64,000 nt of DNA. Origin: Octopus sinensis (lineage: Eukaryota). Below the pieces are notes generated by a model, which saw only the letters and a list, made by a program, of their open reading frames with translations, was not told the DNA's origin and made no database searches. Positions within the stretch are counted from its first letter, which is position 1, and every line of letters starts with the position of its first letter. The position numbers were made by a program, and so were the translations under genes. Below are positions 1 through 64,000 of this stretch, piece by piece. The stretch spans positions 1,302,001-1,366,000 of the forward strand of contig NC_042997.1 in NCBI RefSeq assembly GCF_006345805.1, read 5' to 3'.

Positions 1-90
1 GAAGTAGCTATACTCAAACACAAATATTGTTCAGCAGAGAAAATGAGATAATGTCACGTTGCAAACACCTGAATAAATTAATTTTTATAA
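1..90 (+). mobile_element. C-terminal end of a Penelope-like element GIY-YIG ORF (decayed)
   Basis: Reads EVAILKHK, then after a frameshift NEIMSRCKHLNKLIL*. This resembles the EK..IL..LNKRxE(L/I)xSxCRHxNKF terminus of PLE ORFs. A CCGATC/GATCGG stem followed by GAAA at 168-201 may be a decayed hammerhead stem II. Confidence 0.4.
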
Positions 91-976
91 ACGATTATAG
101 ATAGCACATAGTGCTTATATATGTATGATGTAATTGGAGTAAAGTTAAGAGTTAAAACATAGTAATGCCGATCCTAAAAGTACAGCAGTTTAGATCGGAA
201 AGTCAGTAGGAACAGAGTACCAATATTACGAATGAAAATAATTACTATTTAGCAATACTGGATGTAATAAATATTAAATCGACAACCAAAATACAATATT
301 TAACAACATGAGCTAGAACCATCTCAGATCTAGTGACAATGCAGATATAAAACAAACAACGGTATAATGAAGCCAAATTTAATAAACTTTACCGCCTAAA
401 ATTGAGATAGAGATGAATTTTCCAATGAAAAGAAACAGGACATCAATAATTAAATTGGCAAACATCGAAGAATTAACCAATAAGAACTAATAAGCACATA
501 AAGGAACCAAATATAACACAATTTAGCAGCAGAGAAACGTCGCGAAGAATTCAGCCCTTCAGCTCCTAGAGTCACATAACACAAGAGAATGAAAACAAAA
601 TATCAACGCATCAACATATATCAACGTATTTAACACCTAGCAAGTAAAACCGATGGGTGTAGATAGGAAAATAACCCTATACGCACATATATAAACCATT
701 TTAAATAGATTTTGAATATAGTCGCTTGTAGCTTAGCTCTATCGTGAAGCACATATTGTTATAAGAACTTTTTTAAGCCGCCAATATACTTTACATCATG
801 TACTGAATACACTCTCCCTCTTCTAAACTGCACGTTTTTAATGTTTTCATAAGCATCTATTTGCGAACGTATACGCTAAGGTAAGAAGATGACGTACATA
901 CATACCATACGTCAATTAATAAACTAAGATGCATAAATTCGCAAAAGGAAGTATACATTCACAATGGTATATACAT

Positions 977-979
<3 letters not shown>

Positions 980-1067
<88 letters not shown>

Positions 1068-1157
1068 TGTGTGTGTACGTGTGTGTGTGTGCGTGTGTGT
1101 ATGTGTGTGTGCGTGTGAGTGTATGTATGAGTGTGCGTGTGTGTGTATGTATGTGTG
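980..1157. repeat. Compound (TA)n-(GT)n microsatellite
   Basis: Seen directly; source of the spurious YI/HT/CV ORFs. Confidence 0.97.
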
Positions 1158-2039
1158 GTCTGCGTAGATATTTTTCTGTATATGCAAGTAAAACACACAA
1201 ACATTACCCTCTATAATATTCACCGAAACACAAACACGCACGCAAAGACACATACACACACATATTGAGAGAAATTGAGTGAGGGAAAGAGACAACATAA
1301 ATCTTTATATTATTATGCATATGAGTAGGTGTGAGTATCAGTTTGTGCACGCGTATATCTGTGCAAGGCCTTTCAGTTGTATTCTAAAAAGAAATATTGT
1401 TAATTTTAAAAATTATTTTCAGCTGAAAGCTTTTATCATAAGACGCAATGTCTCCTGAAAGTTTGAAATGTTCTGCATAGATTTAGACTGATGGCAGTAA
1501 GAAATGAACGGAAATATCCATATATGAAAATATAACTGAATTTAAAAATCAAAGAAACGCCTGCGGAATATTATAAATTGAAAGTAATTAACTCTGTAAA
1601 ATGCAAACTGAAGGATATATAATTTTAAAATACCGAGAGAAACAGGTATACGAAGCAGGTTATAAGTAAATGGGAAAGAAATATGAAGACAAAATCGACG
1701 CAATTATAAAAAGAAAGGAACTCCCTCTCCTGTAGAATAGCAATATTCCTAGATACGTCTCTCTCCCTCATTATCTTTCTCTCTCCTCTATTGTTCTGTT
1801 GACTCAGGTGCATTTATCCACTATGTTAAATTTAGACTCGAATAGATATTCTCTGGGTGTACAAAAAATATTTTGATAGATTTCAAAATATAGAAACACA
1901 TAACAAAGAGACTGGACTGAAAATAAAGAGAATATAAATCTACTACGACTGGTCGCATACTAAGTAGACTTCAGAATGTACAGTAGAATTTGTAAAACTA
2001 AAACACAGTACACTGCTAATATTAACATTATCAATAATA

Positions 2040-2245
2040 ATGGTGTCAAATTTTGGTAGAAAACAAGTACCTTTACGTTCATTGCATCATTCACAGTAGT
2101 TGACTTCTGCTATATATTATTGACCGTGATTGGATGAAAATCAAAAATGGCCTCGAGAGTATTTGAACTCAGAACATTCGGAAGAAATACTGCTAGGTGT
2201 TTCGCTTTAAACGGTAACGATTTTACCAGCTTACCCCCTTACATA
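2040..2245 (-). mobile_element. Decayed tRNA-derived SINE
   Basis: Reverse complement matches the better-preserved copy at 32961-33180 (plus strand reads ggatgaaa...tttgaactcagaac...gaaatactgctag). Confidence 0.6.
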
Positions 2246-2359
2246 GCGGATCTAAACACATTTTGCCAGAAAGCCAGCAATCTCCAGGGTAGAGGTCAGT
2301 CGATTACATCGACCCTACCATTAAGCAGCTGCGTTCAGATAATTTTATAGATCTCTGTG

Positions 2360-3970
2360 ACCGTTTTGTTATTCTTACAATTAGGTAGTGTGGCAGGCTG
2401 TGCGTGAGGTCTTCAATGTATTTCCCTTCGCGCTGCTGTATCTGTTAATGTGAGATACACACCCACTCCATACTAATACACCAAGTAGTGGTTGTGGAAG
2501 GAAGTTTCTTATATTCTCCGTTGCTTCGGAGAAATTAGAATGAGGCGATTTTCCTGCCGACTCAAGAATTGTTCCTCGGTCATTTAAAAGAATTGTTCCT
2601 AGCATATGTAGAAGTTGCATTTCAGTATTTTTTCTGGCTGTTATTTTTTCCACTTTCACTGTTACGTGTGAGATTAGTTTTGTTCCCAATGCTTAGTCAT
2701 TAGCAATATATACAGGCCATAATTCAGGGACAACTTTGAAGATTTTTGGTACCTTGAGGGTTAATATACTTATAACGAATTCCACCAACTTAAGACTAAT
2801 ACCTCTGAATATTGGAAACTATGGTTGATATTTGTCTTGATCATGAATTCGAACCCGGAATTAATTTCATCAAAATACTGTTTATGGTTGCCCTTGAACT
2901 TCACAAAGTTTACAGAGCCCGTTTATATGTAGATGCGTCTTGTAATATGTGAGTTAGTGATCTTATTTTAACTTGACGACACACATGTTACCATAGATTG
3001 CAACACGTTCAATAAATGTGTTTTCCACCTATGTCTGCGATAGCTGTCTGAAAACATTCTGTTGATGAGAGAATGAAAGTCCCCATGCTCTAGAAATGAT
3101 CAGGTAATGTTACCATTCACTCACCATGCGTCAGTGTGGTAGATTTTGGTAAACAATCATCTGTCGTCTCATTTGCACAATGCATATACGTGTTTGCACA
3201 TTCGGTCAAATCAAGGGAATTCTTTTCAGAAAGCCCATCTGTAATACTTGTAATACTTTTCTTCAACAAAGTATGTTAAGATACACATAGAACTTAGAAG
3301 AAAGAACAAACCAACAAATAAAACAAACGAGCGTGAAACACAACCATTAATCAAGTTACAGTTTTCAACAGAACAAAATCTTTAAACACAATTAAAATAA
3401 TTTCTTTTTTCATTGCTTGAGGGTACTGGTGCTAAATATTTTCCATTTGAATTGATGAAATTCTTCTGCATAGTACTTGTGTGTCACCATATAAACGGAG
3501 CAGATGGATCATATTTAAAGGCTGTTTGAAGAAATGTATTATAGGATCCTTTTAGTGTCAGTGGTGTGTGCAGTAATATTGAAATTAACTGAAAGGCTCG
3601 AGGCTGAGATTGCAACAAGCGTTAGAGATAAAGACGATTATTATTATGAAGTAACCTCGGAAACCGCAGAAGCTGGTATCCACACGCACATTCATTGCTT
3701 AAACCGGCATTTCAAGTTTCTAACTGAATATTTCAGACGAAATACCAGCTCCAAATGCTCAGCATATTATACTGATACATTGCAGGATAACAACACGATC
3801 AAACAGCGTATTCTTTCATCGCTATCTCCTTTGACATATTTAGATATTCTCGAGCTCAACGCCTTCAACGACAAATCGCTAAAATTCTTCTACGAGACAC
3901 ATGGGTTTCAGTGAAGAGAGTTTTATCGATCTATACTTCAAGGAATTTCTAGTCGTGTATTAGCTTCCAA
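2360..3970 (-). mobile_element. Highly decayed 3' half of an RLE-type (R2/R4/NeSL group) non-LTR retrotransposon
   Basis: Minus-strand remnants: CRQ..SLTHILQ (CCHC knuckle-like, ~2940-2985), ELWPVY...ALGT (RLE tail-like) and QLLHMLGTIL. Many stops and frameshifts; motifs recognised by eye. Confidence 0.35.
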
Positions 3971-3973
3971 TAA

Positions 3974-6425
3974 CACTGTACAACAAACATGAACATTATT
4001 TCGACTACAGAGATTAGAATAGCATTTTCTTGGGTAGTTTTATGTGTAGATCACGAAAATAGCAACCGCTTCTCACAGAATGACTCTAGTTTATGGTAAT
4101 TTGGCTTTTTAATATTAGGGTATTTCTAAAATTTTAATGTTTGTGTGCAGATTTTCACAGGAAAACGAACTACAAAAAATACCTATAAATATTTAATGAG
4201 ATCTTTAATTAGAATAAAAATTGCATTAACATGACAACAGGTCTGTGTACAAATCATCCAGACAAATTTTGCTATATCTGTGGTACTGTGACGTTCCAGA
4301 AGAATGCTAGGATCATTACGCCGTGTGTAAAAAAAAAAAGCGGTATTACAAATATTTAATTAAATCTTTAATTAGAATAGAAATTGCATTAAAATGCCAA
4401 GACCGCAGTTTAGAAATCACCCTGACGAATTTTGTTATATCTAAGGTGTTGTAACATTCCAGAAGAATGCTAGGAACATTACGCCGAGGTAAAATAAAAT
4501 TAAAATCCAGTATAACTTATATTTTGGAGACCAAGATAAACTTTGGGCAACACATATCTGTTGCGCAACATGTACCAATGGTCTTTCAAAATAGTTTTTG
4601 GCAAAGTCAAGAAGTGAGCAGTGTGGCATTCCAATGATTTAGCGCGAATCTCAAGACCACCATTCTGAGTGCTATTTCTGTCTTGTAGATGTTAAAGGTG
4701 TGTTTTTATTTGCATTAAGCCTATCATATATGTATCTAAATATATTAATTTTTATTCGATACATTAAATATAGGAAATGCTATAATATAATTTATTTTCT
4801 TAACAGGTATATCAACGAAGAGTGCGTCATCGTTAGTGTATCCGAATCTGAAATCCGCCACTTGGCCTCTACCTCATTCGGTCAGCGTTTGGATACCTGT
4901 GGTACCAGCAAATGTTGTTTTATCCGATACTAGTGAATCAGAAGAGAATTGTGAAGAACATGAGTTGTATGTGCATACATCAGAACAGTCCAGATCAGAA
5001 CCCCTAGCACAAGATTAGTTAAATGCTCTTGTTCGGGATTTGGAATGAACGAAAATGCAGAGCGAGTTACTGGCTTCTAGGTTAAAGGAAAGAAACTTAG
5101 TAACTAAAGATATCAGCATTACAAATTTAGAAACCGTATAGATGGTTTAATAGAAAAGATTGAAATGAATGTCAGTTTGTGTTATTGTAACGACGTACCG
5201 AGGCGCTTTGAAGAGCTTGGCTTAATATACGACCATAGTGATTGTAGGCTATTCATAGACGCTTCGGTTTATAGTACTGAAGCTGTGGTACTGCACATAG
5301 GTAATATACTTCCGACATTTCCCGTAGCATATTCTGTTGTTCTAAAATAGACGTACGAAAATTTGTCATTCATATCAGGTTGTATAAGATATAATGAGCG
5401 TAATCGGATGATTTGTCCAGACTTGAAAGATGTAGCGATTGTAACTGACTTACAGGCTGGGTTTACTAAGGACGTATGCTTTTTGTGTCAATGGGACAGC
5501 CCATGCTCGGAAAGAGCATTACACCTCTAGTGAATGGCCATTGAAAATTGAATCAGATATAGGTTCACATAACGTTATACGTGAACCAGTAGTTGCTAAG
5601 GAGAAAATAATTTTGCCTCCATTGCAACTCAAACAGTTAGATCTAGAAGAGAAACCGTTTTTGTATTTGAAAACTAAGTTTCGCAAATTAAGCCATGTGA
5701 AAATCTAAAAGGGGTGTTTGTCGGTCCCCTCATTCGGCAACTTTTGACAGACGATAATTTTGAAAACACCTTAAATGTATTGAAATTGGATGCATGGCAA
5801 AGTTTCAGAAATGTATGAAACGTTCTACTCGGGAAGCACAGAGCAGTCAACTATAAATACTTATAGAAAAGTTGATTGATTTGTACAAATCATTAGGGTG
5901 TGATATTTTGTTAAAAGTTCGCTATTTGCATTCCCATCAAGCTTTATTTATTCAAACTGAAGCAGATGTTAGCGACGAACACGGAGAGAGATTCAACCAA
6001 GACATAAGTCAAATGGAAACTCGGTGTAACTGGAATTGGAGTTCCGCCATGCTAGCTGACATTTCCTGGTTTCTTCAGAGAGTTAGAGATGATGCCTTAC
6101 ATAGAAAGAAGCATAAATATTTTACTAAAAGATAGATGTTCTTCCTTTAATAAAAGACTTGAATAACGTATTTACTATCAATAACAGCCCATTTTGCAGA
6201 AAACTCGCTTTAAATCTAGGAAAAATGTTATTTTCACAGAAACTGTCCACGTTCTTGCAAAAAAACATACCGTATAGTGACGGCCCACTTTCTAGTAAAA
6301 ACATATACCTTTTACGAAACGCTGGAGTCATTTTATGCAAAAAAGAGTTCATTTTCGTTATGTATGGTAAACACTTCCAGAAAATGATGCTCTCTTCTCT
6401 GTAGCAAAATCATTATTGTACAGGC
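3974..6425 (+). mobile_element. Chapaev3-type DNA transposon, near full length
   Basis: Left end CACTGTACAA (3974) and right end TTGTACAGGC (6425) with ~110 bp imperfect TIRs (ctacagaga...cattttct...acgaaaat...aatgact). Flanked by TAA at 3971-3973 and 6426-6428, matching the 3-bp TWA TSD of Chapaev3. Contains an internal transposase. Confidence 0.85.
4231..6127 (+). pseudogene. Chapaev3 transposase pseudogene with one intron (4698-4806)
   Basis: Motifs PDKFCYICG, GDQDKLWATHICCATC, GIPMI*RESQDHHSECYFC, YPNLKSA..PLPHS, RLFIDAS, FLCQWDS, GVFVGP and VSDEHGERFNQDI..ME.R..WSSAMLAD. Removing the GT..AG intron (AAG|GTGTGT...TTAACAG|GT) restores DVKGISTK in frame. Multiple stops and frameshifts. Confidence 0.85.
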
Positions 6426-6428
6426 TAA

Positions 6429-7150
6429 CCTCGAGTAGGATTCAAGATTACTATCAGATCGACTGTGTTGCTTAGCTTTTAAATGTCAAATGTCCAAACT
6501 GGGTTTTGGATTGCAATACGATGAAACAGCCGTGCTTTAGATAATCGTACCATTAAATGGGGAGCATACGTGTAAAACAAAATGTCGTTGCAGTGGTCCG
6601 AAGAATGAATGTCTTATTATGAATGCCTGCCTGTGCATCATGAGCAACGCTAACCAGTTACATCTAGGTAGATGTAGTTGACAACCGATAGGTTTCCTTG
6701 AGAGTGGTACCTGCTCCCGTTTAGAAGAAAAATAACCGTCTTAGATAAAGACTGATGCTCAGACAATAAGTCATAGACAAATATATACGTCACTGACACT
6801 TCTGTCTTTTTCTCCGCGGTCAATTTCTCCCAGCCCATTTCAGTGAGACTGGCCACACTGCTACCTTTTATTTCCCATTTCCCTCTCTTCAAGAAGAGTC
6901 AGAAAATCTGATTTTTAGTCCTTTACCGAGTCACCGGTTCCTGTAAGATAACTGTTGTGGGATTGTGCGCATAATCCCTTCCCTGAAAAAACAACGTTTC
7001 GATTCGCATCAGACATATTGTTAGGCTTGTAACTCCGACAATTCTGTTGTGAGATTATAGTATGCAACCGACGGACTTCAGAAAATAAACAGTAAAAGAT
7101 TAGTTGCTTGCCGCTCAACATAGTTGATATCTGAAGTGGCATTTAAGAAA
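6429..7150 (-). mobile_element. Decayed reverse transcriptase region, probably the 5' part of the RLE LINE interrupted by Chapaev3
   Basis: Minus-strand remnants in RT order: AEKKTEVSV..YDL, then SQGNLS (QGDxLS-like), then ttagcgttgctcatgat (close to LAFADD, ~6638-6654). Weak, by-eye recognition. Confidence 0.35.
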
Positions 7151-7845
7151 GTTATCATAGTGAACATGTTAGCGGTAATATTGTGACTGACAAATTATTT
7201 GACACAAGATACGTAGTATTCGTGCTTTCTTATTCGGTGGAACAAAACCGTTTTATAGGCTTGATGCTAGGATAAAACATTGATACGGATTTTCCGAGCC
7301 AAAATGGACATTGTCTGTTTGAGTTCAGTTACATATGAGTTATTGTTTCGGGTATTGCCGTCTACCTCGGTATCCAAGATTTGCGTCGTCAGGCAGTTAC
7401 ATATGCAAACAATATTATCTTGTCATCAGTTTGAAATAGATCTGACACAAAGTTTTCAACCTTCGCAAAACTACCGATTGAAGGGACGTCATTTTCTGAC
7501 TGATCCTACGGTGTGAAACGACGTGTCATTAAAACCGATTACTGATACAATCCTTGAAGGCGGATATAATTATAGTTTGTGTTTAGAAGAGCGGAGAGTG
7601 GCTAAGTAGTGTTCCTGGCTTTTATCGAAAGCTTAACGTATGCACATTGATCAACGTCCTTACTCTATTATAGCAGCAGACATTCAATTACATAATCGCA
7701 CATCACACACAGCAATTCATCACAATTCATCAGACATATTTATTAAAAAGTAATGTTGCATGGATAGTTGAAATTAGTATGTGAACACAGCAGACAGGTA
7801 GGTGCCATGACATAGTTTGCTGCACACGCTCTTTCTCTTTCACAG

Positions 7846-7886
7846 ACCAGAAGAAAACATTCATCAATTCGTGTTTCGTCTCATAG
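7846..7886 (+). CDS. Candidate terminal coding exon ending in a CaaX-like motif (xQKKTFINSCFVS*)
   Basis: Strong acceptor ctctttctctttcacag at 7829-7845 in unique, non-repetitive sequence. The phase-1 frame ends CFVS-TAG. No upstream exon identified. Confidence 0.3.
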
Positions 7887-9682
7887 AACACATATCCCAC
7901 GTGGTTCACCACGATGGAAATACTGAAGGACACTCCCAGCGGGAGCGTCCTATACAGATATATGCGTCTCTTCTAATCTACTCCTATTCTTTATTCTCTT
8001 TAGCTATGTATACTTTTTACCTAAATTATGAATGCCAATGTAATTTTTGTCATGAGTGGGCTATAGTGCTATATTACCTGTTATCAATGATGACTTTTCT
8101 CGTGTCCCTCCAAATATTTTAAACGGATATATTTCTTCACATTAAGAAAATATGTTAGTTTTCATGTTAGTTTGGGAGCGTGTTTCGTGATATTTTCTTA
8201 TTTACAGTTTACAAATAACCGTTCTGTGTAAGCGGATATATAAAATTTTGGATAACGCACGCATATTAATCTATAGCTGAAGGCAACAAGAACTCTAAGC
8301 TTGACATAGATGCGACTGCAGTTTGTCTAAGTTTTCATAGGAGCATTAGGGAAATGAAGTCAGACAATTGAAAGTGCTAGAGTAGGGTTCCCATGATTTT
8401 GTGCTATCTTTATTCTATTGGCTACTACCACAAAATTCATCTAATACCTCAAGAATATTAGACATCAGCGGTCAGTATCCTGTAAAGAAAACTCGCTGCT
8501 AGTAAATTTCATGATCGTGTTTCACGTGCCCAGCTGTAGCTTTGATTTTCGAAAGAGAACAACCACGCCTCCAATATGGGATGAACCAAAGTGGTTTAAA
8601 CACCATAGCTGCTTAACATGGGCAGGTAAATTGTTTCACTTTAGTTCTAGCTTAATTCATTACAACGGATGTGTAGTTTTGCGTTATCGTTATTAAGTGT
8701 ATGGTAGCTTATTTTGCAAAATCTGCCATGTTGCTATAATTTTACTTGCTGAAGTTATTTTGTCAGCTCGTTTTAACCCAAACTCCTCTTTACTGCGCTC
8801 TTATGAACACTGAAATGAATTTTATTGTTAATTAATAGCTTTTTCTAGAATATCGGGCTGCACAATTTCGGTTGCTGTGTTTTGGTACAGCCAAAGCGAT
8901 GCTGTTTAGCTTTAAATTATATCTCCTATACATATCACTTATTCCTTTTTCAGCCTTTTCATTATATTCTATTCATGATTTCTTTCAGTATTCAGCATCT
9001 TCAATGTCTAAAGCATTAGATGTAGTTTAAGTCCTACCGTCCTTGCAGCAAGAGTAATTTGTTCGAAAGGACATTTGTTTAACTCTGCACAAGAAAAGTT
9101 GCTTTTGTTGAAATTTTCTTATGATGAATGAAAATTCGACTGCAGCTGTCCGTGCATTGAGGCTGTTCAGCTGTGTTCCTCTCAGCACATGGAAACGACA
9201 TATATCTTGAGCTGCCCTTGACTTTTGCTTCTGCAGCTCTTTTTTGCAATTGTAATAGTTTATTTACTAACAATTACAGACAATGGTGATGCGAATTCTG
9301 TAATCCGTATATGATTAAAAGTGATGATTATAAAGTAGTATTGATGTCAATGACATTGTTTGCCCTCATTGCTTCCTATCCACTAATTTCCTTCTGTCGA
9401 AAATGACAGGAAGCACTTACTGGATTTCATGCATTTTTCATTAAATTCTAATAATTTCTTAAGAAAAAATAATGAATCAATAACGAAGTGCTACAGTACT
9501 TGGAACAGTGTAACGAATAAAGCCAAATCCCTGAATTGGCGTAAATTTCATTACAAAATCATCAGTAAATTTCACTGCATTTTAATGGCTATAAAAACCT
9601 AGGAGACAAAAAATAGTAAAATATATGTTATGATAAACGTGCTAATTAGAACATGACATTAATAATGAAGACGACAACAATT

Positions 9683-9724
<42 letters not shown>

Positions 9725-9866
9725 ATGATAATAATGATGATGATGATGATGATGATGATACTAATAATAATAATAATAATAATAATAATAAGAAGAAGAA
9801 GAAGAAGAAGAAGGAGAAGAAGAAGAAGAAGAAGAAGAAGAACAACAACAACAACAACAACAACAA
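9683..9866. repeat. Compound trinucleotide array (ATG)n-(ATA)n-(AGA)n-(ACA)n
   Basis: Seen directly. Confidence 0.97.
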
Positions 9867-10151
9867 TATGGAAAGGATTGAGGTAAATCTTCCTGAAGAT
9901 ATAGAGTCAAAATTCAAAGAAGAGTGCTATTGTTATCTAGTGAACGATATTTCGATATCGTTCACTAGATAACAATGGCACTCTCCTTTGAATTTTGACT
10001 CTATATCTTCAGGAAGATTTACCTCAATCCTTTCCATATTAACCAAAAGGAAGTGGATTGACAAATTTATTTTTTGAACCAGTTGAAGACACACAAGATG
10101 TCGAAATATCGTTCATTCGATAACAATGGCACTCTTCGTTCAATTTTGACT

Positions 10152-10153
<2 letters not shown>
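9865..10153 (+). mobile_element. Short retrozyme-like / non-autonomous PLE insert: inverted copy plus ~1.3 tandem units of 151 nt
   Basis: 9865-9950 is the reverse complement of 9955-10040 (2 differences). 9960 onward recurs at 10111 onward (period 151). A hammerhead-like motif lies at the unit junction. Confidence 0.65.
10075..10115 (+). ncRNA. Minimal type I hammerhead-like motif with variant core
   Basis: tgaac-CAGTTGA-A-gaca(cacaaga)tgtc-GAAA-ta-TC|gttca. Stem I 5 bp, stem II 4 bp, palindromic stem III ATAT, AUC site. Core differs from CUGANGA at positions 4 and 6. Confidence 0.55.

Positions 10154-10225
<72 letters not shown>
10153..10225. repeat. (AAT)n microsatellite
   Basis: About 24 perfect units. 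Confidence 0.98.
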
Positions 10226-10226
<1 letters not shown>

Positions 10227-10432
10227 TTACAAAAGCTTTGCCTCCAAGGCACGGCCAAAGTAATCGAGATAGGTAACTGAGAAGAACACAACACGGTACA
10301 CTAGGCTGTGGGAGCAAGCTCGTAACGCATGAAAACTCCAGAAGATCCAGCAAAACCTGAGTTACAAGGAAGACTCTCAAAACGAAAGAGAATCATGACT
10401 GAAAGAAGAAAAATATGACTAGTAATAATAAT
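10226..10432 (+). mobile_element. 5'-truncated 3' end of a Dong/R4-like RLE retrotransposon
   Basis: LQKLCLQGTAKVI resembles the R4/Dong terminal motif LQKAxLLGTAxI. It starts right after (AAT)n and ends at short AAT repeats. Confidence 0.5.
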
Positions 10433-10545
10433 TTCAAATTTTGTCCCAAGGGCAGCAACATGATGATAGGGAGTAAATCAATTACATCACCCATAGTCCT
10501 CGACTGATACTTCTTTTATCGTCCCGGAAAGGATGAAATGGAAAG
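10433..10545 (-). mobile_element. SINE fragment
   Basis: tttcaaatttt...gcagcaa...attacatc...ttttatcg...gaaaggatgaaa, the same family as the 31 kb cluster. Confidence 0.6.
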
Positions 10546-11967
10546 ATACATAATACATATAGATACATATAACAATTTCCATATCGGAGCCGATGTGAAT
10601 TACATCGGGCGACTTGACATTTCTTTATGCTTTATCAAATCGTGAATCACAGCTGAATTTCATTAGCACCCCATTTCTGCTTAATCACGATAATACGCTT
10701 TGACACAATTAGTTCATTAATGAATAAAGAGATCATTAATTTCAAGTTATTAATTAGTCCTCATTATTTTTACAGTTGTGATTACAACTTTCTGCAAAAT
10801 TAACCAATGTAAAACTATAATAATTTTCGATTACTAACATAATCTTAATTGTGCATCCTCATTATAACTGTTGCATCGATACTTAGGGTTTAAACTATTG
10901 CTTCATATAGATTTTTCTAGATATTATACGCAGAATGATATTGGAATAATTGTGAATGTAAATATAATTCATGATTGACTAATTGCTTTTCATTGGATAC
11001 ATTATTTGAATTATTTCATAAGGCATCTAAAAAATTATTGATGTTGGTAGTGGTTTAAGCTTAGATATAACTGAGGCTCTAAAAGACGCCTCTCGCCAAT
11101 CATATGTCACTCCCTTTTGTAGTTTTGTTTCCGTTTTTTTTCTCCTTACTATGTATATGATTGTAAAAACTTTTTCCATATGCAATGTGCAAACGTACTT
11201 TTAGTATATGTATTAACTTGCTTCTGTGCGTATTTACTTATTACTTGAAAATATTCTATTAAAATATTCCACTCATTGAAGTGAAATTATTCGATAATCG
11301 AGGGTTAGCAGAGGCTACACTTCAGTACCAAAGTTTTCAATATAATCACTTATATACTTTGGTCCGGATACTTGAAATCTTTATACTGAACTTAAACTTG
11401 TTTCCTTTTGTTATTTTTCTGAAACAAATATTGTTTACACCATTTCATTAGGGATATTTTAATATTTTTCCTGGTATTTCACTTCTTGCTATATCCAAGA
11501 GATACCCCCACTACTCTGCGCAGAATGATATTGGAATCATAGTAAATGTAAATCTAATTCATGATTGACAAATTGCTTTTCGTTGCTTACATTGGGTGCT
11601 TACCCTTTTCGTGATATCTACTACCTTCGGTTTCAATATTACGGGCCTCGATTTACTAATCATGTCTATGAGACATTAATCTTTATCACTTAAATTTGCA
11701 TGGAAAAGTATTTATCCACAGGTATGGCTGTTTCGAAAGATATGATATGAATAATACATATATGAGCTTCTATAAATCGATAAAAACGCATGATGTCTAT
11801 TGTGTTCTATTCTAGTTAAAAATAATCTACTGTCAGCTGGACAGTTAAACATTTAGAGATTCAATGAACATACTGTAATCACAAAAAATGTCAAACATAA
11901 GAAATAATCCGTTTTTGCAAGAAAAACCAAAGTAATCTACCTATCCGGCTACCTGCCTTTGTGTTTG

Positions 11968-12019
<52 letters not shown>

Positions 12020-12110
12020 CCTATCTATCTATGCACGTGCGTTTGAGTGCATGTGTGTGTGTGAGACATAGAGAGTGTGTGTATGTAGATTCGTATATAT
12101 ATATATATAT

Positions 12111-12143
<33 letters not shown>

Positions 12144-12175
12144 GCATATATATATATATATATATATATATTTGT
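11968..12175. repeat. (CTAT)n, (GT)n and (TA)n microsatellites
   Basis: Seen directly. Confidence 0.95.
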
Positions 12176-14274
12176 ACGTTTGTGTATACAGAAATGATCT
12201 ATTGAGTTAGAAATTTAAAAGATATTAGCTCGCAGTATGTATCTCACCATGGACGTCGAGACATTGATAGATGCTATGGAGGGTATAGAAATGTATACCT
12301 CAATGGGAGAAATAATTCATCATATCAGTATTTCTACTTAACAATGTTATATTGCTTTCGCTGTAGTATAAATCTGTTTAGACGTAGATCTTAGTTGTAA
12401 AATTTGATGTTTACTATAAACAAAGGATAAATATAGAAACCGTTGAAAAATACTTTTATTGAACCTGCTTCAGAAAAGCTTCTTCAAACTATATATATAT
12501 TTCGTGGCAAAAAGTAATTTCTTTATTTTCCATTTGTTATATTATTCATCTTTCTTTGAACACAACTCATTTTCCAATATTAGATTTACAGAAAGATAAA
12601 TGCATCGGTTTTCTTACTGAAATTTTTATGTTGAGTAACAGGTGAGACGTAAAAACGATTAAGAGTTCAAAGGAGATGAAAGAAATATACAATCTTATCT
12701 TCAGACTTTTCACCAATTAATTGAAATTTGCTTTGTGAATTGCCTGAATTAATCGAAAAGTGCTTTATTATCTGCATTTGTATCCATATACGTCCTGAAA
12801 TCAAATTTGGCCTGTGTGCGTTTGCATTTCATTACTGGTTATTGAAAATATAAATAATGTACATATAGTGCAATAAACGAAATATTAGATACACTTATTG
12901 GATCAATTCAAATAACTCCAATAAAAATACCCATTGTGTTTGATATAAATTAATTGAGCGCATTTTAAGGAATCGACAGAGAAGAAACTAAATTTGAAAT
13001 TCACTACTGATTTCATATCCTAACAAAAAGTATTTTTAAATTCGTTACATAGAAAAATAGCAGTTATAAGTACAAAGACACATAGTAGAGTTAAACCGGT
13101 CAAAAAAACGAAACAAAAAACAATGGTACCAAGAGTTAAAATGTATTGTAGCTGTAGATAAAGTACCTCAATTTATCATAGATTTTGTTCACCCTTGCTT
13201 TACGTTATACTTTACCTTTTACATATTAAACTACTTTACTTGATATTTACAGTAATATATATGCCTATATATGCATGGATATGAACAATATAAAGATATA
13301 GATATAATTAAAACAAATTTTTCTTCGAACTTTTAATTTAACGTATTCATCAGCTATTTACATTTTTTTCTTTGGCACTATGTGTTATAGCTTCGGTAAG
13401 ACTATTCTGAGGAAGGAATACATGTCAAAATAATGTATTTGTGTATTATGAAGCACCATACTCTTTAAGTCGAAATTTTGATATCGTTTTTTTGTAACAG
13501 AGTAGAAGTAAATTAAAATTAGTTTTAAAACACATTATTGTCAACAATATATTTAAAAAGGAATATCGTAGGCAAGTGCTTTGCTCTTTAGATTCGAGCT
13601 GATGAAAGGTTTGTGAAAGGTTTGAGGTATTGTGTAGAATCAGCACAGCATAAAATCACCGATATAGTAACGGCAATTCAATACAACATTATACGCAGAA
13701 TTGTTGATTCTAAGTAACCCTTCATGCAGTAACCGACAACTATTTCAGTTTTGCATGTCATACATATTTAATTTCGATATGTCAGTTATACTGCACATTC
13801 ACAAACACATAAATACAAACATACGCACACACACGCACATCAACACACATAAACACATACGCACTCATACAGGCACATACACATACATACGCGTACACAG
13901 AGTTCCTATATATATGTGTGTATGTGTGTGCCTGTGTGTTTGTGAACATAAAGTCATGAGATGTCAGAGGTGAATATATATATTTACATAACCAAGTAAC
14001 TTCCATAGGGTTACAGGCGTTTCGCAATAGTCTAAATATCTTATCAATTCTGTAATTCAGTATGCAAAAATCATGTGTATATGTTTGCATTAAACATATA
14101 TTCTCAGCATTATACAATACCGTTATATATTCACACAGTAATGCAAATAATGGAAGAAAGCTCAAGAGATCATCAGATCAACATGGTTACATCAACATTT
14201 AAAACCTCTCTCCCTCTCTCCCTTTCTATCTATCGCTCTCTCTTCCCCCCCCCTCTCTCTCTCTACACACACAC

Positions 14275-14324
<50 letters not shown>

Positions 14325-14325
<1 letters not shown>

Positions 14326-15352
14326 CAAATTTATAAAAAAAAAGAATAATAAAAAAGCCGACGACGAGTGTAGGAACAACAAACAAATTTGATGCTCGAG
14401 AAAAATGGGAGTCTTTTACATTTCGAGCCTACGTTGTTCGACTGAAAGGAATAAGATAAGATAAATAGAAAGAAAGAATGAGAAAAAAACTTGTAGAGTT
14501 CAGCGGTCCAACGTGGCGTATCATTGGAAAAAAGAGAGTGAATGAAAAGAAGGTAATAATAAAGAGAGGTTGAATAAAAGGGAGATAATAATAGTGGTGG
14601 CGATCCAAATAAGGTAATGTGTGCAAGCATGTGTGTGTGTGTGTGTGTGTGGGCAATAATGATGTGTGTGAGAGCGTAATTGTGTATGCGTGAATGGGGA
14701 CGAGTGAGTTTCAAGTGTGTGTGCGTGAGTGTTGTGTGTAGCAGCTGATGTGTCCTTTTCCACGTGGTGTGTGTGTATAACCAAATAGTGTTCATGTGTA
14801 TAGTGTATGAATGTGCGCGAAAGTTATTTTTCTCTAAGTGTGTAACGTGTGTTTATGAGTGTAGCGTGTGTGTACATATATTGTCTCTGTTTAGATATTA
14901 AGTGCTTGTGTGGGTGTGGGAGTGTGTATGAAGGTGTGTGGTATGTGTACTGTGTTAAACAGTGTGTGTGGCTGTTCGTTTAGTGTTATGTGTAATGACG
15001 CTATTGAATATGTGTTCTGGTGTGTCAATAATCGTGTGTGGTGTGAGTGCTGAGAAATGGTAAGTGCTTGTGTGTTCGGAGTGGGTGTGTGTGTAATGGA
15101 GTGCAAAGTGAGTGGCGAGTTGAACAGTTTGTATGGGTGTGTGTATAGTAGTACGTGTGGGCAAAGGTACAGAGATGGGCGGTATACAGGTTTTTAGGTG
15201 TATGGGGCAGTTGAATATGGGAGGTGTGGTCATCCGTGAGCGATAGGTGTCAAATAAAGAGAGAAGGTGTGGTTGGTATCAGATGAAGAAAAGAGGTTAG
15301 GTGAGTCCATGTGGCACGAAGGAACAAAGAGAGAAGATCAATGCATGTCTAC
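14325..15352 (-). mobile_element. 5'-truncated Penelope-like element: ORF end, long CA-rich UTR and pseudo-LTR
   Basis: The minus strand at 15287-15350 reads ALIFSLCSFVPHGLT*PLFFI*, matching KLIFFRRSFASHGLNTLPLFI* at 20110-20177. It is followed by ~600 bp of degenerate CA repeats and a hammerhead-like motif at 14413-14448. Confidence 0.7.
14413..14448 (-). ncRNA. Decayed minimal hammerhead-like motif in PLE pseudo-LTR
   Basis: Minus strand: cttt-CAGTCGA-A-caacgtaggctc-GAAA-tg-TA|aaag. Stem I cttt/aaag, GUA site. Stems II and III are damaged. Confidence 0.45.
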
Positions 15353-17324
15353 ATTCACTAAGGTTACGCCAATTCTGTTTGTTGTCAATATTTTAGTCTT
15401 AGTATTTCATATCTTCTTTAGAGTCTATGTTTGAGTTTTCAAATCTGGACTGTGATTGGCATCCCCTCGTGCAAGAGAGATCACCTGAAACATTTCGTTT
15501 CGCATATCGCCAGTTTTCACTCTGTAACAATATAATTCTTATTTCCCACCTTTAGTTATATTTCTCAGTCCTAAGCGTTCAATTCTCCACGTAAGTGTCC
15601 TACAATCTTATTAACTCACTATTAAAGTAGCTTCTTACGTTTATCTTTACTTCACCTTGTCACAAATATTCTTTGCATAATTCCTCCATCTCAACAGCAT
15701 CTGCAACTAGGACCTGGACTTCATAGAAGGAGAAGGAAATGCATAATTTATTTTCTCTTCTCCGACAAAAATAATTTCAGTGTGCAGGATTCTGTATATC
15801 ACGGAACTCGTTTTATCAACCGAACAGTCACACTCATACATAGATATTCACTCCACACACTCACCCACACCATCTACCATTCTTCCAAGTTTTAATCTTT
15901 TTCCTGTTATGGCTATTCGGCAATTAATGCTCTAATGCATCGTAACTTTCGTTTTCTTTTTTTTTTTTTGCTAATCGACTATGTTAAGACCTCTCACTTC
16001 AAGGCTTTACTACGATTTTCAAAGGCTCCAAAATAATTCGCAGTCATCTAAGCCAATAAATATCCTCAGTTCGATGCACAAGACAGCGGTACAACCACGA
16101 TGTACAAACAACTAACCCGGTAGAATCAAGCAAATTGTTCCATACACCTTTTAGAGGCACAGTCAATTCGCAACATTGACGGCAAATAATTACAGCGTAA
16201 CATATTGCATAGCACCTTACTGCAGAATACACAGCTGGAAAGAAGCGCTGATTGGACAGACGTACAATGTACACATCTCGGACGTTTGTTAAGAGGCCAA
16301 TCAGACTTCTGATACATGAAGTTCAGTCCTATGATTCACTCTCAAAATATAGTGTTCTCAGAAACTCTCTGAATCTAATTGTTTCTCAACAAAAGGAACA
16401 TCCATTATCTCTTGTAAACATTCTCATGATGAATTTGAGCAGCAGGAATCCTGTTTAACAAGGATCTGTATCACTAGGCGTCACTGAAATTCTCTCTATC
16501 TATGTATAGAAGTAGGCACACACACACATACACATATACACACGTATGTATGTATGTATGTATGTATGTATGTATGTATGTATGTATGTATAATTATGGC
16601 ATACAGCTCAAACTGACAGCGTTACTATTCAGCTTCTTTATATGATTATTTTAATTATTTTAAGTTTCCTACATCTAATTAGTTTGGGCGCAGTGTGATT
16701 GGTACGGAATTGATGAATGAATTCTTGACATCTGGAGGTGCTAACGAAAAACAAATACAGATGATATACTGAACTGTACGGAATTCTTTTGTTTCTTGGC
16801 GGGACTGGGGTTTGCGAATTACGTAGTTTCGAATGCAACGGATACGTTCTGCTTTATCATTTTAGTCTGTTTATTATATTTGCATGGAGTTGTTATTTTG
16901 TTATTTCATTGTGCTCGTTATATTAGCACACTGCCTAGATCCGGATATCATATTTTCTTAAAAGAGCGTATATTCAATTATGCCAAATGTGTTTATACAT
17001 CACAATAGGTTTATAATAGTCTATGTACAGAAACAAATATGTCGTTCCTTTGTGTTCCGTATTATCACAGGACATTGCAATTTCACCTAATTGAGTAATT
17101 TTTGTTGATTTTTATGAAGGTGGCGTATACAAGCACACGTTTGCTCTTCGTTGCTGAAAATGATGACATCATTAATGATGTTGGTAGTATAGAAATTTAT
17201 ATCGGATGGTGGAAAATAATGTAGAAGGAAATTAATAGAGAATTCACTGGAAAGTTTAGAATGAATAGCATTTTCGGATATTGTAAAGAGACAATTAAAA
17301 TGAGTATGTAAATAGATTTTAGAA

Positions 17325-17340
17325 AAATTATGTATGTATG

Positions 17341-17389
<49 letters not shown>

Positions 17390-17427
17390 GCATACATTTC
17401 TATACACACACTTGTATACATATGCAC

Positions 17428-17489
<62 letters not shown>

Positions 17490-17580
17490 CATACATATAT
17501 ATGCACGTATATATGTGCGTCTTTGTATGTATATATGTATGTATATGCATGTGTGTGCGCGTGTGTGTATGTGTGTGTGA
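17325..17580. repeat. Compound (TA)n/(TATG)n/(GT)n microsatellite
   Basis: Seen directly. Confidence 0.95.
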
Positions 17581-18479
17581 GCGCGTATCTGCTTATATTC
17601 AAGGGTTGGAGATGATTTAAATTTATCACAAATAGAATAATGACTAAAATACTAAATTACAATAAAGAACTATAATTGGACATGAATAAATAGCTGCTGA
17701 ATATTTTCTTTCAAATAGCGATCTTAATTTTCTATGTTGCGTTTCTCCGCTTCCAATTTATTCTTGGAAGTAGACTGTTACGTTTCAGTATCGTGCTACG
17801 TATGTAAATGTGAATTTCCTTAAATAATTAATACTTTTCACGTAATCTAGTGCAAACGACGTCCCCCATGTATTATGATACTCAATCCCTCCAGGTATAT
17901 ACACCCTCGTAGGTTCAATCATATATAACAATATAAGGGAAAGTTATATTGATATTTAATTAAAATATATACAATTTGTAACAAACGAATCGCATAACAT
18001 GAGGTGGAATTATAGTGTAACTACTATTCCCTTTAATTTCTCAAACTGTTTCAAGTCGCCTTCAACCACTTATTTCATATTGAATCTCAATTTTGCCATT
18101 AGAAAACAAAAGCAGAAAGAATAAACATTTTAAAAGTCAGTTGCCTTATTAATTGAATATAATTGCATTGGAATTAATCATTTCAATAGATATATGATTT
18201 GGAGCAAAATAAATATTTAATCCAAAATAATTGTAGTGTACCAGTTTTAGAAACTGCACTGCCTGATATAAATCCATCAATAGGCTTAATATAATTATTG
18301 CGAACTAATTTATATTTTATTCTTCAGCAAAGCTTAGAGGAAAGAGAAGGATTTGTAATACCCATCTGGATAATGCATATGCAAATGCACATATACATAT
18401 GCATATATATATACATATAATTATAGGAAATGGAGGCGTTGCGTTCAATCATATAATAATATAAATAAAATATATGTGG

Positions 18480-19003
18480 GCATGAAGTGGTGAGCCTTTC
18501 TTTTTGGGAACAATGAGACAAACAAATGGAACGTAAGACAAGTAACATAAAGAACGACTCTACATCGATTTTCGACTCTTTATCTACTCCACATTTCGAG
18601 CAATTCACGACAATATGTGCCTTCGAGAAAACAGTTGCTCCCGCAAACCAACATAAAACTTGGGATTTTGTAGAAGGTCAAATTTGATAACAAAAGCAGG
18701 ACAGTGAAACAAATAGTGAGGGCTGCTGATCCAGACGGGCGAACGCTGAGGGACATTCTTTGACAGGAGAAAAGATAGGAGAGGAGTCAGACAAGAACAA
18801 GTCTGTTCTGTGCAACAGACCGGAAGAAAAGAAAGATGAAAACTTTTGGAAAACAAAGATGGATGATGGTCACGTGTGAACAACGAGAGAGTAAAGATGA
18901 AAGAGGGAGGGAGAGACACAGAGAGAGGGACAGAGAGAAAACGATGTAGGGGAGAAAAAGAATTAGAGAAAGGATGAGAGGGGGAGAAGGCGAAGGTGAC
19001 CAA
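18480..19003 (-). mobile_element. Probable inverted pseudo-LTR/UTR of the adjacent PLE
   Basis: CT-rich on the minus strand, like the PLE 3' UTR after 20177. It abuts the truncated RT in the opposite orientation and contains a stem-GCTCGAAA remnant near 18593-18602. Confidence 0.4.
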
Positions 19004-20180
19004 TTTCTTAATACATTGTTGGTAACTACCTTATCTCCATTTTCTTTTATAACTGTATAACGAATATGAGCCCCAACTATGCGAACCTTTTCTTTGGATA
19101 CTTTGAGCCCCAAATGTTCTCACGATTTACTGGTCCCACTGCCGAACTATAAGGTCGTTATATCGATGACTGTATCGGTGCAACCTCACTATCCCGTGGA
19201 TAATTAAACTCATTCCACTCTTTTGCCCAATCATTCCATCCTGCCCTCGAATTCTCCTGCCCTATTTCTAACTCTTCCGTCGCACTTTTAGACATGTCTG
19301 TCAGTATGCATCACTCCGGTCTCACTACCTCCATCCACTACAAACACACAGACTCGCGCTCCTGCATTAAATTCTCCGTTTCCCATCCTATCAGCACCAA
19401 GCTCTCCATCCCCAAGCTCTACGGTGACAAACATGACATTGAGACTCAGTTTCAACTCATGGCTCACCACTTCATCCTTCATCGATATCCCCTCACCAAT
19501 ACCCATATTACCCTTGCCAGGGCATGTTTCGTGGGGCGTGCTTCTGCTCTTTCTCCCCGCACCTGCACAGCCATTTCCCATCTTGCGTTTCCCGTCACCT
19601 ACCACCCTTTCACAACACCCTCAAACGCTCCAATCTCCGAGCCTTCCGCAACACAAGTCCGACCCCAACATCTCGCACATCTTCTCCAACCAACCACTTT
19701 CCTCCTTCAAACGAGCCCACAACCTGCAGGACCTTCTGGACCACAGTCTCTTTGCTAAGTCCACCTCCCAAACTGGCTCGTTCCCTTGCTCCCGCCCACG
19801 CTGCCTTATTTGGCACTACCTCTCTAACACCACCATCCGCACAGGCACCCATCATCGTCTCTATCACATCACAGACTCCTTTACCTGCACTTCATTTACT
19901 GCATCACCTAGTCTTTCTGCCCTTGTCTGTACATTGGTCAAACTAGGCGCTGCTTGGTTGACCGGTTGGCAGAGCACCTCAGAGAAATCCATCTCGTCAA
20001 AGACATCTAGGTCTCGCCTCATCACTGCTCTACTCTTCATTTACTACAAATTCTGTGTTCGAACTGTTTTTTCACAGAGGTCATCTAGACTCCCGTCTTC
20101 GACGTGAACATAAATTAATCTTCTTTCGTCGCTCCTTTGCATCACATGGGCTCAACACTCTTCCTCTCTTCATCTGACTC
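19004..20180 (+). mobile_element. Penelope-like retroelement, decayed RT and GIY-YIG endonuclease
   Basis: MSPNYANLFFGYFE, GRYIDD (YIDD at 19159-19170), FHPALEFS, LDMSV...TTSIHYKHTDS, GSFPCSRPRC, DSFTCTS, LYIGQT.R.L.DR.AEH and HGLN. Stops and frameshifts present. Confidence 0.92.
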
Positions 20181-20299
20181 CTCTTCTTCCTTCACTCCTA
20201 CACACCTCATGTACACATATTATACATACATACATACACGCATATAAACACACATAGACACAAACACACACATATATATATATATAAAGAGAGAAAGAG

Positions 20300-21515
20300 A
20301 GAGGGGGTGCTGAAAGAAAGGTTGCTTTTGAGATTTTGATTACTCAGCCCCAAAGAGAGGTACGTATGTCTGACAGGTAACATTCTGTCCGTGGTGTCTT
20401 AGTATTTTTTGTTCTTTTCATGTGAAGCCATGGCACTATAGACGATAGAGCAACGCGTGTTTGCCTAGGGCAGTTACGAGAAGTACATCGAGCCTATCAC
20501 AGCAGTTCAGCGTGAGTTTCGGCGCCACTTCAACATACCCCGAAATTCGGCACTTCCCACCAGCAACACAATCTTGGTTGAATGCACTTCGTACACGTGT
20601 AAACAAATGAATAGGATAATATTGAGGAGCCAGGAAAATGTGGAATGCGTCAGACAAACTTTGATACGGAATCCAAATCGCTCTGCTCGGAGGCATTCCA
20701 TCGAACTTACCATCGATTATCGATCGGTAAGGCGTATTTTGCACGAACACCTGAATTTCCACCTGTACAAATTGATCATTGGGCAACAGTTTAAACCATT
20801 GGACAATTCACAGCAGCTTAAATTCGCCCGTCAAATGGAGCAATTTTTGACGCCAATGACATACTCATTTTGTTAATAGGTGATGAAGCCCATTTTCATC
20901 TCAGTGGCATGGTGAATCGAAAGAACTGTCGTTATTGGGTTCTTGAAAATCCGAGAAAACCGCAGGAAAACCAGTGCACACCCCAAAAGTTACGGTTTGC
21001 TGTGTTGTTGGAAAAGTTGCCATCATTGGTCCTTATTTTTTTGAAGACGATAATGGAAATGCTGTTACTGTGAACTCCGAGTGTTACATCGAGATGATAA
21101 ACAACTTCTTTGTGCCTGAATTACGATGTAAACGTATGTCTGTTCGACGTATGTGATTTCAGCATAAAGCGGCGTCGGCCTACAGAGCCACAGCCTCAAT
21201 GGGCACTCTTCGCCCTCTCTTCGGTGACTGCCCCATTTCCAGGTTTGCTGATATTCCTTGCCTCACTCGGTCCCTTGATTTGTCCATGTGTTATTATTTC
21301 TTGTGGAGATACCTCAAAACACGTGTGTATGCGCCTAAGCCGCAACTTCCAAGAACGCCTTTAGAAATGTATCAATGAAAACGGATACAACGTAATGGAT
21401 GTTGTTTTCCAAACTTGATTTTGACATATGCTAGTTTAATACAAACTCATTGATGTCAATAAAACTTGTTTGCAGCTAAAATTAATGATTTTGTGAATAT
21501 TTCAAACACGCCCAC
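20300..21515 (+). mobile_element. Decayed Tc1/mariner transposon, DD41D (rosa/VS)-like
   Basis: N-terminal TIEQRVF..TAVQREFRRHFN (DUF4817-type HTH), NPNRSARR, GDEAHFHLSG.VN..NCRYW, IIGPYFFEDDNG.AVTVN and RSLDL..YFLW.YLK. There are 41 residues between the mutated 2nd and 3rd catalytic positions. Confidence 0.85.
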
Positions 21516-21977
21516 ACACACACAAATTATTTATCCTCTCATAAAATGTAGGTGATCTTAGATACAATACTCCCAGAGTTATGAGAGAAGCTCTCATATT
21601 AGATTTTGGTGCATTTCAGATTTATCTACATCGCTAGTGAGTAGATAGGTCTATAGCCATCGTCATCGGCGAGGTTACCCGTCCTTGTGATTTCGGCCTT
21701 CACTGGTCTTTTGGATAGTAGATAGCAGTGATGTACCTGCTAGTGTTATACATAGAATCACAGTGCCTAAGAGGCTATGAAGTCGCAAAGAGTAAGTGGG
21801 CTTATTGATTAATAATTACTAGCGACAGAAGCAGTATTAATTCCAAAGTGTAATATTTATCTTCACTTGTATGTTGTGTTAGAACACACAATACAGCAGC
21901 AGCCTCTATGAGAGATCCTCTGATTTTGGCTTTCGTTGCATATAAACACTAGTGCACAGACATACACACACACACAT

Positions 21978-22024
<47 letters not shown>

Positions 22025-22058
22025 CATATATATATATATATACATTCATACACATACA

Positions 22059-22134
<76 letters not shown>

Positions 22135-22135
<1 letters not shown>

Positions 22136-22840
22136 ACAGTTACCGGTAATAGGTGGATGTAGTTATAACTGGGCTTCATGTACCTTTGCATATCTTTTAA
22201 GTCCTGCCGAATTACACTCTCTTCGCCATGCCTGAGAAATATGATTAGGATGGTGTGTAACACCACCATCAGTGGCCAGGTTGTCACTCATCTGTCTCGC
22301 TTTATGACTAAGAAGATGACTCTTGAGTCCAGCTTTACTAAGGCAGGGTTTTGTACAGACACTGCATGTCAGCATCATAGGAAGACCCTTCCCATCTGGA
22401 AGTGTAACAGCGATGCCCTTCCTGACATCCCTCCTTACTTTCTCATGCGCAACTCGAGATTTCTCAAATATAGCTGTCCCCTCGTGCATGATCCTTCTCC
22501 ATGATCAATAGCTATACCCTCCCATGTGTCAGGAAAGATGCAAGTATCTCTTAAGGAAGCCATCAACAAGTCCTTATACCTCCTTTATTGTTTATGTGGA
22601 GGTCGTTCTCCTTTAGCTAACTCTCCATAAAAGAGTTGTTTTGGCATTCTTGAATCCTTCATCCTGACCAGATGACCACTCCATCTGATCCTTTGCTTTA
22701 ACACAAGAGCTTCTATACTTTCGCACCGAGAGCCTTCCAATATTTCAAGATCACTGATCCGGTCCTCCCAGTTAGTGCCATAGATCCGTCGGAGACACAT
22801 CTGATGGAGACGCTGCAGTAGTTTAAGGTGGTATCGATAT
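22135..22840 (-). mobile_element. RTE-clade LINE 3' fragment (copy 1)
   Basis: CLRRI...W.DRI...E.L, RWSGHLVRM.DSRMPKQLFYGEL..G.R, and a terminal C2H2 finger CSVC...LSKAGLKSHLLSH. Confidence 0.9.
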
Positions 22841-23169
22841 GTATATATGTTGTAAACTTCATGCAGCTAACCTTAATTTGTCTATACATTTATTCATTCG
22901 ACGTTTCATGATGAGCATACAAACTAAAGCAATTTCATTGCTTCCACAAACGAACTGAAAACAAAACTAACATATAAAAAAACACACGAGAGAATGAAAA
23001 GTGTATACTCAACGGAATTCCCTATAAAAATAGGGAACTCATTTAAAGATTAAGATCTATGTATGAAAGCGCTAACTTATCTTTATGGGCATTACAAAAT
23101 ATTGTTTTTAATATTAAGATACCATATTAAAAAACGTGAAAACCAGACTGTTTTACCTTTATTCAACTG

Positions 23170-23223
<54 letters not shown>

Positions 23224-23278
23224 ATATATATATATATATATACATACATATATATATATATACATTCATACACATACA

Positions 23279-23311
<33 letters not shown>

Positions 23312-23360
23312 TATATATATATATATATAATATATATATATATATAATATATATATATAT

Positions 23361-24065
23361 AACAGTTACCGGTAATAGGTGGATGTAGTTATAACTGGGC
23401 TTCATGTACCTTTGCATATCTTTTAAGTCCTGCCGAATTACACTCTCTTCGCCATGCCTGAGAAATATGATTAGGATGGTGTGTAACACCACCATCAGTG
23501 GCCAGGTTGTCACTCATCTGTCTCGCTTTATGACTAGAAGATGACTCTTGAGTCCAGCTTTACTAAGGCAGGGTTTTGTACAGACACTGCATGTCAGCAT
23601 CATAGGAAGACCCTTCCCATCTGGAAGTGTAACAGCGATGCCCTTCCTGACATCCCTCCTTACTTTCTCATGCGCAACTCGAGATTTCTCAAATATAGCT
23701 GTCCCCTCGTGCATGATCCTTCTCCATGATCAATAGCTATACCCTCCCATGTGTCAGGAAAGATGCAAGTATCTCTTAAGGAAGCCATCAACAAGTCCTT
23801 ATACCTCCTTTATTGTTTATGTGGAGGTCGTTCTCCTTTAGCTAACTCTCCATAAAAGAGTTGTTTTGGCATTCTTGAATCCTTCATCCTGACCAGATGA
23901 CCACTCCATCTGATCCTTTGCTTTAACACAAGAGCTTCTATACTTTCGCACCGAGAGCCTTCCAATATTTCAAGATCACTGATCCGGTCCTCCCAGTTAG
24001 TGCCATAGATCCGTCGGAGACACATCTGATGGAGACGCTGCAGTAGTTTAAGGTGGTATCGATAT
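23361..24065 (-). mobile_element. RTE-clade LINE 3' fragment (copy 2)
   Basis: Duplicate of 22135-22840. Confidence 0.9.
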
Positions 24066-24392
24066 GTATATGTTGTAAACTTCATGCAGCTAACCTTAAT
24101 TTGTCTATACATTTATTCATTCGACGTTTCATGATGAGCATACAAACTAAAGCAATTTCATTGCTTCCACAAACGAACTGAAAACAAAACTAACATATAA
24201 AAAAACACACGAGAGAATGAAAAGTGTATACTCAACGGAATTCCCTATAAAAATAGGGAACTCATTTAAAGATTAAGATCTATGTATGAAAGCGCTAACT
24301 TATCTTTATGGGCATTACAAAATATTGTTTTTAATATTAAGATACCATATTAAAAAACGTGAAAACCAGACTGTTTTACCTTTATTCAACTG

Positions 24393-24464
<72 letters not shown>

Positions 24465-24466
24465 AT

Positions 24467-24512
<46 letters not shown>

Positions 24513-25407
24513 TACAGAGAGAGAATACATTTGCATTCTGTCTGCGTCGCTTCTCTATGCCTCTCTCTACCTCTCATTCTCCCTCTCCCTCTCTTTGTAT
24601 ATATATATATATGTGTGTGTGTGTGAGTGTTTGTGTGTATATGTCTGGCTGTATGTAGCAGCATTTAGTAACCAATGTTTAAAGTTATAATGTCATAATG
24701 GCCTAAACTGATAAAAATGTTCAAAAGAGTACTCCCACAATTATTTGTTTAACTTTAGAATTTCTCTTTGATAAATATTTATACACCTTGATCAATATTT
24801 TCATAAGACTGGCAGGTTATTATAAAATTCGCAGATGAATCGGCTTCGTATCAGGGACACCTGTTAACACTGTGAATTACAGGGATGCTTTTATACAGAA
24901 ATTTTTATAGAAAATTATACGAAGAACGTCACCAGAATCTTTTAGAACACGTTACTGACTTCTTTAAAAAAATCAATAAAAAACACACTTTGCTTTGATT
25001 TTTTGCAATAAAATTGTTCAACCATGTCATTATTTACAATCTTGCTGAATGGACACATGCATTGATGATACTGGAATAAAATTTTATTTAGCCTGAAAAA
25101 ATGCTTAAGTATTTGACGTGCCCTGTAAGTTAAGGACTATATCATCACTTAGTGAAGAGTAATGAAATGATGTATTGGTATACAGTACGTTAGTGAGCCC
25201 CTCACCTCTACTTCACGTTCGATGCTGCTTGGTGGCTATGTATCTAAATACGTATGAAAATCTAACCAAGCAGTTTCACTTCTATGAAATACATGGCCTT
25301 TCTATGGATTATCATCATTTCAAGGGAATTATGAACTTGGTAATTTGCAATTAGTTGTTTATCCAGTGCTTTTGAATTGCAGGTGATAGCTCTTACATTA
25401 AAAAGCA

Positions 25408-25449
<42 letters not shown>

Positions 25450-25987
25450 TATATATATATATATTGTCTCTCTGTAGCCCTATGGCTTTCTTCTAACGCC
25501 AGCTCAAAAATTTACTCGTCCTGTCGAAAAGACGCTTGTCCGTGACGTCCTGTTTTTGTTGTTATTATTATTATCATTATTATTTTTACGTATTTTTGTA
25601 TTCTTATTCGTGCTATCATTATTCTTTTTACGTATTTTGTATTTTTATTCGTGTAACATCGTCCGTTTTTCCGTCCTTGTTTTGTATACATTCGAGGCTT
25701 TCTTCCAAGGAATCTAATGCGCTTGGCTTAGATTTCCCTTTGGGGCTGGCCAGATCGGAGCAATCTCAAGATTAATCAGCCGAAATTGCGAAGATGATCC
25801 GGTTCTTGACTGAAGATTGAAGGCTTCGAATGTCCCGTCCGTGTTTTTTGTATCGTCTTCTAAATGTTTCACGTTCTTGTCCCAGTTTGTATTTTTTTAC
25901 ATTTACATATATATTTTGTTTGTTTTGTTTTGTTTGTTTTTCCAGTTTCAGCTCTTGAGCTGTGGCCATGCTGGGGCACCGCCATTG

Positions 25988-26143
25988 TGGTGAAAGAGTA
26001 CAGCAGGGATCACCACCCCCTGCCGGAGCCTCGTAGAGCTTTTAGGTGTTTTCGCTCAATAAACACACACAACGCCCGGTCTGAGAATCGAAACCGCGAT
26101 CCTGCGACCGCGAGTCCGCTGCCCTAACCACTAGGCCATTGCG

Positions 26144-26146
<3 letters not shown>
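25988..26146 (-). mobile_element. tRNA-derived SINE
   Basis: Minus-strand head aggcgcaa-TGGCCTAGTGG-ttagggcagcggactcgcgg...GGTTTCGATTCT (A and B boxes) followed by a non-tRNA body. Confidence 0.85.
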
Positions 26147-26185
<39 letters not shown>

Positions 26186-26296
26186 CATTTACATATATAT
26201 ATATGTATATATATATATGTAAAAATACATTACGAAAGATATATCGTAAACAATAATTATTTATGAACATATCAATGTCCAAACGTAGTATAATAA

Positions 26297-26610
26297 TACA
26301 GTTCTATATTTAAGAGGTTATGTACATTTTTTTTACATTATTTACACGTGACGGATATGCCCACGGGCATATGGCGTAGTGTTGAAGGGCGTGGGATACT
26401 AATCCCAAGATCCCCGAGTTCTATTCCAGGTAGTGACCCGAATAGCAACAACAACAACAGCAATAATAATATTAAAAATGATGATAACAACATCGAAAAA
26501 CATCTTACCCAGATTCGATATTTCCCTAAGAAATCCTGATAAATCCTGGGGGTGTGTATATCAGCCGAGGGGACAAATATCCGTCAAATGTAAATAATGT
26601 AAATAATATG
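26297..26610 (+). mobile_element. Composite element: inverted end, tRNA-like head, (AAC/AAT) linker and hammerhead remnant
   Basis: 27-bp inverted repeat 26332-26358 / 26577-26603 (2 mismatches). A box tggcgtagtgtt at 26372, B box gagttctattcc at 26416. CTGATAA...ctg...cagccGA at 26536-26568. Confidence 0.55.
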
Positions 26611-26910
26611 TTACAATAAATTACATAAAAGAAGAGTGCTTATAATTATGAAAAAATTATAACGAAGTGGGTTGCAAAATCTCTTACATGTTTAGAAATA
26701 GCACTAAAAAACCACTATAAAACCACTATTATCACACATATTATCACTCATAGAGCTAGCTACGAGCGACATGGCATATAAAATCCACAATTTAGAAATA
26801 AAAGGTTAATTCTCTATTGCAGTTTCAAAGTTAGGAAATATTACACCATATTATATACCGTATCGTAAAATAACGGATATAAATAATTTATTGATAATTA
26901 TAAACACTCT

Positions 26911-26982
<72 letters not shown>

Positions 26983-28019
26983 ATACATACATATATATCT
27001 ATGTGTGTGTATGTATATATATATATGTATCTATATGTACATGTATACGCACACGGTCCCACGCACGCACGCTCAAGCATACACACATGCATACATACGT
27101 ATGTATATATTAACAAGTAATATGCATAGTTTTCTTTCACTAAATGCAAATAGTGTTTGTTTCATGCACAGCGTTGTTAATGCACCTAGAGGAAAAGATC
27201 TAACGTGCTAGAGTATAGATGAGAGAGCTCTTCCTGACAACGCACTTTCCACTCGACCTGTTATGTATTTTGTTTTCGCAAATACATGAAAGCTACAAGT
27301 ATTAAAAAGGAAAGATAATCAATATAATAGGAAAAAACTGCATATGCATTGATATAAATTGTCAGGTTCAGAATTCTTTAGGGCAAGTGCCTCTTCTTTT
27401 ACTCTGACGACCTACTCGACCATTGACCTGGTTCCTCAGAAAGAAGAATGTAATAAATAATATAATCAAACATTTGCGATATTGTGTAAAGAAACATTTA
27501 TAGCTTTTGTATTTCACACTACTTCATTATTTTCTTCTCATAGGTTGTAATTTCCTGCAACAGCTCTTTCGATTAAGAGAGTCGTTTATATCTTCACAGG
27601 AGCGAAGTTTAAAAAAAAAATACGATGATAAATGATTATCAATATGATAACCAATAGAAAACAATGTCGACATATGAAAAGAAAATACGGAAAAATGTGA
27701 CTTCATAGATTTCCTTCGAAATTTTCCTTTGTCATTTTGCTTCTCTACAATGATGCTGCCTACCACTAATACCTCCAAGACCGCCACCAAGGCCTGTATC
27801 AACGCCACCAGCACGACCCGACCACCACCAGCACCACCACTACTACAAAAGCAACATAAGACAGTATTGCTTATTTTTCATATCTTCATGTTCTGATTTC
27901 CATTTTTTGTCAAGGTCAACTTTTCATTCTTCCGCCTTGACGAGGAGTATGGATGATCACATTCACTAAACGCCCCCCCTTAAAATTGCCGGTTTTTGTA
28001 CCTAAATTAGAAACAGCGT

Positions 28020-28119
28020 ATCTTCTTCTTCTCTTCCTCCTCCTCCTCCTCCTCTTCCTTCTCTTCCTCCTCTTACTGCTGCTGCTACTACTACTACTAC
28101 TACTTCCACTACCACCACC

Positions 28120-28165
<46 letters not shown>

Positions 28166-28180
28166 TTACTACTTACTGTT
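28020..28180. repeat. Compound trinucleotide array (CTT/CCT/CTG/CTA/CCA)
   Basis: Seen directly. Confidence 0.95.
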
Positions 28181-28899
28181 GTTGTCTTTGTTCTTGTGGT
28201 CGTTATAGTTGTGAATGGATTAAATCATTCTTAATTTTTGTCAGTTTTAACTGTCTTAAAAAGAGTAAGGTTGAAATGTTTGATTTGCGTTTCTCGTTAA
28301 ACTCATCTGCTTCCTGAGGAAGTAGTCAATTCCGTTTTGCTTTCGCCCTTTTCTGGGAACGATTTTTTTGGGCTTTGTATTTTGATTCATATTAAAAGAC
28401 AAAAATCAAACTTAGCGTGCATATTTTGAGAGTAACAACAACAATGGCTTCGCTGAATGAACATGAGCAACAACAGCAAAAACAACATGAATAAAAACAG
28501 AAGAAGCGGCACCTAAGGAGTGACAGAAGCAGTCATGACAAAATAACAACAACAAAATCAGAAGCAACATCAACAGCGTGGGCAACAGAATCCACCAACC
28601 CGAACGCAGCAAAAGAAGAATGCTTTTCTATGTTCGAGTCATTCAGACATATCCGGTAATGAGAAATGATAAAGATGAAAAATTGAGAAGATCTTCTTTA
28701 CGAAAGGTAACAAGAAATATGTCAAAACAAGACTACCCTCACAGAAAGCTGGGAGATTTTAGAGAAGGAGAATATATCGCAGTACAACACCACCAACAAC
28801 TTTATCAACACCATCAAAACTACAATCACCACTACAAGAATATGCCGACACCGCAGACACTAGAACGATACCTAATCTGAACACAAACACACGCAGAGA

Positions 28900-29520
28900 G
28901 GATTTTGAATTACACGACCTTAAACGTAAAGAAGAGGGAAATAATGAACCATATATGCAGCGTCTAAATACATTGCTAGATAACGTACACATGCATAAAT
29001 TCTCAAAATAAAACATAAAGCAAACAATGGCATAAATTCTATATATCACGAAGGAACGAGAAATTTCCGAAGAATGGGAAACAAAAGAAATTATTAGAAT
29101 GTATTTGAGGAAAACATTAAAAAAAAATCATCAGAATAACAGACCGCCGTCTTTCCGATTAATGGCCCTTCTACATTCACCTATTTGTCAAACAACGCCA
29201 TGTAAGTGATCTTAGCCGGCTCTCACCTTCGAAATAAATACGCATGCTCAATGATATCAGCACACTTCATATAAATGTTTTGGGTATCATCGCGACCAGA
29301 ATTTCCAGCCTTCTTATTTTCCATGCCTACAAGATATTTGCATCTCCAAGTAGACCGGATTCAGGAGGCAGTGTTGGGTTTCTCTTTCGTAAAGTTCTGG
29401 ATCTTGTAAGGTATGTTGTTTCACCGTTTAAATTTCTCAGTACGTGGTTGGGTCAAACATTTCTAGGTGAACGAGCACTAGGATATTGTATAGCGTGGCT
29501 AGCGTTGGCCAAAAAACACC
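28900..29520 (+). mobile_element. Very decayed LINE relics (RT N-terminal-like, then APE-like)
   Basis: EISEEWETKEII...NNRP resembles IPxxW..II..NYRP. IFASPSRPDSGGSVGFLFRK resembles the APE GGVAxL motif. Confidence 0.3.
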
Positions 29521-31039
29521 CAAGAAGCTCTCCTTGAAATAACAGCCACATGTGGAATTAACTGCATTTCTTCCTCCATCAGTTACTGTTTGTATTGGAA
29601 TAGTTTCACTAACTAGGAAGCAGTTGAGCTATATCATGGATCAGCTGACGGCTGCTCAACGAGATTTAATTTAGCAGTTTTACATGTTCGTAAATTGCTT
29701 TTCCGCGATATGATTGATTTGAATGTAAACACAGGTTCTCAGATCTATGTAAAGGAAGACATTATTAATCTTACATTATTTGAAAACATTATGAAATAAA
29801 AGTGCAGATGACATGTATTTTGAAATATTAACTATTAAATAGTTTACAAAGTTTGCAAAGATCTTCTACTAATGTAACATGTGTTTAAATGTATTAACAT
29901 AGCATCTCCTTCTTCGAGTAACTAATTTCAAGTTGTGTATAAACGGCATTTTGCCCAGGATATATGCTGAATAAGGCCGGGCCATATACTTAAATGTAAT
30001 ATGTGTGTAAATGTATTAAAATAGCATTTTGTTTTCCAGGTAACCTATTTAGAACTTTTTTATGAACCGTAACTCTCTCAGAATATGCCATGCTGAATAG
30101 AGTTGAACTACGTTATTATTATTCCAATTAGTTGCTAAAGAAACAAAATGCAGGAGAAAATAATTATTGATTTCCTTTTCATTGTTAACAAATAGTTCGT
30201 ATCTCCACTATTTTCTATTGTAGCAGGTCGAATACACAAACAATTAATCAAGCAAACAAATGCGACAAAAATGATGGCAACTAATTTTCTAGTGAGTGGA
30301 TATGTTGGCTGGTAGAATAATGGCAGTGGTGCATAATAATAGTATTCGTTTTTAAACCAATAGAATTATAATTTTATATAGAATTTACTTTATAAAATGA
30401 CATTCTAAATGGAAAGGGTAAAATACAAAATATGAAATGCTCTCTGAGATATAGTTCTAATGGACTATATAATTTTAGAACATTACCAAAGGCAATATAT
30501 TTGCTTGCTAAGACTACTCAGTCTAAATAGCAGCAGTAAGAAAGATAAATAGATAGTAATATGGAGGTAGTTGAAAATTAAATTGTCTTACATCAATTTT
30601 ATTTTGTATCCTTTTCTGGAAATACATAGTTGCCTAGCAACTCATATATAACCTATTGTAATGACATAATTCTTCATAGGAACTGAAAGATCACAATAAT
30701 ATTTCTATATTGATGTGAACATAGAAAATCGAGGACTATCATATTAGTTTCAGATGCTGTATTTAAACTCCACCTTCAACACGAAAGTAATTCTCAAAGA
30801 AAAGAATATACAAATTATGTATTCTTCTCGTCATTTGAAATTGTACATTGTAGTAAACCAATTACCTTATTTTATGATTCTTGCGACGACTACTTTAAAA
30901 TGTTTTCTTCCCACTCTCTTTCTTTTTTGGAAATCTCTCAAATTTCGTGGTTACTAGTGATATATTATTGTTCGCGTTCGATGGGACTTCCTATAAACAA
31001 TAAGAAAATAGCGTTAATAAAAGCAACATTAATATTAGT

Positions 31040-31655
31040 TTCAAAGGCCAGCAATTCCAGTGTAGTGGGTATGTTAATTTTATCGACCGCAGTGTTCAAC
31101 AGGTACTTATTTTATCGACTTCGAAAGGATGAAAGGCAAAGTCGACCACAGTGGAAATCGATCTCAGCAGGTTAAGACAGACGAAATGCTGCTGAGCATT
31201 TTGCCGGGTGTGCTAACTATTCTGCCAGTTGGCCGCCTAAAAAGATATATAAAATAGCAACATTAATATTGATTTCAAAATTTGGCACAAATACAGCAAG
31301 TACGGTGGTAGGGGACAAGTTGATTACATCGACCCCAATGCTCAACTGGTACTCATTTTACACGAAAGGATGAAAACGAAGTCAACCTCAGTGGAATTTG
31401 AACTCAGAACGTGCAGACGAACAAAATACCAATTTCTTTACTCCCGACAAGGGGCTAAAGACAGAGAGGACAAACAAGGACAGACAAATGGAATAAGTAG
31501 ATTATATCGACCCCAGTGCGTAACCGGTACTTATTTAATCGACCCCGAAAGGATGAAAGGCAAAGTCAACCTTGGCGGAATTTGAACTCAGGACGTAGCG
31601 GCAGACGGAATACCTCTAAGCATTTTACCCGACGTCCTAACTCACCGCCTTCAAG
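31040..31655 (-). mobile_element. Cluster of three head-to-tail tRNA-derived SINE copies
   Basis: Repeated ggtactt...atcgac...gaaaggatgaaaggcaaagtc(g/a)acc...gaa(t)ttgaactcag near 31100-31170, 31350-31410 and 31525-31650. These are the reverse complement of 32961-33180. Confidence 0.9.
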
Positions 31656-32960
31656 CAACATTAATATTAACAACGTGATGATCAATAATGCCACTACTGA
31701 TAGCAATAATTATTCAGGCTAAAGATCATTGCCACGCATTTTAGGGTAGAGTGCCGTCAATATTATCAACTTGGAAATTTGACTGATGCTAATTTCCTAT
31801 CGAAGAATATTGACATTCATAGTCTGATGTTTTGAGATTTGTATTGAGAAATTTATGAATACTGGTTTCGGATTTTGGACGAAGGCTAGAAATTTTGATG
31901 GGGAGTGTTAGTGGATACTGTTGACCACATCGTTTGATTATTACTAAATTTTTGCTAACTGGGGAGAGATGAATAGTGATGATGATGTCAGTAGATTTGG
32001 AAATTTTCTGACGCTCTAATCATTCGACAAGTGCGCAGTTTTTGAACGTAATGAATAATAATTTTTCTCGGCTCTCTTTCCTTTCCTCATACCCTCAATG
32101 ATAATTCTTTTGACTAATCATAAATCTGAAGTGTAAACTTGTATTTTGATTGCGAGATGGAATTATTCTTTCCCAATCACAAGGAAAACATACAATGATG
32201 ATAAATATGTATTATATGGAGCAAATGTAAATTTGCAGAATATACTGAAATTATACTAAAGAATCAAAGGAAACGTATAACACAAGGGAAGTAATCAATC
32301 TGATGTGACAGAAAAGCATTGAATAAGAGACCGTTCACGAGGCGAAAAGTTTCATTATTACCCGTATGTTAGTAAATTACGAAGGTGCTGCGATTACTTT
32401 TCCAGGTACATCTTCCTTTTCATAGATAATTGAAAAACGTACTGACTGCTTGATAAAAGAAAATGTTTGCAGTCATCGCAAACTTGGTTTGTTCAGTATC
32501 GACATTGCAACAACTACCAAACAAGCTATAGCTGCATGTGTTTCTCTACTAACGTCCTAGTTACATCAAAATTTCAGTTTGTCAATCTGAAAGGAAATAA
32601 AATGTCTTCCTTTACGGCTTGCATTGGGCTGGATTACCTATTTTGTATCATTCTACTATGCATTTTGCCTTTTGAGAAGTGCACATTTCAATGGTTCCAC
32701 ATCAATAAGAAATATTAGAAAGAATTTTGTTCACAATTGGCGTCTACGTTTCGCTTCATTATTTCGAAAAATTGATCTACTTAGAAAGAACGATATAGAA
32801 AAATGCTCTTTTTTTCTTATTTGCCGTTCTTTGTGGTATGTTGTTCGTTGATATTATTGAAACTACCCTTACTGATGTGTCTGCTTTTCTTTCCGTTGCC
32901 TTACGTTTTGTCACTGATATTGTTGCCGTCATGTTGATGAGGATATCATTAATTTAGTAG

Positions 32961-33180
32961 GGCGGCGCGCTGGTTGCATCGTTAGCACGCCGGGTGAAAT
33001 GCTTAGCGATATTTCGTCTGTCTTTACGTTCTGGGCTCAAATTCCGCCGAGGTCGACTTTGCCTCTCATCCTTTCGGGGTCGATAAATTAAGTACCAGTT
33101 GCATACTCGGATCGATCTAATCGACTGGCCATCTCTGCCAAAATTTGGGGCCTTGTGCCTAGAGTAGAAAAGGATATTAT
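32961..33180 (+). mobile_element. Well-preserved tRNA-derived SINE
   Basis: ggcggcgcgctggttgcatcgttagc...gggctcaaattcc (A/B box-like), then gccgaggtcgactttgcctctcatcctttcggggtcgataaa. Several copies in the window. Confidence 0.9.
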
Positions 33181-35457
33181 TAACTTAGTGCTTGCTCTTG
33201 ATTTTCTTCCTGCTTCGTAAATTTCTTTTGTTTTCAAAGCTATTGTCTTTTGATTGAATTTCCTATCATATATTAAAGAAATCCTGCAATACATCTCAAA
33301 TCGTAAGAGTATTTTACGTTATGCATCTAAATATTCTTTTTGACCTCAGCATGATTATCAACCCTGATGGTAGCTGAGAAAGCTACGGAAACATGTGAAT
33401 CCTCATTCGCATCCGAGGATCTCGTTCTTTCAAAGGAAGTAGTATCAATGAAACTCGAGCTTGGAACTCCGGTTGGGTTAGATATTAACTGAATTTTTTC
33501 CAATGGAAATGTTGCTGATGCAGCAGTATTTTAATTGGTGGTGGTGTGATTATGCCGCTTGAGGGTGATACTCTGATTACCGTTGGTAGTTGTATTATTT
33601 AGTTTTTTTTACGATGATGCAAAAGGTCCTGATATTGTTCGCGTCATCACAGGTGAAGAACTGCACATTTCGACATTCTGTCTTTAATACATTCATGATT
33701 TTAAACCCAGCAATATATTTGGCATGGAGGTTTTATAAGATAGTTTTAGGACATTATCATTTGGTAAAATTCAACATTATCATGAATATATTCCATGATG
33801 CAACTAAATCTTTTGCATGTATGAAAAGAAGCACTTGATATATTCGTCCAACAACAAATATGTAAAAATAACAAAAGCCAATAAATTCAGCAATGTGGGA
33901 GATACAGCAACATCAAAAGAAATGCTTATTTCTGAAAGAACACACTACCAAAACATATAGGTCTATAAATGTGTTCAAGGATTGAGAAAGGATACAAAAT
34001 ATAAGAAACATAACATTATAAACATAACAGGTTCGAGAATTTATCAGGAAAAGAAATGTTTCTGGAATTAGTAATTGCCCAAATTTCGGATTAAATTCAG
34101 TAAACTATATGTTGTATCAAAAACTGATCTTTTCAATAGGAAACGATATTAAATCCTAAATCTTCAGAATGGTCGATTATATGTTGATCAATAAAGTAGG
34201 AAGCTATAACCTATATACTCTCAAATAAGTGGATTGCATTTCCGTAGAATTACATTATGTATCCACGAATAGAAGACAATAACAAAGAAACCGTTAAAGG
34301 CGGGATGTTAGTGAAACCGAAGCAATTCTGGTTAATCGAAGGCATGCAATAAACTACTCCCCGAAAGTAATTTGACAGCATACCTTTCGAAATCAAACAA
34401 TCTATAGTAACACAGTATATCAAGAGTGGTAAAATAAGAATATCGACATTGGAAAAGTATAATGGAGCAGTCAATAAATCTAGTAGTAGAGACTTATGTA
34501 CGGCTAAATATTTATTCGTGTTTTTGTTAATAAATCTAATGATTCACTCAACCAAAGTATTTTATAATAAAAGCTGTTTCTGTGTTTGTTTGTATGGCTG
34601 CCTATCTCTCAAACACTCTGCTTAAATGAAGATGATTTTCGAAGAAAATATACGACGAACAAAATAAATTTTAATACACTTAACTTATTCAATTTATTCT
34701 TTGAATTCATATATACAGAACAAGGGAAATTTAATTTTCATTCATATTTATCGTCACATTTAAGTTGTTTCCCTCACACAACCCTATAACATGAGCATTA
34801 ATGTTTCCCTCTCAAATACAACTATAGATTATACGATGAAAGAAAATAATGACGTGGAAACTAGAGTAAGTGGACGGTAATAGAAAGAGCGATAACTTTT
34901 CTAAAATGTCTATCATTAATATAACTAATTATGCCGTAATTCCATTTCAATTGAAATCTGTTTCTTCACCCGCTTGAATCTACCTATTTTAAACAGCGCA
35001 ATCTACTTTATACAAAAATTGAGTCAGTAAAACGGTCAATTCTGCTGTTCGTAACATAAACATATTGTTTTCCTCTTAGACAATTGTTCATATAAAAGTA
35101 CAAGAATTTTGAATTTGGAAACTAAATCCATAGAGACATCCTTTTTGGTGAATATTAACTGAAATTTATCATTAACCATTTCGTTCATCTACGAGGAAAT
35201 TTGGCTTAGAAATTTCAGTGAAAGCATACATTGATATTGTGGACAAAATTATGAAGTCTCTTTGACATTCAATGTCTGCCATAAATATTACTAGAATGCA
35301 TACATTTACACATGTGGAGTGCTTATGTGTGTGCACAACTTATTAGAAATTAGCGCCACATCTCATTTACACTAATCAGATGGGCACATCATAATGATGA
35401 AAACAGGACAATATTTAGGAATGATATTTATGCAGGTATAATTATGACATGATTATT

Positions 35458-35702
35458 TAAGGCACTTTATTTCACGTTGCTCCAGTTCACTCAACTGTAG
35501 AAATGAGTTGCGACATCACTGGTGCCAAGCTGTATCGACCTTTGTCTTTCCCTTGGATAACATCAGTGGTGTGGAGAGGGGAGGCTGGTATGCATGGGCG
35601 ACTGTTGGTCTTCCATAAACTACCTTGCCCGGACTTGTGCCTGGGAGGTTAACTTTCTAGGTGCAATCCCATGGTCATTCATGACCGAAGGGGGTCTTTA
35701 AT
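35458..35702 (+). mobile_element. 5'-truncated SINE body and tail
   Basis: GC-richer block beginning ggcactttatttcacgttgctccagttcactcaactgtagaaatgagt (SINE central-domain style) and ending in a TTTA-rich tail. Confidence 0.55.
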
Positions 35703-36973
35703 TTATTTATTCGTTTCTGAGAAAACCAAACAAAATGTTTAAAGGTTTATTCAGTCATAGCGCACTGAATATAAATAACATTTGTTTCTTTTTCTGAAAA
35801 TGAAAATAAACGTACATTTAAAGTTTCCAGTACTTTTAAAGAAACTTTCAACTCAATAAATTTAACATGAAAGGTAGCATTTTAATTGGAAAAAACAATT
35901 TAACTGAACATTTTATCACTTTGCTTTAGCCAATCGACTGGTATCTAGCAAGGTGTCACATTTGTTGAAAGCAAAATATATAAGATGTCTCTTAAAATTT
36001 GAAGATTCAAAATAGTATTGCAGTGTACCAGCCCCACTTAGAGCGCTCATGAATTCATAGAGAAGAGAATTATATAAAAATGACAAAAGGGGAAATTTTG
36101 ATAAATAAACGTCATAAGAACCATGCTTACATATCTTACAGAATACTTACAGAACTTTAAAAAATGATACATCAGGAAAGTTCTCAATCCATTCTAAGTG
36201 GAAATCTCCCGTAAATTGATACTTTACAAGGTATGGGGCTCCTGATGTACATGACTATTATAATATAATCATATTGCGGTTTGAAAATGATTTAGACTAC
36301 AGAAAACGGTGATTCTTTACAATAATATAGGCACAGCTAATAAATTTAACGCACAATTAATGCAAAATATTTCGGGAAAATCCACTTAAGCATCCAGCAA
36401 ATAATATGCACAGATTTGGAATAAATTGAATGGAATTCTTCTTTGAATGAAACATCACCTTAAAATCGATATATCTCAAACCAACCTGTGTTCTATAACA
36501 CAACAAATGTCTCTCGCCAAGTTTGTACAATAGCACATGCACGTTGTTAGTTATGCTCATCTTCACATGTTATAACAACTTCAGTTATTACAATAAAATT
36601 CTACTGAGTAGTAAATCTAGTTTCAGGTAGTGCTTCAATTATAATGCACGACGAAATATCTTCTAGTAGAGATATTGATGAAAATCGGAACTTTCAGTAA
36701 TACAGTAATATCAAATTCAACGGAATTATTATTTATACTGGGCAACACTTCTATACCGAATTCCATTTCAATGTGAATCTAAATGTAATACGCCCGAATT
36801 ACATTTTACCATATCTATGTCACAATCTCATTAACAATTATAACGGAAAACAAACGAAAAAAGAAGCAACGTTTAGGTGCATTTACATAACACATAGATA
36901 TATTTATATAACACACAAACAAAATAATGTTCTGAATTGCAAGTAGCATCTATAAGACCCGCTGAACACACAT

Positions 36974-37019
<46 letters not shown>

Positions 37020-37292
37020 GTAGGACTTTATAAATGTTGGATTTCGGTTAAGCGTTCTGTATCTAGTTCTGGAAATTGTGTTTTGTAAACGACAGACTAT
37101 GCTGTTGATCTTGCAGATGTTTGCGTGTCCATATACGTAAATATTATGAAGTGAAACCAATGGTAATCGTTTTTTATTTCGTATATTTTCATTTGTCTTG
37201 CTTATTTTTACATTTTGTTCTTTTTTTGAGGCGATTTGACGTCTATGTTTAGCATATAGACTGTCAACTTTTAGTGGTCAGTCCTCTAAATT

Positions 37293-37331
<39 letters not shown>

Positions 37332-38031
37332 AAATTATATCAGGCAAGGAAAAGAATTCAAAGAATTTGTATCACCACAAAAAGCACGCACCCAGTACAT
37401 CGCTACTGCAAATTTCAGAACCTGCATATTTTCCAAATAAAAAACAAATTTGCTGAAGAAAAGCTACTTGTATTTATAACAAAGCAAAACACGCAAACAT
37501 AGTCGTGTAGTGGCATTATTGATAAATAGAGAATAATTAACATGGCAGCCTCCGCAGTGTTCATTACCGTTACCGACATAGAGTGGTATAATGCATATAG
37601 GCCTCGCATATACTCCTGGAATGGAGCCAATACGTTAAATCTGTGTTGTTATTCTCACCATCACAAATGAACTGAATTAACGATTGGCTCTTTCAAAGCT
37701 AGTAACAAGTCACACATTAGTCTAGAAATTAAAAAGTAATTCTCTTCATTTATTATAGTATGAAATAATATTTCAAAAACTAGCTAATACGAATTTTTGA
37801 TACGTCGGTTGTAAATAACCACGGCACTCGCTCTGAAGTAAAGCTATAAATTTATGCACTTCCAAGGTGTATTTCTAAACAGATCCTTTCTGAATGTTTT
37901 GTTTTTACTTAAGCTTAAATACAAACAAACCATATTGGATGGAAACAGCAACTGAGTATACTATATCCTGGATCTAGGTAGTCACTTGGCCGAATCTTTG
38001 ACAGCATCCGACAATTGGCTCGTAGTAATTA

Positions 38032-39310
38032 CGAGGAGTACCCAAAAGAAACCAGGATTTTGCAATATTATATTATCTTTATTTTACGAGTGTGCACTTT
38101 AATCGCCTTTAAAGTATTCATCATTTGAAGCAATGCATTGCTTCAGAGTCGTTTTCTACAATTCGAAGCATTCCTAGATTTCTTGCGATGGGATGACTTT
38201 CAACGCCTGTCATTCTTTCATCACCTCTTCTAGATCTGCAACACATTTCTCATTCAAGAGAACAGACAAAAACGTCGCAGGGAGCAATATTGGGTGAATA
38301 GAGTGAGTGTGTAATTGGGGTCATGCAAAAAGAAAAAAAACTGGGTTCAAGGTGGTGTTTGAAGAAGCATTATCGTGAAAAAGCCACCACTCCCCAATTT
38401 GCCATAGGTCGAGCGTTTTCGTCTCGCCGTGTCTCACAAACACTTCAGAACTCCCAGGTAAAATGTCTGGTTAATAGTTTGACCAGGAGAAATAAATACT
38501 GTGGACAATTCCTTTCGCATAGATGTAATAAATCAGCATCATATTGACATTGGTCTTCACTTGAACCTCTGTGGGGCATGGTGATATTGAATGCTTCCAT
38601 TGACTTGATTGTTGCTTCGTTTCTAGATCGTAGTCGTAGCACCAGCTTCTGTCACCAGTGATAACTGTTTAAAAAGTGTTACAGATCAACTTCCAACTGC
38701 TCTTTCACTTCACTACAGGCATTCAGTCGTGACTGTTTTTGATCTTTCCTGAACAAGTGAGGTACACATTTTCCTGCAAGTCTTTTCACTCGCGATTTCG
38801 CTCTCAAAATTCGTTGGCATGAGCCCCAGGAAACACTAGTCATATCAACAAGTTCGTCAATTGTTCGGCAATAGTCCCCCAAGATCAGTTCATAAATGTT
38901 CATAATGTCTTAATTCGTTCGTGGGGTTGATGGTGGTCTTGAACGAGGTTGGTATTCAAGCGAAGAGTAACTATTTCTATAACGTGAAAACCACTTGTAA
39001 ACTTGTGTTTTGCTCATGGCAGCGTCCTTGTAAGCTGCGTGAAGTATGACAACACTTTTGGATACCGTTTACTCCGACAGAAAACAGAATTTCACGGAAG
39101 CACATCTCAGCTATCGGAAAATTCGACGAAAAGGGGAGAAGCACTGCAAAACAAAGACGCACCACGTGCCAGTACGACCCATTGATCGTCACCGGTGGGC
39201 GGTCTGATGTCTAAGGATTCCATCAAGAGGTTTGTAGCGGCAAAAGCCTGAAATACAACGGGCTTGTACCACAGACAACGTTTCCGGATACTTTTAGTAC
39301 AAAACACGCG
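38032..39310 (-). mobile_element. Decayed mariner (DD34D-type) transposon, full length ~1.28 kb
   Basis: TA|CGAGG..GTACCCAAAAG at the left and CTTTTAGTAC..CGCG|TA at the right. Minus-strand motifs RTIDEL, KCVPHL (WVPHEL-like) and VITGDRSWCYDYDLETKQQSSQW. Confidence 0.88.
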
Positions 39311-42300
39311 TAGATGGAATTTTCTATTTATCTTCAGGGTCGAGAAATGGAATATCTATCCAGTATCGACGTTGAGAATCTACGTTTTCCTGTTGCTGTG
39401 TGTTCCAGAACTGGCTAAGCTAAGTTCTATGAGAAACTACTGAAAACATCTCTCTCATCCAATGAATTGCAGTGATTTTGAAGTAGATTTTAGAAAACCC
39501 TTTTTTGTTTACAACGAAAGCACAGAATATAACTGTAGAATTCGGATGTATTATATGGCGTGGAATCGTTAAATATCTCTTGGGCTATATGAGTTAACAT
39601 TGTCTAGATGGTGGAATAATTTCAGAGTGATTTGTTGTGTATTTATTAAAAAATGAATCTAACCGGAAACACGGCCGCTTAGGATACATTACTTTGCTAC
39701 TATATTACAATACAATCAACTGTACTAAAATGTTCTGTATATACAGTATCGGTTAATATTTTAAAGGTATCATTTATTACCCGCCTTTAATTACTTGCAA
39801 TGGTACATGTTTCAATTCCCATCAATGAAAATTCTCCCACTTGCCTCAGGTACGTTCTAGATTTAGCATAAAAGGATATATCTACTTTAAAAAGAAAAAA
39901 AACATATCCAACTAATATCAACTAATACGTTGCATACAAAAATAAACGAATATACCTCAATGCGATGACAATGGTGAATCAGTGGGCGTTAATATTCAAT
40001 GACGAGAGGGGAGAGGCGCCTTTCAAGACTCACCAACCATATAGTGTCATCAAAGAAGCATGTACATTCAAATAAACGGAAACACAATTGTAGTGGTCTA
40101 GAACTAACTTGATATCACAAATCTCTGATACACTCCCTCAAAGGAAATTAGCTAAAGTTAATGTTGATATTTGTTCATATAGCTAGACATGCACGGCTGA
40201 GATCTGGAAATGGTGGCATTTTCACAGCAGCAAATATTTAAGTTTTACGTAGGCTTTCACCATACATTTTATGATCATTTATCTCAAAAACATTACTCAA
40301 TAGCCTCACCATTGTTTTGGAATACTTTCATTGCTTAAGAATGAATGACATTCACTTTAGAACGACATGCAATTTCACTATTTCGGGGAAAATATTTGTT
40401 TAACTTAATCGAGCGCTGATTAGTTTAGCGATGTTGAATGGCATCCTTCGAAAGCAGCGTGTTGCTAACCAATAGAATTTTGAACTCCAAAATGCCAATT
40501 GTTAAAACTACTAAAAACCATTCGTTTCTTTCTTTCATAGCATTCCACAACCACAAATACAAAAATATAAAGAACCAAGACAACATAAACGAAAAAGAAA
40601 GCGAAATCCTCTACAAACAGAATACGCAAACACAGCTATAAAATAAATGAAAGCGATTTTTGTAGTTAAGCAGAACAGAAGTGAATATCGTTTACAAAGA
40701 TTTACAGATCATGTACTATGACATGCAGTTAATTCGGCGTGGATAAAAACGAAATCCGTAATAGCCAGACTTGAAACAATTTGTAAATGGTAGGCAGAAC
40801 AAATAGCCTGCATTTAAATATGTTATTAACAATAAATAACTGAACACTCACAGCATAATTATGTACAGATCTACAATACTGTTTCGGCACCATCCTATTC
40901 TACATTGAGTTATTTCGATATTTCTATATAATCATAAACAAATCAATAGACATTCTGAAGAATACTTAACAATGATATACAAGATATGCAACTATGAGAA
41001 ATACAGAAGAAAAGTAATCTTTATAGTTCTAAATTCATGTGATTTCATATCACGCTGAGACTCGAGATCTAATTTTATTTTTATTTCAGCCACTGTAATA
41101 CAATGACGGGTAACTTCAAATAATTGAAACAAACTCCTCTATATTCTATCAATTTAACAATGTAAATCATTTTACATCATATAAAATTGTTTCAAAACCT
41201 ATTCTGTTATGTTCTTAAGTATTGTCTATCTAGCTGTTTGCCCTGATTTATGTTTTGTAGTTGGCAGTTACATATCAAATGTTTCTAAAGGGAAAAATGT
41301 GACTGCAGAACATAAAAGTTTATAAATCCCGAAACCAAAGAAATAATCAGTAACCACTGAATAACCCTAGAGCTGATTATTTTGGTTTAAATAAAATATA
41401 CATTAAGCTCAAAAACGAAGCGATAATACTATTAGTAATCTAAATTTTAGGTGAATTATGCCAGGTAAAAGTAAATGTAATATAATCTGCGAAATCTATT
41501 ATAGTTTCCATTATGTTTGAAAGTAAACAATGTTATTTGTGTTCCACTCTGGAATGGCATATCCACTGTAACAATGGCTTACATTTTAAATGTATGCAAA
41601 TGGACATAATGGAAGTCTGCCCCTTTATAATGAAACCTCTTCTTAAATGCTATGAACCGGCTGCTTGATGTACTTCACTAATGGAATATAATACCAGGAT
41701 TATCATCAGCATATTGAAATTTCTATACTTTGATTACTAATGTCGAAATCCAATCATGGGTGATGAATTACTTGGTGTCGCGACTGTACTGAAGAAAGTC
41801 AACGCAATAAGCGTTATATATCAAATCATATATAGTGATACGATATTTGAGTTATATATCATTATAAATAACGGTCATGATAAATAACGGTCATGTTCGT
41901 CTCTCGACAAAGCACAAGCAGGATATCAGCATGAATTTTAGGCGATGTAAACTTTTAGGACACTTTGTATAAATTAAATAAACACATGTCCGACGATTCT
42001 TTGAATCGACCCTTTTTGATTGGGATATGCAGTGGTTATACAGAATCATTATGTAAACGTGCTTAAATGTGTTTACTGCAGTACTAACTATTTTCTTAAT
42101 TGAAACGTTTTTCTCTCATTGGCGAACAAATCATAATTACAATTACCTCTTTAATAAAAACATTGTTAAGTCCAGCAATTTTTGCATCATCAATTTAAAA
42201 TCTACCTCTAATTTCAACTTTAGTGCTTTGAAAATTATGAAAGAATTCTTTCCAAAATCTGTAACTGAAATAACAAGCGCATTTCCCTTAATTGCCAATG

Positions 42301-42646
42301 CCTTTTAAAAAAGCTTTTGTTCGTTGAGTGAAAAGTTCTTATGAAGATGCATGTGCATTTAATAAGCAAATGGGAGGCACTGAACATTTCCGTCAAAGAA
42401 AGTAGTCTGAACTCTAAAGACGACGCGATACAACTTTATTCGATTGCAGTTAGTCATTGAAAATCTGATTTTCTATATTGGTATATATTATTACATTTTA
42501 TTTTGTGATTATTACAATAACGCGAAGTCAATAAATGGACATATATATGTATATACATACATACATACATACATACATACATACATACATACATACATAC
42601 ATACATGCATATATATATATTCATTCATACATACATTTATATATTA

Positions 42647-43031
42647 CTAGCAGTATCGCCCGGCGTTGCTCAGGTTTGTAAGGGAAATAACTATAAAGCA
42701 TTTTTAGAGAGTTATAGCCAAAAAATAGCAAAAAAATAGAAAAAAAATGATGGTAAATTTTTTTTGAGAGTAAAAAAGGTTGAGTTGCGTCCCCTAGACA
42801 GTCTGTGGTTTATTTTTTTTGATTCTCGACCCCATGTCGAATTTATCGATTTTTTTCAGAACTGGGGGAACTTTTCAAAATTTTCGCTTCGTTAGTTTTG
42901 AATTATGACATTGGGCTATGTGTGTGTCAAGTTTCATCAGAATCGGTTGAAAGCCGTGGTCAGGGTGAGGGTACGAGAAAACAGACACACAGAAACACGC
43001 ACAGACAAACTGCCGTTTATATAGAGAGAGA
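42647..43031 (-). mobile_element. Non-autonomous Helitron
   Basis: The minus strand starts TCTCTCTCTATATAAA and ends with hairpin cctgagcaacgccggg, a short spacer, then CTAG. Inserted between A and T with no TSD. Confidence 0.85.
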
Positions 43032-43305
43032 TTGACGTCAGAAAATTCTGAGAGAAGAAAAAATAATTCCATTTTGCAATTGAATCTCGAAGTATAACTA
43101 AAGCTGAATGATGTCATCTAAAAATGTAACACAAATATTCAATGGCAGTCGAAATAAGCCTATCCAAAAGAGTCCAATTGAAAAAGATATTAGATAATCA
43201 CACATGCACGCACACACATCAAAATCCTCGCACACACATGCACACATGCATATGCACAGACACCCCCACATACAAACACACACACATACATACACACACA
43301 TATAT

Positions 43306-43825
43306 ATATAAAAATAAGGATAAGATCAATATTTAAATATCGATCTTATCAAGTGGCCAGCATGGGAATAAAAAACCTTTCAAAGGTAATAATTATTATT
43401 AAAATCATAATTTAGGGTATCTAAGAGATACCACCACGCCGAAAATAGCAATCGAAACTTGACTCTAAAACCACATTATTTGTTCATATAGCACGAGGAG
43501 AGAAGACAAAGAGACAAAATTAACTAGTGGTGGTGTCTCTTAGATACCCTAAATTATAATTTTAAAAAATTATTAAATTTGAAAAGTTTTTTTTATTCCC
43601 ATGCTGGCCACTCGATAAGATCGATATTTAAATATCGATCTTCTCCTTATTTATATAAATTTATATATTTATTTCGTCATTATATTCACTGCGGTGTTTA
43701 TTCTGACAATATCGTACGAGGAGGTTTAAGGCGGGCAATTTAAGCTGGTGGCATACATACGTGCATATATATATGTATGTATATACGTTCGTATATGTAA
43801 GTATACCTATACGGTATGTTGTATA

Positions 43826-43903
<78 letters not shown>

Positions 43904-44131
43904 GTTGTATTTATTTGTTATCTGAGTGTATTCCACTGATGAAGGCAGATCATCTCTTATGTTAAGTCAGAAATCCAGGATCTGGAATTATCCAGTAATT
44001 CTTTGCTAGTTTCTTTTGTCTCTTTGTCCTCTCTCCTAGTGCTATATAAACATTTAATATGGTTTTAGAGTCAAGTTTCGACTGCTATTTTCTGCGTGGT
44101 GATATCTCTTAGACGCCCTAAATTATAATTT
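43306..44131 (+). mobile_element. Retrozyme-like / non-autonomous PLE insert: inverted copy plus ~570-nt unit with partial tandem repeat
   Basis: 43306-43436 is inverted to 43527-43657, and 43411-43527 is inverted to 44007-44125. 43527 onward recurs at 44096 onward. Canonical hammerhead core at 43936. Confidence 0.75.
43930..43988 (+). ncRNA. Minimal type I hammerhead ribozyme
   Basis: attcca-CTGATGA-aggc...gtca-GAAA-tcc-a-gga-TC|tggaat. Stem I 6 bp, stem III ATCC/GGAT with a 1-nt loop, AUC cleavage after 43982. Stem II is imperfect. Confidence 0.75.
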
Positions 44132-45029
44132 ATATATATATGTATGTATGCATGTATGTATGTATATTATTAAATACATACGTATCACAAAACATCACCC
44201 GATAATAAATCAACGTTGCTTAATAGCAGTGAACATGTGCTCGGTGCCTTATTAAAATTGTATGCATATATAATTTTTTACATAACTCATTTATACCTAA
44301 TATCTATTGTTTTTATAATGTGGCCAGAAAATAATTACACCCAGTAAGATTTATGAAGATTATTTATATGTACACGCACACGCATATATATGCACACACG
44401 TACAGATACAAACACACATGCACACACAGGGACACAAACACACACATTTAAACTTTGTCTCTCTCTCTCTCTCTCTCTCTCATATCCATACAGAGAGAAC
44501 TTTATTAAATTCAAAATGAATCGAACTACAGCGTTGAAAAAAGAGTCAACTTAAAATTCGAATTGCAAACAAACCACTACGAACATGTATACATTTTCAC
44601 ATTCAAAAGAAAAATTTACGTGATACAAAACACTTCTGAAAAGTGCCTTTGATGTCAGTCAGTTGCCAAAGAAACTGTATTCAATTGAGCTCAATTCAGA
44701 TGAAATTTTCTTTGTTTAAAAGAAGAAAAAAAAACAGTTTCAAAAACTTTGAAATCCACAAATTTGTAATCATCAGAATATAAAGTTGATTATGTGAAAA
44801 TTTAATGTGAAAGTTGATTCTATAAAAATTTAAATAAGTTTATATGTCTTGATTCTTGTCTTTAGTTTTAAAACGTCATGGTAGGTGAAATGTTATTGAG
44901 AACTATCATATTACTATCATCATAGACCTGTGAGTACATTGTAAACTTTTCCTGTTTTTTTTTTATAAATAACTTGAATCATAGATTTATAACCATAAAT
45001 CATAGATTTATAATTGTCATTTCCTACTG

Positions 45030-45830
45030 TCCGCTTGGTTCGTTTAACCACTAGGATAATTTCATGTACACTTTGTCATTCATAAACCGAACCCTAAGTG
45101 ATGCTAGCCCACGGGACAAGGTACTTTTAAGAGGGAGCCTTAATTTTCCAAATCTCAGCTAGCCTGAGGGCTATACCCAATCTGTAACTAAATAATCAAA
45201 CAGGAGAGCTATGGACGCCTTTCTCGACATCATTAATGCAGTTCTCATGCGGCAAATTATTACCTGTCCAACTAGGTGAAATAATATACTCGACCTGGGT
45301 TTTCCTACCAATACAGACTAAGAACATTGGTGACTCAATAGTTTAATTCTCAGTAGATTAACTTACTACTCACAATTTTGTTCTCCAAAAGCGCTTGGTC
45401 GCATAGAATAATTGAAGGGTTGCAAAGAATGCTCACCAAGAAAATAATTTCTGTCAAAAGCCTGAATGATTGGGAATGTCTGAAAATTCAGCGTTTCTAC
45501 TCTCTCGAACTCCGAAAAGAGGGATATACTATCAAATTCGTATAGAAAATACTGGGAGGGCATGTTCCAAAGTTCGGCCTAGAACCTATTTAAATGTACG
45601 AACTGGTAGACACTGCCAGCTTCTGAATATATTAACTTAGAAATAAGAAGCAGAATATTCTATTGCACCAGTTTGCTATTTAGCGGTCCTAAATTTGTCA
45701 AATATCTACCAAAAGAAATCAGAATTAGGAAAGGGGCTTCTACTGAAACATGAAATAAATTACTAACTACGATATCGGGCCAGCCAACCATTGAAGGATA
45801 CAGGCAGGAAAATCAGTTGGTAGAAAATCA
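45030..45830 (+). mobile_element. CR1-group LINE relic, APE joined directly to the post-RT C-terminus
   Basis: LRGSLNFPNLS and QIITCPTR*NNILDL (APE). Within ~100 bp follow EGLQRMLTKKI...W..LK...YSLE.R...KILGGHVP.FG and GPK...LPKEIR. Confidence 0.7.
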
Positions 45831-47153
45831 CAGCTCAACATAAAGCAACAACAACACTGAAAGAAAGTAAAAACAGTGCTCAATCTTCGTCGCCGCAGTC
45901 CTACCACAGGAACATTTATAAGAAAGATAGAATAAATGACTATAACTGTATGCAAAATCGTGCGAACCCACACACACGCACACATGAATGTGCACACATA
46001 TACACACGCACGCACACATACACACACATAGATATATGCGTATGGTGACATGATGATACACACACATATATGCAGAAATAGAGAAACTGAGAAACACAGG
46101 GTATCTTGTTTCTATGGTGTAAATATCTTAAATGTGCAGAATTCTGTTATGTTTGTAACATATCATAAAAGCATGTTGAAATGCAGTTTTAAAAAAAATC
46201 TGTCTTGCAGATTAATAGAATATTTCTAGGTGTGTAAGCTTCAGAAATCGTTCGTGTCACCTGCAATACATCAATAAATAAAGTTGTAAATTATTAGCGG
46301 ATCATTTGAGCTTGTTTTGAAATTATTTCTATCGTTGTATGTCTATATCTAAGTATGATACCGAAGGTAGTGGGATTTTTTGTTAGCCATCTTTCGACGG
46401 AATTTATCCATTTAAATCTATTTCGTATCAACACACACTTACCTTCAGGACATCGTTTGAAAATTCTAAAGAGACAACTAAACATACGAACGCGCGCACA
46501 CACACCCGCAATTTCTCTCATTCTAATATGCAACCTAAGATTTCTGAAGTCCTAGAAACTTCCTATTTAGTGGAGAAGCCTGCTTCATTAATCTACTCAA
46601 ATATAATATCCGCTTAACTTATTCAGGTGGTGTAGAAGAAATTCATACGCCGCAAACATTAATTGCGAAGTGACAATACGGGTATATGCACTTCTCTGGA
46701 TCGAGACATTTAATAAACGCTACATCCCTGTAGCAATATGATTTGAACTTAAAACAGAACAGAAATATGTCCACCTTAAATGAGGCATGTAGAATAAAAC
46801 GGTAAAACATCATAAATTAAAGGATTTAAAATTTCAGAACTTTCACAAAATTACAAGGCCAGCTTCAATAGTTATAACGTGCATCCATTTACCAAAACGC
46901 ATGCTAATCTGTTCGGTACCAGCTTCATTTACCCTGTCGAAAGTTGGACAGCTGCAGACCAGTAGCTAGAATGTCAGAACATATGATGGTCTCCGAGCAA
47001 GTAAGGAAATATTATAAAGTCATTGCAAACATTGTAAATAAATAAAGACTCTGCATCACGTTGTTCACTTTCTTAAAAGTTGTGTACAGTCAGTTTGACT
47101 AAAGGCATCATAGCACCAATTGTCTTTACTGTAATGGCTTATGGCCTATTGCT

Positions 47154-47187
<34 letters not shown>

Positions 47188-49296
47188 CATATTCACACAC
47201 ATATGTATATGTATATATTAATTTATGTAGCCAACAACTTTTGTAGTTCGATAACCAGCATTAACATAGAATGCAATGTAAGCTCATACTTTTAAAATCT
47301 TTAGGTGTGCACTGCCTTGTTTCTTTCAGTAATGCACTGTCTTTCAGCGTACACTAGTTGACTGGTTTGCGTTCAAATCCAGCCGTACGGCAGCTCAGCC
47401 CACTCTCTCACTTGCTGTAGCATATTAAACCTCAGATGGGATAACGTAGAGGGACAAGAGTAAGTACCTCAGTCTTAGAGTGACTACACATTCCTCGAAA
47501 ATACGTACGGAAAGCATACCGATAATTACCAATCTATAATCTCTCACGATGATCTATGAACTTTGTAATGTGTTCATTTTTTTTCATTTCAAGCAAGCAT
47601 GATTGAAGTTGCCTGTCAACTATCAATAGAAATATATGTCAATTCCCATCAATCAGTCATGTGATATTCTGTTACGTTTAATTTCTTTCTGAATCCAAAA
47701 CTTCCCTAGCAACTTCGACGGATAACCCTGCATATTAACTTTTTTCAAGATCAGAGTCACGTGAATGAGTATGTTTATTATTCAAAATGGACGGAGGATG
47801 CTGCGTGTTTAGGCATCGTAAGTACCTTTCACTAGTAATCTCTAACGCTTTTAAAGTCAAAACTTAATTTAAGTTCCTGAAAACCTAATTCCTGAAAATA
47901 TCTAATTCATGTTAAATTCTTACTAACGTCAAACATGAGCATGCTGGGACCTCCTTAGATCAATAAATTCAAAGCATATTTTAAGTAAATAACGTGTTAT
48001 TGTAGATTGGGCACACAGAAACATTTTCGAAATCTGATAAAACCTAAAATCTCAGGTGACACATCTCATATTTACTTACATTCACTCTAGTTACCTACTG
48101 ACTATTGTATTTTAGTAAATTCAGATCTGAATAACGAGAATCGAATGTATAGACATGAGTGTAACGTTTATTAAACGTTTACCCCTCGCTGTTGTATTTG
48201 AAAAGACTTTACTCAATGGTGTTCTGAAAATAATTATCATACGTAAAAAAAAATGTATAAGTAATTATAGGAAGTGGTGAATACGTTAACATACTATACT
48301 GTGTTGGATGGAATGTATTTCAGCTAAGTTGTTACAATGGAACAAGATAATATGCGTCTTACTGTATATCCATATTTGTATTAAATATATTTCTAGCATC
48401 CGTATTTTAAAACAGTGTTTAATTTTATTTAATCTATGTAGTGTATATTCGGAACAGCTAATAATATCTAGTTTTACAGAAATCAAATATATATTTAGTC
48501 CTGAAATATATATCACTTCTGGAACACATACACATATCCACACACTTTCATACACAAATACTCACACACGGACACACACAAACTTTCATACATACACACA
48601 CACACATATATGTATGCATGAGGGCGCACCTGTGTCTATTGTTACAGGAACATACATTCATACATATGTACATTATCTGCATCTCTCTTCAACTATGTGT
48701 ATGTATGTGTGTGTGTAAGTGTGTGCGTGTGTACATAGCCTCCTGTACTTCATCATCTTTCGTAGCATCGTTTATCTATACACACACATGTATTATATGT
48801 ATGTATGCGTATAAGATTTATATATGTTAGAAAGCAAAATGTCTCTATTTAATAATATCCCACAGTTTCAAACAATGTTGTTGAAAGGCTTAGGAGAAAA
48901 ATAAATAAACCAGAGAAAGAAACCAACCATTATTATGTTTATTTAGAATTAAATGTTAGATATTAGGTTTGATATTACAAATCGATGGCCCATAATGATT
49001 TACTAGGTTTCTATTTCATTATTTATATAGCTATTTATTTAATTTTCTCCTCTTTCATCGTGTTCAAATTATATCAGAGTATAATATATATAGGCTCATA
49101 GTGGTCACAGTGTAAATTCTGTTGCTGAAAATATTTAATATGGTACTGGTGATGGTTGCAGTTAGGATGGTTGAAATATTATTTACTGAATGGACACAGT
49201 TTTTGTTGTAGGTCCAAATAAACACAATATATACGAATATATGCAAATACGTATGTACGTTTGAATACATACACACCTCCAAACAGAGACATATAT

Positions 49297-49334
<38 letters not shown>

Positions 49335-49376
49335 TATATATATATATATGTAAACAAACATATTCACACACATATG

Positions 49377-49418
<42 letters not shown>

Positions 49419-49995
49419 CATATTCACACACATATGTATATGTATATATCAATTTATGTATCCTACAACTTTTGTTAACCAGCATAAACACCATAGAATG
49501 TAACGTAAGAAATGGTTATAAAACAATAAACTTGCTGATATAATGAGATATTTAGCAATGAATCTTCAATTGAACAAAAATAATTGAAAAGGATGTAAAA
49601 CAAGGTGTATGTGTGTATATCCTATTACATAAATTTTATTTCTATCAACATTGCCTATACAGCATAGTGGTGTATATTTAGGAAAGTGAATCTAAAAGCT
49701 GTTTATTCGACAACACTTCATGCAAGAGTGATGGAAAACTATACGAAGCAAAACATGTTCAGTTCCATTTTCTTGGCAGGGAATATATAACAAACCTCTG
49801 TTTACTCAAAATCCATACAAGTGCATCGCATAGTAGACACCAGAAAAATGTAGATAAATTGCGTGTTGTCGGCAGTGTTGATATATGTGCGTTTCTGACT
49901 GTATGTATTTGTGTGTATATGTGTGCGTACGTGTGTGTGTATGCAAGTATATATTTATGTATGCATGTATGTATGCATGTATGTATGCATGCATG

Positions 49996-50040
<45 letters not shown>

Positions 50041-50536
50041 TTGTGTGTGTGTGTCTGTGTGTGTGTGCACGCATGTTTACGTGTATGCTGTGCATGTATG
50101 CGTTTTGAGCTTGTGTGAAGAAATGACGGTTTATTTTGAAAAAATAATTTGCAAACAAAATGTTAGCGGCATTTCATCTTATATTCTGAATACAAATTTC
50201 GGCGAGATCCAATACCATTTTGAATTGGTTGGAGGCTGATAAAATTAGTACCATTTACGCCCTGAGGTCGATATTATCAACTAGCTCCTTTTCCAAAATT
50301 TCTACCTATAATAGTAAGGATTGTGTTAAAGATAGATTAAGAATAACTACGGAAAGCTTACTACAAGTAGGACTCAATTTATGTTTTTACTTTTTTTTCA
50401 AATATATTGTTACTTGGTAACCCAAGGAGAACAAAAAAAGACAGTAAGAATCTTTAAGAATTTATTCATCACCTCATGTCTTGCAAACAACTTGCACATG
50501 CAAGTGCTACCAGTTAAAATCTCCGTATACCGGAAG

Positions 50537-50648
50537 CTAGCAAGTGTATGGGGTCATCAGGAGATAATGCGCGCCGTTTCGGGGCCTACCTCTCGACGGA
50601 AACAATGCGCACCGGCCCCCCTCACTGATATGAGGCCCCGCTTGCTAG
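50537..50648 (-). ncRNA. Candidate rearranged (non-circularly permuted) hammerhead ribozyme in the 3' UTR
   Basis: ctagcaag c gggg cctca tatcag tgagg ggggcc ggtgcgc attgttt ccg TC|gaga ggta ggcccc GAAA cgg c gcgcatt a tctc CTGATGA cccc ataca cttgctag. All core nucleotides are present and seven helices are mutually compatible. Confidence 0.6.
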
Positions 50649-50668
50649 ATCACCTGGTTATGAAGAAC

Positions 50669-51943
50669 TCAATATACTTCTAGCCATCGCTCATATTCTC
50701 TTTTTAACCAAATCCAGTGGCTAGCCTTCCCCACTGTAGATTAGATATCAGTCATGGTGGTATTGACTTTACGATGAGTTAGGCCTAGCGATAACAACAG
50801 TCGTCTCACGCTGTGTCCAACAAACCCTCTACATCCGACTTCGATAGGAAAATGTTCCACTTTCCAGCCTGCGTCTTCACATTCCTCGAGGAGGTTTTCA
50901 TAACGGTTCAATTTTCGAGCCCGAGCGGCGTCCATATTATCTTCATGAGGAACCGTTAGCTCGACTATATTTACAACCTTCTTTCTTTCACACCACATCA
51001 AAATACCTGGTTTTTTCGTAACTGGGATGGGAAAGAAAACCTGGCACCCAGGTAAATCTGCAGTTACCTCCCAATAGCCGTTCCACTTTTCATTTTTCTC
51101 AGGAAGTTTCTTGATCTTCTTCTTGTAACGGATCCGCTGACCTGGTCGCACGAAGGTAATGGAATCTCTTAATGGTACGTTCACCGGTTTTTCCTCAGTG
51201 TTGTTGAAATGAATTTGGTTCTTTATAGCATTGAAGATAACCTTCAGGACCAAGTTGTGCCTCCATGTATACCTGCTCAATGCTAATGCACAGTTGGAAA
51301 GAAAATGTTTTAGTGTACCGACCTTTCCACATTTGCAGATGTAATTCTCTAAGAGGTTCCATCTTACTAGATTCATAGGTGATGGCAAAACATCATAAGA
51401 TGAACGAATCAGGAAACTCAGCCGAGATGTCGTCCACTTCCACATCTCATCCCAACTTATCTTCCTCTCAACAACATGTTCTTCCCATCTCGTCATCTGA
51501 CCTTGATGAACACATCGGATCAAATGAAGCTCTCTTCTCTCTGCTTCTCTTGTTTTGACGCTGTTGCTAACAACAGATCTTCGTTCACTCCGCATCATGC
51601 TTGCAAACGGTCTGAACTGATCCGCGCCAAAACCAAGTCCTTTCCGATGGTTCTGCGTTGCTCCCACCATATCGCTGTGTATAAGAGAAGACAAGATGTC
51701 GTCAGTTTCTGCTTCTGCTTTCCACTTCCTGGCTGTTTTCACCTCTGGTGGGTTACGCCTGATTTCCATATCCTTCGATTCTCTGAGCATCATGACCGTC
51801 CTTATCTTCCCCAGCTTATATATTTCGACTATTGATGCTATTGGTAGCTGCAACGAACCTCTTTCAAAAACTACAAACTCCCAACGTTTCCCTTCTAGCT
51901 TTTTGGAAAGCGGGGAAGTTTCTTCAGAATGAACGTCGTCCAC
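50669..51943 (-). pseudogene. C-terminal ORF of HERO-like element (CCHC knuckle and restriction-like endonuclease)
   Basis: LQLPIASIVE, RKWKA, GLGFG, SFLIRSSYDVLPSP.NL..W, CKCG...TLKHFLSNC, YTWRHN.VL, KPG (PD motif mutated), VELTVP.ED, PIEVGCRGF. Reading through the stop at 50741 gives KASHWIWLKRE...*. Confidence 0.88.
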
Positions 51944-51999
51944 CTGTTGTTTCTGGATTGTCGTGTTTGCTGGAGGTGGTCTGGGATGTTTTAAGTTTG

Positions 52000-52505
52000 A
52001 TATTTCAGTAGAATTCTACGCATGCGGGAGACATCAAACAAAAGTGCAATATTGGGAGATTTTAGCTTTTTGGAAGCGAGTAGGTGATGGGTGTGCGAGG
52101 TGGGGGAAGGGGCATTGAGTGTTTCTTTAAGAAAAATTAAACTATAAAAAAAACGATATTTTTCCAGATTCATAATCTCTGTATTTTTCTGCGTAGAAAA
52201 ATAAATTAAGAAATTGCGGTGGGAATGGTGGGAAATAAAAATTTTGAAAACATGATTTCTGGACAAAATCGTATTAGCCCGAATTTATACAATGGAACAA
52301 TACATAGTTTGTGATAATTCTTAAGAAGAGAAAGCACTTTCATGCAACTTATGCAAATTGTACACTCCTCCACTTTTAAACAAACAATAACTTCTATTAT
52401 GCCGTTAAATAAATTTCTGTGCCGATTCTGCCCATAAGAAAGGAGCAAATAATACCATGTGCATGTAGGTCATAACAGCTGGGCAACGCCGGGATGCATT
52501 TCTAG
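52000..52505 (+). mobile_element. Non-autonomous Helitron, 3' part
   Basis: Hairpin ctgggcaacgccggg (52479-52493), then CTAG|T at 52502-52506. The hairpin is nearly the same as that of the 42.6 kb Helitron. 5' boundary uncertain. Confidence 0.65.
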
Positions 52506-53899
52506 TGTGTGTGTGTATATGCGTGAGTGTGTGTGTGTATTACTATCTATGTACATATTGTAGTGTGTGTGTCTATCTAGTAGTAATAGACAGGTTTAAA
52601 TATTTTCTTTTAAATAGCTTTATTTTTTTATTTAATGGATGTAGTGGGTTTTCTCCGATAAGTAGATTTGGATGTTTGACAAAAAAGACAATGACAAAAG
52701 ATAGAATTATGAAGTACTGCAACTCTATGTAAAAATAATTAGCCAAATATTTCTTGTTGCATTTAAAGAATAAGGTATATTGACATATGGAGGAAGTGTT
52801 GATGTGAGACATTTTCACTAAATGGCTTCGTGTGACTGATACACTAGCTTTTTTTAATTTCGAGCACTAGAAAGCATTTCAGCAGTTAATAATACGTATA
52901 ATAGAGAAATCGCGGAAACATGGCGTCTGTTAATCAATGGTAAGCGTTTGATGCAAACAAAAGCCATTTCCTGATGCAGTGAACAACAATTAGGCGTGTA
53001 GCAGGATCATCGCCCTTCACCTGTGAATAAATTAATGCTCCTGTGTATCTGAAATTTGGAGAAAACGTTCAATTAATCTCCTCTGGCTTTAAATAAATAA
53101 CCTTGTTTTCTCAAGGGTATATTTGAAATCCTAAATAAAATATGGTTTATAGTAAAATCTAGAGTTGCACTTTATTTTACGGAGGGATCAGTGGAGCGAT
53201 TTCTTTCACGTCATTATAACGATTCTCTCGTACTACACTCTACATTTTAACTCTGAAGTCGGTGAAGCATTTAAAAATTGGCTGTCATAGTCAAAACTGT
53301 GCGTGAATGTACATTTTATATAGATTCGTTATTAACTTATGCATGCACTTTGTTAAGATATTTCGGTTACAACAAATTTGCTTTAATTGCCAAAATCTCC
53401 ATATAAGTATATAGTCAACATTTTTCCGACTAAAATGTATAACAGGGCCCACAAACTTTGGAGGAACACTGAAACTGAGTTGTGATGTTAAACACTGATA
53501 ATTCGGTTGATGTAATTCAATAAATACCTAATTCTTGTCATAAGAGGATTTGGAGGTAGCTTAATAATGAAATGAGAGATCGGATATCACTCTCAGGGGG
53601 ACAATTTGAGATTTTGTTTAGAAGACACGATTCGTGTCGGATCTAAATTTGTGACAGCGTATGACGGAGCAGAACCGATATGATACGTTATCTATTCTTC
53701 CTGCAAAACAGAGTTCGTTATTACAGAATGACGGTACCAACGAAAATGATACATAATTAGTTCAGATTGTTTTATTGTAACAGAATGATTCTATGTTCGA
53801 TTCTACAGTGTGAAACACGAAAATAATTTCTGCTATATAATCACGATTTTTTCAACTCTGTGAGGGAAATATCAAGTATGAAACCTGTGCAAAAGAACA

Positions 53900-55300
53900 A
53901 GTGGTTGTAAGTTGAACCAAAGTCACCACGATATTTAGTTCTTATTGCGCATCTTCTCCGTCATTTCCAAAACTCAGGGAACAAAATAAAATATACTGCG
54001 GGAACAATTATCACCATACGCGATAGCGTGTCCGCAGCCAGAGCATCTCTAGATTCCAACTGTCTACTAACATAGAAAACTTCTTAGGCATAATTAATAT
54101 TAGGGGAGATACGCAGAAGCTTTCTCGGTTTTGCACTTGAAACACTGTTATTGCAGCGCAGGACGCGCTCATATGTGCATCGCTAAACAGTAACTAGGGT
54201 ACCTCACAGTTGTGAAGCGACACAAAGAAACAGCCCCCTTAGCAAGGAAACACCTGCTAAAAACCCAAACAACATTCATGCAAGAAAACATGTATTTCCA
54301 TATTTGAGATCTGTATTGTCGACTACCAATCATTCTAACTCGGACCTTTCGCTGAGACGAAAGCTAGAGATTTTGGATCATGCATGTGGAAAATAGAGAG
54401 GTGTTACTATTTCCATACACGGCTCCCATATCATCATGTTTTCCAATAGCTACTGCAAATAATAGTCCGTATTCATAGCTAATAGCTGCTCAATAATTGG
54501 TCTCTACAACACTCCTCAAGTATATTTGTACTACTTCCATGAGTGATTACAGAAATTCACAGTTTTCCCTCTAAGAATGCAACTCTAGCAATATAGCAAT
54601 GGGCAAATTCAGCCTTCCTCATGCAGAGTGGGCATTGATTATTCTCAAACCAAGCGTATGTATCTCAACCTCGAACAAAGCAGCAGTAGGGACATATTTA
54701 ATAGTGTGAATGGTACGTACCTGCAGGAAATGCCCTGCTTTTGCTAATGAAACAAAAAATGCCTTGTGCCCAGTGACACGTTACAATGTTAGCACTATTC
54801 ATAATATTACAGTCCAGACCTCTTTAATCTCGCTAATATATTGAGACATATAACCTCATTTGTAAACATCTGAAGATTAGATCAAACCGCTGATTCCAGC
54901 GTACTCACTTCACAACATGGCGTTGCATAAAGCGAACTTAAGTGCAATCGCACATAACCTTTCGCTTATGGACTTTTTTTCACTCACAATCCTTCCGAAA
55001 GAAAATTCACTTGACATCCATTTTAAAGACACTGTCCCATATGTGCTAGCCACTCTCTAGTATGCCCTACCAAAAAATAAAAAAAAAGAGATATAGATCA
55101 GAAAGTGAGGGAAAATACACATCGGAAAATTAGAGAACCATCACAACTATAAACCAGCATTCCATCTCATGGGTAACTAATATTCTATATGAACTGACGA
55201 GAGGAGAAATAATTGAAAATATTAGAGTCGCAGTTCAAAAGTTTTCTATTCCTTTGCAAAAACGCAAAGGACTATATTTTATCCTTCGATCCAATGATCA
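53900..55300 (+). mobile_element. Very decayed LINE relic
   Basis: Faint, ordered remnants TIFSSYC, IGGD (APE-like) and VP...LALFII (RT-like). Confidence 0.25.
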
Positions 55301-56329
55301 ATGGGCAGAAAACCCTTCAAACAATGCAAAAGATGTGAAAGAGATTCTGTGTAGCCAATGTTTATTGCCTTCATTATGTCTGTCGCAACATTGATGAAGT
55401 AAATCCTCCTCATATACTATTTGATATACCTTTCTGTACTATGAACATCACTGTGACAATTAATAATATCAAAACCAATTCGCGCTGACAGATTACTGGC
55501 TAAAGTTCTGAAGTGTGGCCGACTATATTTGTATATACTTTTGCTATTTTCTGGAGAATATCGCTGGACTTAAGATATATTGATGAACATTTTCGGTTCT
55601 GTCTGTCATTCACTTTTTTTATCTGACGGTCGTCCAATGTTCAGGATGGTTGACCATCTTAAGATGTCAGTTATCCTTCTGTTTTCACACTGAGCTGAAT
55701 GTTTAATAGTATCGTTTGTCTTTTATCTTTCCTGCGTGCCCGGGCTTACTAATATACAAAATTTCATTAGTCAATCCTAGGGTGTAATTATATTGCGGTT
55801 TAAGTTAGGTCTGCGAATTCCGGTGAAAGTCTGTTGCCTCAAACCTTTAATTATATTCCTGTTGTTGTTTATAGATGCTTTAGCAGAGATAAATAAACTT
55901 TGCATTTTCATTCTATTTTGATGATATATAATCTTAAGTTTTGGTTTGTGTTTCACAAAATATATTTCATTATTTAATAGGGATTGAAGTGAGTAGTTAC
56001 CTATGCATTAATACATAGGGAAAATTTTGTATTTGGTGTTTTTTTTTAAATTTTATTTATTTACTTTTTTTGGTGAGCAAAAATTTAGATATTTATTCTT
56101 AAGCCGATGTCTAGTCCTGAAACCATAAAACTATTGGCGGTGAATGGCCATTCTGTTCCTCAAAGAAAGACTGGTTAGTTCTATGCAACATTCACCACAC
56201 TCTATATAAGAAGAGTATGTTAAGTCTAAATCTCACGACTTCATAACTCATTTTCATGAACAGCTATGAATTAATGAATAAAAGTTGTTGTTGAGAAAAT
56301 GTTGGCTGGCATTAATGCCATTAAACCGA

Positions 56330-56860
56330 ATATTATTACACAAATACTTATATAATGATGACTCGTGCTGTGTTTCAAAATAATGGCATTGTGACTACTG
56401 ATTAATACACTGTGAATAAGTCAAAAGTAGTGAAACGACACAGACAGCAGCAAAGAAGACTACAAAATAGTTGCGAGCAGGAAGTCAATTGCGTCCGCAT
56501 GACAATATATCCATAATAACAAAATTGCAGGGCCTGAGGGCCGATTTATGTGACTATGTGAAGGTCTTGGTTGCTGTTAGGAGGCTACATATGTGTCATC
56601 AGGACTGGATATCTTACACGAAATCTAAAAAGGTTTTACCATCCCCAAGTTTTTGGCTCCTAATCCTCCATTTGTTTTCCTATGTGTGGTTTTCATAATG
56701 ATATCAACCGCTCTGCCTGGAACATCAAAGCCGATCTGGTGGCCACAATCAAGATGCTCAAAGATGTCCCCCGGTGCGGGAACAGTCTTGAGACGGCGAG
56801 GAAACTGTTTTTTCCTACCTATAAACTTGTTGATAATTTTGTGTATGTATGTATATATGT
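56330..56860 (+). mobile_element. Tc1/mariner (maT/DD37D-like) transposase fragment
   Basis: QGLR, HQD (QQD-like), PKFLAPNPP (FWPPxSP-like), INRSAWNIKADLVATIK and a final ..LET. Confidence 0.55.
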
Positions 56861-58055
56861 ATTCATACTGACAAAATGGAATAAGAAGGGGAGACACGGA
56901 GGATAAAGAGTCATTGAAAAGGTCACAAGATAAATGACGAAAGAGCTTTCACAATGAAACTAGAATAACAATAAAGGTGGAATCGAGACCAAGTATATAC
57001 CACATTTGTTTAATTGGAAAAATATAACCATCTCCCAGTATAAGAATATCTGCTTTAATATACGATTTCACGTTAAGAAACTTGCAAGTCGAACACGTAC
57101 ACGCATATATATATATATATATTATATTATTATCTTTATAATTTACTTCCATCTTTACTTTTTAATTGTCACTTTAATTTTAACTTTCCTATGATATACA
57201 ATTTTCAAGATGGTGTAATTTGGTTGTTCATTTTGAACCGATAAAAGGTTTTTTTCAAATATTTTATGTATAAGTCTGTGTGTGTATATATATGTAGTGG
57301 TATAAATATCAACACACAAAAATATATTTTTCTCTTCTCCATTTCCTCCCTTATTTTTATTTATTTTTAATTTTTTTAAATTTAAATTTAAATTTTTATT
57401 TTTATTTTCTCTTTTCTCTTTTTGTCTCTCTCCCCTTCTCCAAACACACAGAGACACACACGCACACAAACACACACGGACACACAGACACACACACACA
57501 CACACCTCCACAAAACGATAATACAAAGTATGACCCCAAATGACATTTGTCCATCCCCCAAATCACAAAAGGTGTAATTTCTGGCCAGCCTACCAACACA
57601 CTCAGTGACACCAGAATGGACAGAGAGTTAAAATTCTTAGAACTCCCCAGGGGGTCCAACAGGCCAAAGGAAATCCTTCTTCTTCTTCCCTCTCCCCTCC
57701 CCCTTTCCCCCTTTCTCTCTTTAGCCTCAGATACAAACGCGCGAACACACACACACATACACATACACACATGTTCTCTCTCTCACTTCCTCCTCATCTA
57801 CATCACCCTCTTATACTATCTTGTTCCTCCTCACTACTACGAAACTCTATAAAATGACCAAATTCCCCACAAAAGAATTGATTTGATTTGAAAACCCCAC
57901 TGGAATGGGAGAAAGCGCTAATAATCTGAATGATATGATATATATATATGTAAAAAATGTAATATATAAATAAATATCTATAAACATGAACCATCCGATC
58001 TTCTGATTACCTCATTTCTTATAATATATAATACCTGTACATCATCTCCAAACCT

Positions 58056-58091
<36 letters not shown>

Positions 58092-58165
58092 AATATTAAA
58101 TTTCTAAATATCTCATAGAGATATGTACGGTGGTGGGGCGACAGAGTGGTTGTATACTGTCAACT

Positions 58166-58348
58166 TAACGTGACAGTAGGGTATTACTCACCGCTGTTTA
58201 GCCCTAGGAAGCATCGGCACTTCCTGTCGACTTCGACATAATAATAAAGGTGGAAATTTATAAGGACACAGGAATTGTGTCGAAGCCGACAGGAAGCGTC
58301 GATGCTTCCTAGGGCTAAACAGCAGTGGGTAATCCCCTACTGTCACGT

Positions 58349-58350
<2 letters not shown>
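58166..58350. mobile_element. MITE / foldback element with ~77-bp arms
   Basis: 58166-58242 is inverted to 58274-58350, with a 31-bp spacer. Outer TA dinucleotides could be the TSD. Confidence 0.8.
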
Positions 58351-58406
<56 letters not shown>

Positions 58407-58987
58407 CACGTTTATAAAGTTGTAGTCATAGTGCAACGTTTGCATGTGCGGACACGCACATGTCCACGCAAACAAATGCACCCGTATTTGATTTCAATAT
58501 TATGTTATTGTATATATGTCTGTGTGTATGTACGTGCGTGCGTGTGTGTGTGATGACATGATGTATGCATAGTATATATGAATATTCATATAATCCAAAC
58601 GATTATTTTCACTTATTGCCATTTCATTTTCTACTCAAATTTAATTCATAATCCACAGGTTTATTCCTCTTTATGCACACACGTCTTATCATTCACAATT
58701 TTCTGGACAATTTACTTAGTTTTACGACCCGCCTTGCGAGATTTGAAGCATATATGTCTTAACATAGAGTCTGAAACTAAGTTTTAACTCGTGGTTTCAA
58801 TTCTCATTTCCAGTTGGCTAATTTGAATTCGTGATTAGTTATATATTATTTATTACACATATCACGCTATATATAAAAATACATAAGCACATAGCACACA
58901 GAAACACTCACACACAAACACACGCACGCTCATACATACACGCACACACACACATACATATATTATATAAAGTATATAATAGATATA

Positions 58988-59029
<42 letters not shown>

Positions 59030-59209
59030 CTTATATCTATTATACATTTTTTATATATTGTATGAAATATATAATAGAAATAAGTTATATACATAAACAT
59101 ATAGTACATACACACACGCACGCACGCACATACACACACACATACATATATTATATAAAATATATAGTAGATATAATATATATAGATATGTATATATATA
59201 TGTATATAA

Positions 59210-59261
<52 letters not shown>

Positions 59262-59374
59262 AAGGGTGTAAAGGAACTTATGTATTATATATATATATAT
59301 ATATATATATAAATTATATCTAATATATGATTTTTTATATATTATATAAAATATATAATAGAAATAATTTATAT

Positions 59375-59417
<43 letters not shown>

Positions 59418-59443
59418 TGTATGTATGTATGTATGTATGTATG

Positions 59444-59477
<34 letters not shown>

Positions 59478-60519
59478 TGTATGTATGTATGTATGTATGT
59501 ATGAACGTATGTGCGCATTGAATTAATATTCTATGAACAGAAAAATTAAGTTCTGATAGTGTAAACATTGTTGTAGCACAGTAATTGAAACGATTTGTTT
59601 CTTGACCCATAAGAGTTACCTTTAGAAATTTGTTGTACGATGTGCACCAAGCGTCACAGTAATATTTGGCACAAAATTATCAAATAATAGATTATATCTG
59701 ATAATAGTTTTCCTCTTACTTCAGTGATGGCAAAATGACTACTTCTTGAGAATAAATCAGCTAGAATTTATTGATTTGGCTAGCTTCATTCAACACCAGG
59801 CAATACAGAAATGCAGAGGAATGAAGAATAAATATTGGACGAAATTGGGGTACGTCCATTGAATTTCATATCAGAATACCATATAAGACAAAATTATCCA
59901 TGAAAGAAAATCATTGGTAAATTTTGGCAAACATAGCCATCCAAACATTATGGGAAATTCTCTGCCTACCAAATATAATTCAATATTTTGCAAATTGGCT
60001 TTCTTATTTGTTAGAAAATCTGTGTGACGTTGTTTTATTATGAATACTGGCTTCTTTTATACTGTGTTTAACATTTATTTGTACTATTTTCTTCGGTGTT
60101 ATGTTGTGCTCTTGAATATTTATATCATATTAATAGGCATTTTTTTTCTGCTAAAAGTTACTGAATTTCGCTTATCGGCTAAACTGGTTTTGACGTCATA
60201 TACCAACAAGAGATATAAATAAGTCTGGATTAGTATATTTATGGTTTAATGTTTGCATGTCATATACATTTCATAATAATTGAAACTAAATAGGTATAAG
60301 ATAAACAATTATAAAAAGCAAGAGTTATTGGTGATTTCACGAACCCAATAATGAGCATATATCGCAATATTGAACCTGTATTTATTGATAACACACACAC
60401 ACACAAACACACACACACGCACACACACACACATACACACACACACACAAACAAACACACACATGTTTGGATATATTTGGTGTTCGTCTGTTATGTTGAT
60501 TTTTTTTTCCAATTTATGA

Positions 60520-61078
60520 AATCCAGTCGAAACTGCCTCGTTTGTTATAGGGAAGCCAGCAAAGATAGCTACTGATTCGTTCACTTGTTCCTGGGTTGGT
60601 TATGTATGAGCAAGCCATCCTTCTGGAAGAGAGGTCCTGTTTTACATCGTACGGAAGCTGTTTATTTGGCATAAGAAAAGAAGTTTTTCGGATTTGACCT
60701 GATGACTTTTATAACCCAGTCTTTTTTCACTGCTCTCAAATTAAGATAGGATTGTAGCAGATTATTTTCAATCTCCTTAAGTGCTGTTTTTAGGCGGAAC
60801 TTTCCACTACTTATGAGTAGTTGGTTGAAGTGATTTGCAACCTTCGTTCGCCGTCTAATGAGGATCTTCCTCTCCTTTGCAATCCTGTTCCTTTTTCTGC
60901 TGGCCTTGGGCTCTGGGACATCTTTCAGTCATATGGTTTGCATAAGAGGCATGAAATATTCCAGTTTCTCGTCAGTGTCAGGTGTAAAGAGACATTTCGG
61001 GCAATCCTGTCTGGGGAGCAGTTTTTGGGTATAGATTTCCAATCAGATTTATGGAAGTTCAGATTGGAGAGAAGTCCA
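60520..61078 (-). mobile_element. CR1-group LINE fragment (APE-RT linker)
   Basis: LNFHKSDW, KERKILIRRR and VIRSNPKNFFSYAK on the minus strand. Confidence 0.7.
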
Positions 61079-61126
61079 ATTATATATATATAATAGATAG
61101 ATAGATAGACAGATAGATAGATATAT

Positions 61127-61194
<68 letters not shown>

Positions 61195-61204
61195 TATATA
61201 TACG

Positions 61205-61310
61205 ACGGAGAATATAATAGCAGACACTGGCCCAAGGTGTCACGCAGTGGGATTGAACCCGGAACCATTTGGTTGGGAAACAATATTCTTACCACACAGC
61301 CATTCCTGTG

Positions 61311-61313
<3 letters not shown>
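61205..61313 (-). mobile_element. tRNA-derived SINE head
   Basis: Minus strand aggcacaggaa-TGGCTGTGTGG-taag...GGTTCAATCCC-actgcgtgacaccttggg. Confidence 0.85.
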
Positions 61314-61351
<38 letters not shown>

Positions 61352-61443
61352 ATATTTACATCTAATATAGTATAAATTTGTTTGAAAAAATTCTATCAAT
61401 GGTCAGAATATTAAAAAATAACTTTAATGGTTAAATAAGTTGT

Positions 61444-61444
<1 letters not shown>

Positions 61445-61521
<77 letters not shown>

Positions 61522-61770
61522 GTCTATCTATCTATCTATCTATCTATATATCTATCTATCTATCTATCTATCTGTCTGTCTGTCTGTCTGTCAGAGTGTC
61601 TGTATGTGTGTCTGTCTGCCTGCTTGTCTGTCTGTCTGTCTGTCCATCTATCTATCTATAAATATATATATACGCATATACATATATGAAAGCACATACG
61701 TATATATATATATATGTATATATGTGTGTGTATGTGCGTGTGTGTGTGTGTATGTATGTGTGTGCGTTTT
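61445..61770. repeat. (CTAT)n/(CTGT)n/(TA)n/(GT)n microsatellites
   Basis: Seen directly. Confidence 0.95.
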
Positions 61771-63904
61771 TATGTATACATATGGATATATATTCTATGC
61801 ATGAATACTAGCAATTTCGTAAGCATACGTATGTGACTAATTTTCTTACGTTTTCAATTATAATAACCATTTATTTAATTGTTATACAGATGCGTTTGAA
61901 AACATTTAAAATTTTTATATATTTGTTTTCATTTCTAATATAGTTGGTTATTGATATTTGTGATCTATACATTTATATATGAAATAATTTTGTAGTCGAA
62001 AAACAGTATCTTTATACATAGCGAAAAACAGTATCATTATACAAAGCGATCGAAAGTAGTTTCACTTAATAGATTCCATGAAATTAATGTCGCCAAAGAA
62101 TCTTAATTGCGTTTAGTTTTACCAGATCATCTTATTTTTGCAGTAACTTCTCTCCTTTTGTTCGTGTTCTAATGATGCAATTAGATTTTTAATGCTCATT
62201 GGAAATAGTAGTTGTGCTATATCTCAACGTATTGATTACAAATTTATGGTACTATGACGTATAGATGTATTCCAACACCGATATCTTTAAGCACTTTACT
62301 GTCATGAATTTCTTAATGGATACCAGTAAGATACGAAATCAGAGCCAAATGATTACGTGTACCTATTTTTTTTCCCCAAGCATCTCCTTTTATTACATAG
62401 TAGGATCTGATATGGGAGGTATTTTACTCTTATTTAATGTTGCAGAAAAAAACGTTCAGACGTTTTTGTGCTGGCTTATTGCATGGATGTTAGTTGGTGT
62501 CTAGAGACTTCGTGGCGATTATATAAAATGCTGGATTGGCAGCTAGCAGAGTCATAACACCACATTCTCTATACTAGTGTCGTCCTCTTTCCGAGTAGAA
62601 AAATGTTTTCTGTGTCATCTTCGGGAGTCACATAAAGTGACGACCAATAGCAAATGAAATTAACATGCGGATATTAACATCCCTCTCCGTATCTATTTAA
62701 TAAAAAGTTTCTAGCAGGAGACTTCAAGTAATTCTCAATAAAGCATATAGATAGAAACAGCTTTCTCTCTAAATATAGAAATGAATGCACAAACACACGC
62801 ACACGCACGCACACGCACACACACTCACACATACACACACACACGAATACATATAAACATACATATGCTAGAGGTAAATGCATTTCATACGAAGACAATA
62901 AATTCATAGATATGTTGATTGACACTTTATTGATAGACGTATTTAATGGCATTCCAATTCTTGAAAATGTGCTGCAATCTAGATGAATGTCTATCGATAA
63001 CCTTTGTAACCGCAATATTTGCAAATTGGTCACCCATCAATATTCAATTGAACATCCTATGTAGATTATTCAAAGATATATCTAGATACCGAACAGCTCA
63101 AGTGCACCATTATTTACAGTCACTTATTTAACCTCCTTTAGCTATGTAACTGTCGGAAGAAGATTGCACTGAATATTACTTAAGCTGTAGTGTGAAAGAT
63201 TCCTGTTACATTTCTTCTGAAATAGCTAATTAATTGGAGCCCCCTTGGTAGGTAATATTTCATTCTTAAGGATAAATTATATATTACCTGCAAAAGGGAC
63301 TTCAATTAAATAGCTATTTCAGAAGAAATATAATAGGAATCATTGAATTTTTTTTTATCTGTGTACCTTCGCTGAAGCAAATAGGCAGGTGCTTTTCATA
63401 CCATCTGATTGGCACGTTTCAATATTTTGTTGTTGTATTGATGGTCAAACCGATTTTGACTACAGCCTTATTGACAGATGTTAACAAATTATGTGTATCC
63501 TGAAGTTCATAAATTCTAAGGGAAAATCCAACAAATGTGTACGATCAGTATTTACGATCTGATGACCCGGTTTGTTTTTGTTTTTGTTTTTGTGTAATGG
63601 TGAAGCACTTGACAGGGATTGAGTTAAGATATTGCCTAAATATCTTATCTTCTACGATCATAAAAAGAAAAGAAGATATGATCACTTCCCTGTCAATCTC
63701 TCTCTGTTTTTCTCCAACCGTCTCTCTCCCATCCTGTTTCTCTCCCTTTCTCCCTCTTTCTGAATTATTCCTACAATTGTCGGAAGGTTTTGTTGGATTG
63801 TACGTAGAAAGACTTAAGGATTTCCTTGTATGATAGTCTATGCTGTGCCTATCACATTTGTGTTACAATAGTCCTGCAATGTATGTAACTTGACCTTCCA
63901 GGTG

Positions 63905-64000
63905 AAGCCAACTATCAAATGCTTTGTAAAAATCAACAAAAACGACCAATGCCGTTTACTTGGAGATTCTAAGCTCTTCTATAATTCTTCTAAGAAGAAT
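63905..64000 (-). mobile_element. RTE-like reverse transcriptase fragment (continues beyond window)
   Basis: LRRIIEELR...VFVDFYKAFDS on the minus strand. Confidence 0.75.

Follow-up and report, generated by a model that had tools for sequence, protein, structure and literature searches.

A short insertion without an open reading frame, lying near 44 kb in a 64-kb stretch of Octopus sinensis DNA (hereafter the window, meaning the whole stretch analyzed), raises the question of whether it is a member of a small family propagated by the enzymes of Penelope-like elements (PLEs), and whether such families carry microsatellites as cargo. The window is AT-rich, animal-like and dense in microsatellites, with 53 purine-pyrimidine tracts occupying 4278 bases. 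We consider it highly probable that PLE machinery was involved in the locus. Our best reading, held at slightly better than even confidence, is one old insertion of a short, non-coding and propagating PLE derivative, served in trans by the reverse transcriptase (RT) and GIY-YIG endonuclease of an autonomous PLE.

The insertion occupies 43310–44131 (~820 bases) and consists of an inverted segment, an ORF-less unit and a short restart of that unit, all between two copies of ATATATATAT. Its features are as follows (no strand is given for palindromes and the microsatellite):

43300–43309 (+): left copy of ATATATATAT, candidate 10-bp target-site duplication; closes a host (CA)n/(TA)n tract, and the same 10-mer follows the right end of the insertion
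43310–43527 (−): inverted 5′-truncated copy, 218 nt, without a hammerhead; its sequence begins 23 nt past the predicted cut, spans the unit junction and reaches ~128 nt into the next unit
43319–43350: palindrome of 32 nt, lying 9 nt in from the left end of the insertion; as a hairpin it scores −15.3 kcal/mol when 61 nt are folded
43527–44095 (+): 569-nt ORF-less unit (body)
43527–43562 (+): first 36-nt repeat, the equivalent of the Penelope 34–37-bp repeat or "tail", with a 7-bp hairpin (−9.4 kcal/mol); 32/36 identical to 44096–44131
43528–43740 (+): stop-free frame of 71 codons (84 across the unit junction), candidate decayed start of a PLE ORF
43614–43645: counterpart of the 32-nt palindrome within the forward unit; 30/32 identical to 43319–43350
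43752–43903: internal compound microsatellite, CATA/TA/TATG-like and then a perfect 68-nt TA run at 43832–43899; resembles host tracts elsewhere in the window
43930–43988 (+): type I hammerhead motif, predicted cut between 43982 and 43983
44096–44131 (+): 36-nt restart, the 3′ tail; it finishes 149 nt downstream of the predicted cut
44132–44141 (+): right copy of ATATATATAT, candidate target-site duplication, with host (TATG)n directly after

The architecture proposed in the initial annotation was thus recovered: an inverted segment followed by a ~570-nt unit (43310–43527 and a period of 569 nt), an inverted copy starting about 25 nt downstream of the cut (23 nt by our count), a restart of the unit at 44096 (36 nt, 32 of them identical) and a (TA)n tract inside the unit (array 43822–43903). 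The left boundary of 43306 given there is acceptable, as the left edge of the inverted segment falls in an AT-ambiguous zone (43300–43310). The inverted segment is the reverse complement of 44006–44095 running on into 43527–43664, with 204 of 226 aligned bases identical; it differs from the forward unit at 10/90 positions in one part and 10/126 in the other, and pairwise comparisons of the 36-nt repeats gave 4/36, 4/36 and 2/36 differences. Divergence between segments amounts to 8–11%, which would correspond to a decay of ~4–5% per segment if all segments arose in one event.

With the insertion removed, what remains is a (CA)n(TA)n(TATG)n tract of a kind present elsewhere in the window. Both ends of the insertion touch a purine-pyrimidine tract, as a random point does 8% of the time, and both lie 9–14 nt past a hairpin. 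The duplicated 10-mer remains a candidate target-site duplication, because it sits inside a microsatellite where slippage is possible. The ends of the inverted and forward copies differ by ~92 nt and not by the usual 30–40, which is the one unusual detail of the locus; the unit itself ends 113 nt after the predicted cut. Downstream of the hammerhead, a strong pyrimidine tract ending in AG (44010–44039, +) resembles a splice acceptor, its AG being missing from the inverted copy.

As described in PMC2377424, Penelope copies have a 34–37-bp repeat at the start of the body, often again at the 3′ end, and commonly bear large inverted terminal repeats. An inverted 5′-truncated copy, a 30–40-bp tail and a bias toward insertion into (TA)n are given as general PLE traits in PMC8557442 and also in PMC8969392. 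The octopus locus displays the 36-nt direct repeat at both ends of its body, the inverted 5′-truncated copy adjoining the 5′ end (~92 nt past the tail, more than usual) and a TA-rich 10-bp repeat on both sides, this last within a microsatellite and at a site type that chance would touch at the 8% rate above. Judged by this layout, a PLE-driven origin appears well supported, the mechanism being one already known.

The hammerhead string lies at 43930–43988 exactly as the initial annotation had written it, and this was the only match to the type I descriptor on either strand of the 64 kb. Stem I comprises 6 bp (43930–43935 with 43983–43988), the core is intact (43936–43942, 43970–43973 and 43981–43982), and stem III is a 9-nt palindrome (43973–43981) with its central A unpaired. 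Stem II (43943–43969) is degenerate, pairing at 7/11 positions and placing A43943 opposite A43969 at its base; it contains an ATG, 24 nt before the cut. The matched descriptor was found in 0/150 shuffled windows and 0/5000 shuffled elements, a looser one in 3/150 and 1/5000, and the most relaxed in 38/150 and 15/5000, all three disregarding stem II and the matched one having been set after the match was seen. The combination of core, stem I and palindromic stem III is beyond chance.

The label "canonical" nevertheless overstates this hammerhead. Apart from the A-A opposition and the gaps in stem II, a scan requiring at least 3 bp of stem II beside the GAA box passed over the site and returned one other, and Rfam gave 0 matches at the gathering score, while the 36 it listed at E ≤ 10 included no hammerhead. 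The miRNA matches in the same search were TA-repeat artefacts far below the gathering score. Measured against the minimal PLE hammerheads described in PMC4209133, the motif shares the conserved core, the extra base after position 9 (between 9 and 10.1), a helix I within the 4–6 bp range (here 6 bp) and a palindromic helix III region suited to dimers. It departs from them in that the conserved G10.1–C11.1 pair is lacking beside G12, where A43969 intervenes as an extra base before the GAAA box, in that helix II is interrupted where theirs is long (7–8 bp), and in the unpaired central A of the palindrome.

The poor stem II and the lack of an Rfam hammerhead would suit an origin without any retroelement, by a fold-back or a DNA-repair duplication in which hammerhead-like words arose by chance; so would the 38/150 shuffled windows matched by the most relaxed descriptor and the presence of two fold-backs without a hammerhead elsewhere in the window (58166–58350 and 63195–63344). 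We regard such an origin as very improbable, given that the matched and looser descriptors occurred in 0 and 1 of the 5000 element shuffles, and that strand, position, tail length and flanks are all PLE-like. The two fold-backs are long, with arms of ~70–75 nt, and can be described as MITE-like or as resembling inverted PLE ends; that at 58166–58350 adjoins a (TC)n(TA)n tract, and a hammerhead core was found in neither.

Folding of the motif casts doubt on its activity. The pair probability of stem I in the monomer was 0.03–0.05 in a 59-nt fold and 0.003 in an 88-nt fold because decoy hairpins occupy its 3′ strand; the hairpin at 43982–43995 reached pair probabilities of 0.8–0.96 in the 88-nt fold. 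The hammerhead fold scores −2 to −3 kcal/mol, 8–12 kcal/mol above the free ensemble, under a folding model that excludes tertiary and protein effects. Adopting the active fold would cost 8.1 and 9.7 kcal/mol for the monomer and 10.0 and 12.4 kcal/mol for the double hammerhead, and the cost per ribozyme thus drops from 8–10 to ~5–6 kcal/mol on dimerising. The proposal that stem III acts in dimers is consistent with these values, given the lower cost per ribozyme and the −7.6 kcal/mol duplex predicted for two molecules joined through the 9-nt palindrome; the active form nevertheless remains disfavored, and decoy duplexes still win. Cleavage by this copy is doubtful on the folding model, and its ribozyme is probably crippled. 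The anole PLE ribozyme cleaved only with protein, according to PMC11167929, and naturally occurring hammerheads that are mismatched where helix II begins at its base are mentioned in PMC7229834. The hammerhead of the source element was probably functional as a dimer or with protein help. Circular RNA junction reads at 43982/43983, which the initial annotation had suggested searching for, would be uninformative, since religation at the hammerhead would restore the genomic sequence.

The description of the element as ORF-less was confirmed. No long ORF is present, and outside the microsatellite no stop-free run exceeds 84 codons, a length that was reached by 119/3000 shuffles on the sense strand and by 155/3000 in six frames. 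The frame opens in the first 36-nt repeat, and the ATG within stem II is in frame with it. Two stops separate the ATG from the open frame, and both must have been present in the template, as the forward and inverted copies share them. A 70-aa query from the open frame obtained 0/11 candidates in the homolog search and nothing below E = 0.15 in Pfam. Its single match among 1.84 billion representatives was an artefact, in which weak matches to a tandem-repeat protein were summed (27% identity, 21.6 bits per repeat). A minus-strand frame of 101 aa over the hammerhead and the TA tract, used as a protein-level probe for copies that join the two, drew 10 weak matches, with coverage of at most 47% where an alignment was reported; these matches were judged low-complexity. 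Translations, homolog searches and Pfam revealed no RT or GIY-YIG ORF in the element, which therefore does not qualify as an autonomous PLE, and no autonomous partner was linked to it by the protein-level searches.

The frame bears on a competing explanation, in which the locus is a one-off, internally deleted autonomous PLE: 43527–43751 would be the start of its body with the 5′ part of the ORF, 43904–44131 the end of a pseudo-LTR with hammerhead and tail, and the ORF would have been lost by a template jump or by later deletion at the TA tract, with no short family involved. Such a deletion accounts for every terminal feature equally well. The Penelope 34-bp repeat is reported to mark the beginning of the ORF (PMC2377424), and the frame here opens in the first repeat and continues for 71 codons, or 84 across the junction. 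The distance from the in-frame ATG to the cut, 24 nt, compares with 26 nt in the anole element as described in PMC11167929. The 84-codon frame, at the shuffle rate given above, mildly favors a deleted autonomous copy. The two template stops between the ATG and the open frame count against it, although an intron could excuse them, as do the lack of a protein match in homolog searches and Pfam and the existence of a 152-nt element at 9.9 kb, which suggests that short units of the same plan occur in this genome. On balance we rate the deletion as rather unlikely, yet deserving to be kept in view beside the propagating short derivative that we prefer.

The element at 9866–10154 lies between (AAC)n and (TAA)n and is composed of 86 inverted nucleotides (84/86 identical), a unit of ~152 nt and a restart of ~47 nt. 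Its hammerhead-like motif (~10076–10115) folds well and has good stems I and II with two core changes, the reverse of the situation at 43 kb. Its 5′ ends lie 5–9 nt upstream of the predicted cut, which indicates that the template was uncut. As the initial annotation had held, the two elements are unrelated in sequence: comparison revealed no significant similarity, with best local scores of 28 and 34 in AT-rich stretches and no blastn match. An 18/22 palindrome match between them was discarded because the palindrome at 9.9 kb was made by the fold-back junction. Two unrelated short elements of one plan support the existence of several PLE-dependent lineages, each seen once. The broader claim that several retrozyme-like families share one PLE mechanism goes further than this locus, with its single hammerhead and no second copy in the window, can show. 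When the non-microsatellite sequence was searched against the 64 kb (blastn, word size 7), only microsatellite matches were returned; with one copy in the window, the reading as a short family is weakened. A scan of prokaryote genomes for the 36-nt pattern gave 0 matches, as expected.

That such elements carry microsatellites as cargo is not supported beyond this unit. The idea rests on one unit, as the 152-nt unit at 9.9 kb has microsatellites at its flanks and none inside, and two elements yield no general rule; moreover, such a tract begins within 25% of random 420-nt stretches of the window. The element around it has decayed, yet the 68-nt TA run is perfect, a contrast suggestive of slippage in place. 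The internal tract was probably in the template in some form, and this slippage would account for its present length. We found no report of microsatellite-carrying retrozymes or of cephalopod hammerhead elements in the literature searched, which consisted mostly of non-subscription papers.

The tract may alternatively be target DNA, with two pieces of one PLE family (43310–43751 and 43904–44131) flanking a host TA tract, so that the 570-nt unit would be illusory. The internal tract is indeed host-like, sharing with the right flank an 18-mer that occurs seven times in the window, and PLEs are said in PMC6765202 to tend to insert into or beside existing copies. This arrangement needs a 3′-truncated piece and three different 3′ ends, while PLE copies are 5′-truncated; the forward piece, moreover, begins exactly at the tail repeat, and the family is found nowhere else in the 64 kb. 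We therefore consider it improbable.

Under the preferred reading, a single insertion of a short PLE derivative, the enzyme would have nicked both strands of the (TA)n tract, at points ~10 bp from each other. From one of these nicks, reverse transcription would have started within a tandem or circular RNA, where the 36-nt tail ends, and the hammerhead, uncut or religated, would have been read through to give a cDNA of one whole unit plus 36 nt. Priming from the second nick may have begun ~92 nt further along the RNA, beside the 32-nt palindrome, and this second cDNA would have halted after 218 nt, just short of the 3′ hairpin of the hammerhead; joining of the cDNA ends would produce the inverted-plus-forward structure. 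The restart and the inverted copy both cross the unit junction, from which it follows that the template extended beyond it, as expected of a tandem or circular RNA. The forward copy reads through the hammerhead, from which it follows that the template was uncut or religated there. The stop of the inverted copy 23 nt from the cut is explained equally well by a cleaved end and by a stall at the hairpin 43982–43995. A start at the cleaved 5′ end was accordingly set aside as unproven, since this hairpin would stall the reverse transcriptase at about the same place. A folding z-score of −8.0 for the whole unit was likewise set aside, as it stems largely from the TA hairpin and the palindromes. A copy with a single hammerhead probably cannot excise a unit-length circle by itself.

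The purified anole PLE enzyme is described in PMC11167929 as nicking both strands of AT-rich DNA and using uncut RNA, and by the coordinates of that paper reverse transcription starts inside the RNA, ~85–92 nt downstream of the site cut by the hammerhead, compared with 113 and 149 nt for the unit end and tail end of the octopus locus. Both non-autonomous derivatives of PLEs and retrozymes present as monomers have been described (bioRxiv 10.64898/2026.07.22.740005; PMC8557442), and recently active Penelope-like families are reported from Octopus vulgaris in PMC13282606.

Other repeats are scattered through the window. Decayed, frameshifted frames at 19066–20160 (+) gave a GIY-YIG match at E = 0.16 in Pfam and 0/12 candidates in the homolog search; by their motifs they look like a PLE RT with a cysteine linker and a GIY-YIG domain. 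This candidate relic of an RT and GIY-YIG gene (19.1–20.1 kb) shares no DNA similarity with the 43-kb element by blastn. A tandem duplication of ~1.3 kb at 21988–24512 (98% identity, with a TA-rich tract in each copy) contains frames that look, we presume, like the 3′ end of a non-LTR retrotransposon, the one frame tested in Pfam being null. Pfam was also null for a 424-codon stop-free frame at 50741–52015 (−), which is presumably similar to the C-terminal endonuclease portion of a non-LTR retrotransposon, and for a 135-codon frame at 20469–20876 (+), which we assume to resemble the N-terminus of a Tc1/mariner transposase. Related short repeats cluster at 31019–31642, 32961–33126 and 10440–10550, the copies at 31–33 kb matching one another; we take these to be octopus-type SINEs. 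Finally, a 131-nt duplication (86%) at 47155–47282 and 49386–49509 starts inside a TA tract and runs on into unique sequence.

Comparison with known systems places the locus among short non-autonomous or deleted PLE derivatives and not among retrozymes. With EN+ Penelope-like elements (Penelope/Poseidon, Neptune; structures A and C of D. virilis Penelope as described in PMC2377424) it has in common a body between 34–37-nt direct repeats, an adjacent inverted 5′-truncated copy, a type I hammerhead upstream of the 3′ tail and, probably, an AT-rich or microsatellite target. It differs from them in having no RT/GIY-YIG ORF, a body of 569 nt instead of ~3 kb, and an inverted copy reaching ~92 nt past the tail end. 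Chlamys non-autonomous PLEs such as MRC1 are similarly non-coding, owe their pseudo-LTRs to PLE machinery and come from a clade with a microsatellite insertion bias, whereas they are algal and most Chlamys elements, in the account of PMC8557442, lack a canonical hammerhead. A schistosome-type, SINE-like hammerhead repeat was also considered and rejected, with no tRNA in the window and 0/12 B-box matches within 43300–44141.

In PMC7229834, animal non-LTR retrozymes are described as tandem repeats that bear type I hammerheads and are expressed in circular form, and a use of PLE enzymes is proposed for them. The preprint 10.64898/2026.07.22.740005 derives retrozymes from PLE pseudo-LTRs, with sizes of 51–972 bp and monomers among them, so that the view of animal retrozymes as PLE derivatives is already in print. 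The locus resembles both descriptions in its short, non-coding, low-GC unit, type I hammerhead and proposed PLE mobilisation, and at 569 nt, without a protein-coding ORF or a true protein match, it has the size and coding profile of a retrozyme in the range of the preprint, in which monomeric copies are also described; it is longer than the 150–450 bp given in PMC7229834. In contrast to these retrozymes, it consists of 1.06 units with one hammerhead and no tandem array, its stem II is degenerate, and it contains an internal microsatellite. We do not file it as a retrozyme because it is not tandem, having one hammerhead, a 36-nt restart and an inverted copy without the motif. Active elements are defined in the preprint by at least two consecutive units, each containing a complete type I hammerhead, and 8 of the 9 dimers tested there showed no cleavage; statements on dimer cleavage also appear in PMC6765202.

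Overall, the locus is a tidy miniature of the Penelope inverted-plus-tail layout without the ORF, produced by a known process. The retrozyme–PLE preprint is, by its own statement, mainly concerned with vertebrates, and invertebrate cases with full insertion signatures would extend it. The ~92-nt difference between the two ends, each lying 9–14 nt past a hairpin, allows the internal-initiation mechanism known from in vitro work to be checked against genomic sequence. A more far-reaching scenario, which we consider quite unlikely, is that of a high-copy family of miniature PLEs carrying its own (TA)n target, each insertion of which would plant a new microsatellite and the next landing site, with ends primed at two hairpin-marked start sites ~92 nt apart. 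If the TA tract were fixed in a large family, PLE parasites would be linked to the birth of microsatellites, and, if the scenario is true, such self-targeting retrozyme-like elements would help to explain the very high microsatellite density of this genome.
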